In this document: positions 1 through 24,000 of the stretch, in pieces | Position numbering within the stretch: the stretch's first letter is position 1 | Layout of the letters: every line of letters starts with the position of its first letter | Origin: Scytonema sp. RU_4_4 | GTDB lineage: Bacteria; Cyanobacteriota; Cyanobacteriia; Cyanobacteriales; Nostocaceae | Length of the DNA stretch: 24,000 bases | Assembly (NCBI GenBank): GCA_012031965.1 | Contig: JAAUSC010000024.1 | Location: forward strand, 1,532 to 25,531 | Reading direction: 5' to 3' | Made by a program: the position numbers and the translations under genes | The notes under the pieces: generated by a model | Databases searched by the model: none | Seen by the model: the letters and a program-made list of their open reading frames with translations, nothing else | What the model was told of the DNA's origin: nothing

Positions 1-102
1 ATGTGATACACCTTCTACCAAAAAATCACCAAATAAACATCAAAGTATATCTCTAAATGGTGTACTGACTAGTTATCGAAAGAAATACATATGAATCATC
101 AA

Positions 103-273
103 GTTTACATTTGCCGCACCAGGAATACTCAGCCCGTACAGGCGTTGTCGTTGACCTGCACATTAGCCCCCTAAATCACTGGCAGTGTCTGTACATATTC
201 TTGTCTCTTCAGCGGTAAATGCTAAGTGGGAGCTTTAAAGCGTTTGGTATGCTTGCTCCCACTCTTTTTTTTT
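103..273 (+). ncRNA. Candidate small RNA, copy A of a duplicated ~170-nt unit that ends in an intrinsic terminator
   Basis: No credible ORF. About 94% identical by eye to 1172-1340 (about 9 substitutions plus 1 indel). The 3' end is a stem AGTGGGAGC (225-233) / GCTCCCACT (255-263) followed by a T9 run (265-273). A shared TGACTAGTT box lies upstream at 66-74. Confidence 0.35.
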
Positions 274-444
274 CTTGAACTTAAGTTTTTTAATAGAACA
301 AAAATAATTTTTAGAGGGGGTCTCACCCCACATTACAGCAGTTCTCAACTAAGTAGAAAACGAGTTTGCAGTAGGGACACACTGACATCTTGAACCAGGG
401 TCAAAACCGGATTTCTTGAGAATGACACCACTTAAAAAGTATCT

Positions 445-736
445 GTAGGGTGGGCAATGCTCACCAAAACCCAGATATAACCTAAATTATAGTAGGCATT
501 GCCCAACGCCCTATGGCTGACGCCACGCCTTACGGCTATCGGGGAAGACCTCCGGTCTCGCTGCGAAGGGAGCCAGTCGCCTACGGAGGGAGACCCTCCT
601 GCAGCGCTGGTCTCACCAGATGCTGCCCTTACGGGAAGCCGCTACGCGTCTACAAGCCGGGAAACCCGGACGCCAGATACCTACGGAGGGATACCCTCCT
701 GCAGTACTGGCTCTCCAACGCACTGGCTCCCTTACG
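445..736. repeat. Cluster of Nostoc-type short dispersed GC-rich hairpin repeats (MITE-like)
   Basis: Contains GTAGGGTGGGCAATGCTCACC, GGAGGGAGACCCTCC, GGAGGGATACCCTCC, CAAGCCGGGAAACCCGG and CAACGCACTGGCTCCCTTACG. The last two motifs recur almost verbatim at 18089-18126. Track ORFs 499-777 and 513-854 are low-complexity read-through of these repeats. Confidence 0.7.
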
Positions 737-903
737 TGTATTTCAAAAATCAAATAGGAATCCTATATCTAGATTGACTACTAATTTGTGTTGTGTTACG
801 TCGTTTTTCAAAAAAATAAAAAACTTGCCACTTTGGCAACCAAGCTATGAGTAAATCGATTAAATTAAAGAAGGTAAACGACTTCAAGGGTGTTGTTATC
901 AGG

Positions 904-931
904 GTGTATCACATATCATAAAATGTGATAC
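904..931. promoter_or_regulatory. Inverted repeat GTGTATCACAT-N8-ATGTGATACGC at the head of repeat unit B; possible operator or recombination site
   Basis: 10 of 11 positions are complementary. The right half-site plus CCTTCTACCAAAAAAT is repeated at window positions 1-26. Confidence 0.3.
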
Positions 932-1171
932 GCCTTCTACCAAAAAATAATCAGAAAAACAGAAGGTATATATCCAAGTAGTGTCATGATTAATATCACT
1001 TTGCATAATGGAAAATATGCCCTACGAACGCACTACGCGCTAGTACAACTCCTCAATAGTCACAAAAATCAAAAAATTCAAAAACCTTCTATCTTGGGCT
1101 TTTGAACTTTTTTGAAGAGTGAGTTGATGTACACCCATAATGACTAGTTTTTGGAGATAAATAATAATCAG

Positions 1172-1340
1172 GTTTACATTTGTCGCACCAGGAATATTCA
1201 GCCCGTACAGGCGTTGTCGTTGATCTGTACATTAGCCCCCTAAATAACTGGCAGTGTCTGTACATATTCCTGTCTCTTCAGCGGCAAATGGTGAGTGGGA
1301 GCTTTAAAGCGTTTGGTATGCTTGCTCCCACTTTTTTTTT
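1172..1340 (+). ncRNA. Candidate small RNA, copy B of the duplicated terminator-ended unit
   Basis: Near-identical to 103-273. Terminator stem 1294-1302 / 1324-1332 followed by a T9 run (1332-1340). TGACTAGTT box at 1141-1149. Track ORF 1180-1380 starts at TTG, and its stop is not conserved in copy A. Confidence 0.35.
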
Positions 1341-1437
1341 CTTTGTAGCTTTAAAGAAGTTCTCACAAATGCCATCATAGTTATGGTGAGAACACATTGG
1401 AGATAAAACAACGGTTTACGCACGCCCTTTAGCACGT

Positions 1438-2007
1438 TTGATTGAACAACTCCAACGCTTGCCAGGAGTCGGTCCTAAAACTGCCCAACGATTGGCATTG
1501 CATATTTTAAAGCGACCAGAAGCAGAAGTTGAGGCTCTGGCGCAAGCTCTTATTGAGGCAAAAAAACAGGTGGGTTTGTGTTCTGTTTGTTTTCACCTAT
1601 CTGCTGAACCAGTTTGTGAAATTTGCCGCAATTCAAATCGTGACAACACGACTATCTGTGTAGTCGCAGACTCGCGTGATGTGATTGCCTTAGAAAAAAC
1701 CCGTGAGTTCAGAGGCAAGTATCATGTTTTAGGTGGCGTCATTTCTCCAATTGAGGGTATTGGACCAGAACAGTTGACTGTCCAAGCTTTGGTCCGAAGG
1801 GTGAGTCAGCACAAGCCTGAAGAAGTTATCTTGGCAATTAGTCCAAGTGTGGAAGGTGAGACAACGACACTGTATGTCGGTCAACTACTGAAGCCATTTA
1901 CCAAAGTGACGCGGATTGCTTTTGGTTTGCCTGTGGGTGGTGATTTAGAGTACGCCGATGAAGTCACCTTGGCAAGAGCTTTGGAAGGTCGGCGAGAGTT
2001 AGATTAA
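1438..2007 (+). CDS. recR: Recombination protein RecR
   Basis: [17 protein letters not shown] helix-hairpin-helix motif, a C4 zinc finger (CSVC...CEIC), and a Toprim-like C-terminal region. The conserved N-terminal VYARPLARL is encoded in frame upstream of the first canonical start, so the true start is uncertain. Confidence 0.95.
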
Positions 2008-2014
2008 TCATAAA

Positions 2015-2677
2015 GTGACACTTGAATTCTGCTGTATAACTATGACACTTCTCCAAGCCAAAAACTTATCACTAGCAGACATTCACCGTCTTTTCGACTT
2101 CCAAAGACAGTACAACAGTTCATTCACTCCTATCTTATCTCTCGAACCTTTAACTGAGTCTGAACAACAAGAGCTCATTCAAATTCGCAATGACTTTGAT
2201 AATTATTTAATAGAAGGGAGAGTTTCGGAAGGACTCGTTAAAGCTTTAACTATCTTTCCATTATTGCGACTCGCCGGATTTTATCGCTATCCTATCAAAA
2301 TAAATTTGGAAGAAAACATTGCAGATGTTGATATTGCAGATGAAGATACTAAAATTACAGGGCGAATCGATATATTAGCTGTCAATAAAGCTCAAAAGAC
2401 AACAGCTAAAACATATTTCTGGATCTTGGTAATTGAATCTAAAAACAGTAGCGTTGATCCATCAGAGGGTTTACCGCAATTGCTTACTTATGCCCATGAC
2501 AGTCTTAAGCATCAAAAATCAGTTTGGGGTTTGACGACCAATGGACAGCGTTATCAATTTGTCTATATCTTACAAGAAAATCACCCAACTTATCATTTAA
2601 TGCCATTTCTCAACCTAATGGAACCAGAAAGTGCAATTCAATTACTACAAGTTCTCAAAGCCATTTGTCAACTGTAA
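2015..2677 (+). CDS. PD-(D/E)XK restriction-endonuclease-like protein (type I restriction enzyme R N-terminal-domain-like); likely start at ATG 2042
   Basis: GRIDILAV ... WILVIESK gives a D119 / E141-x-K143 nuclease-fold signature. The gene starts 8-35 nt after the recR stop on the same strand. Confidence 0.6.
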   Translation: MTLEFCCITMTLLQAKNLSLADIHRLFDFQRQYNSSFTPILSLEPLTESEQQELIQIRNDFDNYLIEGRVSEGLVKALTIFPLLRLAGFYRYPIKINLEENIADVDIADEDTKITGRIDILAVNKAQKTTAKTYFWILVIESKNSSVDPSEGLPQLLTYAHDSLKHQKSVWGLTTNGQRYQFVYILQENHPTYHLMPFLNLMEPESAIQLLQVLKAICQL

Positions 2678-2825
2678 AATCCTTCATCATACCTGACAAA
2701 AAACTCTCCTCTTCCTCTCTCTGCGTCCTCTGCGTCTCTGCGGTTCAATAAAAATATATTTCAAAAAAAAGTTTCCGGAATCAATCCGAAAACCTCTTTA
2801 TTAAACAGCTATTACAAGCTAAACC

Positions 2826-3872
2826 CTAATACTTAATTCTTGGATCTACATAAGCATTGATAATATCAATCACAATACTAGCAACGACCACAATAGCCGC
2901 AAAAAATACCAACACTCCCTGTATTAAAGGATAATCCCGCGCATTAATGGCATCATATAATTTATTCGCCAATCCAGGCCAAGAAAAGGTAACTTCAGTC
3001 AAAATCGCCCCACCTAATAAAGACGCAAAGGTCAATCCCATAACTGTAATAACTGGAATCAGCGCATTTTTTAAAGCATGAGAAAACAGAATCTTTCTTT
3101 CTGAAATACCTCTTGCTCTTGCTGCTTCCACATAATCTGCTTTCAGAGTTTGCTTTAAATTCACTCGCACAATTCGCTCAAAAATACCACTGAGCAAAAC
3201 TCCCAAGGTAATACTAGGAAGCGCAAGATAATGTAAAGCAGTGAAAAACTGATTCAAGTTTCCACTCAATAAACTATCAACTGTATATAAACCAGTCATA
3301 CCATGTGGAGCTGGCATTGTTGTCGGGAAGCGCGTTCCTAAAGGAAACCAACCCAACTGCACTGCAAAAATCAATTGCAGAACCATCCCTGCCCAAAACA
3401 TAGGTAGCGAATATGTGATAATTCCAAATAATCGCCCTCCAACATCTAGAGCACTTCCAGGACGAGAAGCAGAAAGAATACCAATTCCAATTCCAACGAT
3501 AAGTGCGATCGCCATACTGCAAAACGCTAATTCCACAGTTGCAGGAAAATATTGCCCAATCACCTCCCAAACCGACTGTCCACGACTCGCTATAGAAGTT
3601 CCTAAATCCAGACGCAGCAATTTTCCGATGTAATTCAAGTACTGTAACCATATAGGAAGATTTAAACCCAGTTTGGCTCGCAATTCTTCCTTCGCACTTT
3701 CTGGCGCACGTCCACCAAGAATTGCATCTACTGGATCTCCTGGTGTTGCACGTAGTAGGAGAAACACGACTGTAGTAACAGTCAAGAGCATCAACGGAGC
3801 TAAAAGTAAACGGGCAAAAATGTAATATTGTAAGGCTTTGGATCTAGACATAATAAGCAATTCAAAGTTCAA
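2826..3872 (-). CDS. ABC transporter permease, peptide/nickel (DppB/OppB-like) family; likely start at ATG 3851
   Basis: About six predicted TM segments. N-terminal LLRATPGDPVD motif and the EAA-type loop YVEAARARGISERKILFSHALKNALIP are typical of the OppB/DppB family. Confidence 0.9.
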   Translation of the reverse strand: MNFELLIMSRSKALQYYIFARLLLAPLMLLTVTTVVFLLLRATPGDPVDAILGGRAPESAKEELRAKLGLNLPIWLQYLNYIGKLLRLDLGTSIASRGQSVWEVIGQYFPATVELAFCSMAIALIVGIGIGILSASRPGSALDVGGRLFGIITYSLPMFWAGMVLQLIFAVQLGWFPLGTRFPTTMPAPHGMTGLYTVDSLLSGNLNQFFTALHYLALPSITLGVLLSGIFERIVRVNLKQTLKADYVEAARARGISERKILFSHALKNALIPVITVMGLTFASLLGGAILTEVTFSWPGLANKLYDAINARDYPLIQGVLVFFAAIVVVASIVIDIINAYVDPRIKY

Positions 3873-4013
3873 AATTCAATTCGGAAGAAAAGCAGTACTA
3901 GTCAGTCGTCTAGTTACCTAGCGGAATGCAAATTAAATACGTAACAGCTTATTTTGTGAGTTGTTAATTTTAGTAGTTAAATGTTAAATAACAACTAACT
4001 ACTCACCTCATAA

Positions 4014-5663
4014 CTATTTTTTTATTGCTTGATAAATTAAAATTTGAGTCGGATTAAGTTGCACGCCACTGACTCCCTTGCGAGCAAATGCATAGTCTTT
4101 GTTTTGCCATAAGGGAACATAAGGGACATCAGTTGCTATTTGTGCTTGAATGTTTGCAAAAATTTTCTTACGTACTTGGGGATTTTGCTCTTGGCGTTGG
4201 TTTCCAATCAGCTTGTTCATAATTTCGTTGTAATAAAACGAACCCTGAGTTTGACTTCCCCCTTGTTCGCATCCCTTCGCATCTGACCCTTTATCACAAC
4301 CCAAAAACGGTTGAATATAATTATCTGCGTCCAAAAAATCTGGATACCAATCTAGCAAAGCAGTTGGGTAAAAACTCTTAGCTATCGCTCTAAAAAAGGT
4401 AGCACTGTCTACAACATTGACTTCAAATTGCAACATTCCATCCATATATTTATCGGCATAAGCTTTTAGTAGCTGTGCTGCCAAACTGCGAGTTGGAGAA
4501 CTGGAAGGATACCAAACTTGTAGCTTGACTGGATTTTCTTGAGAAAAACCAGCAGAAGTTAACAATTGTTTAGCGGTGTCTACATTACCATCACCGTATT
4601 TCTCTTTAAACAATGGCTGGGAAACCTCAAGTGTTTTCGGTACCATGCTATACAAGGGACTAGCTTGACCCAATAAAACACGCTCATTCATCAGTGGACG
4701 GTCAATCATCGCCGCTACTGCTTGTCTAACCTCTGGCTTATCCAACGGTTTTTGATTCCGGTTTAGTACCAGATAAGAGACTACACTACCTTGAGCTGAT
4801 ATCGCTTGCCAATCTCCTTTTTTGGCACTTTTTTCTAAGCTGCGAATTTGGTCTGGTTCTAAAGATAGGTAAGCGACATCAACTGCACCTGTGCGAAAGG
4901 AGTTATACAAATTAGCCGGACTGCTGAGAATTTGCAAATTAATACCTTTATTCGCTGGTTTTTCTCCCCAATATTTATCAAATACATCAAATTGTAAGGA
5001 ATCTGTCCCATAACGCGCTAGTTTATATGGACCAGTACCAATAAAGATATTTGGCTGAAATTTCTCTGCACCAATTTCATAAGCTTTGGGAGAAACTGGA
5101 CAAACGCCTGCGAACGCCAGCAACGATGGAAACGCCGCAAACGGTTTTTTCAGTTGTACCGTTAACTCGTACTCACTAGTCGCTTTTACTGAAGCCACCA
5201 CATCTGCTAATAAAAAAGAAGGTTTCCCGCCGTTTTTGATAAAGCGTTCCAGACTAAACGCCATTGCTTTGGCGTCAAACGGAGTTCCATCGTGAAATAC
5301 CACTCCTTGACGTAGAGGAATTGTGTATGTTAAACCATCTTGACTCACTTTGGGTAAAGCGGTGGCTAATTGAGGTTTAACTTCAGTGCTTCCTGGTTCA
5401 TATGTGTAAAGGCGATCGCTCATATTGTAAACCAACCCAAGCGATGCGAGTTCATAAGCATCAGCTGGATCAAGGGTACGAGGATAAAGCGTTGTACCTA
5501 CAGAAATGCGACCATCTCCTGTTGAGGTCTTGACTGCACCAGATATTGTCGTAACCTGCTGGCTTCTTGAGCAACTAGCGACTAGAAGTAGACACAAACC
5601 CAGTAAAGAAAGCAATTTAGTCATTTGACTCCACTGTCTTGCGGACAAGGAAAACCTGGTCAT
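4014..5663 (-). CDS. ABC transporter substrate-binding protein, family 5 (peptide/oligopeptide type), probable lipoprotein
   Basis: 549 aa with family-5 SBP-like sequence throughout. Signal sequence ends in a lipobox-like LLVASC. The alternative start ATG 5624 has a GGAG Shine-Dalgarno sequence. Confidence 0.9.
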   Translation of the reverse strand: MTRFSLSARQWSQMTKLLSLLGLCLLLVASCSRSQQVTTISGAVKTSTGDGRISVGTTLYPRTLDPADAYELASLGLVYNMSDRLYTYEPGSTEVKPQLATALPKVSQDGLTYTIPLRQGVVFHDGTPFDAKAMAFSLERFIKNGGKPSFLLADVVASVKATSEYELTVQLKKPFAAFPSLLAFAGVCPVSPKAYEIGAEKFQPNIFIGTGPYKLARYGTDSLQFDVFDKYWGEKPANKGINLQILSSPANLYNSFRTGAVDVAYLSLEPDQIRSLEKSAKKGDWQAISAQGSVVSYLVLNRNQKPLDKPEVRQAVAAMIDRPLMNERVLLGQASPLYSMVPKTLEVSQPLFKEKYGDGNVDTAKQLLTSAGFSQENPVKLQVWYPSSSPTRSLAAQLLKAYADKYMDGMLQFEVNVVDSATFFRAIAKSFYPTALLDWYPDFLDADNYIQPFLGCDKGSDAKGCEQGGSQTQGSFYYNEIMNKLIGNQRQEQNPQVRKKIFANIQAQIATDVPYVPLWQNKDYAFARKGVSGVQLNPTQILIYQAIKK

Positions 5664-6094
5664 AATTTTGAATATTTTTTAATTTTGTGGTAAAATATTA
5701 TACTATGTGTTGGACAAGATGCTCGAAAAATAATTCAGAATTCAGCATAACCGACTCTGGTCTTATGAACTCTGAGTTATTGCGAGTCAGGTTGAATGGC
5801 GTCTGTAAAAAGAAAAAAATATTAGACCAACATATTTCGTTTGATGTTCCTGAATAACGGAAAACTTTTTCTTTAATGAAACATATAAACAGTGCATAAA
5901 ATTGTTTGAGATTTACACTATACCAGGGCAAACATTTGTTAAGCTTTTCCCGTAGCCCAAAATGTTTACATTAGGGATTTATCTACGTGCATCCCAATTG
6001 CTGCAAAAAATACTTCGCTCAACACAGAACCGACTGGCACTATTATGCCAATCGAAAATAGTAGATTGAGAGTCTAATAGCGAGACTAAAAAGT

Positions 6095-6427
6095 GTGAAA
6101 TACTTCTTTCTATCTGAGGGTTGGACAGTTGGTAGAGTGTGGGCATCTGATGGACTTTGGCAGATGACTGCATGGCGACGTCAACCAGACATTCAGCGAA
6201 TTAATATCTGTCTAGTAGAACAAAACGAAGTGTTATGGCTTTATCGGGTTGAAGATGCCATTTTAACTGTAGAAGTGAAGCCTACAATACAACTGCAAGT
6301 CAATAAATCCGGTCAAGCCATCGGTCAAGTTGTCCTCAAGCGATTGATGAGTGCCGAACAAGTCATTGAACGCTTGGGAACAGCCTCGGCTAGATGTCAA
6401 CTACAAGATATTCAATCTGTGGTTTAG
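6095..6427 (+). CDS. Hypothetical protein (110 aa)
   Basis: Non-repetitive ORF with a GTG start. No family recognised. Confidence 0.4.
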   Translation: MKYFFLSEGWTVGRVWASDGLWQMTAWRRQPDIQRINICLVEQNEVLWLYRVEDAILTVEVKPTIQLQVNKSGQAIGQVVLKRLMSAEQVIERLGTASARCQLQDIQSVV

Positions 6428-6571
6428 GTGTAAGGGTCTAAGGCGTAGGTTACAACAAATGAGGAGACAGGGTATAAGGAATAAAATTTATGTCCCCTTG
6501 TCCCCCTCGCTCCTAATCCCCAACGCATGAGCCCCTTGTCCCCTGATCTCCCCTGCTCTTTCTCCTCCAAG

Positions 6572-6604
6572 TTACGTAGCTTGAGACACCTTCAAGCTAC
6601 GTAA
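6572..6604. other. Perfect 13-bp hairpin TTACGTAGCTTGA / TCAAGCTACGTAA in the psbB upstream region
   Basis: Seen directly in the sequence. No T-run follows. It could be a terminator of the 6095-6427 ORF or a regulatory structure. Confidence 0.3.
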
Positions 6605-6847
6605 ATGCTTATGTTTACACGCTTGCAAACAATTCCATCAAAAGTTACACTTTTTTAAACATTCTCATTTTTTGCTTGGCAATTGCTACTCTACGGGATT
6701 AAGACTCCCGAAGTGTGTTAAGCCTTGCCAAACTAACCACACTGTCTGATCTCTTAAGGCAAAGCTGTGGAAACATTTAGGCTCTGGCAATAACAAAAAC
6801 TGAAAAATTGCTTTGTAAACATAAATCATCGAGGAGGAGCGTAGTCG

Positions 6848-8374
6848 ATGGGACTACCGTGGTACCGAGTACATACAGTTGTGCTGAATGACCCAGGACG
6901 GCTGATTTCTGTACATTTGATGCATACAGCCTTGGTGGCGGGCTGGGCTGGTTCGATGGCTTTATACGAACTAGCTATTTATGACCCCAGCGACCCAGTA
7001 CTCAACCCGATGTGGCGTCAAGGTATGTTCGTGCTGCCCTTTATGGCACGCTTGGGCGTCACCCAATCTTGGGGCGGTTGGAACGTCACTGGCGGTCCAT
7101 CAACCGATCCTGGTTTTTGGTCATTTGAAGGCGTCGCTGCTGCTCACATTATTCTTTCCGGTTTGCTGTTCTTAGCTGCTGTTTGGCACTGGGTTTTTTG
7201 GGATCTGGAGTTGTTCCAAGACCCTCGCACAGGTGAAGCCGCCCTCGACCTGCCAAAGATGTTTGGCATTCACCTGTTCTTGTCTGGTCTACTCTGCTTT
7301 GGTTTTGGAGCTTTCCATATCACCGGATTATTTGGACCTGGGATATGGGTCTCTGATGCCTACGGCTTAACGGGTCATGTCCAACCAGTAGCACCGGAGT
7401 GGGGACCAGATGGCTTTAACCCGTTTAACCCGGGTGGTATCGCGGCTCACCACATCGCGGCTGGTATCGTAGGTATTATCGCTGGTTTATTTCACCTAGT
7501 CGTCAGACCCCCCCAAAGGCTCTATAAGGCTCTGCGGATGGGTAATATCGAAACTGTGCTATCTAGCAGTATCGCTGCTGTCTTCTTTGCAGCGTTTGTT
7601 GTTGCTGGCACCATGTGGTATGGTAACGCGGCCACACCAATTGAACTGTTTGGTCCTACCCGCTATCAGTGGGATCAGAGTTACTTCAAGCAAGAAATTG
7701 ATCGCCGTGTGCAAGATAACCTTGCTCAAGGTGCATCACTTTCTGAAGCTTGGTTACAAATTCCTGAAAAACTCGCCTTCTACGATTACGTCGGCAATAG
7801 CCCTGCTAAAGGCGGTCTATTCCGTACAGGTCCGATGGACAAGGGTGATGGCATTGCCCAATCTTGGCAAGGTCACGCAGTCTTCAAAGATGCTGAAGGT
7901 CGCGAGTTAACCGTGCGTCGTCTCCCCAACTTCTTTGAAACCTTCCCAGTGATTTTGACCGACAGTGATGGTATTGTTCGTGCTGACATTCCTTTCCGTC
8001 GAGCAGAATCCAAGTATAGCTTTGAACAAACAGGTGTGACCGCTAGCTTCTACGGTGGTGATTTAAACGGTCAAACCTTCACAGAACCAGCTGATGTGAA
8101 GAAATATGCCCGTAAGGCTCAAGGCGGCGAAATCTTTGAATTTGACAGAGAAACCCTAAACTCTGATGGTGTATTCCGCACTAGTCCCAGAGGTTGGTTT
8201 ACATTTGGACACGCTGTCTTTGCGCTGTTGTTCTTCTTTGGTCACATTTGGCACGGCTCTCGGACAATCTACCGAGATGTCTTTGCTGGTATCGACCCAG
8301 ATATTGAGGAGCAGGTCGAATTCGGTGTATTCCAGAAAGTGGGTGACTTGAGCACTCGTAAGGAATCCGTGTAA
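6848..8374 (+). CDS. psbB: Photosystem II CP47 chlorophyll apoprotein
   Basis: [43 protein letters not shown] is the canonical CP47 N-terminus. 508 aa. GAGGAGGAG Shine-Dalgarno sequence upstream. Confidence 0.99.
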
Positions 8375-8546
8375 AGTTTTGTAGCGAAGAGTTAAGAATG
8401 GTCTTTTAATGAGAGGAATTGGTGAGGTGAGAACTGGGAAGAATTCTTCCTCATTCTCAATCCCTAACCTTCCATTCCCTAGACCATTCTTTGACCTGTA
8501 GCTTGATACACTATTGGTAGTGGGTAAATAGACAGGAACTAAAGCT

Positions 8547-8645
8547 ATGGAAAGCGTTGCGTACATCCTAATTTTGACTCTGGCACTCGGAACTCTCTTC
8601 TTTGCGATCGCCTTCCGCGAACCTCCTCGCATTGAGAAGAAATAG
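8547..8645 (+). CDS. psbT: Photosystem II reaction center protein T (32 aa); absent from the ORF track
   Basis: Hand translation gives [32 protein letters not shown] followed by a stop. It occupies the classic position downstream of psbB. Coordinates were cross-checked against the antisense track ORF frame. Confidence 0.92.
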
Positions 8646-8696
8646 AAGTCACTCACCAAGTCTCTGTAGGGATGAGGTGTAAAGTAAAAAAGATGC

Positions 8697-8718
8697 AGGG
8701 CGCAGTACATTGCGCCCT
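8697..8718 (+). terminator. Hairpin AGGGCGCA-N6-TGCGCCCT downstream of psbT
   Basis: GC-rich 8-bp stem about 50 nt after the psbT stop. No strong T-run follows. Confidence 0.35.
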
Positions 8719-8960
8719 TCCCATACATACAGAAAAGAGTGAATAAGCTATTCATTAATAATTAACTAATACAAAAGAGTAAATAATTTATGATATAATG
8801 TACGATCTGGAAGGTAATGTGTTCAGATCCTCTTTTCTGCGCTAGTATGAAAAAGCTAGTATGAAAAAGGATGTAGGTGTGGAATGCCTATTTGGCTCTT
8901 GCATATACATCGCTAGGAGGCAAAACCTTTACGGAGAATAATCACCAGGAAACAATCAGC

Positions 8961-10181
8961 ATGGTCAATCAGAAATTAACCGCTCCTGAAATTGGATTTA
9001 CTCACGACGATTTCGCTGCTCTGCTAGACAAGTACGATTATCATTTTAGCCCAGGCGATATAGTACCAGGTACAGTATTCAGCATAGAGCCACGCGGCGC
9101 TCTGATTGACATAGGTGCTAAAACAGCAGCATATATACCTATACAAGAAATGTCTATCAACCGGGTAGATAGCCCGGAAGAAGTCTTACAATCCAACGAA
9201 ACACGGGAATTTTTCATCCTTACTGATGAAAACGAAGATGGTCAACTGACGCTATCCATTCGCCGTATTGAATACATGCGGGCTTGGGAACGTGTACGAC
9301 AGTTGCAGGCAGAAGATGCAACTGTCCGTTCTGGCGTTTTTGCTACCAATCGTGGTGGAGCTTTGGTGCGGATAGAAGGCTTACGTGGATTTATTCCTGG
9401 TTCTCATATTAGCACCCGCAAACCAAAAGAAGAGTTGGTTGGCGAAGAACTGCCATTAAAATTCCTAGAGGTAGACGAAGAACGTAACCGCCTTGTTTTA
9501 TCTCATCGTCGTGCGCTGGTTGAGCGCAAGATGAACCGCTTAGAAGTTGGAGAAGTCGTGATTGGTACTGTACGCGGTATTAAGCCCTACGGTGCCTTTA
9601 TTGATATTGGCGGCGTGAGTGGTCTACTTCACATCTCCGAAATTTCCCACGAGCATATAGATACACCTCATAGTGTCTTTAATGTCAATGATGAAGTTAA
9701 AGTCATGATCATTGACTTAGATGCAGAACGTGGTCGTATTTCCTTGTCTACCAAACAACTGGAACCTGAACCAGGCGATATGATTAAGAATCGCGATTTG
9801 GTGTATGACAAGGCAGAGGAAATGGCTGCGAAGTATCGGGAACAACTGCTAGCCAAACAGCAAGGTGCTCCTGCGGCTCCTGCTGCATCAGCTGAAGCCG
9901 CAGAAATTGTGGGTGAAGAAATACCTGCAGAAATTGTGGGTGAAGAAATACCTGCAGAAATTGTGGGTGAAGAAATACCTGCAGAAATTGTGGGTGAAGA
10001 AATACCCGCAGCAGTAGCAGTTGAAGAAGAAATACCCGCAGCAGTAGCAGTTGAAGAAGAAATACCCTCAGCAGTTGAAGAAGAAATACCCGCAGCAGTT
10101 GAAGAAGAAATACCCGTAGCAGTTGAAGAAGAAATACCCGTAGCAGTTGAAGAAGAAATACCCGCAGCAGTTGAAGAGTAA
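8961..10181 (+). CDS. rpsA: 30S ribosomal protein S1 with a C-terminal acidic tandem-repeat extension
   Basis: MVNQKLTAPEIGFTHDDFAALLDKYDYHF is the typical cyanobacterial S1 N-terminus (ATG 8961; the track starts earlier at GTG 8877). Three S1 domains are followed by a 93-aa repeat tail. Confidence 0.93.
   Translation: MVNQKLTAPEIGFTHDDFAALLDKYDYHFSPGDIVPGTVFSIEPRGALIDIGAKTAAYIPIQEMSINRVDSPEEVLQSNETREFFILTDENEDGQLTLSIRRIEYMRAWERVRQLQAEDATVRSGVFATNRGGALVRIEGLRGFIPGSHISTRKPKEELVGEELPLKFLEVDEERNRLVLSHRRALVERKMNRLEVGEVVIGTVRGIKPYGAFIDIGGVSGLLHISEISHEHIDTPHSVFNVNDEVKVMIIDLDAERGRISLSTKQLEPEPGDMIKNRDLVYDKAEEMAAKYREQLLAKQQGAPAAPAASAEAAEIVGEEIPAEIVGEEIPAEIVGEEIPAEIVGEEIPAAVAVEEEIPAAVAVEEEIPSAVEEEIPAAVEEEIPVAVEEEIPVAVEEEIPAAVEE
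9900..10178 (+). repeat. In-frame tandem repeats inside rpsA: 27 bp x4 (AEIVGEEIP), 30 bp x2 (AAVAVEEEIP), 24 bp x4 plus a partial copy (xAVEEEIP)
   Basis: Directly visible, nearly perfect tandem copies. Track ORF 9668-10186 on the minus strand is an antisense artefact of these repeats. Confidence 0.95.
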
Positions 10182-10260
10182 CTCATTCGCTGTGGTAGTT
10201 GTATAGACTGGCTACTTAATAAAAAGCTTATAAAAAAAGCTAATAAAAAAGTATTAGATG

Positions 10261-10284
10261 AAGAGGGATTATCCCTCTTTTTTT
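10261..10284. terminator. Intrinsic terminator AAGAGGGA-TTA-TCCCTCTT followed by a T-run; possibly bidirectional
   Basis: 8-bp stem followed by T7 on the plus strand, downstream of rpsA. An A/T-rich run on the other side faces the convergent nitroreductase gene. Confidence 0.7.
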
Positions 10285-10894
10285 ATAACTCATCCTTGAG
10301 CATAGGCGAAATTTGTCCCCAGCTTCCAGTGAAGACAAACGTCTCAATGGGCTTGCGTTGGCGTGGAGAAAACTCGCGCTGTCGGTATTGTTCGGGTAGC
10401 GCTTCAGAGTCGCCAGGGTATCCAATAGCGATCGCTGCGACTGGCTCATATCCCTCAGGAATATTGTACAATTCTCTTGCCTTAGACACGTCAAATCCTG
10501 CCATCTGGTGGATAAACAGACCTAAAGAAGTCGCTTGAATTGCTAGAAGACTAGCCGCCGCTCCAACATCATGAAACGCATGACGGTTTTCATTACCATT
10601 TCTTTCAAAGTAAAGCTTCGCTACCGAAATCATTAGGACGGGGGCGTTTTTTGCCCATACTTGATTTCCTTGTGCTAAACAACTCAACAGACGGTTGAAT
10701 TCCTCTGGATTGTCCTGAGTAGCAACGATAAAGTGCCAAGGCTGCTCATTAAATGAAGAAGCTGCCCAACGAGCAGCTTCCAGCAAACTGCAAAGCGTTT
10801 TTTTTTCAAGAGGTTGACTGGAAAATGCCAGGGGGCTCCAGCGCTGTTTCAGCAAGTCATGAATTGGAAATTGGGTATCAGCAGGTTTCTTCAT
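10283..10894 (-). CDS. Nitroreductase family protein
   Basis: LLKQRWSPLAFS and the overall size and sequence resemble the nitroreductase fold family. ATG 10894 (MKKPAD...) is preferred over the track start GTG 10927. Confidence 0.8.
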   Translation of the reverse strand: MKKPADTQFPIHDLLKQRWSPLAFSSQPLEKKTLCSLLEAARWAASSFNEQPWHFIVATQDNPEEFNRLLSCLAQGNQVWAKNAPVLMISVAKLYFERNGNENRHAFHDVGAAASLLAIQATSLGLFIHQMAGFDVSKARELYNIPEGYEPVAAIAIGYPGDSEALPEQYRQREFSPRQRKPIETFVFTGSWGQISPMLKDEL

Positions 10895-11007
10895 AACAGT
10901 GCCTAGTATTGCGTTTTCTGAGGACACAAGCCGCTAAATCTCAGTGAAAATTTTTACCTGAAGCGTTAAATTCTAGAACAGATTTCATCTAAACCTCCAG
11001 GAGACCC

Positions 11008-11034
11008 CCACCAAAACTGTACTCAGTTTGGTGG
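11008..11034 (-). repeat. Right-end subterminal imperfect hairpin of the IscB element
   Basis: CCACCAAAACTG-TACT-CAGTTTGGTGG: an 11-bp stem with one bulged A and a 4-nt TACT loop. Same design as the hairpin at 12703-12731. Confidence 0.55.
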
Positions 11035-11130
11035 CGGGAGGATGTCCGGGTTAATTGTGAAACGTCCCTTAAATGATTTTGTGCGTTAGCACAAACAATG
11101 AGAGGGACAGTTGAGCAATTAACAAATCTT

Positions 11131-12414
11131 CTATTGTGCATACGAGTAACCATCTTTTGCGTGAATGCGTTTACAAAACTTGTGCGATATTCCTTGAACT
11201 AATCCGTTTTTAGCAGAAATATTGAAACTACCTGACGAACGGATAGCCACTTTCCCAATATAATTACCAACCTTTTTACCAGTGGTGACGACTGCTTTTA
11301 CGATGTCACCAGTTTGAAAATTAAAGTGTATTTTTTCTCTTGGTACGTGTCGATGTGGGAAACCGAATTTATCTGTGCGACATGATTGCCTAGCTCCGTG
11401 TCCGTTAGCTGTAATTAACAATGGTTTGGCTCCTTTAATAATCAGTTTGGGTGTTGATTTCCCAACACAAGCCGCATCTAACCAGTGAGTCTTTTCTAAT
11501 TTTTGTTGACTTCTGTTGAACTTTGTTAGACCTCCTGAACCCGTTTCTACAGGCAATCCTGTCTCTTTTAAAATTCTAAATAACGCCCACCGAGTTGTGT
11601 TCACAGCGGCTGCATCAGCTAATGGTCTTTTAGCTTGTGCCAAAATTTTTGATAATTTAGCTGGGTCTTTTTTGAGAAACTCTTTGATATCTTTTGTCCC
11701 TTTTTTGGTGTTACATTTATCGCAACTTAAGGTGAGATTTGTAATAGAATTACTACCTCCCTTCGCTCGCGGGTGAATGTGTTCTACCTGAAAAGGAACG
11801 TCTTTAACGCCACAATAAGCACATTGCCTACCCCACTTTTCAAGTAAATATTCCCGCGTTTCGTAACCTGCTAAAGTACCTTGCTGATATTCCTCCCCTT
11901 TGATATCTGGATTACGCATTAACTGCATATCAAAACGGACTAATTCCTGACTAATAGCCTTAATTGGTGCAAATCGGCATAACTTATTAACCCAGGTTTC
12001 AATATTCTCGACACGGCTTTGTAAGCTCGGTGCTAACCATCCTTTTGGACGTGTTCTGTTTAAAAATCTTGGCGCTCTATAACGAGTTTTTCTAGCGCGT
12101 CTACCACGTCTTAATTGTCGTCTAGATGTTAAAGCTTCTCTAATAGCAAAGCCGCGATGTTTTAATTCTGCTGCAAATACGACTTCGCCAGTAGTCTCGT
12201 TGATTAATGCAATTCCTGTGAATTTTGCGCCTGGGTCTATTTTTAATCGCAGTGATGACACTGGTGAATCTGGTCTTGATTCTTTCAAAATAATTGTGAA
12301 CGGGAAGCGGCGATAAACTGCTGCTTTTTTGTTCCTTAATAACTGTCTAGCTTGTGCTGAATGAATTGGTAAGAGTGGTATGAAGTCTGTATCTAAAACG
12401 AATACTTTGCACAT
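11131..12414 (-). CDS. iscB: IscB-type RNA-guided nuclease (Cas9 ancestor family): PLMP-like N-terminus, split RuvC, bridge helix, HNH
   Basis: FIPLLPIH is PLMP-like. RuvC-I is LKIDPGAKFTGIAL (D60). The Arg-rich helix is RRQLRRGRRARKTRYRAPRF. RuvC-II is ISQELVRFD (E157). HNH is CAYCG...VEHIHPRAKGGSNSITNLTLSCDKCN (C198/C201/C231/C234, H212, N226/N235). RuvC-III is HWLDAACVG (H310/D313). 427 aa. A strong AAGGAGG Shine-Dalgarno sequence lies 6 nt before the ATG. Confidence 0.9.
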   Translation of the reverse strand: MCKVFVLDTDFIPLLPIHSAQARQLLRNKKAAVYRRFPFTIILKESRPDSPVSSLRLKIDPGAKFTGIALINETTGEVVFAAELKHRGFAIREALTSRRQLRRGRRARKTRYRAPRFLNRTRPKGWLAPSLQSRVENIETWVNKLCRFAPIKAISQELVRFDMQLMRNPDIKGEEYQQGTLAGYETREYLLEKWGRQCAYCGVKDVPFQVEHIHPRAKGGSNSITNLTLSCDKCNTKKGTKDIKEFLKKDPAKLSKILAQAKRPLADAAAVNTTRWALFRILKETGLPVETGSGGLTKFNRSQQKLEKTHWLDAACVGKSTPKLIIKGAKPLLITANGHGARQSCRTDKFGFPHRHVPREKIHFNFQTGDIVKAVVTTGKKVGNYIGKVAIRSSGSFNISAKNGLVQGISHKFCKRIHAKDGYSYAQ

Positions 12415-12745
12415 AAGTGCCTCCTTTCGGGTAATGTTAGCCTGGACAATGATTTAAAGGCTTTTTACGCTAACAACACTGACTCAAACCCAATGATTCT
12501 GTTTAATTGTTAACCTCAGGAGCCACTGCGTTGCCGGAGAGAAGTGCCTTGCGCGGGTTAAGCGCGTTGTGGCAACTTCGGAGGTTCCCCCGGTTGTAGC
12601 AAGTGGCGTAGCTACAAACTGGCTGCGTATTTGTAGGTGAGATGACCTAAAAATCGTAGTGAATTAACACTTAGTCGGGTAAACTCTAGGCTTTAAAAGC
12701 CCCCACTGTATTAGGTACTCCTAATCAGTGGTGGGTAGTTTACTA
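12415..12745 (-). ncRNA. Candidate omega RNA (HEARO-type guide RNA scaffold) of IscB; 5' end approximate
   Basis: About 330 nt upstream of iscB with no ORF. It is locally G+C-rich and densely self-complementary. Hairpins: 12703-12731, then TTGTAGC (12594-12600) / GCTACAA (12611-12617), then GAAGTGCC (12541-12548) / GGCAACTTC (12571-12579) enclosing GCGC-N7-GCGC. The position matches the known IscB locus layout. Confidence 0.6.
12703..12731 (-). repeat. Left-end subterminal imperfect hairpin of the IscB element
   Basis: CCACTGTATTAGG-TACT-CCTAATCAGTGG: a 12-bp stem with one bulged T and a TACT loop. Confidence 0.55.
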
Positions 12746-13013
12746 TTTTACACATTGACATATTCAAAGATTTTGACATATTGTTAACAAGTTCGCGTTA
12801 ATGAGATAACCTTAACAAAAGTTTGAGTAACCCTAACTTGCGTAAGCAAGCTCAACTTCACTCTGGTTTCAGACAAGCTCAAATCCGATCAGGGCATGAA
12901 AGCCCCTTCAACTAAACTTCAATAATGTTTCAGGGTTTTGCCTCTACCAATTTGGAGTACGAAGGCTCACCATTGTGAGATTCAACCAATATTGAACAGG
13001 AGAGAAGAGGCAA

Positions 13014-14243
13014 ATGATCATTTTCGACCCTATAACCTTGAGTGCTATTAGCCATACTCTCAATGCTGCTTCTGTCATCAGTGTTAGCATTCAAAATCAA
13101 TCGAACTTGAGTCTGAGTCAAGCAACAAAATCGAAGTTAGCAAAGAACCCAACAAAGCTTTCACACCTGACAAGAACGACGACTCCTACTCTCGTAGCCC
13201 AAGCCACCACTTCAACACCGAACTCAGATACGAGCAAATGCGGTTCTGGTCAATCACGCGATAAGTACACACAACCATTTGCCTGCGACAGCATTTGGAA
13301 TATGCCAATTGGAGCGAACGCGAAATACGTTGATGCTTATATCGGCTCAACGGGCGTTGGAGTTGACACAGACTGGTTCATCATAACCCAGGAAAGCGAC
13401 CGGGCTGTGTCAACTTATATGCCTGGTTCGTGGGGTCCAGGTCGCTGCACTGGCACTCAGGTGCAGCAGCAAGCGCAATGGCATCCCGAAGCGGGTGAGC
13501 TGTTGAAAGTTCCTGAGAGTCTCATCATTGAGGATGCAAGTGGAAACTTTACTCCAAACGGCTCCTCAGCCTTCCTGAAGCCGGATGGCAGAACACTAGT
13601 GTCTTTTAACGTGACCACCCGTTGTCAACAGGGTGCCCCGCTTTACGGCGTTTGGTTTGGACAGCAAGACATTTACGGCGATGGCATTGATGGTGGGCAT
13701 GGCGGCTCAGGAATGTCGAGCATTGGCGGTAGCATTCGCAAAGGTGAGTTGTTGAACGACGAGCCTATCCGTCACGCACTCAAGATTGATATCTGGGGCA
13801 AGTGGCTGCATTACAATGCTTCATCGTCAACCCCTGGTCACCGCTGGCCAGCCCGTCTGGCTGATTCTAATGCATCATCCCAATACCAGGGGTCCAATCC
13901 AGCACTGGTCATGGGTTCCTTACTAGCAATTCCACCTAATGTCACAGCCGAGAGCCTAGGACTGACCAGCAAAGCAGGTAAGAAAATCTTCCAAGCTATG
14001 CAAGACTACGGTGCTTACGTCGTTGACAATTCAGGCTGGGACTACAATTACCTCTGCGTTGAACAGAGCGCCGAGCAAGAGTATGAGACAGTTACCGGAC
14101 ATGAGATTCATGGAGATGCAGCGCTCCAAGCGGACTTCGCCAAAATTATTGCTGCTGTGAAGGTTGTGGACAACAACAAATCGAACAGTATTGGTGGAGG
14201 TGGTACACCACGCCAACCTTTGGCACCACCACTTGGAAATTAA
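13014..14243 (+). CDS. Hypothetical protein (409 aa) with an S/T-rich linker; compositionally atypical
   Basis: Long ORF with GGAGA upstream of the ATG. Hand counts of several 60-nt lines give roughly 45-65% G+C, against about 38-47% in neighbouring genes. Many G/C-ending codons. No family recognised (motifs GHGGSGMSSIGGSIRKGEL and HALKIDIWGKW). Confidence 0.7.
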   Translation: MIIFDPITLSAISHTLNAASVISVSIQNQSNLSLSQATKSKLAKNPTKLSHLTRTTTPTLVAQATTSTPNSDTSKCGSGQSRDKYTQPFACDSIWNMPIGANAKYVDAYIGSTGVGVDTDWFIITQESDRAVSTYMPGSWGPGRCTGTQVQQQAQWHPEAGELLKVPESLIIEDASGNFTPNGSSAFLKPDGRTLVSFNVTTRCQQGAPLYGVWFGQQDIYGDGIDGGHGGSGMSSIGGSIRKGELLNDEPIRHALKIDIWGKWLHYNASSSTPGHRWPARLADSNASSQYQGSNPALVMGSLLAIPPNVTAESLGLTSKAGKKIFQAMQDYGAYVVDNSGWDYNYLCVEQSAEQEYETVTGHEIHGDAALQADFAKIIAAVKVVDNNKSNSIGGGGTPRQPLAPPLGN

Positions 14244-14286
14244 AAGCGATTAGTGCTGTTTTAATTCGGTAGAACACAGATTGAGT

Positions 14287-14316
14287 GTAGGGCACAGCAA
14301 GACTCTGTGCCCCTAC
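14287..14316 (+). terminator. Hairpin GTAGGGCACAG-N7-CTGTGCCCCTAC (Nostoc-type repeat hairpin) downstream of the 13014-14243 gene
   Basis: 11-bp stem with one bulge, 44 nt after the stop codon. No T-run. Confidence 0.35.
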
Positions 14317-14437
14317 CACGTGGTTTGTAGCAATTTGATATTGGGTACGATAACCGCACCTTATACAGACGGATACCACGACAGTTACAAAGATTAGAGA
14401 AGCTTAACATTTCGTTACTATAGAAACATCAAGAGAG

Positions 14438-15604
14438 GTGAAACAAAACCTCTACAAGTTGAAATCAAAGGTGAAAGATATGAACGGGACTATTCGCGTT
14501 GGCAATCTCTTCGGGATTCCCTTCTATATCCATCCGTCCTGGTTTTTGATCCTATTGCTAGTGACTCTGAGCTATAGCGGTGGACTAGCAGCGCAATTTC
14601 CCCAATTAGGTGGTGGATTAGCTTTGCCACTGGGATTGCTGACAGCGCTATTGTTATTTTCCTCGGTTGTCGCCCATGAATTAGGACATAGCTTTGTCGC
14701 TATTCGTCAAGGGATAGATGTCAAATCAATCACACTGTTCATATTTGGTGGCTTAGCAAGCTTAGAAAGAGAGTCGAAAACCCCAGCGGAAGCTTTTTGG
14801 GTTGCCATTGCAGGTCCTTTAGTTAGTCTAGTGCTATTTGGAATACTAACAGCTATTGGTTTGGTGGCGACTCCAACAGGACCATTGGCAGCGATTCTTG
14901 GACTCCTGGCTTCTATTAACTTGGCATTAGCTCTATTTAACCTCATTCCGGGCTTACCTCTAGATGGTGGAAATATACTGAAAGCTATTGTTTGGAAAGT
15001 GACAGGTAATCCATATAGAGGTGTGGTTTTTGCCAGTCGAGTTGGGCAAATCTTTGGTTGGGTAGCTATAGCCTCTGGTTTACTTCCACTACTGTTCTTT
15101 GGTAGCTTTGCTAACTTCTGGAACTTGTTAATTGGTTTCTTCTTACTGCAAAATGCTGGGAATGCAGCTCAGTTTGCCAAAGTACAAGAGCAACTGACTG
15201 GTTTAACAGCAGCTGATGCAGTCACGTTGGATAGTCCTATTGTGCCTGCTCATATCACACTCAGAGAGTTTGCTGACGAGCGTATCTTGAATTGGCAAAA
15301 CTGGCATCGCTTTTTGGTAACTGATGAGAGCGGACAATTAGTAGGAGCGATATCCGTTCAAGATTTGCGAACCGTCTCTACAGAACTTTGGTCAGAAACT
15401 CAAGTCCGAGAAATCATGCGACCAATGGAACAAGTAGTCACTGTCCAATCTGACAAACCCTTGTTGGAAGTGATGCAGCTTTTAGAACAACAGAAGTTAT
15501 CTGCACTTCCCGTAACTCGTGACAATGGTGTACTCGTCGGACTTCTAGAAAAAGCTTCAATTATCAGCCTCCTTCAAAGGAGAGTGCAAGCAAATCCTGC
15601 ATGA
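14438..15604 (+). CDS. Site-2 protease family (M50) zinc metalloprotease with a C-terminal CBS pair; likely start at ATG 14480
   Basis: HELGH zinc motif, NLIPGLPLDGG motif, multiple TM segments, and CBS-like repeats at the C-terminus. Confidence 0.9.
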   Translation: MKQNLYKLKSKVKDMNGTIRVGNLFGIPFYIHPSWFLILLLVTLSYSGGLAAQFPQLGGGLALPLGLLTALLLFSSVVAHELGHSFVAIRQGIDVKSITLFIFGGLASLERESKTPAEAFWVAIAGPLVSLVLFGILTAIGLVATPTGPLAAILGLLASINLALALFNLIPGLPLDGGNILKAIVWKVTGNPYRGVVFASRVGQIFGWVAIASGLLPLLFFGSFANFWNLLIGFFLLQNAGNAAQFAKVQEQLTGLTAADAVTLDSPIVPAHITLREFADERILNWQNWHRFLVTDESGQLVGAISVQDLRTVSTELWSETQVREIMRPMEQVVTVQSDKPLLEVMQLLEQQKLSALPVTRDNGVLVGLLEKASIISLLQRRVQANPA

Positions 15605-15753
15605 ATCTGGTGTTTAAGACTCCTCCTCAAACTTTCCCTGGATTTTCTGGGGAAATTTTTTTACTTGCAATGTAACAAAGAATCGTCAGTAGATGTCGTA
15701 CTATGACCCAACGGTTAGACTAGAACCACAGGATAACAATCAAAGGAAAATTC

Positions 15754-16359
15754 ATGATGAGTGACCGAGATTACACATTAATTATTGATAAGAGCGGTAG
15801 CATGTCTACTCCTGACCAAGCAGGTGGTAGAAGTCGGTGGGAGATAGCCCAAGAATCTACACTTGCTTTGGCAAGAAAGTGTGAGCAATTTGACCCTGAC
15901 GGTATCACTGTTTATGTGTTTGCTGGAAGGTTTAAACGCTACGACGATGTAACTTCAGCCAAAGTCGCGCAGATTTTTCTAGAAAATGACCCGGGTGGTA
16001 CGACGAATTTAGCAGGTGTTCTCCAAGACGCAACCAATAATTACTTTCAGCGCAAAGCTGCTGGTCAAACCAAGCTCAACGGAGAAACAATTCTAGTTAT
16101 CACCGATGGTGAACCAGATGATCGTAAAGCAGTATTTGAAGTCGTCATTAATGCATCTCATCAGATGGAACGCGATGAAGAATTAGGAATTTCTATCATT
16201 CAAGTAGGCTCAGATGCTCAAGCAACTAAATTTCTCAAAGCTTTAGATGACCAAATGGAAAGTGTTGGTGCTAAATTTGACATCTGCGACACAATCACTT
16301 TAGATGAAATGGAAGATATGAGCCTCGCTGATGTATTGATGAATGCAGTGACCGATTAA
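15754..16359 (+). CDS. vWA domain protein (copine/TerF-like vWA), paralog 1
   Basis: MIDAS elements DKSGSM, GGTTNLAG and ITDGEPDD. About 200 aa. Confidence 0.85.
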   Translation: MMSDRDYTLIIDKSGSMSTPDQAGGRSRWEIAQESTLALARKCEQFDPDGITVYVFAGRFKRYDDVTSAKVAQIFLENDPGGTTNLAGVLQDATNNYFQRKAAGQTKLNGETILVITDGEPDDRKAVFEVVINASHQMERDEELGISIIQVGSDAQATKFLKALDDQMESVGAKFDICDTITLDEMEDMSLADVLMNAVTD

Positions 16360-16404
16360 TCAGTCCTTTGTTAATGACTGATGGCTGATGAATGATAACA
16401 AAAT

Positions 16405-17025
16405 ATGGAGAATAAAAAAATGCTAGAGAATCGTGATTATACCTTAATTATCGACAAAAGTGGCAGCATGGCAACTCCAGACCAAAAGGGGGGTAGGAGC
16501 AGATGGTTTGCTGCACAGGAATCTACCTTCGCCTTAGCGAGTAAATGTGAGCAATTAGACCCTGATGGTATTACTGTTTATCTATTTTCTGGTAGATTTA
16601 AACGCTATGAAAATGTGACATCAACCAAGGTGTTGCAAATTTTTCAAGAGAATGACCCTTCTGGTACAACAGATTTGGCAGGTGTGTTGAAACACGCAAC
16701 CGATAACTACTTTCAACGTAAAGCTGCGGGTGAAACTAAGCCAAATGGTGAAACTATTTTAGTTGTAACTGATGGTGAACCAGATGACCGTAAAGCGGTT
16801 ATGAAGGTGATTATTGAAGCTTCTCGTCAGATGGATCGCGATGAGGAACTTGCTATTTCTTTTATTCAAGTAGGTACAGACTCCCAGGCGACTCGCTTTC
16901 TCAAAGTATTAGATGATGAATTGCAAGGAGCAGGTGCAAAGTTTGATATCTGCGACACCATTACTATAGAAGATATGGAAGACATGAGTTTATCAGAAAT
17001 ACTGCTCAATGCCATTAATGATTAA
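16405..17025 (+). CDS. vWA domain protein, paralog 2 (tandem duplicate)
   Basis: Collinear with 15754-16359 at roughly 70% aa identity by eye, with the same MIDAS elements. An alternative start is ATG 16420. Confidence 0.85.
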   Translation: MENKKMLENRDYTLIIDKSGSMATPDQKGGRSRWFAAQESTFALASKCEQLDPDGITVYLFSGRFKRYENVTSTKVLQIFQENDPSGTTDLAGVLKHATDNYFQRKAAGETKPNGETILVVTDGEPDDRKAVMKVIIEASRQMDRDEELAISFIQVGTDSQATRFLKVLDDELQGAGAKFDICDTITIEDMEDMSLSEILLNAIND

Positions 17026-17106
17026 TCATCTCTCTTGCTTTTAACTGAATTAACACTGAATTAATGCGGCAAACTGAATGTGCCGTAGTAAAAAGGATTT
17101 TATATC

Positions 17107-17502
17107 ATGGATTCTCTTGATAAACTTTTAGCTGAACTGAAAGCTGAATATGAGGAACAAAAACCCCAACAGCATCAGCTAAAAGCAAATTCCATCAAAC
17201 CAGTCAATAAATTGCAACCAAAATCGGAATCTTTAATAGACAATCTTTTAGCGAAAGTCAAAGCTGATTTTGAGCAAAAAGATTTGGCTGAAAAATTGCA
17301 AAGACAGCAAGAACTAGAACAAGAACGAATGAAACAAGAACAACTTAAGGCTAAAAAATTAGAGGAATTAACAAAGCAAGCCCAAAATTGGCTAGTTAAA
17401 TTAGACCCTTTTTCCTTAGAAGGACTGTGGTTTGAAAAGTTTGCAGAAGGATACCCGTCAAAATTAAAGGCAGCAATTGAATATTTACAGAATAGTGAAT
17501 AA
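17107..17502 (+). CDS. Hypothetical K/E/Q-rich coiled-coil protein (131 aa)
   Basis: Heptad-like charged sequence (QRQQELEQERMKQEQLKAKKLEELTKQ). Same strand as the vWA pair and immediately downstream of it. Confidence 0.55.
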   Translation: MDSLDKLLAELKAEYEEQKPQQHQLKANSIKPVNKLQPKSESLIDNLLAKVKADFEQKDLAEKLQRQQELEQERMKQEQLKAKKLEELTKQAQNWLVKLDPFSLEGLWFEKFAEGYPSKLKAAIEYLQNSE

Positions 17503-17592
17503 ATATTAAGTCAACCTGTCATTTATTCTTGGTCTTTTGTTTTTTCAACTATCAAGAACTAATGACACAGAATAATCTGAAAAAATCAGTTA

Positions 17593-17946
17593 TCAAATAT
17601 TTTGCTTTTTATTATTGATTTCAGATAAATGCTTGACACCCCACTCATGCATTGCATAAAGAATTGGTTGAAGACTTTCTCCTAAAGGTGTTAATGAATA
17701 CTCTACTTTAGGAGGAATTTGTGGGTAAACTTTGCGATGAATAATCCCATCTTCTTCCATCTCCCTGAGTTGTTGAGTCAGCATTTTTTGAGTAATTCCA
17801 TCTAAAGCTCGCTGTAATTCACCAAAGCGTTTCATACCATCCATTAATTCTCTAATAATCAAAACTTTCCAGCGTCCACCAATGACTTTTAGCGTGGTTT
17901 CTACCTCACAAGTTAACCTGGTGTGGTTTTGCGCTTCAGCTTTCAT
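17593..17946 (-). CDS. HxlR-family winged-helix transcriptional regulator
   Basis: LKVIGGRWKVLIIRELMDGMKRFGELQRAL...ITQKMLTQQLREMEEDGIIHRKVYPQIPPKVEYSLTPLG is a typical HxlR signature. Confidence 0.9.
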   Translation of the reverse strand: MKAEAQNHTRLTCEVETTLKVIGGRWKVLIIRELMDGMKRFGELQRALDGITQKMLTQQLREMEEDGIIHRKVYPQIPPKVEYSLTPLGESLQPILYAMHEWGVKHLSEINNKKQNI

Positions 17947-18010
17947 AGTTTCTTTGCGGTAACTAGCTTATTTTTAAGTGTCTACTTCTCATCTTACAGC
18001 GGTTTTCTGT

Positions 18011-18230
18011 TAGGTGGGCATTGCTCACCAATATCTCAAATCTCTATCACATAGGCTTTTGGTCGCAATGTCCAACGCCAGATGCTTCAAGCCGGGAAAC
18101 CCGTCCAACGCACTGGCTCCCCTACGATTTGTAGTCTATTCATATGAAAACCGCTGTTACTTTAGCAGTTTGCATTTGGGTGCAATACACCCTCGAATTA
18201 AGTAGGGTGGGCATTACAATCCCACCCTAC
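18011..18230. repeat. Second cluster of the dispersed GC-rich repeats, including the perfect hairpin GTAGGGTGGG-N8-CCCACCCTAC (18203-18230)
   Basis: Shares TAGGTGGGCATTGCTCACC, CAAGCCGGGAAACCCG and CAACGCACTGGCTCCCCTACG with 445-736. Track ORF 18014-18205 is an artefact. Confidence 0.7.
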
Positions 18231-18265
18231 TGTGGAAATCAGTGAAAGTCATATAACTTAATTTC

Positions 18266-18312
18266 AAACTACAGATGAACACAGATGATTTATCTGTGGT
18301 CATCTGTAGTTT
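18266..18312. repeat. Long palindromic repeat AAACTACAGATGAACACAGAT-N5-ATCTGTGGTCATCTGTAGTTT
   Basis: 21-bp stem with one mismatch. Same family as 21806-21849. Confidence 0.8.
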
Positions 18313-18367
18313 CATTTTCATTGTTCTTAACTTTTGCAAGAGACACCCATGAATTGCACTTTTGAAT

Positions 18368-19135
18368 TTAGTGCATGAAGTGGAGAAATATAGTTTTTAA
18401 AAACTTTTTAAAATGAACCGCAGAGGTACAGAGAAAGCAGAGGAGAAAAATTGAGGAGGGAGAAAGCAGGCTTGCATTTGTGACAGGCTTAATAGAGGTG
18501 CTCTTGTTTGTTTGGTGCTGCAGATACTGCATTATGTATCTGTTGCTATGATGAGGCACTATCCCCATATTAGACTTATAGACAGACGCTTCGTACATGA
18601 CATCAGGTACGTAAACGAACCAGGTACTCTTAGCTTTTCCCTGCTTAGGTTGAAGTGGCTGCACAAATGTGACTTTCCAATGGTCGCCGCCATATCTTTG
18701 AGCATCGCGATCAATAGATGAAACACGCAATTGCTGACCTGCTGTGGCTGCGTACTTGTCTTCTTGTGCTAATTTTGATGATTGTTCCCGCCAGTCTTGC
18801 TTGAAAGTTGTATTTGTTCTGACTCTGAGAATTGTTGAGGTTGATGGAACTGCTGATAATTCTTCTACATGAGGTGCGTAAACGTACCAGATGGTTTTCG
18901 CTTTACCTTGATTAGGCTGAAGTGGTTGCTCGAAAGTGACTAACCAATGGTCACCACCATATTTCTGAGTATTACGGTCAATAGACGAAACGCGAAATTG
19001 CTGACCTGCTTGAGCTAAATACTTGTTTTGTTCTTGTAGCTGAAGATTGTTTGATTGTAGTCGCCAGTCTTGCTTGAAGGTTGTATTTGTCTTCACTCTT
19101 AAAGTGATTGGCATTGATGCATCTCCTCTTACCAC
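18368..19135 (-). CDS. Hypothetical protein with two tandem ~85-aa domain repeats; likely start at ATG 19114
   Basis: Repeat 1 is ITLRVKTNTTFKQDWRLQ...GGDHWLVTFEQPLQPNQGKAKTIWYVYAPHV. Repeat 2 is TILRVRTNTTFKQDWREQ...GGDHWKVTFVQPLQPKQGKAKSTWFVYVPDV. The C-terminal ~75 aa are low-complexity and run through a dispersed repeat. Confidence 0.6.
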   Translation of the reverse strand: MVRGDASMPITLRVKTNTTFKQDWRLQSNNLQLQEQNKYLAQAGQQFRVSSIDRNTQKYGGDHWLVTFEQPLQPNQGKAKTIWYVYAPHVEELSAVPSTSTILRVRTNTTFKQDWREQSSKLAQEDKYAATAGQQLRVSSIDRDAQRYGGDHWKVTFVQPLQPKQGKAKSTWFVYVPDVMYEASVYKSNMGIVPHHSNRYIMQYLQHQTNKSTSIKPVTNASLLSPSSIFLLCFLCTSAVHFKKFLKTIFLHFMH

Positions 19136-19268
19136 AGTTTGAAGCCTTGAGGCTTCTGTTGTTTGTCAATTTATTATCTAAAATTATGACAACTCATGAC
19201 AAACTGTCAAAGATATTACAAATACTTTCAGTCAATGTAAGTATATCAGACAATATTAGGCTCTCTCA

Positions 19269-20720
19269 TTACGCTCTCCAAAAAAGTTTCAATTTGGTAA
19301 ATAAACTCACAAGACATGCAATCATTAATGTATAAATAATTCCTTTCAAAAAACCTGTTAAAGGGGTTTCTGTAAACTTTAAAATCAACGGTTCAATCTG
19401 AGTTAATCTAAAAATGGGCAACACAAAATTAGCAAATGCTACATAGGCAATCATTGGATTTTGTCCATTATCTATTAACAAGTGAAGAAATTTTTGTTGT
19501 TTAAAGATATCTAGGAGTATCGTAAAGGTAATTAGGAGAAAAAGGGCGATCGCCGTAGTGATAAAGTAATAACTCAACGTTGAAGGGTCTTTCTTTATTC
19601 CATTCTGAAACGGTTCAAAAAGCAAACCAAGCGCTAACCAATAAAAGCCCCATTGGTAAAATAATTTCAGCAATCTTTCTGTGTCATTAGACGGATTGAC
19701 AAATAAAAACCAGCTTATTGAACAAAGAACTAAACTCAGTAATGTTGTTTGCCATACCCACCTAGCTTGTAAGCCAATGAGTAATCCCAAACAAGTCATT
19801 AACATCAATAGAATGATGGTGTAAAAACGAGGTTTCTTCCAGCTTTGTTTCATATCTTCATTCTCTGCATTAGTTGCTGAGGTGGTTTGCAACCAGTTCA
19901 GAATGAAATCTCCTGCAATCGTTCCAGGAATAACAATAAATAAATATTTTAAATAATCAAATTGAAAAATCCAAGGGATAGGTGAGGCTCTCCAAAGGAT
20001 CGCAATCCAACTCTCCTTAACTGTGGCTGAAAAGTGTAAAGCAATCAAAAAGCCTAACAATCCTAAACGTAAAAAAAAATTATTTCTGGTAATCAACCAA
20101 GCAAGTGATCCAAAAACCGCCATATTCATCAAAACGACTAGGATAATATCACTTCTTGAAAGCAAAAATCCACGTCCATCTGGATATTGAAGGAAAGATA
20201 TGAGGATAATTGCTGCTATGAAAGCACCAATGGAAATCCATTTTATATACTGCCTAAAATTTAGGTTTACAGACAATTGAACAAACATCAAAAAGAGTAT
20301 TAGAAAACCTAACAAAGCTATCCACCACGTTTTTTCAGTTGGATTTGGATTTATTGTATACGGTCTCATATGTTGAAGGAATATTGCAAAGATTCCTAAT
20401 AAAAAGCCTCTTTTAAGAATATAGACAATAACTTGTTTTGTAGTAAATCCTTTAGCAAGGCGACTCGACAGCGCCAAAGGAATAGCTGCTCCCATACAAA
20501 ACAAGAAAATTGGAAATACAGTATCTACCCAAGTTAATCCAGGTAAATTAGGATTAAATGTATGGGTAGGTGGCGGCTCCTGAGCATGGTACATCCAAGC
20601 TGGCAAAATCTTATACCTTATAGTCCCTGATAAGACCATTGCTAAAATTGCAAATCCACGCAGTGCATCTAAGGCGTAGGCGCGTTTCATATTGGCGATA
20701 GTGACAGTCTGCTCCTGCAT
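19269..20720 (-). CDS. Multi-pass membrane protein, acyltransferase-like (DUF1624/DUF5009, heparan-alpha-glucosaminide N-acetyltransferase-like)
   Basis: The N-terminal YALDALRGFAILAMVLSG motif and 10 or more hydrophobic segments. The region is very AT-rich. Confidence 0.6.
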   Translation of the reverse strand: MQEQTVTIANMKRAYALDALRGFAILAMVLSGTIRYKILPAWMYHAQEPPPTHTFNPNLPGLTWVDTVFPIFLFCMGAAIPLALSSRLAKGFTTKQVIVYILKRGFLLGIFAIFLQHMRPYTINPNPTEKTWWIALLGFLILFLMFVQLSVNLNFRQYIKWISIGAFIAAIILISFLQYPDGRGFLLSRSDIILVVLMNMAVFGSLAWLITRNNFFLRLGLLGFLIALHFSATVKESWIAILWRASPIPWIFQFDYLKYLFIVIPGTIAGDFILNWLQTTSATNAENEDMKQSWKKPRFYTIILLMLMTCLGLLIGLQARWVWQTTLLSLVLCSISWFLFVNPSNDTERLLKLFYQWGFYWLALGLLFEPFQNGIKKDPSTLSYYFITTAIALFLLITFTILLDIFKQQKFLHLLIDNGQNPMIAYVAFANFVLPIFRLTQIEPLILKFTETPLTGFLKGIIYTLMIACLVSLFTKLKLFWRA

Positions 20721-20805
20721 GGAAATCTCATCCTAGTTCCTATGTTTTAGCTGTCATACATTATTTATCTCATACCTAACCTTCAGAAAAAAGATTTATT
20801 TTCTT

Positions 20806-21684
20806 TTATGATTCATCACATTTATCTTGACTTTTGATTTGATGAAATCCTTCAGCTATTTCTAACGTTTGTTGAAATGATATTTGTCGGTTAATTGGTA
20901 TACGAGGAATTTCGTAGTAGTTTTTCAAGCATCCGTGATTTAATATTCTATTATTGTATAAATAGCTAGATAAATAGTATTTAGATGCATACTGTTGCAC
21001 TTGTTTATTATAAGCTCCATAAGGGTAAGCAATATGAGATGCAACTTTTTGTTGTGGGTCTAAATCTTGGGTACATTGTCTCAGTTTAATCTGAGCTTGC
21101 TGGAGTTCCTTGACTAATTCTTGACGAGTCAGTGTTGTTAAGTCTTTATGATTTAATCCATGAGATTGAATATCATAGAAACCTTTTTTCAAACCTTTCC
21201 TTAATTCCTGGCATCCTAAGTGAGTTGAAGAGGTACTTCCTTTTCGTTCCATAATGCCTGGATTGATAAACAAGACAACTTTTACTTTTTTTCCGTATTT
21301 CTGTTCAAGCTTAGACAAAATGGGTAGTAAGTTCGTGTCTACTGTTTTATATCCGTCATCAAAGGAAATCATGATTGGCTTTTGATTGGAATAAGTCTTA
21401 GGTATTTTTTGAGATTTTTTTAAGAAAAAATCATACAAGTCTTGAGTTGTTAAAAACCAATAATTATTACGAACTAAATACTCTAAAGTTTTCTCTAAGT
21501 TTTGTTGCGGATAGTGCATCTCTAGCAATTGAGAAGTCGGAGTCTTAGAATTAACGATGCCATGAAACCCCAAAATAGGAATAACAGGCTCATGAGCAAG
21601 TAAATTGAGAATAGAAATAATAATGATAAGTGTCAGAACAAGACGTAAAGAAAATTTTTTATTTGTTTGATTCACTTTGAGCAA
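20806..21684 (-). CDS. Polysaccharide deacetylase (NodB homology domain) with an N-terminal membrane anchor
   Basis: ISFDDGY and QSHGLNH NodB-type motifs. N-terminal hydrophobic segment LRLVLTLIIIISILNLL. The start is TTG 21684 or GTG 21675. Confidence 0.8.
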   Translation of the reverse strand: MLKVNQTNKKFSLRLVLTLIIIISILNLLAHEPVIPILGFHGIVNSKTPTSQLLEMHYPQQNLEKTLEYLVRNNYWFLTTQDLYDFFLKKSQKIPKTYSNQKPIMISFDDGYKTVDTNLLPILSKLEQKYGKKVKVVLFINPGIMERKGSTSSTHLGCQELRKGLKKGFYDIQSHGLNHKDLTTLTRQELVKELQQAQIKLRQCTQDLDPQQKVASHIAYPYGAYNKQVQQYASKYYLSSYLYNNRILNHGCLKNYYEIPRIPINRQISFQQTLEIAEGFHQIKSQDKCDES

Positions 21685-21747
21685 TTTAGTTCGATTGATT
21701 GGATGGTAGATAGAGCCAGCTTTCTGGAATAGAGTTGATTATAAATT

Positions 21748-21780
21748 ATATTCCCTGCATATTCCCTGCATATTCCCTGC
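21748..21780. repeat. 11-bp tandem repeat ATATTCCCTGC x3
   Basis: Directly visible perfect copies in the deacetylase upstream region. Confidence 0.9.
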
Positions 21781-21805
21781 AAAAAGTCGGTTTAGAGATA
21801 TTTTG

Positions 21806-21849
21806 AACCACAGATGCACACAGATAAATTATCTGTGTTTATCTGTGGT
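21806..21849. repeat. Long palindromic repeat AACCACAGATGCACACAGATAA / TTATCTGTGTTTATCTGTGGTT
   Basis: About 22-bp arms with 2 mismatches. Same CACAGATG-type family as 18266-18312. Confidence 0.8.
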
Positions 21850-21948
21850 TTCATATGAAAAAATTAACTTTTGTAAAAGACTCCATCAGCTAAAGCTCAC
21901 AAGGAAGAAGAAAAGTAGATTTTCAAGGCAGGTCTATTGTAATACAGC

Positions 21949-22872
21949 ATGACCGAGGTGTCGCGTTTGCTTAAAGCATTTATTATGAGTCTAGGTTTTA
22001 AAAAACAATTGCATCTCATACCTCTAATGGCTAAACAACTTGAGTTAAATGACTACAAGCAACAGATAGCGGATGTGTATAATCGCAGAAGTCACAACTA
22101 TGATGAAAGTGAATGGCATTTGAGGATTGCTCATCGTCTGGTTGAATACGCACGAATCAGCCCCCCACATAACATTTTGGACATTGCAACTGGAACAGCT
22201 CATGTTGCAATTGAAGTGGCTCAGATAGTTGGATCTTCTGGTAAGGTTGTTGGCGTGGATATTTCAACTGAGATGCTCTCTGTTGCTAGGCGCAAGGTTG
22301 AGGCGTTAAGTCTAAGCAATGTTGAACTTCAGCTTGCGGATGCTGAAACACTGAATTTCCCAGCCAACAGTTTTGACCGAATTTTGTGCGCGAATGCATT
22401 TCCTTTGATGACAGATATGGAAGCTACATTACGCCAATGGATGCGATTTCTCAAACCTAATGGGCTAGTTGGCTTTCATGCGCTTGCGGATACAGCTTTA
22501 GTTGGAGTTGTTATTTGGCAAAAGATATTTGAAAAGTATGGTGTTTCGCGAGAGTTGAGCGAGCCAACAGGTACAGTTGAAAAATGTCACAACTTGCTTG
22601 AAAGAGCTGGCTTTGAAGCGATTGAAATTAAGACGGAGCAGTACGGTAGCTATATTAGCTTAGAGCAGGCGAAGCAAAGGTGGAGTGTAAGTTCCTATCC
22701 AGCCCCAAAATTATTTAACCCTCTATCGCAGCTTTCATCAGAGCAACTAGAACAAATCAAGGCTGAATTTGATGCACAATTGGAGGCATTAGTGACAGAG
22801 CAGGGTATTTGGAACGATGGTACCTCCTTTTTTGCATTCGGTCGTAAAGGAGTAGATAATATCACTCATTAA
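21949..22872 (+). CDS. Class I SAM-dependent methyltransferase; likely start at ATG 22027
   Basis: Motif I ILDIATGTAHVAIEVA, DRILCANAFPLM and LKPNGLVGF are typical of the Methyltransf_11/25 type. Confidence 0.85.
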   Translation: MTEVSRLLKAFIMSLGFKKQLHLIPLMAKQLELNDYKQQIADVYNRRSHNYDESEWHLRIAHRLVEYARISPPHNILDIATGTAHVAIEVAQIVGSSGKVVGVDISTEMLSVARRKVEALSLSNVELQLADAETLNFPANSFDRILCANAFPLMTDMEATLRQWMRFLKPNGLVGFHALADTALVGVVIWQKIFEKYGVSRELSEPTGTVEKCHNLLERAGFEAIEIKTEQYGSYISLEQAKQRWSVSSYPAPKLFNPLSQLSSEQLEQIKAEFDAQLEALVTEQGIWNDGTSFFAFGRKGVDNITH

Positions 22873-22877
22873 CAAAT

Positions 22878-22916
22878 CAGTGAACAGTGAACAGTGAACA
22901 GTGAACAGTGAACAGT
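22878..22916. repeat. Heptamer tandem repeat CAGTGAA x5 (STRR-like)
   Basis: Directly visible. It begins 6 nt after the methyltransferase stop. Confidence 0.9.
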
Positions 22917-22927
22917 TATCAAGCAAT

Positions 22928-22957
22928 TGATAACTGATGACTGATGACTGATAACTG
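22928..22957. repeat. Heptamer tandem repeat TGATAAC/TGATGAC x4 (STRR-like)
   Basis: Directly visible. Confidence 0.9.
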
Positions 22958-22989
22958 TATTTTATAACAGGCAATGTCTGCGTGGCTGA

Positions 22990-23492
22990 CTAAATCTGCC
23001 ATGCCTTGAGCCATTTATTCACGACTATGTTAAAGAATTTTTTCACCTGATGCTTACGACGCCATCTCTGGAAAGCGAGTTCGTATTCTTCGCCTTTCAT
23101 TTGAAAAGTATTCCAAGCATCAAGACCTACTGCAAACCCACAACAGAGTAAAATGTACAATGACCAGGAAAGACCTGCACCACCAAGGAGATCTATGGAT
23201 AACAAAAAGACATTGACAATTGCATAATTGCCAAAACGCTTCTTGAATCTACCTTGACGCTGAGCGTTAAAAGCTTGCCGTTGTAGCATTTCTCCTTGTT
23301 GTTCTAGCCAGTCTCGTTCTGCTTGTTTGAGTGTCTCTGTGGAGATTTCCAATTCTGTAGCAATTTCCAGCAATTGTTCGTACGAAAATTCTTTGTTGTT
23401 ATCGTCAGCTTGACGGCGATCGCCAGATGGAGAATCTGCTGTATATCGTCTTGGCTATAAGTCTGAGTCACTCTAGTTTCAAAAGCCGCCAT
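22990..23492 (-). pseudogene. 2TM-domain membrane protein gene split by a 1-nt frameshift at a HIP1 site
   Basis: The upstream ORF (23492 downward) reads MAAFETRVTQTYSQDDIQQILHLAIA. The downstream frame is open from about 23447 and reads ...RQADDNNKEFSYEQLLEIATELEIS... It has no ATG/GTG start and only an internal TTG at 23373. The frames switch at GCGATCGC (23416-23423). Confidence 0.55.
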
Positions 23493-23612
23493 AATTTTGT
23501 TTCTTTTATTTTTTTCAATAAAGTTTTGTTTTGATGCTTTGCCACTATTTTTAGACTAGCAAATATAGCTGGTGCTGTGGGTAGATGGTATATACAGGGA
23601 AAAAATAAAATT

Positions 23613-24000
23613 TTACTTAAATTTATACTGTACTTGTTGTTTTTTGGTTAAATGCATGGCAATACCTTTCTCGTAGTAAGCTGCTTCATTAACAAAAACT
23701 GGATAGACTGTTGATTCTCCTTCATAAGTCATCTTTTTACCATCAAAGGTCAGAAAAATCGCATCACCTGGATTGAGAGGCTCATAATCCCTAAACTGAA
23801 GCTCTGGGTGAATCATCGCGTGAATCTCTCCCTTCTGGTTTCTAGGGTAGTCGAGAGTCCCAACATATTGATAGAGGGTGAGTGTGGAGTTGGTCTGTGG
23901 AGCTGTTCCTTGATTATGTGCTTCTACATAGTCTAGGATAGTGTAAACAAGTTTCTCCGTTTTCTCGAATAAGTCTGCATTCAAGACACCCTGAGCCACA
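23613..24000 (-). CDS. Succinylglutamate desuccinylase/aspartoacylase-family protein, C-terminal part; the 5' end lies beyond the window
   Basis: The C-terminal beta-domain-like sequence ([41 protein letters not shown]) resembles cyanobacterial aspartoacylase-like proteins. The ORF is open to the window edge. Confidence 0.6.

Follow-up and report, generated by a model that had tools for sequence, protein, structure and literature searches.

The IscB protein

The window (the whole 24-kb stretch of DNA that was analysed) belongs to a Scytonema-like cyanobacterium. It carries a 1755-bp element (positions 10989–12743, minus strand), inserted into the intergenic region that separates two divergent genes, one for a nitroreductase and one for a 409-aa protein. 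Along the + strand, the order is the TAM TTCAT, the LE hairpin, iscB, the ωRNA, the RE hairpin, and a terminal ...TTTAC. In the frame of TnpA, the + strand is the top strand, with LE at 10989 and RE at 12743; the bottom strand carries iscB and the ωRNA. No CRISPR-like array, no cas genes (including cas1, cas2, and cas4), and no tRNA are found in the 24-kb window.

The iscB gene (11131–12414, minus strand) encodes a protein of 427 aa. A Shine-Dalgarno-like GGAGG, read from the sequence at 12420–12424 (minus strand), is positioned 5 nt 5' of the iscB ATG, and this stretch is 82–91% conserved in relatives. The original prediction described the product as a Cas9-like core nuclease, and the ORF indeed contains the Pfam domains RRXRR (2.6e-71; 239.5 bits against a cutoff of 25; profile 1–174 of 174) and HNH (1.9e-12). 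NF040563 guided_IscB, an equivalog that is NCBI's curated model of 'RNA-guided endonuclease IscB', matches over its full length (profile 1–314 of 314) with 457.6 bits against a cutoff of 175 (1.8e-137), in agreement with the predicted IscB identity. The top PDB matches are IscBs as well: TbaIscB (2e-39), OgeuIscB (7e-24), and HfmIscB (5e-22).

The protein has a split RuvC with an HNH insertion, and every catalytic motif of both nuclease domains is present. A PLMP-like motif, PLLP (residues 13–16), aligns with the PLMP of TbaIscB and OgeuIscB. It is followed by RuvC-I (IDPG, D60), an arginine-rich bridge helix (residues about 98–122, with RRQLRRGRRARKTRYR at 98–113), RuvC-II (E157 in QELVRFD), the HNH domain (residues 198–238, with CxxC, H212, N226, and CxxC-N235), and RuvC-III (H310 and D313 in HWLDA). 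IDPG, ELVRFD, EH..N, and HWLDA line up with the OgeuIscB motifs IDPG, ELNRF, HH, and HYLDA. The catalytic residues are invariant across 49 relatives (82–89% identity). The dN/dS of iscB is 0.08–0.13 against nine relatives, and the gene is, as judged from these sequence comparisons, under purifying selection. Family membership suggests that the protein would cleave DNA in an RNA-guided and TAM-dependent manner.

The C-terminal region (residues about 321–427), presumably the TAM-interacting domain, is conserved among relatives. A search of these 107 residues against the PDB sequences returns no match at E ≤ 10, and the profile alignment to PDB structures reaches residue ~346 only. An AlphaFold2 model computed from the alignment of 49 sequences (82–89% identity) has a mean pLDDT of 50 and a pTM of 0.41, which is too poor for a fold search, and therefore we draw no structural claims from it. 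The solved IscBs (PDB 7xht, 7utn, and 8csz; TbaIscB, 9k30; HfmIscB, 9k2z) have the same architecture and catalytic motifs, and the sequence alignment to them covers residues 2 to about 320–346. Identity to them is low, the present protein is shorter (427 aa, compared with 496 aa in OgeuIscB), and its last ~80–107 residues are unalignable by sequence. The TAM of OgeuIscB is different, too.

Two other readings of the protein were weighed. Many relatives carry the automatic JGI name '5-methylcytosine-specific restriction endonuclease McrA', and an HNH domain is present, as would be expected of a stand-alone McrA-like restriction endonuclease. However, the HNH lies inside a split RuvC that follows an RRXRR N-terminus, the score exceeds the IscB equivalog cutoff, and the protein is obligately associated with an ωRNA and transposon ends, so that an McrA-like enzyme is extremely improbable. 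IscB is the proposed ancestor of Cas9. Both have the RuvC–HNH core, and both make double-strand cuts under RNA guidance, with the adjacent motif located 3'. A type II CRISPR-Cas9 or Cas9d locus that had degenerated, losing its array and its adaptation genes, would account for weak, partial HNH-region matches to Cas9d and Cas9 models and to PDB Cas9 chains. These matches fall far below the cutoffs (47 bits against 375 for Cas9d; 21.5 against 100 for Cas9), the 427-aa protein has no REC lobe, and the window holds neither an array nor cas1, cas2, or cas4. Moreover, the associated RNA is HEARO rather than a tracrRNA, and the ends are of the IS200/IS605 type. We thus give a decayed Cas9 locus next to no probability and refer to the protein as IscB.

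Element ends and insertion site

The limits of the element were set by alignment with ~70 Nostocales relatives. Across 73–74 aligned loci, homology begins at 12743 and ends at 10989/10984, and the DNA outside is unrelated. The predicted span of 10990–12760 was nearly right; the conserved element is 10989–12743, and 12744–12759 is host DNA. The TAM, or TnpA target motif, TTCAT (10984–10988, + strand; ATGAA on the iscB strand) is flanking DNA 5' of LE, outside the element. ATGA is found beside LE in all 24 aligned relatives and is followed by A in 20 of them; further out, the sequences are wholly divergent. At the ωRNA end, the flanking DNA varies fully between copies. On the iscB strand, the 3' terminus reads ...TTTAG|ATGA. 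Comparison of both flanks with relatives reveals no direct repeats flanking the element, and a repeat search of 10700–13100 reveals no long terminal inverted repeat. The generic repeat finder returns short chance-like matches only in this interval and does not pair up the two end hairpins, which were identified by folding and comparison.

The LE subterminal imperfect hairpin (11005–11038, + strand), the presumed TnpA binding site, reads CCCGCCACCA-AACTG-AGTA-CAGTT-T-TGGTGGGGG on the iscB strand. Across 23 relatives, its 15 pairs are 96.6% paired, compared with 38–52% in slid controls, and 10 of the 15 pairs have changed on both sides in a compensatory manner, a result matched by 0 of 500 shuffles. 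The RE subterminal hairpin (12700–12735, minus strand), supported by folding and by the HEARO match, has an RNA fold of −21.8 kcal/mol (z −4.4), and compensatory variants are seen among relatives. Folded as + strand DNA, both hairpins are stable (z −4.6 and −3.3). Both fit one consensus, CCCRCCAC..GAGTAC..GTGGGGG, in line with the two matching hairpins of the original prediction. The upstream hairpin is thus present but, contrary to the proposal, it belongs to the structured RNA, as the first stem-loop of the ωRNA. Comparative genomics places both hairpins at conserved element ends, which argues against unrelated dispersed repeats. Co-variation between LE and RE within elements is weak (mean score 13.5 vs 11.9, permutation p ~0.016), and the LE of an element seldom ranks top against its own RE. 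At the sequence level, the ends follow a common family consensus and are not element-specific stems. Beyond the RE hairpin, 8 nt lead to the element end, ...GTTTAC on the + strand. The TEM-like TTTAC and the TAM TTCAT have different bases at positions 3 and 5.

The element family is multi-copy and occupies different sites. Anabaena azotica SJ-1 carries five copies, with both flanks differing between copies, and the same Scytonema MAG contains a second paralog with 84% identity. The contig retrieved for this paralog (P0088) is 1.45 kb long and stops short of readable ends. An Iphinoe contig (L082) has the same gene order without the element, consistent with the predicted accessory insertion between the nitroreductase gene and its neighbour. 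The left flank of this contig is homologous to the window as far as 12748. It is not a clean empty site: the junction is diverged and 66 nt beside the TAM are missing too, and therefore the exact insertion junction cannot be read from it. In two further contigs (L084 and L085), the gene next to the locus is not the same one, and they are uninformative on the empty site. The compositionally foreign neighbour that had been pointed out, the GC-rich segment 13014–14243, does adjoin the element. It is not part of an island that arrived with it, since its ortholog occupies the same place in the element-free Iphinoe contig.

Searches of the 24-kb window, and of ±4 kb around 80 relatives, find no tnpA or other Y1 (HUH) transposase gene. 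They combined Pfam, an HUH/Tyr motif regex, and tblastn with an approximate TnpA probe; the regex and probe searches gave nothing better than E 0.97. The window is thus devoid of a CRISPR array, cas1/cas2, and tnpA, as originally stated, the array, Pfam, and tnpA searches all being empty, and the element is therefore classed as non-autonomous. Its mobility rests on a gene that is seen neither in the window nor near the 80 relatives.

Known elements have comparable ends. Cyanobacterial ISC elements have 5'-GT(CA)...|ATGA ends and subterminal hairpins, and their mobilisation by Y1 takes place in trans (Kapitonov, Makarova & Koonin 2016, PMC4810608). Among them, ISC1-1_MA has a 5'-GT(C/A)A... terminus, N|ATGA insertion, subterminal hairpins, IscB as its sole protein, and no terminal inverted repeats, and a Y1 transposase mobilises it in trans (PMC4810608); the present element shares these features, mobilisation in trans being proposed for it. 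Its 3' end is ...CG|ATGA, whereas that in the window is ...TTTAG|ATGA, and its host is Microcystis rather than a member of the Nostocales lineage. In ISGst5, whose IscB (GstIscB) has been tested, HEARO lies upstream of iscB and is bounded by RE, and the TAM is TTCAT; in ISGst elements, positions 3 and 5 distinguish the TEM from the TAM (Meers et al. 2023, bioRxiv 10.1101/2023.03.14.532601). The element in the window resembles ISGst5 of Geobacillus stearothermophilus in the TTCAT TAM at LE, the RE motif differing at positions 3 and 5, and the flank-derived guide. It differs in phylum, in its divergent protein, and in an ωRNA broken by a 90-nt repeat, and this copy is known from its sequence.

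ωRNA, guide, and a nested 90-nt repeat

The ωRNA scaffold (12431–12743, minus strand; 313 nt) is a full-length match to Rfam HEARO RF02033 (1–211 of 211), scoring 102.9 bits where the gathering threshold is 83 (E 1.7e-20). The match starts exactly at the homology boundary and ends 17 nt before the iscB ATG. Folding of the region beats 100 of 100 shuffles (z −3.1). A structured, ORF-free region of ~330 nt upstream of iscB had been anticipated, and the HEARO model identifies it. The predicted guide, 5'-GUCAAUGUGUAAAAUA-3' (12744–12759, minus strand), is host DNA flanking RE; its 16-nt length is assumed by analogy. The DNA 5' of G12743 is different in every copy, and the first 12 nt of the guide belong to the native intergenic DNA and are conserved in the Iphinoe ortholog that lacks the element. 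The guide sequence occurs once in the window. A promoter scan of the minus strand upstream of the guide detects no sigma-70-like promoter, which counts against current activity.

The IscB profile, the HEARO model, and the conserved hairpin ends all agree with the original interpretation as an IscB/OMEGA element. The locus is very probably best explained as a non-autonomous ISC-group member of the IS200/IS605 superfamily that carries iscB and its ωRNA (HEARO). No observation speaks against this identity. Domestication of the IscB for host defence or regulation, like that of nuclease-dead TnpB-derived regulators, would fit the position of the element, which immediately precedes a host gene in the same orientation, and the absence of a nearby tnpA. 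The latter is the norm for iscB, however, with a tnpA linkage of ~1.5% (bioRxiv 10.1101/2023.03.14.532601). Catalytic residues, transposon ends, TAM, and flank-derived guide are all kept, the relatives are multi-copy at unrelated sites, and in a related genus the site is unoccupied. Domestication is accordingly very unlikely, and the locus is treated below as a mobile ISC element.

A nested, MITE-like dispersed repeat of 90 nt (12520–12609, minus strand) is inserted in the ωRNA scaffold, immediately 3' of the conserved hairpin CCUACAAA...UUUGUAGC, where the Rfam consensus has its GCU^CUG junction. The repeat is bounded by inverted ends, GCCACT...AGTGGC, includes a second nested hairpin unit, and folds alone at −35.5 kcal/mol. 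The insert region is 141 nt long in the window, compared with 51–52 nt in relatives, and the insert is without counterpart in 70 of 74 relatives (about 95%). Insert-free relatives have ωRNAs of 222–224 nt. A 91-nt unit of the repeat lies in an unrelated context on another contig (L086:873–963; 98.9% identical), where a second, diverged copy is 270 nt away, and a 44-nt version occurs outside any IscB element on contig L003. When metagenome contigs were scanned for exact patterns of the insert, only one further locus was found. Two related elements carry inserts of their own: one of 45 nt at the same ωRNA junction (L009) and one of 57 nt in the hairpin loop (L017).

Because of this foreign insertion, the ωRNA scaffold is not pristine. 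The copy had been called apparently intact, which holds for the protein but not for the ωRNA, and the repeat makes its current activity uncertain. The copy could be dead or dying, an undecayed iscB fossil whose ωRNA has been disabled by the repeat and which lacks a transposase. The rarity of the insert points in this direction, as do the lowered HEARO score (102.9 bits, compared with 119–150 bits in relatives), the L017 copy, whose comparable 57-nt insert takes it below the Rfam gathering score, and the absence of tnpA from the window and the surroundings of 80 relatives. The insert alters the MFE fold strongly, keeping 28 of 70 pairs and adding 19 insert–scaffold pairs, but the comparison is weak, since even without the insert the MFE structure departs from the Rfam consensus. 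According to the same MFE folding, the insert segment GCUACAA can compete for the 3' arm of a conserved hairpin. On the other hand, the ORF is complete with all catalytic motifs, and the ends and TAM are intact. The insert is self-complementary and able to form its own arm, it interrupts no conserved helix, being placed in an internal loop or junction, and the lineages with the two other independent inserts, in the same hairpin region, keep full-length iscB. We regard a dead or dying copy as a serious reading that falls a little short of an even chance; the chance that the copy is still active is roughly even.

With three independent inserts, the ωRNA region ~12520–12640 could, as a tentative and rather unlikely reading, be a natural hotspot that tolerates small dispersed cyanobacterial repeats. 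In that case the ωRNA would remain functional despite its insert, and the region would be a permissive site for ωRNA engineering. Alternatively, IscB elements may be switched off by such repeats, in a process driven by the host or by the repeats.

Proposed life cycle and significance

By analogy with the published mechanism, a TnpA (Y1) encoded elsewhere would bind both hairpins on the + (top) strand and cut after TTCAT at LE and after TTTAC at RE. The element would then move as single-stranded DNA ('peel and paste'), and excision would leave a scarless donor joint, GTCAATGTGTAAAATA|ATGAA (predicted sequence after TnpA excision, ...GTGTAAAATA|ATGAAATC...). Transcription entering from upstream would produce an ωRNA with the 5' end GUCAAUGUGUAAAAUA drawn from the RE flank. 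IscB–ωRNA would recognise the donor joint and cut it with HNH and RuvC, and the recombination that this cut forces would copy the element back in from the sister chromosome. An occupied site would escape cleavage, as its guide match precedes GTAAA and not the ATGAA TAM. Donor-joint cleavage has been reported (bioRxiv 10.1101/2023.03.14.532601).

Cas9 and Cas9d systems have a REC lobe, CRISPR array, tracrRNA, and adaptation genes, all of which are missing from the element. TnpB–ωRNA elements of the IS605/IS1341 type, whose TnpB is the ancestor of Cas12, are alike in superfamily, in their TnpA-dependent life cycle, and in the donor-joint homing logic (bioRxiv 10.1101/2023.03.14.532601). TnpB differs in having RuvC only, in lying on the opposite strand relative to the ends, and in having the ωRNA at its 3' end (PMC4810608).

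The family is well described, already annotated, and common in filamentous cyanobacteria and Nostocales. The element counts as already known, since its type, ATGA target, and mechanism are published and its close relatives are named 'RNA-guided endonuclease IscB' by NCBI; it is ordinary save for the 90-nt mini-repeat in its guide RNA. The biological addition is thus small, IscB–ωRNA elements, ATGA/TTCAT targeting, and the homing role having been published, and the clade being abundant and auto-annotated in Nostocales. The locus provides a fully delimited example, with TAM, LE, iscB, ωRNA, RE, and guide. Its practical value is one more compact IscB (427 aa) with a predicted ATGAA TAM. The 90-nt repeat in the ωRNA is a natural experiment, which could show where the scaffold tolerates insertions.

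The IscB protein, its ωRNA and their chromosomal setting

The minus-strand ORF at 11131–12414 encodes a protein of 427 aa. It matches the Pfam RRXRR model over its whole length (2.6e-71), as well as three HNH models, and the NCBI curated equivalog NF040563 ("RNA-guided endonuclease IscB") scores 457.6 bits (cutoff, 175 bits), with 314/314 profile positions aligned. The original prediction of a compact RuvC–HNH nuclease of the IscB type is thus upheld by the profile search it proposed. The top solved-structure matches are all IscBs (TbaIscB, 2e-39; OgeuIscB, 7e-24; HfmIscB, 5e-22), with IsrB and Cas9 ranking far below, and close relatives are already called "RNA-guided endonuclease IscB" by NCBI. 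The RuvC motifs IDPG (D60), QELVRFD (E157), and THWLDAA (H310, D313) and the HNH motifs VEHIHP, ITNLTL, and CDKCN (H212, N226, N235), together with two CxxC pairs, line up with those of the OgeuIscB active site and are invariant in 49 relatives. The gene is under strong purifying selection (dN/dS 0.08–0.13 against nine relatives).

Upstream of iscB and on the same strand, a 313-nt scaffold (12431–12743) matches the Rfam HEARO model, the family now known as IscB ωRNA, in full length. The structured RNA predicted for this region scores 102.9 bits (E 1.7e-20), above the gathering score of 83 bits in the Rfam check that had been suggested. The ORF, the HEARO RNA, and the end hairpins originally described on the minus strand at 10990–12760 are all present.

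An array search finds no CRISPR-like array in the window, and no cas or Y1-transposase genes are present among its ORFs, as had been claimed from the sequence; the window also contains no tRNA. A search for tnpA in the window and within 4 kb of 80 relatives finds none. A type II CRISPR (Cas9) reading was rejected, there being no array, no cas genes, and scores well below the cutoffs of the Cas9 family models. The other genes include psbB, S1, RecR, and ABC transporter parts, indicating that the window is cyanobacterial chromosome. A protein identical to this IscB is already deposited from a Scytonema sp. RU_4_4 MAG. The plus-strand neighbour at 13014–14243 (409 aa; no Pfam or NCBIfam match) had been called compositionally foreign. 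Its GC content is indeed 0.50–0.55 compared with ~0.42 around it, but an ortholog of 414 aa occupies the same syntenic position in Iphinoe, indicating that it is a resident gene rather than cargo of the element.

Tandem repeats occur elsewhere in the window. The 3' end of the S1-domain (rpsA-like) gene (9898–10177, plus strand) is a long array of 24/27-nt units encoding (A/V)EEEIPA-type peptide repeats; orthologs are 402, 427, and 443 aa long, compared with 434 aa in the window. Perfect intergenic repeats lie at 21748–21781, 22878–22916, and 22928–22957 (an 11-mer x3, heptamer CAGTGAA x5.6, and heptamer TGATAAC x4.3), and recall the short heptamers that heterocystous cyanobacteria carry as tandem repeats.

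Element ends, target motif and guide

To map the boundaries, we align the flanks of eighty related loci fetched from Nostocales genomes. At the ωRNA end, the first homologous base is G12743, coinciding exactly with Rfam model position 1; the terminus reads GTAAACTACCC in the window and GTCAAC in the family consensus, and the DNA 5' of G12743 is different in every copy. On the far side, homology continues through ...CTCCTGGAGGTTTAG, followed by ATGA in 24/24 copies and A in 20/24, beyond which the copies are unrelated. Empty sites have shown that N|ATGA is the insertion site of those cyanobacterial ISC elements whose termini are 5'-GTCA (Kapitonov et al. 2016, PMC4810608). Therefore, ATGA belongs to the target, not to the element. 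The TAM of GstIscB is TTCAT, written 5' of the left end, and differs from the right-end motif at positions 3 and 5 (Meers et al. 2023, bioRxiv 10.1101/2023.03.14.532601). The plus strand of the window fits this ISC/GstIscB anatomy exactly: TTCAT (10984–10988) directly precedes the left end (10989), iscB and the ωRNA are encoded on the bottom strand, and the right end at 12743 finishes ...TTTAC, which differs from TTCAT at positions 3 and 5. The aligned boundaries and the published anatomy together define an element of 1755 bp (10989–12743). The predicted guide of ~16 nt, GUCAAUGUGUAAAAUA (12759–12744, minus strand), is encoded by host DNA beyond the right end.

Each end has an imperfect hairpin built to one plan: CCCRCCAC, inner stem, GAGTAC loop, inner stem, and GTGGGGG, with one bulged base in the second inner-stem arm. 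The right-end hairpin (12700–12735), which is also the first stem-loop of the ωRNA, folds as RNA at -21.8 kcal/mol (z -4.4) and has a z of -4.6 as top-strand DNA. The left-end hairpin (11005–11038), 3' of iscB, has a z of -3.3 as DNA; its pairing among 23 distinct relatives is 96.6%, with 10/15 pairs changed on both sides, a level equalled in 0/500 shuffles and compared with 38–52% pairing in slid controls. The two hairpins have a common family consensus, without tight co-variation within an element. This conservation and the covariation indicate that they are transposon ends, not unrelated dispersed repeats, the alternative that comparative genomics was meant to expose. Between the iscB stop codon and the left-end hairpin, the 3' untranslated region contains an inverted repeat (11064–11108, minus strand; GTCCCT...AGGGAC, inner TTTGTGC...GCACAAA) that is partly conserved in relatives.

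Mobility and proposed mechanism

The family is multi-copy and its flanks vary at both ends, as in the five copies of Anabaena azotica SJ-1. A second IscB paralog, of 84% identity, is listed by name for that Scytonema MAG. The gene order of the window recurs on an Iphinoe sp. contig, L082 (SBP, 110-aa ORF, psbB, S1, nitroreductase, 414-aa protein, M50/CBS peptidase), with only 317 nt and no IscB between the nitroreductase and 414-aa genes, indicating that the element is an insertion. The intergenic DNA is 90–94% identical to the window as far as 12748, through ...ATATGTCAATGTGTAA, and identity resumes at 10921. The first 12 nt of the predicted guide are thus kept in the element-free locus, indicating that the guide is native flanking DNA. 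The 66 nt adjoining the TAM (10922–10988) are also missing in Iphinoe, replaced by 15 unrelated nt; therefore, this is not a clean empty site. This segment lies between the conserved leader of the nitroreductase gene and the TAM, and the other fetched loci contain nothing that matches it.

The identity of the parts, the ends, the TAM, the guide source, and the polymorphism are observed here; the remaining mechanism would be the one published for the family. A TnpA encoded elsewhere would excise the top strand between TTCAT| and TTTAC|; iscB is linked to tnpA in only ~1.5% of cases generally (Meers et al. 2023, bioRxiv 10.1101/2023.03.14.532601). The religated donor joint would read GTCAATGTGTAAAATA|ATGAA on the iscB strand, and IscB–ωRNA would recognise it by its match to the guide and by the ATGAA TAM, and cut it, so that recombination with the sister chromosome could restore the element. 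The occupied site would escape cleavage, since its guide match is followed by GTAAA.

Transcription of the ωRNA would have to enter from upstream of 12759, where a promoter scan finds no sigma-70-like site on the ωRNA strand. The element separates the nitroreductase gene from its conserved upstream region, which makes read-through from that gene's own promoter a reasonable candidate source. On the plus strand, a promoter-like TTGACA-16-CATATT with a TG extension (12755–12784; 10/12 matches) points towards the 13014 gene and overlaps the guide-encoding flank, placing the element in a divergent promoter region.

A dispersed repeat within the ωRNA and standing of the locus

One segment of the ωRNA is 141 nt long in the window, compared with 51–52 nt in 64/74 relatives. 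The 90-nt insert (12520–12609, minus strand), ACGCCACTTGC...GCAGTGGCTC, lies between ...GUUUGUAGCU and CUGAGG..., directly 3' of a conserved hairpin, where the Rfam consensus has an internal loop or junction. It is self-complementary, with inverted ends GCCACT...AGTGGC and a second, nested hairpin unit (own fold -35.5 kcal/mol). A 91-nt counterpart of 98.9% identity lies in unrelated context on another cyanobacterial contig (L086:873–963), with a second, diverged copy nearby (1229–1283). In Heteroscytonema (L003, ~975–1018), a 44-nt form that lacks the inner unit lies outside any IscB element, flanked on both sides by CCTCTGCC. The inverted ends and dispersed copies indicate that a small MITE-like repeat landed in the ωRNA; it resembles the tiny nested mobile repeats known from heterocystous cyanobacteria.

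Unrelated inserts occupy the same hairpin region in two relatives: 45 nt at the same junction in L009 (~3800–3850), and 57 nt in the loop in L017, one of the five otherwise near-identical A. azotica SJ-1 copies. Inserts lower the HEARO score, from 119–150 bits in insert-free relatives to 102.9 bits in the window, 95.8 bits in L009, and below the gathering score in L017. The repeat insertion is the one unusual feature of the locus and its only loose thread.

Judged from sequence, the defining features of IscB/ISC are found wherever the test is decisive, the C-terminal TAM-interacting domain, a scarless empty site, a trans-acting TnpA, and nuclease activity being set apart. A literature search confined to one library finds no paper specific to this Nostocales IscB clade. 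Published work already covers the IscB/ISC family along with its RNA, target motif, and biological role. The original finding, though correct and clearly bounded, is of an already known kind of element.

Follow-up and report, generated by a model that had tools for sequence, protein, structure and literature searches.

Here we describe a 1,755-bp element at positions 10989-12743 of the window (the whole stretch of DNA that was analysed, 24,000 nucleotides in length), which we assign with high confidence to the non-autonomous members of the IS200/IS605 family. It carries iscB and an omegaRNA, its two subterminal hairpins are the probable left-end (LE) and right-end (RE) recognition structures of a TnpA transposase, and we propose homing by IscB. 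The original prediction had named the hairpins as recognition structures of a Y1 (HUH) TnpA of the IS200/IS605 type, and this reading is supported by the element boundaries, by empty sites in related genomes, by the TCAT motif at the left boundary and by matching pairs of DNA guides and cleavage motifs.

On the plus strand, the element is organized as follows: (T)TCAT, boundary, LE, GAGA, left hairpin, iscB (antisense), omegaRNA (antisense), AAAG, right hairpin, TAGT, (T)TTAC, boundary. The hairpins bracket iscB, as had been stated, the gene lying on the minus strand inside the hairpin pair. The earlier assignment of left and right on the plus strand also agrees with the TnpA convention, iscB and the omegaRNA being antisense to the transposed strand and the omegaRNA adjoining RE. 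The features are listed below by position in the window.

10985-10988, plus strand: transposon-adjacent motif TCAT (TTCAT from 10984), the last flank bases before LE, placed from copies and empty sites
10989-11052, plus strand: left end (LE), kept in six IscB elements of five genomes; congeners lack the element at this locus
11001-11004, plus strand: candidate LE DNA guide GAGA, 4 nt 5′ of the hairpin foot, proposed from the sequence
11005-11038, plus strand: LE subterminal imperfect palindrome, with the TACT loop at 11020-11023, an unpaired A within 11013-11016 and a bulged C at 11035
11131-12414, minus strand: iscB, 427 amino acids, antisense to the transposed strand (RRXRR domain, 2.6e-71; HNH domain, 1.9e-12)
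12431-12743, minus strand: omegaRNA scaffold (Rfam HEARO, RF02033), 102.9 bits against a cut-off of 83, with its 5′ end at the right end of the element
12520-12609, no strand assigned: G+C-rich dispersed repeat of 90 nt, inserted in an apical loop of the omegaRNA
12696-12699, plus strand: candidate RE DNA guide AAAG, 4 nt 5′ of the hairpin foot, identical to the left guide of IS608
12700-12735, plus strand: RE subterminal imperfect palindrome, with the TACT loop at 12716-12719 and bulged T residues at 12709 and 12732
12740-12743, plus strand: transposon-encoded cleavage motif TTAC (TTTAC from 12739), the last bases of the element, in the conserved tail and at the 5′ end of HEARO
12744-12759, minus strand: predicted omegaRNA guide segment, consisting of flank DNA that adjoins the 5′ end of the HEARO scaffold and is complementary to the empty site beside TCAT

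Boundaries of the element and empty sites

The element is inserted 3′ of TCAT, and its boundaries at 10989 and 12743 are located 16 nt and 8 nt outside the left and right hairpins, respectively. On the left side, similarity between the window and two other sequences of the same genome, an IscB copy (C297) and a left-end-like sequence (C264), starts exactly at TCAT, the flanks upstream being unrelated. Alignment of the left ends of six IscB elements from five genomes displays the same succession of variable flank, TCAT, conserved left end, GAGA and hairpin. The comparison was extended to 80 IscB relatives with 66-89% identity, nearly all of them from cyanobacteria and mostly from heterocystous Nostocales (Nostoc, Scytonema, Anabaena, Calothrix, Fischerella and others). 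TCAT followed by the left-end motif is present in 22 of these 80 further loci, and TCAT at the left end is common to 28 related IscB elements. A conserved target motif 5′ of the left end had been anticipated; TCAT (TTCAT in the window) is that motif, and it abuts LE directly.

On the right side, conservation in the right-end alignment stops with the tail GGGT-GTT-AC at position 12743, which is also the 5′ end of the HEARO match. This tail is found at its expected place in 33 of the 80 IscB loci. The two ends (CTAAAC... and ...GTTTAC) form no inverted repeats.

Empty sites were sought in 40 relatives, using the nitroreductase flank together with the right flank. The element was found at this locus in none of the seven congeners searched, and in five of them (G001, G002, G003, G006 and G007) the site is empty. 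In G001, G002, G003 and G006, the stretch between gaaca and attc is 35 nt long, which equals 10976-10988 and 12744-12765 joined. Because the length of this stretch is exactly that of the joined flanks, insertion produced no target duplication. The two remaining congeners differ: in G004, the element is absent along with about 35 nt of the left flank and 8 nt of the right flank, and in G005 the flanks are about 700 nt apart. Among the genomes searched, the element thus occupies this locus in this lineage only. Other copies and empty sites together place both hairpins inside the ends of the element.

Structure and conservation of the end hairpins

The hairpin cores at 11008-11034 (LE) and 12703-12731 (RE) read on the plus strand in one orientation, each with a CCAC start, a bulged base and a TACT loop, and their sequence is identical to that given in the original prediction. 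Both have a CCC foot followed by a CCAC...GTGG stem, one unpaired base in the 5′ arm and a G-TACT-C apex. In each of them, the stem extends by three C-G pairs beyond a bulge in the 3′ arm (C11035 in LE and T12732 in RE), so that the full hairpins span 11005-11038 and 12700-12735. Folded as single-stranded DNA, the LE hairpin has an energy of -12.3 kcal/mol (z = -4.2) and the RE hairpin an energy of -12.6 kcal/mol (z = -5.6), and none of 200 shuffled sequences did as well in either case. The strict pattern CCAC..GTACTC..GTGG occurs 15 times in the genome, against 3 occurrences of a reversed control pattern. A role as transcription terminators was considered and rejected, neither hairpin scoring as terminator-like on either strand.

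To describe the hairpin type, 18 hairpins from this genome and related ones were aligned on their fold; they comprise hairpins from either end of IscB elements, from the two ends of one tnpA-tnpB element and from TnpB elements, as well as solitary copies. Compensatory changes, in which both sides change and the pair is kept, were found in 9 of the 13 stem pairs. All 18 hairpins share the closing G-C pair, conservation extends to the unpaired column, and the TACT loop is present in 16 of the 18.

The two ends nevertheless differ in how well the apex is kept among relatives. In the left-end alignment, TACT is retained in five of six IscB elements, and of the 80 further loci, about 19 fit a strict left-end pattern. 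In the right-end alignment, the apex is variable, with TATT in G019, GAA in G021 and large inserts in C297 and G024. GTACTC occurs in the right hairpin of only 11 of the 80 loci, and at both ends, by the strict pattern for each end, in only 7. The identical design previously attributed to the two hairpins therefore stands for the window, where both loops are TACT, and does not extend to relatives with other RE apices. In these alignments, the constant shared part is the foot, CCC-N-CAC ... GTG-N-GGG, and matching loops at both ends are common, yet no requirement, among relatives.

Around 20 hairpins of the window design are spread over the genome, and some are solitary (for example C238:27429, C354:3172 and C312:25376). 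This scatter is what would be expected of a generic dispersed palindromic repeat, of the REP or MITE-like kind, that flanks iscB by chance. However, the solitary hairpins keep the LE or RE flanking sequence (the TAGTTCAC tail or the TTAG left end) and for this reason look like relics of elements. Elsewhere in the genome, the hairpins are located at the ends of IscB or TnpB elements or in short end relics, rather than being widespread and unlinked to iscB or tnpA. Moreover, the empty sites indicate that the hairpins and iscB arrived together as a single 1,755-bp unit, and in 20 to 30 independent IscB loci the hairpins keep a constant position with respect to the ends. We therefore regard a chance association with a generic repeat as extremely improbable. 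One solitary hairpin (C238) was considered as the end of a tnpA element 2 kb away, an assignment that was rejected, an unrelated FG-GAP gene lying in between.

Ten HEARO mini elements without iscB, about 480-560 nt in length, have an end-hairpin pair of their own, in which a TTTA loop (CTTTAG with the closing pair) replaces TACT (GTACTC). Their left ends are also at TCAT. These mini elements constitute a second subfamily, and as such they provide an independent check on the pairing of end hairpins.

The right hairpin has a second context, that of the omegaRNA. HEARO is matched over its full length (model positions 1-211) directly upstream of iscB and on the same strand, the 3′ end of the match being 16 nt from the start codon of the gene. 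On the minus strand, the right hairpin at 12700-12735 corresponds to the model's first internal hairpin, and RNA folding of the omegaRNA recovers the P1 outer helix around the right hairpin and the next hairpin. Since it lies inside the HEARO model, the right hairpin would be read twice, as DNA on the plus strand and as RNA from the minus strand. The match departs from the RF02033 consensus in two places: the first hairpin is longer (19 versus 6 inserted positions), and a later loop has 106 positions versus 17. Within an apical loop resides the 90-nt repeat, which is missing from the C297 copy, has a 99% copy in G005 and many others in relatives, and is present as partial copies in the same genome. 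It is a secondary insertion that did not belong to the ancestral element. In total, the genome has 22 HEARO matches at E <= 0.001, of which 16 are above the cut-off, and 11 IscB matches.

Candidate DNA guides and cleavage motifs

In IS608, the left end has the cleavage motif TTAC, located 19 nt 5′ of its hairpin, and the right end has TCAA, located 10 nt 3′ of its hairpin. The guides, AAAG and GAAT, are the tetranucleotides on the 5′ side of the two hairpin feet, the first guide base pairing with the second motif base and the second guide base with the first (PMC3201880, PMC5934647). A further pairing of guide base 4 with motif base 4, which we infer, fits both published pairs of guide and motif. 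Applied to LE of the window, the IS608 rule converts GAGA to TC-T, and the motif seen is TCAT; applied to RE, it converts AAAG to TT-C, and the motif seen, at 12740-12743, is TTAC.

The rule holds as well for other combinations of guide and motif among related ends, as follows.

GAAG with TCAC: right end of G005; C183; C219; C340
CAAG with TGAC: right ends of G019, G021, C177 and C289
GAAT with TCAA: C146, C287 and C97
GAAA with TCAT: left ends of the mini elements

Two exceptions were observed, namely the right ends of the mini elements, in which GAAG occurs with TGAC, and the right end of C297, in which TACG occurs with TTAC. The sequence preceding the right hairpin on its 5′ side doubles as the second hairpin of the omegaRNA, and that role may impose a constraint of its own. 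For left ends of the TTAG type, decoding of the guide fits G005 only when the foot is set at the second C, and gives no fit for C254 and G024.

These matches bear on whether the hairpins function as RNA only and TnpA plays no part, the right hairpin belonging to the omegaRNA structure and the left one serving the iscB transcript as a 3′ stabilizer or terminator. The position of the right hairpin within the HEARO model and its ability to fold as RNA agree with such a function, as does the location of the left hairpin on the coding strand, about 95 nt downstream of the iscB stop. Yet no U run follows the left hairpin, nor does it score as terminator-like, and the same hairpin type is found at both ends of a tnpA-tnpB element, where the RNA of the right end is on the other strand. 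The complementarity of guide and motif at both ends fits a DNA mechanism, and the boundaries are at a fixed, short distance outside the hairpins. We consider a purely RNA-based role very improbable, and recognition of both hairpins by TnpA in DNA remains our preferred reading.

Transposase supply, mobility and related systems

The element had been described as lacking tnpA, and we confirm that tnpA is absent within it. The genome has four Y1 tnpA genes, each divergently paired with tnpB, and no GTACTC-type hairpins were found at these four tnpA-tnpB loci (the assembly is 96.6% complete and in 400 contigs). Searching for a tnpA-bearing copy with such hairpins was successful in the congener G005, although not in this assembly. 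The G005 element, whose tnpA is located at L102:1468-1878 and whose order is left end, tnpA (antisense), tnpB, right end, has GTACTC-type hairpins at both ends that closely match the left hairpin of the window, and its right end finishes with GGG-TAGTTCAC, close to GGG-TAGTTTAC in the window. In G024, a left end of the G005 type adjoins two tnpA copies, and the genome studied here holds pieces of a G005-type element without tnpA at C277 (with TnpB) and C183. Its own closest TnpA is 60% identical to that of G005, and the end hairpins differ. On these sequence grounds, the TnpA type of the G005 tnpA-tnpB element, with the same hairpin type at both ends, is the best candidate for the transposase, and mobilization in trans is plausible. 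G021 has a single intact tnpA, which is not accompanied by such hairpins, and a match to the hairpin-foot motif near a tnpA of G024 (L104) was dismissed as due to chance, as it lies inside a gene.

The proposed mechanism is as follows. The transposed top strand would be the plus strand of the window, and a Y1 (HUH) TnpA dimer would bind both hairpins on single-stranded DNA; as the element has no tnpA, this TnpA would have to act in trans. GAGA would pair with TCAT outside LE and AAAG with TTAC at the RE terminus, so that TnpA would cut after TCAT and after TTAC. The cuts would free a single-stranded circle and the donor would be resealed as TCAT joined to the right flank, with insertion of the circle occurring 3′ of TCAT and without duplication. 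In the other direction, the right hairpin would be transcribed antisense as the first omegaRNA hairpin. The omegaRNA guide would be the flank beside RE (16 nt are assumed, as in published IscB systems) and would thus direct IscB to cleave the empty site after resealing, with ATGA(A) as target-adjacent motif; TCAT is thus predicted to be that motif read on the other strand. Such a cut would favour re-copying of the element.

Whether this cycle operates today depends on the state of the copy in the window. The hairpins might be TnpA sites by descent only, in a copy that is now an immobile fossil with no compatible TnpA and an interrupted omegaRNA, and that undergoes neither excision nor IscB homing. 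The four tnpA genes of the genome, which have no similar hairpins and reach at most 60% identity to the candidate type, point in this direction, as do the tnpA-less G005-type derivatives at C277 and C183, which suggest loss of the transposase, and the 90-nt foreign insertion, which may impair the omegaRNA. On the other hand, the reading frame of iscB is open over its full length, and the two ends are intact, each with a matching pair of guide and motif. The insertion occupies an apical loop which the Rfam model treats as variable, and the score remains above the cut-off; being lineage-specific, the insertion is not ancient. In addition, the assembly is fragmented, and repeated elements often go unassembled. 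On balance we judge the fossil state unlikely, while granting it an appreciable chance, and retain a non-autonomous element mobilizable in trans as the preferred interpretation.

The closest known counterparts are the IscB elements of Geobacillus stearothermophilus, in which HEARO is at the right end, the target motif TTCAT abuts the left end and the right-end motif is TTCAC (Meers et al. 2023, bioRxiv 10.1101/2023.03.14.532601). These ISGst-family elements and the one described here are both non-autonomous, with a HEARO/omegaRNA upstream of iscB that is bounded by the right end. The left-end motif TTCAT of the ISGst elements corresponds to (T)TCAT in the window, and their right-end motif TTCAC to TTTAC, relatives having TTGAC and TTCAC. 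Both systems have DNA guides beside subterminal palindromes and are accompanied, in the same genome, by gene-less mini elements associated with palindromes. The mobilizing tnpA of the ISGst family is encoded elsewhere, whereas no compatible tnpA was found in the present assembly. Also unlike the ISGst family, the host is a cyanobacterium with its closest relatives in Nostocales, the hairpins have a GTACTC apex and a bulged CCC/GGG foot, and the omegaRNA contains the 90-nt secondary insertion.

The resemblance to IS608 of Helicobacter pylori (Barabas, Guynet, He, Chandler, Dyda and co-workers; PMC3201880, PMC5934647) lies in the ends. In both elements, the subterminal palindromes are imperfect, with a base on one strand left unpaired, and a 4-nt guide that pairs with the cleavage motif precedes each hairpin foot; insertion is 3′ of a tetranucleotide in both, with no duplication. 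The RE pair of the window, AAAG/TTAC, is the left-end pair of IS608, and GAAT/TCAA, found elsewhere in this genome, is its right-end pair. By contrast, IS608 carries tnpA and tnpB in the sense orientation whereas the cargo here is iscB in antisense, and the spacings of 19 nt and 10 nt in IS608 compare with 16 nt and 8 nt here.

This kind of element is already well understood, and the understanding of such elements is unchanged by our analysis. What it provides is a cleanly delimited IscB element of a Nostoc-like cyanobacterium, in which the ends, the target motif, the DNA guides and the predicted omegaRNA guide are mapped, and whose boundaries are backed by empty sites in sister species. With ATGA(A) as the predicted target-adjacent motif, the element is useful for annotating and testing cyanobacterial IscB/TnpA systems. 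It also offers a natural case of DNA guides covarying with cleavage motifs, in agreement with the IS608 rule.

More speculatively, IscB elements, TnpB elements and gene-less mini elements of Nostocales might share interchangeable hairpin modules, staying mobilizable by matching the end hairpins of whichever tnpA-bearing element is present or by acquiring them through recombination at the hairpin. We put this forward as a tentative idea that is rather doubtful at this stage. If true, the variable RE apex, the conserved LE apex, a loop-inverted copy and a one-hairpin relic would be traces of such exchange. Selection would then act on the right hairpin in two ways, through its use as DNA by TnpA and through the omegaRNA stem that it forms as RNA, and the evolution of transposase specificity would be tied to the structure of the guide RNA.

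IscB elements and iscB-less mini elements

At least five IscB elements are present in the single genome of Anabaena azotica SJ-1 (a further relative, G021; loci L084 and L150-L153), and they have similar scores against the window, to which they are about 80% identical. The sole intact tnpA of this genome is divergent and is without hairpins of the window type. The Scytonema sp. RU_4_4 genome itself (G000) contains ten HEARO mini elements without iscB, each of about 480-560 nt (alignment A1; contigs C369, C155, C321, C276, C177, C330, C144, C206, C250 and C311). These contain an omegaRNA scaffold and a left end, have their own matched hairpin pair and end at TCAT; several of them carry a G+C-rich insert of about 50 nt at a shared position.

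Hairpin variants at element ends

The right-end hairpins at C55:6577-6609 and C354:3172-3205 in G000 (loci L070 and L082) share their sequence context, but their loops are inverted relative to each other (AGTA on C55, in a TnpB element, and TACT on C354) and the unpaired base lies on opposite arms. The difference looks like an inversion of the hairpin loop. Another contig of this genome, C312, holds a unit with one hairpin:

C312:25376-25408 (L131:177-209): unit of about 60 nt, composed of TTAG, the outer part of a left end, a single hairpin and the right-end tail TAGTTCAC

This unit may be a one-hairpin relic of a tnpA-tnpB type element whose left and right hairpins recombined with each other.

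The G004 junction

In G004, the closest congener, the site lacks the element and, with it, about 35 nt of the left flank and 8 nt of the right (locus L090; G004:C111, about 1490-1510). The junction is located between two TTTTAC repeats (window 10952-10957 and 12746-12751), which are similar to the right-end motif, and could have arisen by slippage or by aberrant excision.

G+C-rich segments within element copies

Directly after the left hairpin, the sister IscB element copy on C297 (16430-16590) and the left-end-like sequence on C264 (7590-7700), both in G000, have about 160 nt of additional G+C-rich sequence, consisting of hairpin-forming runs of G and C; the window copy lacks this segment. 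The window copy has a G+C-rich repeat of its own, absent from the C297 sister copy:

Window 12520-12609: 90-nt dispersed repeat, G+C-rich, inserted into one of the apical loops of the omegaRNA

A copy of this repeat in the congener G005 is 99% identical, and numerous copies occur in relatives at 85-94%. The repeat is possibly a mobile element of a small, palindromic kind.

Follow-up and report, generated by a model that had tools for sequence, protein, structure and literature searches.

We found that a 1,755-bp unit (10989-12743) of the Scytonema sp. RU_4_4 chromosome, with a nitroreductase gene on one side and an unannotated gene on the other, very probably carries, within a non-autonomous ISC element, a catalytically competent IscB and the gene for its omega RNA. 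IscB proteins are small transposon-borne RNA-guided DNA cutters and the ancestors of Cas9. The product of 11131-12414 is a member of this OMEGA-class RNA-guided endonuclease family. The features are listed below, numbered along the whole 24,000-nucleotide stretch of DNA that was analyzed (the window).

10984..10988, plus strand: target site/TAM TTCAT, immediately next to the transposon end (ATGAA when read along iscB)
10989..11130, plus strand: transposon left end (TnpA sense; 3' of iscB), starting CTAAACCTCC and conserved to the boundary
11008-11034, plus strand: left imperfect hairpin CCACCAAAACTG-TACT-CAGTTTGGTGG, subterminal, 19 nt from the end
11131..12414, minus strand: iscB coding sequence, 427 aa, from the ORF translation, Pfam/NCBIfam profiles, OgeuIscB alignment, conservation and AlphaFold2 (AF2) model; domains PLMP, RuvC-I (D60), Arg-rich bridge helix, RuvC-II (E157), HNH, RuvC-III (H310, D313) and WED/TAM
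HNH domain residues of the product: C198/C201, H212, N226, C231/C234, N235
Residues about 320-427 of the product: C-terminal WED/TAM-interaction region, beta-rich
12420..12426, minus strand: Shine-Dalgarno sequence AAGGAGG, 5 nt ahead of the iscB ATG
12431..12743, minus strand: omega RNA scaffold (Rfam HEARO, RF02033), full model 1-211, by cmscan
12520..12609, minus strand: 90-nt G+C-rich hairpin insertion within the omega RNA, by comparison with the 10 closest relatives
12703..12731, plus strand: right subterminal hairpin CCACTGTATTAGG-TACT-CCTAATCAGTGG, 12 nt from the element end
12744..12759, minus strand: predicted guide segment 5'-GUCAAUGUGUAAAAUA-3', lying in flanking host DNA; 16-nt length by analogy

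The iscB product and its nuclease residues

Translation of the minus-strand frame gave a 427-aa protein with an ATG start and no internal stops, and the GGAGG of its Shine-Dalgarno sequence is invariant across 11 aligned relatives; the first-pass annotation had described both the uninterrupted ORF and the ribosome-binding site correctly. All of the residues that it had listed (D60, E157, H310/D313, H212, N226, N235 and the two CxxC pairs) were likewise found at their positions, in the contexts RLKIDPGAK (D60), AISQELVRF (E157), FQVEHIHPR (H212) and THWLDAACV (H310 and D313), and the protein has no CxxC motifs other than the pairs C198/C201 (CAYC) and C231/C234 (CDKC). Judged by profile scores, the match to the IscB family is far beyond chance: the NCBIfam equivalog NF040563 (guided_IscB) was covered over 1-314 of 314 at 457.6 bits against a cut-off of 175 (E 1.8e-137), and Pfam returned RRXRR (2.6e-71; residues 4-179, unbroken) and HNH (1.9e-12; 198-240). 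The N-terminal FIPLLPIH had been read as the PLMP domain, and residues 13-16 (PLLP) within its IPLLPI did align on the PLMP of OgeuIscB and TbaIscB. The motif reads PLLP here, whereas most Nostocales copies have PL[D/N]P and the family at large has PLMP; P13, L14 and P16 are kept in 56, 51 and 57 of 64 diverse relatives, respectively. The absence of a REC lobe, also claimed beforehand, is borne out by the unbroken RRXRR match and by a bridge helix that runs nearly straight into RuvC-II.

In the alignment with OgeuIscB (7xht numbering), D60, E157, H212, H310 and D313 correspond to D61, E193, H247, H340 and D343, which are the published RuvC and HNH catalytic residues of that enzyme (Kato et al. 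2022, PMC9640706). Across 74 copies, the listed catalytic and zinc residues never vary, apart from D60 (72/74), and in a broader set reaching down to 39% identity they are conserved in 56-64 of 64 sequences. The spacing of H212, N226 and N235 (14 and 9 residues) equals the spacing of H840, N854 and N863 in SpCas9. Structural modeling was based on a second AlphaFold2 run, using an alignment with representatives down to 39% identity, which yielded a model with a pLDDT of 87 and a pTM of 0.79; a first model (57 sequences, 82-100% identity) reached a pLDDT of 48.6 and was kept out of the fold search. The best match of the second model in the PDB was the IscB cryo-EM structure 8csz_D (E 1.5e-28; TM, 0.72); the next ten matches comprised further IscBs, IsrB and a pair of compact Cas9s, of which the first is a type II-D Cas9. 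The PLMP region was modeled as a beta-sheet plus helix (pLDDT 90-96), and a helix at 88-107 was followed by the RuvC-II helix and strand at 129-157. Residues 320-427 mostly had a pLDDT of 90-96, with a drop to 72-75 at 341-360, and representatives with 40-64% identity conserve this C-terminal region to its very end.

The profiles of substitution revealed strong purifying selection. Pairwise dN/dS against 70 other intact Nostocales copies had a median of 0.098 (range, 0.057-0.139), and that against the paralogue from the same MAG was 0.071, values that were obtained close to saturation at synonymous sites (dS 0.8-1.7). An ORF of 424-433 aa is retained at 73 of 80 related loci. Neither the residue alignment nor the selection analysis, the two checks named beforehand as able to refute the earlier reading, did so, and the structural model agrees with that reading; the enzyme is intact.

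The ISC element, its omega RNA and the predicted guide

By its termini, hairpins and target site, 10989-12743 is a non-autonomous ISC (IS200/IS605-superfamily) element. Similarity to 80 related loci ends at the element boundary, with unrelated sequence beyond, and ATGA follows the element end in all 33 copies with a recognizable end, with A as the fifth base in 23 of 32. The TTCAT/ATGA(A) site here agrees with the N|ATGA target of cyanobacterial ISC transposons (PMC4810608) and with TTCAT, the TAM of wild-type GstIscB (bioRxiv 10.1101/2023.03.14.532601). Both end hairpins are of one design (CCAC...TACT...GTGG) and folded as DNA at -14.5 kcal/mol (z -2.3) on the left and -13.9 kcal/mol (z -3.1) on the right. 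No long inverted repeats at most 150 nt apart were found in 10900-12900.

The omega RNA lies directly upstream of iscB on the same strand and scored 102.9 bits with RF02033, against a gathering score of 83 (E 1.7e-20). Its 5' end, GUAAACUACCC, is the transposon right end, and its first hairpin is the RNA complement of the right-end hairpin. Homology with relatives starts exactly at 12743, and the DNA ahead of the scaffold is unrelated from locus to locus, as expected for a guide drawn from the flank. The length predicted for the guide follows OgeuIscB, in which 16 nt suffice (PMC9640706).

A 90-nt insertion in the omega RNA

The insertion at 12520..12609, flanked by ...UUUGUAGCU and CUGAGGUUAAC, falls in the HEARO model within the 3' bulge of the stem-loop preceding the long pseudoknot hairpin, and is missing from all 10 of the closest relatives. 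The omega RNA consequently measures 313 nt, against the 219-224 nt found in 16 of 19 relatives. HEARO scores in relatives span 96-150 bits, and the score here is lower than the 119-150 bits of close relatives because of the insertion. Its core (GCCACAA...CGCAAGGC.CT.CTC) is related to that of a shorter insertion at the identical site in one related locus (L008). Among the window and 85 loci, the core was observed only here, in an identical contig (L082) and in plasmid matches, core fragments being found on Nostocales plasmids; a metagenome scan for it returned no match. The insertion may resemble the "small dispersed repeats" reported in 2008 by Elhai and colleagues from heterocystous cyanobacteria.

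An intact protein does not by itself imply an active locus, because IscB is active only as a ribonucleoprotein. It is possible, although we consider it unlikely, that an intact protein sits in a crippled locus, where the insertion and/or a missing promoter would keep this copy from producing a functional guide RNA; in that case the ORF would be a relic of very recent date, or would serve in trans only, with omega RNAs, and hence guides, coming from paralogous copies. Such a defect would fit the uniqueness of the insertion among the 11 closest sequences, the lengthened RNA and the rarity of insertions in this omega RNA segment (3 of about 68 copies). It would also fit the position of the insertion, where stem-loop 2 meets the pseudoknot hairpin, since the adjoining helices stack coaxially in the OgeuIscB ribonucleoprotein (PMC9640706). 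Minimum free energy (MFE) folding gave 19 pairs between insertion and scaffold but was uninformative, as it misses the Rfam consensus fold even without the insertion. Against a defect, every HEARO helix is still found at a score above the gathering threshold, and the insertion folds as a self-contained hairpin (-35.5 kcal/mol, z -2.8). The locus with the related insertion retains an intact 427-aa ORF, and intact ORFs are also kept at three others (L020, L023 and L030) with other small omega RNA insertions. Nor does the protein show an excess of unusual substitutions, since it departs from residues conserved at 95% or more at 2 positions, both conservative (V71I, D73E), against a family median of 3.

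As regards the promoter, the scan found no sigma-70-like promoter on the minus strand upstream of the guide, and transcription by read-through is ruled out because the upstream gene is divergent. Many cyanobacterial promoters are devoid of a -35 box, and the scan is weak evidence for that reason. The competent IscB element remains our preferred reading, and activity of the ribonucleoprotein formed with the omega RNA of the same locus appears plausible.

Known relatives, proposed cycle and significance

Among characterized systems, OgeuIscB (human-gut metagenome; PDB 7xht, 7utn, 8csz) shares the domain order, one-to-one catalytic residues, the PLMP motif, the lack of a REC lobe and an upstream omega RNA, and is the best structural match. 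It differs in its length (496 aa vs 427 aa here), its identity of about 17-21% in the structural alignment, its zinc site (CxxC...CxxH vs CxxC...CxxC here) and its third HNH residue (H vs N235 here). The closest solved relative by sequence is TbaIscB (PDB 9k30; E 2.1e-39), which has in common the HNH motifs VP(F/L)(Q/E)(V/I)E, RxxGG and CxKCNxxKG as well as the bridge helix, whereas its 1,068 aa include an IscB-like part only from about residue 495, and no such N-terminal extension is present here. KraIscB-1 of Ktedonobacter racemifer, from the 2021 work of Altae-Tran and colleagues, is reportedly of similar size, with nickase mutants E157A and H212A. These residue numbers, the same as here, would place our protein in the same compact subfamily.

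At the level of the element, cyanobacterial ISC transposons, including ISC1-1_MA, are short, non-autonomous and encode IscB only (Kapitonov et al. 2016, PMC4810608), with a 5'-GT terminus, subterminal hairpins, no target-site duplication and N|ATGA targets (PMC4810608). Compared with this published description, the element here reads 5'-GTAAAC...TTTAG-3' and then ATGA; ISC1-1_MA differs in its host, Microcystis, and in a 3' terminus of CG rather than AG. The non-autonomous ISGst of Geobacillus stearothermophilus has its TAM 5' of the left end, identical to the pentamer TTCAT here. It belongs to another phylum, and activity, TnpA excision and homing, demonstrated for GstIscB, would hold here by homology.

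With Cas9 the protein has in common that an HNH domain interrupts the split RuvC, as well as the Arg-rich bridge helix and the logic of a 3' PAM/TAM. Identity with Cas9 was rejected: the protein has no REC lobe, no CRISPR-like repeat array was found in the 24 kb and no cas genes or domains among the window ORFs scanned, and Cas9 models scored far below their cut-offs (47 vs 375 bits; 21.5 vs 100 bits), Cas9d and Cas9 models and structures giving weak matches only.

A domesticated IscB with a host role, such as guide-directed regulation or defence, that has ceased to act in maintaining the transposon is very improbable. The strong purifying selection across many Nostocales would suit such a role, as would the two rather diverged copies seen for the RU_4_4 MAG, a single paralogue with 84% aa identity having been found. 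So would the absence of TnpA among the 20 window ORFs scanned, but about 98.5% of iscB genes have no nearby tnpA anyway (bioRxiv 10.1101/2023.03.14.532601). The element retains both ends, complete with hairpins, and an intact ATGA(A) site, all nuclease residues are kept, and flanks and guides differ at every locus. Moreover, near-identical copies occupy different sites in related genomes: four copies in A. azotica, about 98-100% identical within the element, lie in unrelated surroundings, and members of the family have been recently mobile. There is next to no probability that the product is a stand-alone HNH or McrA-type restriction endonuclease, an identity suggested by database names and by the HNH Pfam matches (together 198-247) and refuted by domain architecture and fold match, since HNH makes up about 50 of 427 residues and the remainder follows the IscB plan of PLMP, split RuvC, bridge helix and WED, since a HEARO RNA goes with it, and since newer NCBI records call relatives "RNA-guided endonuclease IscB."

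For the transposon-borne, competent IscB that we favor, we infer expression, ribonucleoprotein assembly, cleavage and homing from homology with OgeuIscB and GstIscB, following the homing and donor-joint cleavage model based on the latter (Meers et al., bioRxiv 10.1101/2023.03.14.532601). Transcription of the omega RNA would start in the flank and run through the right end, leaving about 16 nt of flank (GUCAAUGUGUAAAAUA) at the 5' end of the RNA as the guide, and its scaffold would be bound by IscB via the PLMP, RuvC, bridge-helix and WED regions. Excision of the element by a Y1 TnpA provided in trans would leave a joint reading ...CAGATTTCAT|TATTTTACAC..., and the re-joined donor site would present the guide match (GTCAATGTGTAAAATA) followed by ATGAA, which the ribonucleoprotein may recognize through its 3' TAM. 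HNH would then cut the target strand, with H212, Mg2+ on N235 and E211, and a Cys4 zinc fold, and RuvC (D60/E157/H310/D313) the non-target strand. The occupied site would be spared because GTAAAC replaces ATGAA after the guide match. A metagenome scan for the empty donor site, CAGATTTCAT|TATTTTACACATTG, returned no match.

The protein adds a new member to a family that is already well known and counts 939 clusters (50% identity, E below 1e-30), and is not another kind; an identical protein is already in NCBI as an "HNH endonuclease" of the Scytonema sp. RU_4_4 MAG. Apart from the hairpin in its omega RNA, it is an ordinary, apparently functional IscB copy, and its value as a discovery is small, descriptions of IscB/HEARO elements going back to 2010-2016, those of their activity to 2021 and those of their structures to 2022. 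The labels "HNH endonuclease" and "5-methylcytosine-specific restriction endonuclease McrA" are hereby corrected. That the insertion is no accident, being either a mobile miniature hairpin that targets the omega RNA junction or an accessory module that tunes or switches IscB, seems to us rather improbable; if true, the hairpin would be a parasite of, or a regulator on, the guide RNA gene. The omega RNA scaffold has natural sites that are tolerant of insertions or prone to them. Screens for a small genome editor or a cyanobacterial tool could draw on the compact 427-aa Nostocales clade, with its strong purifying selection, recently mobile copies and clear ATGAA TAM.

The iscB gene and its product

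The IscB encoded by the Scytonema gene is intact: it keeps every catalytic and zinc-binding residue and is subject to strong purifying selection. The reading of the first-pass annotation, an intact nuclease rather than a decayed relic, holds. The uninterrupted frame and the Shine-Dalgarno sequence proposed there were both recovered:

11131-12414, minus strand: iscB reading frame, ATG start, 427 codons, no interruption
12420-12426, minus strand: AAGGAGG (Shine-Dalgarno), 5 nt before the iscB ATG

Translation placed each predicted residue at its proposed position, with D60 (RLKIDPGAK), E157 (AISQELVRF), H310 and D313 (THWLDAACV) in RuvC, and H212 (FQVEHIHPR), N226, N235, C198/C201 (CAYC) and C231/C234 (CDKC) in HNH; no further CxxC motif occurs in the protein. 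Pfam matched RRXRR (E 2.6e-71) across residues 4-179 and HNH across 198-240, and the NCBIfam equivalog NF040563 (RNA-guided endonuclease IscB) matched over the full length with 457.6 bits (curated cut-off, 175 bits). The NCBIfam models for Cas9d and Cas9 scored far under their cut-offs. A sequence search of the PDB was headed by TbaIscB (2.1e-39), several OgeuIscB entries (about 1e-24), HfmIscB, and IsrB, with small Cas9s after them. An identical protein is already in NCBI, named "HNH endonuclease [Scytonema sp. RU_4_4]", the same MAG encodes an 84%-identical IscB paralogue, and the wider IscB family comprises 939 clusters (50% identity) at E below 1e-30.

Alignment to OgeuIscB (7xht, native numbering) paired D61, E193, H247, H340, and D343 with our D60, E157, H212, H310, and D313, which thus land on published catalytic residues: D61, E193, H340, and D343 of RuvC, and H247, the HNH catalytic histidine and counterpart of Cas9 H840 (Kato et al. 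2022, PMC9640706). The two proteins differ in the HNH zinc set, which is CxxC...CxxH in OgeuIscB and CxxC...CxxC in the Scytonema protein, and at the third HNH position, where OgeuIscB has H instead of N235. The spacing of H212-N226-N235 is 14 and 9 residues, the same as that of H840-N854-N863 in SpCas9. The proposed N-terminal PLMP domain was borne out by PLLP (residues 13-16) aligning with the PLMP motif. At these residues (about 12367-12378), PLLP in our copy corresponds to PL[D/N]P in 63 of 74 Nostocales copies and to PLMP in the wider family; the third position is clearly free to vary.

A shallow-alignment AlphaFold run was unusable (pLDDT 48.6); the model used was built on an alignment of 64 sequences, with identity down to 39%, and reached a pLDDT of 87 and a pTM of 0.79, with a beta-rich C-terminal region mostly above 90. 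IscB structures were its top Foldseek matches in the PDB, in agreement with the annotation, led by 8csz_D (E 1.5e-28; TM 0.72) and followed by OrufIscB, TbaIscB, and OgeuIscB, then by IsrB, Cas9d, and Cas9. The model has a bridge helix at 88-107 and next, at 129-157, the helix and strand bearing E157, leaving no space between them for a REC lobe, the absence of which had been anticipated.

A genome scan for related loci returned 80, drawn from Nostocales and other cyanobacteria (66-89% amino acid identity), and 73 of them carry an intact 424-433-aa frame. Nei-Gojobori dN/dS values for the Scytonema copy had a median of 0.098 against 70 others (range, 0.057-0.139) and were 0.071 against the same-MAG paralogue, and 941 pairs with dS 0.05-1.5 had a median of 0.106; the values are rough, though far from 1, because synonymous sites are near saturation (dS 0.8-1.7). 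There was no sign of relaxed selection. E157, H212, N226, N235, H310, D313, and all four cysteines were invariant across 74 copies, and D60 was kept in 72 of them; across 64 more diverse sequences, these residues were conserved in 56-64. The Scytonema copy departs from residues conserved in 95% or more of copies only by V71I and D73E (family median, 3 departures). Three related genes (L029, L050, and L070; iscB at 3001-4353 or 3001-4386) encode longer proteins of 450-461 aa: about 66-110 nt are inserted in frame near codon 50, in the stretch linking the PLMP domain to RuvC-I, and the frames are otherwise intact.

The transposon and its surroundings

The gene sits in a non-autonomous ISC/IS200-IS605 element that is complete, having its omega RNA, a hairpin at each end, and the target-adjacent motif (TAM). 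Similarity to the 80 loci starts exactly at the 5' end of the omega RNA scaffold (GTAAACTACCC, 12743) and stops after ...GGAGGTTTAG|ATGA(A), and these sharp boundaries therefore define an element at 10989-12743, 1,755 bp, with hairpins of the same design at both ends:

10984-10988, plus strand: TTCAT target site, then the element end CTAAACCTCC from 10989 (comparison with 80 loci)
11008-11034: subterminal imperfect hairpin CCACCAAAACTG-TACT-CAGTTTGGTGG
12703-12731: subterminal imperfect hairpin CCACTGTATTAGG-TACT-CCTAATCAGTGG

All 33 copies whose end could be recognised have ATGA after the element, and in 23 of 32 the fifth base is A. Exactly the same target-site pattern was described for cyanobacterial ISC transposons, which have a 5'-GT terminus and insert at N|ATGA with no duplication (Kapitonov et al. 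2016, PMC4810608), and the pentamer abutting our element is identical to the wild-type TAM of Geobacillus stearothermophilus IscB, TTCAT (bioRxiv 10.1101/2023.03.14.532601). No Y1 transposase was found within the 24-kb window. This is the norm: tnpA lies close to only about 1.5% of iscB genes (bioRxiv 10.1101/2023.03.14.532601). Anabaena azotica copies are about 98-100% identical within the element and their flanks are unrelated, which is evidence of recent mobility in the family.

Around the element, the window contains ordinary chromosomal genes: recR, ABC transporter parts, psbB, an S1 protein, a nitroreductase, an M50 protease, vWA proteins, and HxlR. The ribosomal-protein-S1-like gene (8877-10181), which encodes three S1 domains, has an unusual C-terminal extension at its end: a long acidic stretch of tandem repeats (9898-10177, plus strand) with periods of 27 nt (about 4 copies) and 24 nt (about 6.5-10 copies) and units AEIVGEEIP and AAVEEEIP. 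Adjacent vWA/vWA-TerF-like tandem paralogues (15754-16359 and 16405-17025, plus strand) have a 300-nt stretch in common at 76% DNA identity. The minus-strand frame 18368-19135, whose modules gave no clear Pfam family, contains direct repeats (166 and 76 nt; spacing 267-273 nt; 76-78% identical), which point to a protein built from recurring modules, each about 90 aa long. G+C-rich short palindromic repeats cluster at 540-740 (e.g., GCCAG..CCTACGGAGGGA.ACCCTCCTGCAG..CTGG, twice), and the frame across them (513-854), which had no Pfam match, is probably spurious. A 189-nt repeat (94-282 and 1163-1351) is 91% identical, and a dispersed 23-mer, TCCAACGCACTGGCTCCCTTACG, occurs at 714-736, 4060-4082, and 18104-18126; it is similar to part of a plasmid sequence matched by the omega RNA insertion.

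The omega RNA and its insertion

The guide RNA gene lies upstream of iscB on the same strand:

12431-12743, minus strand: full-length HEARO omega RNA (RF02033), 102.9 bits (gathering score, 83)
12744-12759, minus strand: predicted guide GUCAAUGUGUAAAAUA, the 16 nt of flank adjoining the scaffold
12520-12609, minus strand: 90-nt G+C-rich insertion between ...UUUGUAGCU and CUGAGGUUAAC

Upon excision of the element, the donor joint would read the guide match plus ATGAA; while the element is in place, GTAAAC comes after the guide match, and the occupied site would therefore be protected. The minus strand upstream of the guide (12744-13013) showed no sigma-70-like promoter. The nearest upstream gene (13014-14243, plus strand) is divergent, whereas IscB elements tend towards co-orientation with the upstream gene (Meers et al., bioRxiv 10.1101/2023.03.14.532601).

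The insertion is missing from all 10 closest relatives and makes the omega RNA both longer (313 nt, versus 219-224 nt in 16 of 19 relatives scanned) and lower scoring (103 bits, versus 119-150 in close relatives). Alone, it folds as a hairpin (-35.5 kcal/mol; z -2.8), and it sits in the 3' bulge of the stem-loop preceding the long pseudoknot hairpin. In OgeuIscB, the corresponding stem-loop 2 and nexus pseudoknot hairpin stack coaxially (PMC9640706), so the insertion might conceivably affect the RNP, or even cripple the omega RNA of the Scytonema copy. MFE folding gave 19 pairs between insertion and scaffold, but it missed the Rfam consensus even with the insertion removed. However, all HEARO helices are still detected, and a Nostoc MAG locus (L008) with an intact frame has a roughly 40-nt insertion with a related core, CGCAGTCGCCACAA...CGCAAGGCGCTGCTC (L008:2830-2880), at the same junction. 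Other related loci also carry changes in this RNA: L020 and L023 share a different 25-nt insertion, GTTCGCG(C/T)AGCGTCTCCCTTTGGGA, near the RNA 3' end (about 2930-2960), and L030 has an expanded stem-loop upstream of iscB. The frame is full length in L008, L020, and L023 (427 aa) and in L030 (424 aa). Fragments of the insertion core are present on Nostocales plasmids; apart from these hits and the identical contig L082, no further copies were found in the window or 85 loci, and two metagenome scans, one for the core and one for an empty donor site, gave no match.

The Scytonema IscB is an uncharacterised yet ordinary member of a well-described family. A putative active RNP at this locus depends on an omega RNA with an unusual insertion and no identified promoter, and, of all the features of the locus, only this insertion in the guide RNA gene deserves a second look.

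Follow-up and report, generated by a model that had tools for sequence, protein, structure and literature searches.

A predicted IscB omega RNA in a cyanobacterial transposon, and the nested small dispersed repeats that interrupt it

What is the hairpin-dense, G+C-rich and apparently non-coding DNA that lies directly upstream of iscB in Scytonema sp. RU_4_4, and which part of its base pairing belongs to a conserved RNA? An earlier note, made from the letters of this locus, had proposed a guide-RNA scaffold for IscB, and had named a scan with the Rfam HEARO model and a covariation analysis across homologous loci as ways to check the proposal. We analysed the whole 24,000-nt stretch of DNA that contains the locus (hereafter the window). 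It is an ordinary piece of cyanobacterial chromosome, with recR, an oligopeptide ABC transporter, psbB, an S1-domain protein, a nitroreductase, an M50 peptidase and vWA proteins. The absence of an ORF from 12415-12745 is borne out, as none of at least 40 aa overlaps 12415-12929, and direct reading of the sequence recovers all of the stems that had been listed, at the positions where they had been placed. Read as a minus-strand RNA of 346 nt, the whole region folds at -101.4 kcal/mol (z -2.87), and one of 100 shuffled sequences folds as well.

HEARO (RF02033) is the sole Rfam family with a match above gathering thresholds in the whole window, at 12431-12743 on the minus strand. The match covers the full length of the model (positions 1-211 of 211), and its score of 102.9 bits stands against a gathering score of 83 (E 1.7e-20). 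The HEARO family is known by published experiment to be the guide RNA of IscB, and the omega RNA has been described as a conserved region upstream of iscB that has one transposon end as its border and a mean length of 242 nt (Meers et al.). In the window, the RNA (12415-12743) lies directly upstream of iscB (11131-12414) and on the same strand. A scan with one genome per species yielded 80 related loci (66-89% identity), almost all from Nostocales, and an nhmmer profile of the omega RNA was built from the upstream regions of 30 of the related loci. The RNA adjoins iscB upstream in essentially all 80, and the profile has one match only in the window. The scaffold fills the interval between the transposon end and the start codon of iscB, which is 329 nt long here versus 233-247 nt in uninterrupted relatives. 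On sequence grounds, then, 12415-12743 on the minus strand encodes the omega RNA (HEARO) of a small IscB transposon, a conclusion that draws on Rfam, nhmmer and covariation. The HEARO match, the IscB ORF and the conserved, covarying homologues all support the proposed scaffold upstream of iscB with a 5' guide in the flank. A literature search on HEARO in Nostoc or Anabaena returned nothing relevant.

The adjacent gene codes for an intact IscB of 427 aa (11131-12414, minus strand), with matches to the Pfam families RRXRR (PF14239, 239.5 bits, residues 4-179) and HNH (PF01844, 47.5 bits, residues 198-240). The protein has a PLMP-like N-terminus that reads PLLP, an arginine-rich helix (RRGRRAR), the RuvC motifs IDPG (59), SQELVRFD (155) and THWLDAA (309), and an HNH insert of the form CAYCG...VEHIHPR...NLTLSCDKCN, with VEHIHPR at 210. 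Its relatives in the PDB are TbaIscB (2.1e-39), the IscB of entry 11hr (2.4e-26) and OgeuIscB (6.9e-24).

Base pairing was assessed in a MAFFT alignment (A1) of 75 distinct omega RNAs, from the window and 74 related Nostocales loci, onto which the HEARO consensus structure was projected with one correction and with the first hairpin lengthened. Standard pairs make up 82.5% of 4736 cells, against 35-46% when the partners are slid by one to three columns, and in 48 of the 72 pairs both sides have changed. The covariation score reaches 0.382, compared with 0.06-0.09 for slid partners, and none of 500 shuffles scores as high. This pairing and covariation, which back the HEARO fold with compensatory changes in two thirds of its pairs, indicate that the scaffold is real and conserved. 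Because A1 is sequence-based, and imperfect in the indel-rich subfamilies, the numbers for individual helices are approximate. The first hairpin of the omega RNA (helix 2; 12700-12735, minus strand), which contains the bulged 12-bp stem of the earlier note (12703-12731), has changes on both sides in 12 of 14 pairs; it folds at -20.7 kcal/mol (z -4.66; 0/200 shuffles as good), and is also the subterminal DNA hairpin of the transposon end. The native central hairpin (helix 11; 12611-12637, minus strand) pairs CUACAAA with UUUGUAG (12631-12637 with 12611-12617); 97% of its cells are paired, and covariation is seen in 5 of its 7 pairs. Its closing helix 10, formed by U12640-A12516 and C12639-G12517, is 100% paired, and both of its pairs covary.

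Conservation among the loci also sets the limits of the element, which are sharp at both 12743 and 10985. On the RNA side the first conserved bases are precisely GTAAACTACCC (12743), upstream of which the loci have unrelated sequences; downstream of iscB conservation extends for 147 nt in 20 loci, to ...GGAGGTTTAGATGA (10985), and the sequences are again unrelated beyond this point. The non-coding far end (10990-11130, minus strand) carries a subterminal hairpin at 11005-11038, which shares with the hairpin at 12700-12735 the design CC.CCAC...GAGTAC...GTGGGGG, including the GAGTAC loop. Since the end hairpins are built to one design, we take them as the two subterminal hairpins of an IS200/IS605-type element. 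There are neither terminal inverted repeats nor a target duplication, as the flanks ...cagatt and tatttt... are not repeats, and related genomes hold several copies of the element, for example five in Anabaena azotica SJ-1. No match to a Y1 transposase was obtained among the window ORFs scanned, a set that left out several ORFs of at least 130 aa. We consider it very probable (roughly 0.9) that about 10985-12743 on the minus strand is a 1.76-kb non-autonomous IS200/IS605-family (ISC) transposon, composed of the far end, iscB and the omega RNA. The hairpin lies 8 nt from the boundary on the RNA side and 20 nt from it at the far end. From these distances, and from the assignment of the omega-RNA side to the right end of the transposon by Meers et al., we take the RNA side to be the right end here, so that the left end from which the RNA had been said to run has to be replaced.

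The mirrored hairpins lend themselves to a different view, in which the region would be a cis-acting 5' leader, or a DNA-level transposon end with TnpA-binding hairpins, and nothing more, with no guide role in trans. Part of the conservation of 12700-12735 may indeed be at the DNA level, the covariation of the 12703-12731 stem may come in part from recognition of the DNA by the transposase, and the 3' tail of the omega RNA overlaps the ribosome-binding site of iscB (GGAGG). However, covariation is found in 13 helices over about 300 nt, far beyond the subterminal hairpin, and the family is the one shown experimentally in the literature to guide IscB. A role confined to cis is thus hardly credible.

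As a guide RNA, the transcript would take its guide from the flank directly 5' on the minus strand, because conservation stops at 12743 and the sequence upstream differs in each locus. With a guide length of 16 nt, an assumption taken from characterised IscB systems, the putative guide is 5'-GTCAATGTGTAAAATA-3' (12744-12759, minus strand), which is flank DNA. The earlier note was right to look for the guide in the 5' flank, but its interval of 12737-12760 reaches into the scaffold, which starts at 12743. At the opposite end, the last conserved bases are TCATC (10985-10989, plus strand; GATGA on the iscB strand), kept in 21 of 21 aligned loci. They are a candidate TAM, or else the final bases of the element, two options between which conservation cannot tell without an empty site. 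On the non-target strand, excision would bring TCATC/GATGA right up to the 3' side of the sequence that matches the guide, as expected from the donor-joint model for IscB elements (Meers et al.). Under such a scheme, which is modelled on characterised IscB systems, an omega RNA transcribed from the flank would carry the guide in its first ~16 nt (12759 to 12744), while its scaffold of more than 313 nt would fold into the conserved multi-helix structure and bind IscB, whose RuvC and HNH domains would cut guide-complementary DNA beside the TAM. Its natural substrate would be the donor joint, in which the flank (12744...) is joined to ...TCATC once TnpA acting in trans has excised the element, and cutting of this joint would force the element to be copied back by recombination.

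How such an RNA would be transcribed is less apparent. The TAAAAT that had been pointed out as a -10-like box at about 12750 is present on the minus strand (12750 to 12745), where the flank DNA shows no conservation from copy to copy. It cannot promote a guide-bearing RNA, because the putative guide encloses it: transcription that began some 7 nt further on would start at about 12738, within the scaffold, and would give a guide-less RNA that lacks the first scaffold bases. The box moreover has no -35 partner at 16-18 nt and does not appear in our promoter scan, and we rejected it as the omega-RNA promoter. This consensus scan returned no minus-strand promoter-like site in 12744-13100. Read-through from a co-oriented upstream gene has been inferred as the usual source of transcription for many IscB elements (Meers et al.), but is not available here, since the nearest upstream gene (13014-14243) is divergent from the omega RNA.

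We now turn to the G+C-rich block. In 150-nt windows, G+C is 0.49-0.51 at 12450-12674 versus 0.35-0.41 in the flanks, so that the enrichment that had been noticed is confirmed; however, the excess is confined to 12520-12609 and does not belong to the conserved fold. These 90 nt have a G+C of 0.622 and the rest of the scaffold has 0.406, equal in practice to the window mean (0.412), which means that they explain all of the anomaly. They are an insertion. In the closest relatives, the segments that match 12746-12610 and 12519 downward are directly contiguous (blastn of the window element against the loci), and the junction reads ...UUUGUAGCU|CUGAGG... in the relatives and ...UUUGUAGCU[90 nt]CUGAGG... 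in the window. Within the central hairpin, the insertion has a CU on either side and occupies the internal loop on the 3' side, where helix 10 spans it. It is missing from the 74 aligned relatives, including the closest ones (83-89% IscB identity), with the exception of locus L008, where a related unit of 44 nt occupies this position. The Rfam alignment places it in the apical loop, as a 106-nt local insertion, a position that we discarded because the insertion comes only after the homologous 3' strand UUUGUAGCU, which is upstream of it; the model displays an apical insertion because it borrowed GUGGCU from the end of the insertion. The only exact IscB match, in GCA_012035165.1 (contig JAAUOR010000283.1), is the same locus at 99.9% identity and with the same insertion, and a metagenome search for the same chromosomal junction, i.e. 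for an allele without the insertion, gave 0 matches.

This relocates much of the pairing that had drawn attention to the region. Of the four stems originally listed as scaffold, the one at 12703-12731 is conserved, while the other three lie in the 90-nt insertion and are missing from nearly all relatives. The stems GAAGTGCC/GGCAACTTC (12541-12548 with 12571-12579) and GCCGG/CCGGT (12533-12537 with 12590-12594), as well as the GCGC-N7-GCGC hairpin (12552-12566), fall entirely within the insertion, which has no counterpart in nearly all relatives, and thus are not part of the conserved scaffold. The TTGTAGC/GCTACAA stem (12594-12600 with 12611-12617) is a mixed case: its first arm belongs to the insertion and its second is the native 3' strand, whose conserved partner is 12631-12637, and it does not survive as a scaffold stem.

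The insertion (12520-12609, minus strand) is made of two nested repeat units. The outer one (ACGCCACTTGCTACAACCGGGGGAACCTCC|GGCAACGCAGTGGCTCC; 12580-12609 plus 12520-12535) is split by the inner one (GAAGTTGCCACAACGCGCTTAACCCGCGCAAGGCACTTCTCTCC; 44 nt, 12536-12579), both on the minus strand. A covariance model of the repeat unit (R1) was needed because simpler approaches mostly failed: a blastn-short search with the 90 nt, run on the window and on the 80 loci, returned the query itself and nothing else, and simple regular-expression searches were largely unsuccessful. An Rfam E-value search of 12500-12630 gave no family for the repeat. R1 matches the inner unit at 12536-12582 with 60.2 bits; other copies that it identifies in the window lie at 18075-18121 (64 bits) and in a cluster of nested units at 600-730. 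Outside the window, a 55-nt query consisting of the outer unit without the inner 44 nt, plus a few flanking bases, has intergenic matches in 9 cyanobacterial plasmids, over 82-87% of its length and at 79-94% identity, and the inner unit matches other cyanobacterial plasmid sites at 83-91% identity. A strict 23-base pattern for the outer unit occurs in at least 120 metagenome contigs, where each copy is embedded in heptamer tandem repeats, in another repeat, or in a further copy of the unit itself. The idea that most repeat copies reside in omega RNAs is ruled out by the metagenome matches listed, 0 of 120 of which do so.

All copies follow one design, with an 8-bp bulged outer stem, a conserved UACAAC/CAAC internal loop, a short G+C hairpin and a GAA-type loop. 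Across an alignment of 18 copies (A2), pairing in the stems amounts to 87.3%, versus 32-51% for slid partners, and both sides have changed in 8 of 14 pairs. Nesting is recurrent, being found in the insertion, in loci L085, L090 and L030, and in the window at 600-730, and the units occur in either orientation relative to the omega RNA. We conclude that the insertion is a secondary landing of two nested small dispersed repeats of ~45 nt, which are not part of the IscB machinery. A literature search on the names of small dispersed repeats (SDRs) returned only unrelated papers on dehydrogenases.

The window is not the only interrupted member of its family. Insertions of at least 15 nt are present in 20 of the 75 aligned omega RNAs (the window and 19 loci), amounting to about 24 inserts at about 10 sites, and nearly all of them avoid the helices, being in loops, in junctions or in single-stranded tails. 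Only a 145-nt insert in locus L016 departs from this: it falls within the 5' strand region of the long-range helix, where the alignment shows indels between subfamilies. In 19 of 19 insert-bearing relatives, iscB is intact and codes for 426-450 aa, a count to be read in the light of a locus search that favours intact genes.

Whether the interrupted RNA can still work depends on how the insertion folds. Taken alone, 12520-12609 folds at -35.5 kcal/mol (z -3.74; 0/200 shuffles) with both of its ends paired. In the full RNA, the native scaffold together with the self-folded insertion has -82.0 kcal/mol versus an MFE of -97.9 (gap 15.9); without the insertion, the native scaffold has -47.7 versus an MFE of -63.0 (gap 15.3). 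The gap to the native fold is not widened, which implies that the insertion behaves as an independent arm. In such a fold, the insertion would close on itself with its ends paired, as an extra arm, and the scaffold helices would keep their sequences. However, the GCUACAA of the insertion competes for the 3' strand of the native hairpin, at -7.2 versus -5.7 kcal/mol for the native pairing, and the omega RNA may misfold because of this competition; the unconstrained MFE in fact uses the UUGUAGC/GCUACAA alternative rather than the covarying native stem.

It is therefore conceivable that the copy is dead, the 90-nt insertion having inactivated the omega RNA through the competing pairing and a disrupted internal loop, and left a decaying or tolerated relic that can be recognised as HEARO but no longer guides IscB. 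The HEARO score has dropped to 102.9 bits in the window, compared with 126-150 in uninterrupted relatives, and is similarly low in L008 (95.8; the window, L008 and L030 span 96-111), although two other interrupted loci come close to the range of the uninterrupted ones or fall within it (L024, 124.2; L065, 136.6). A loss of function would also fit with the alternative stem taken by the MFE, and with the finding of neither a promoter-like site nor a co-oriented upstream gene. In experiments on OrufIscB, the guide-adaptor hairpin and the 3' end of the omega RNA tolerate large changes and the nexus hairpin does not; the latter tolerates no truncation (Kannan et al.). Against this, iscB is full length and keeps every catalytic motif, as it stays intact in all 19 relatives with insertions. 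Moreover, all scaffold helix sequences are preserved, and the insertion lies between helices, as do nearly all of the ~24 inserts in the family, with self-paired ends and an energy gap no wider than that of the uninterrupted RNA. Inactivation is hence a serious contender that we nevertheless hold to be somewhat less probable than not.

Another view is that the G+C-rich block is a functional, lineage-specific arm of the omega RNA with a role of its own (host-factor binding, RNA stability or regulation of iscB) rather than a selfish repeat. Its very stable independent fold would agree with such a role, as would the presence of related units at the same site in L008 and at other loop sites in L016, L024, L030, L031 and L065, and the distribution of R1 matches in the sampled loci, where 12 are in or beside the non-coding DNA of IscB elements versus 4 elsewhere. 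Yet the block is not found in the closest relatives, at 83-89% IscB identity, and the same units occur in heptamer tandem repeats, other repeats, intergenic DNA, plasmids and elsewhere in the window, with no omega RNA among the 120 metagenome copies listed, and with both orientations represented relative to the RNA. A dedicated arm is accordingly a quite improbable explanation, and a dispersed repeat that landed secondarily in the omega RNA accounts for the block.

Small dispersed repeats might land by preference in the non-coding ends of Nostocales IscB elements, and especially in the loops and junctions of their omega RNAs, or be tolerated there to an unusual degree, a speculative proposal that we regard as doubtful. 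If the interrupted RNAs work, the one of 329 nt included, the insertions would show which positions of the IscB ribonucleoprotein are solvent-exposed and engineerable, and might also hint that the repeats spread via structured-RNA or single-stranded DNA hairpin intermediates. Their pattern, almost always between helices and next to an intact iscB, is a cheap natural map of sites where an omega RNA might take extra sequence, and could interest those who shorten or decorate IscB guide RNAs, provided that activity is confirmed.

The locus is otherwise an ordinary, automatically recognisable IscB/omega-RNA transposon, which adds one cyanobacterial member to a well-studied family. As far as the alignments go, small dispersed repeats are often found between the omega-RNA helices of this cyanobacterial family, which is mildly novel. 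The case also calls for caution, as G+C richness and dense perfect stems here mark a parasitic mini-repeat, and the conserved guide-RNA fold has background composition.

Small dispersed repeats with cores of 21-27 nt have reportedly been described in Nostoc. The units found here are about twice this core length, and may be akin to one of the named families (SDR1-8). They are like cyanobacterial SDRs in general character: very small hairpin units, here of ~45 nt, whose stems carry compensatory changes and which are scattered over the genomes of Nostocales and their relatives, often nested in themselves and embedded in heptamer tandem repeats.

The protein resembles characterised IscB nucleases (OgeuIscB, 7xht/7utn; TbaIscB, 9k30; OrufIscB; GstIscB) in that its N-terminus is of the RRXRR/PLMP kind, an HNH insert splits its RuvC domain, it has an arginine-rich helix, and its sequence is significantly similar to those of solved IscB structures. 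It is shorter than OgeuIscB (427 versus ~495 aa) and only distant kin of the solved IscBs (E 1e-24 to 1e-39, over partial stretches), and its host, unlike those of the characterised IscBs, is a filamentous cyanobacterium.

The element as a whole is like non-autonomous IS200/IS605 elements (ISC, Kapitonov 2016; ISGst, Meers 2023) in having subterminal hairpins at both ends, no terminal inverted repeats and no evident target duplication, in the lack of tnpA in cis among the ORFs scanned, and in the occurrence of multiple copies in related genomes. As in the omega RNA/reRNA of TnpB, the scaffold overlaps a transposon end, the guide would come from the flank and the target would be the excision joint; however, the TnpB reRNA has its guide at the 3' end and a scaffold that overlaps the 3' end of tnpB, with another fold and another protein family. 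The closest counterpart is the HEARO/IscB omega RNA, with which the RNA in the window shares a full-length model match, the same position and strand relative to iscB, the same covarying multi-helix fold, and a 5' edge that coincides with the transposon end, hence a flank-derived guide. It differs from a typical omega RNA in its length of 329 nt to the ATG, compared with a mean of ~242 nt, and the 90-nt nested repeat insertion makes the difference.

Matches to the repeat model (R1), the covariance model built from units of the small dispersed cyanobacterial hairpin repeat, are found mostly in or beside IscB elements: at E<0.01 in 498 kb, 12 of 16 lie within or adjoining the non-coding DNA of such an element, a count that ignores shared ancestry. 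In four of the related loci, copies also lie within or beside the element's opposite end, which is non-coding as well: ~100-150 nt downstream of the iscB stop in L008 (3881-3926), L013 (3878-3923) and L027 (3894-3940), and about 200 nt downstream of it in L002 (3981-4026).

The omega RNAs also carry a small repeat of a different type, GTTCGCG(C/A)AGCGTCTCCCCTTGGGAG, which is present as an insertion in nine loci from different genera (L020, L023, L041, L050, L060, L061, L066, L075 and L078), and twice over in L060 and L061. Its site is approximately constant across the nine: it directly follows the strand that forms the 3' side of the long-range closing helix (columns 737-814 of A1, the alignment of 75 omega-RNA copies; equivalent to ~12445 in the window).

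The 3' tail of the omega RNA, ACCC-GAAA-GGAGG (12415-12431, minus strand; A1 columns 826-890), lies outside the Rfam model. Its variation among relatives, which have CCCAGAAATGG and CCCAAGCAATTGG, hints that a small hairpin may form at the terminus, with its 3' strand overlapping the iscB Shine-Dalgarno sequence. The iscB start codon itself (position 2501) is CTG in L030 and L031, versus ATG or GTG in the others. These two Scytonema loci have the largest omega-RNA insertions, and apart from the CTG start their iscB frame is intact (427 aa).

At the guide-side end, the transposon adjoins a promoter-like site on the plus strand (12755-12783), consisting of TTGACA (12755-12760), a 16-nt spacer and TG-CATATT, so that the predicted guide overlaps the putative -35 box of the neighbour. 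The same stretch contains TTGACATATT as a direct repeat (12755-12764 and 12774-12783). The site is directed at a divergent ORF adjoining the IscB element (13014-14243, plus strand), which encodes 409 aa without a Pfam match and has a G+C content of 0.49-0.59, above that of its surroundings. Elsewhere in the window, the gene at 8877-10181 (plus strand) encodes an S1-domain protein, similar to ribosomal protein S1, with a long acidic C-terminal tandem repeat (EEIPAEIVG / EEEIPAAVAV...) that produces a spurious antisense ORF of 172 aa.

The top-scoring match to the repeat model (64 bits) is a complete hairpin-repeat copy of ~47 nt at 18075-18121 of the window (plus strand; AACGCCAGATGCTTCAAGCCGGGAAACCCGTCCAACGCACTGGCTCCCC), which is intergenic, between ORFs with ends at 17946 and 18368. 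Members of the same family form a nested cluster at 600-730 (plus strand), ...CCAGATGCTGCC...ACAAGCCGGGAAACCCGG...CCAACGCACTGGCTCCC, whose inner match (670-715) scores 23 bits, and this nesting is similar to the nested arrangement within the omega RNA.
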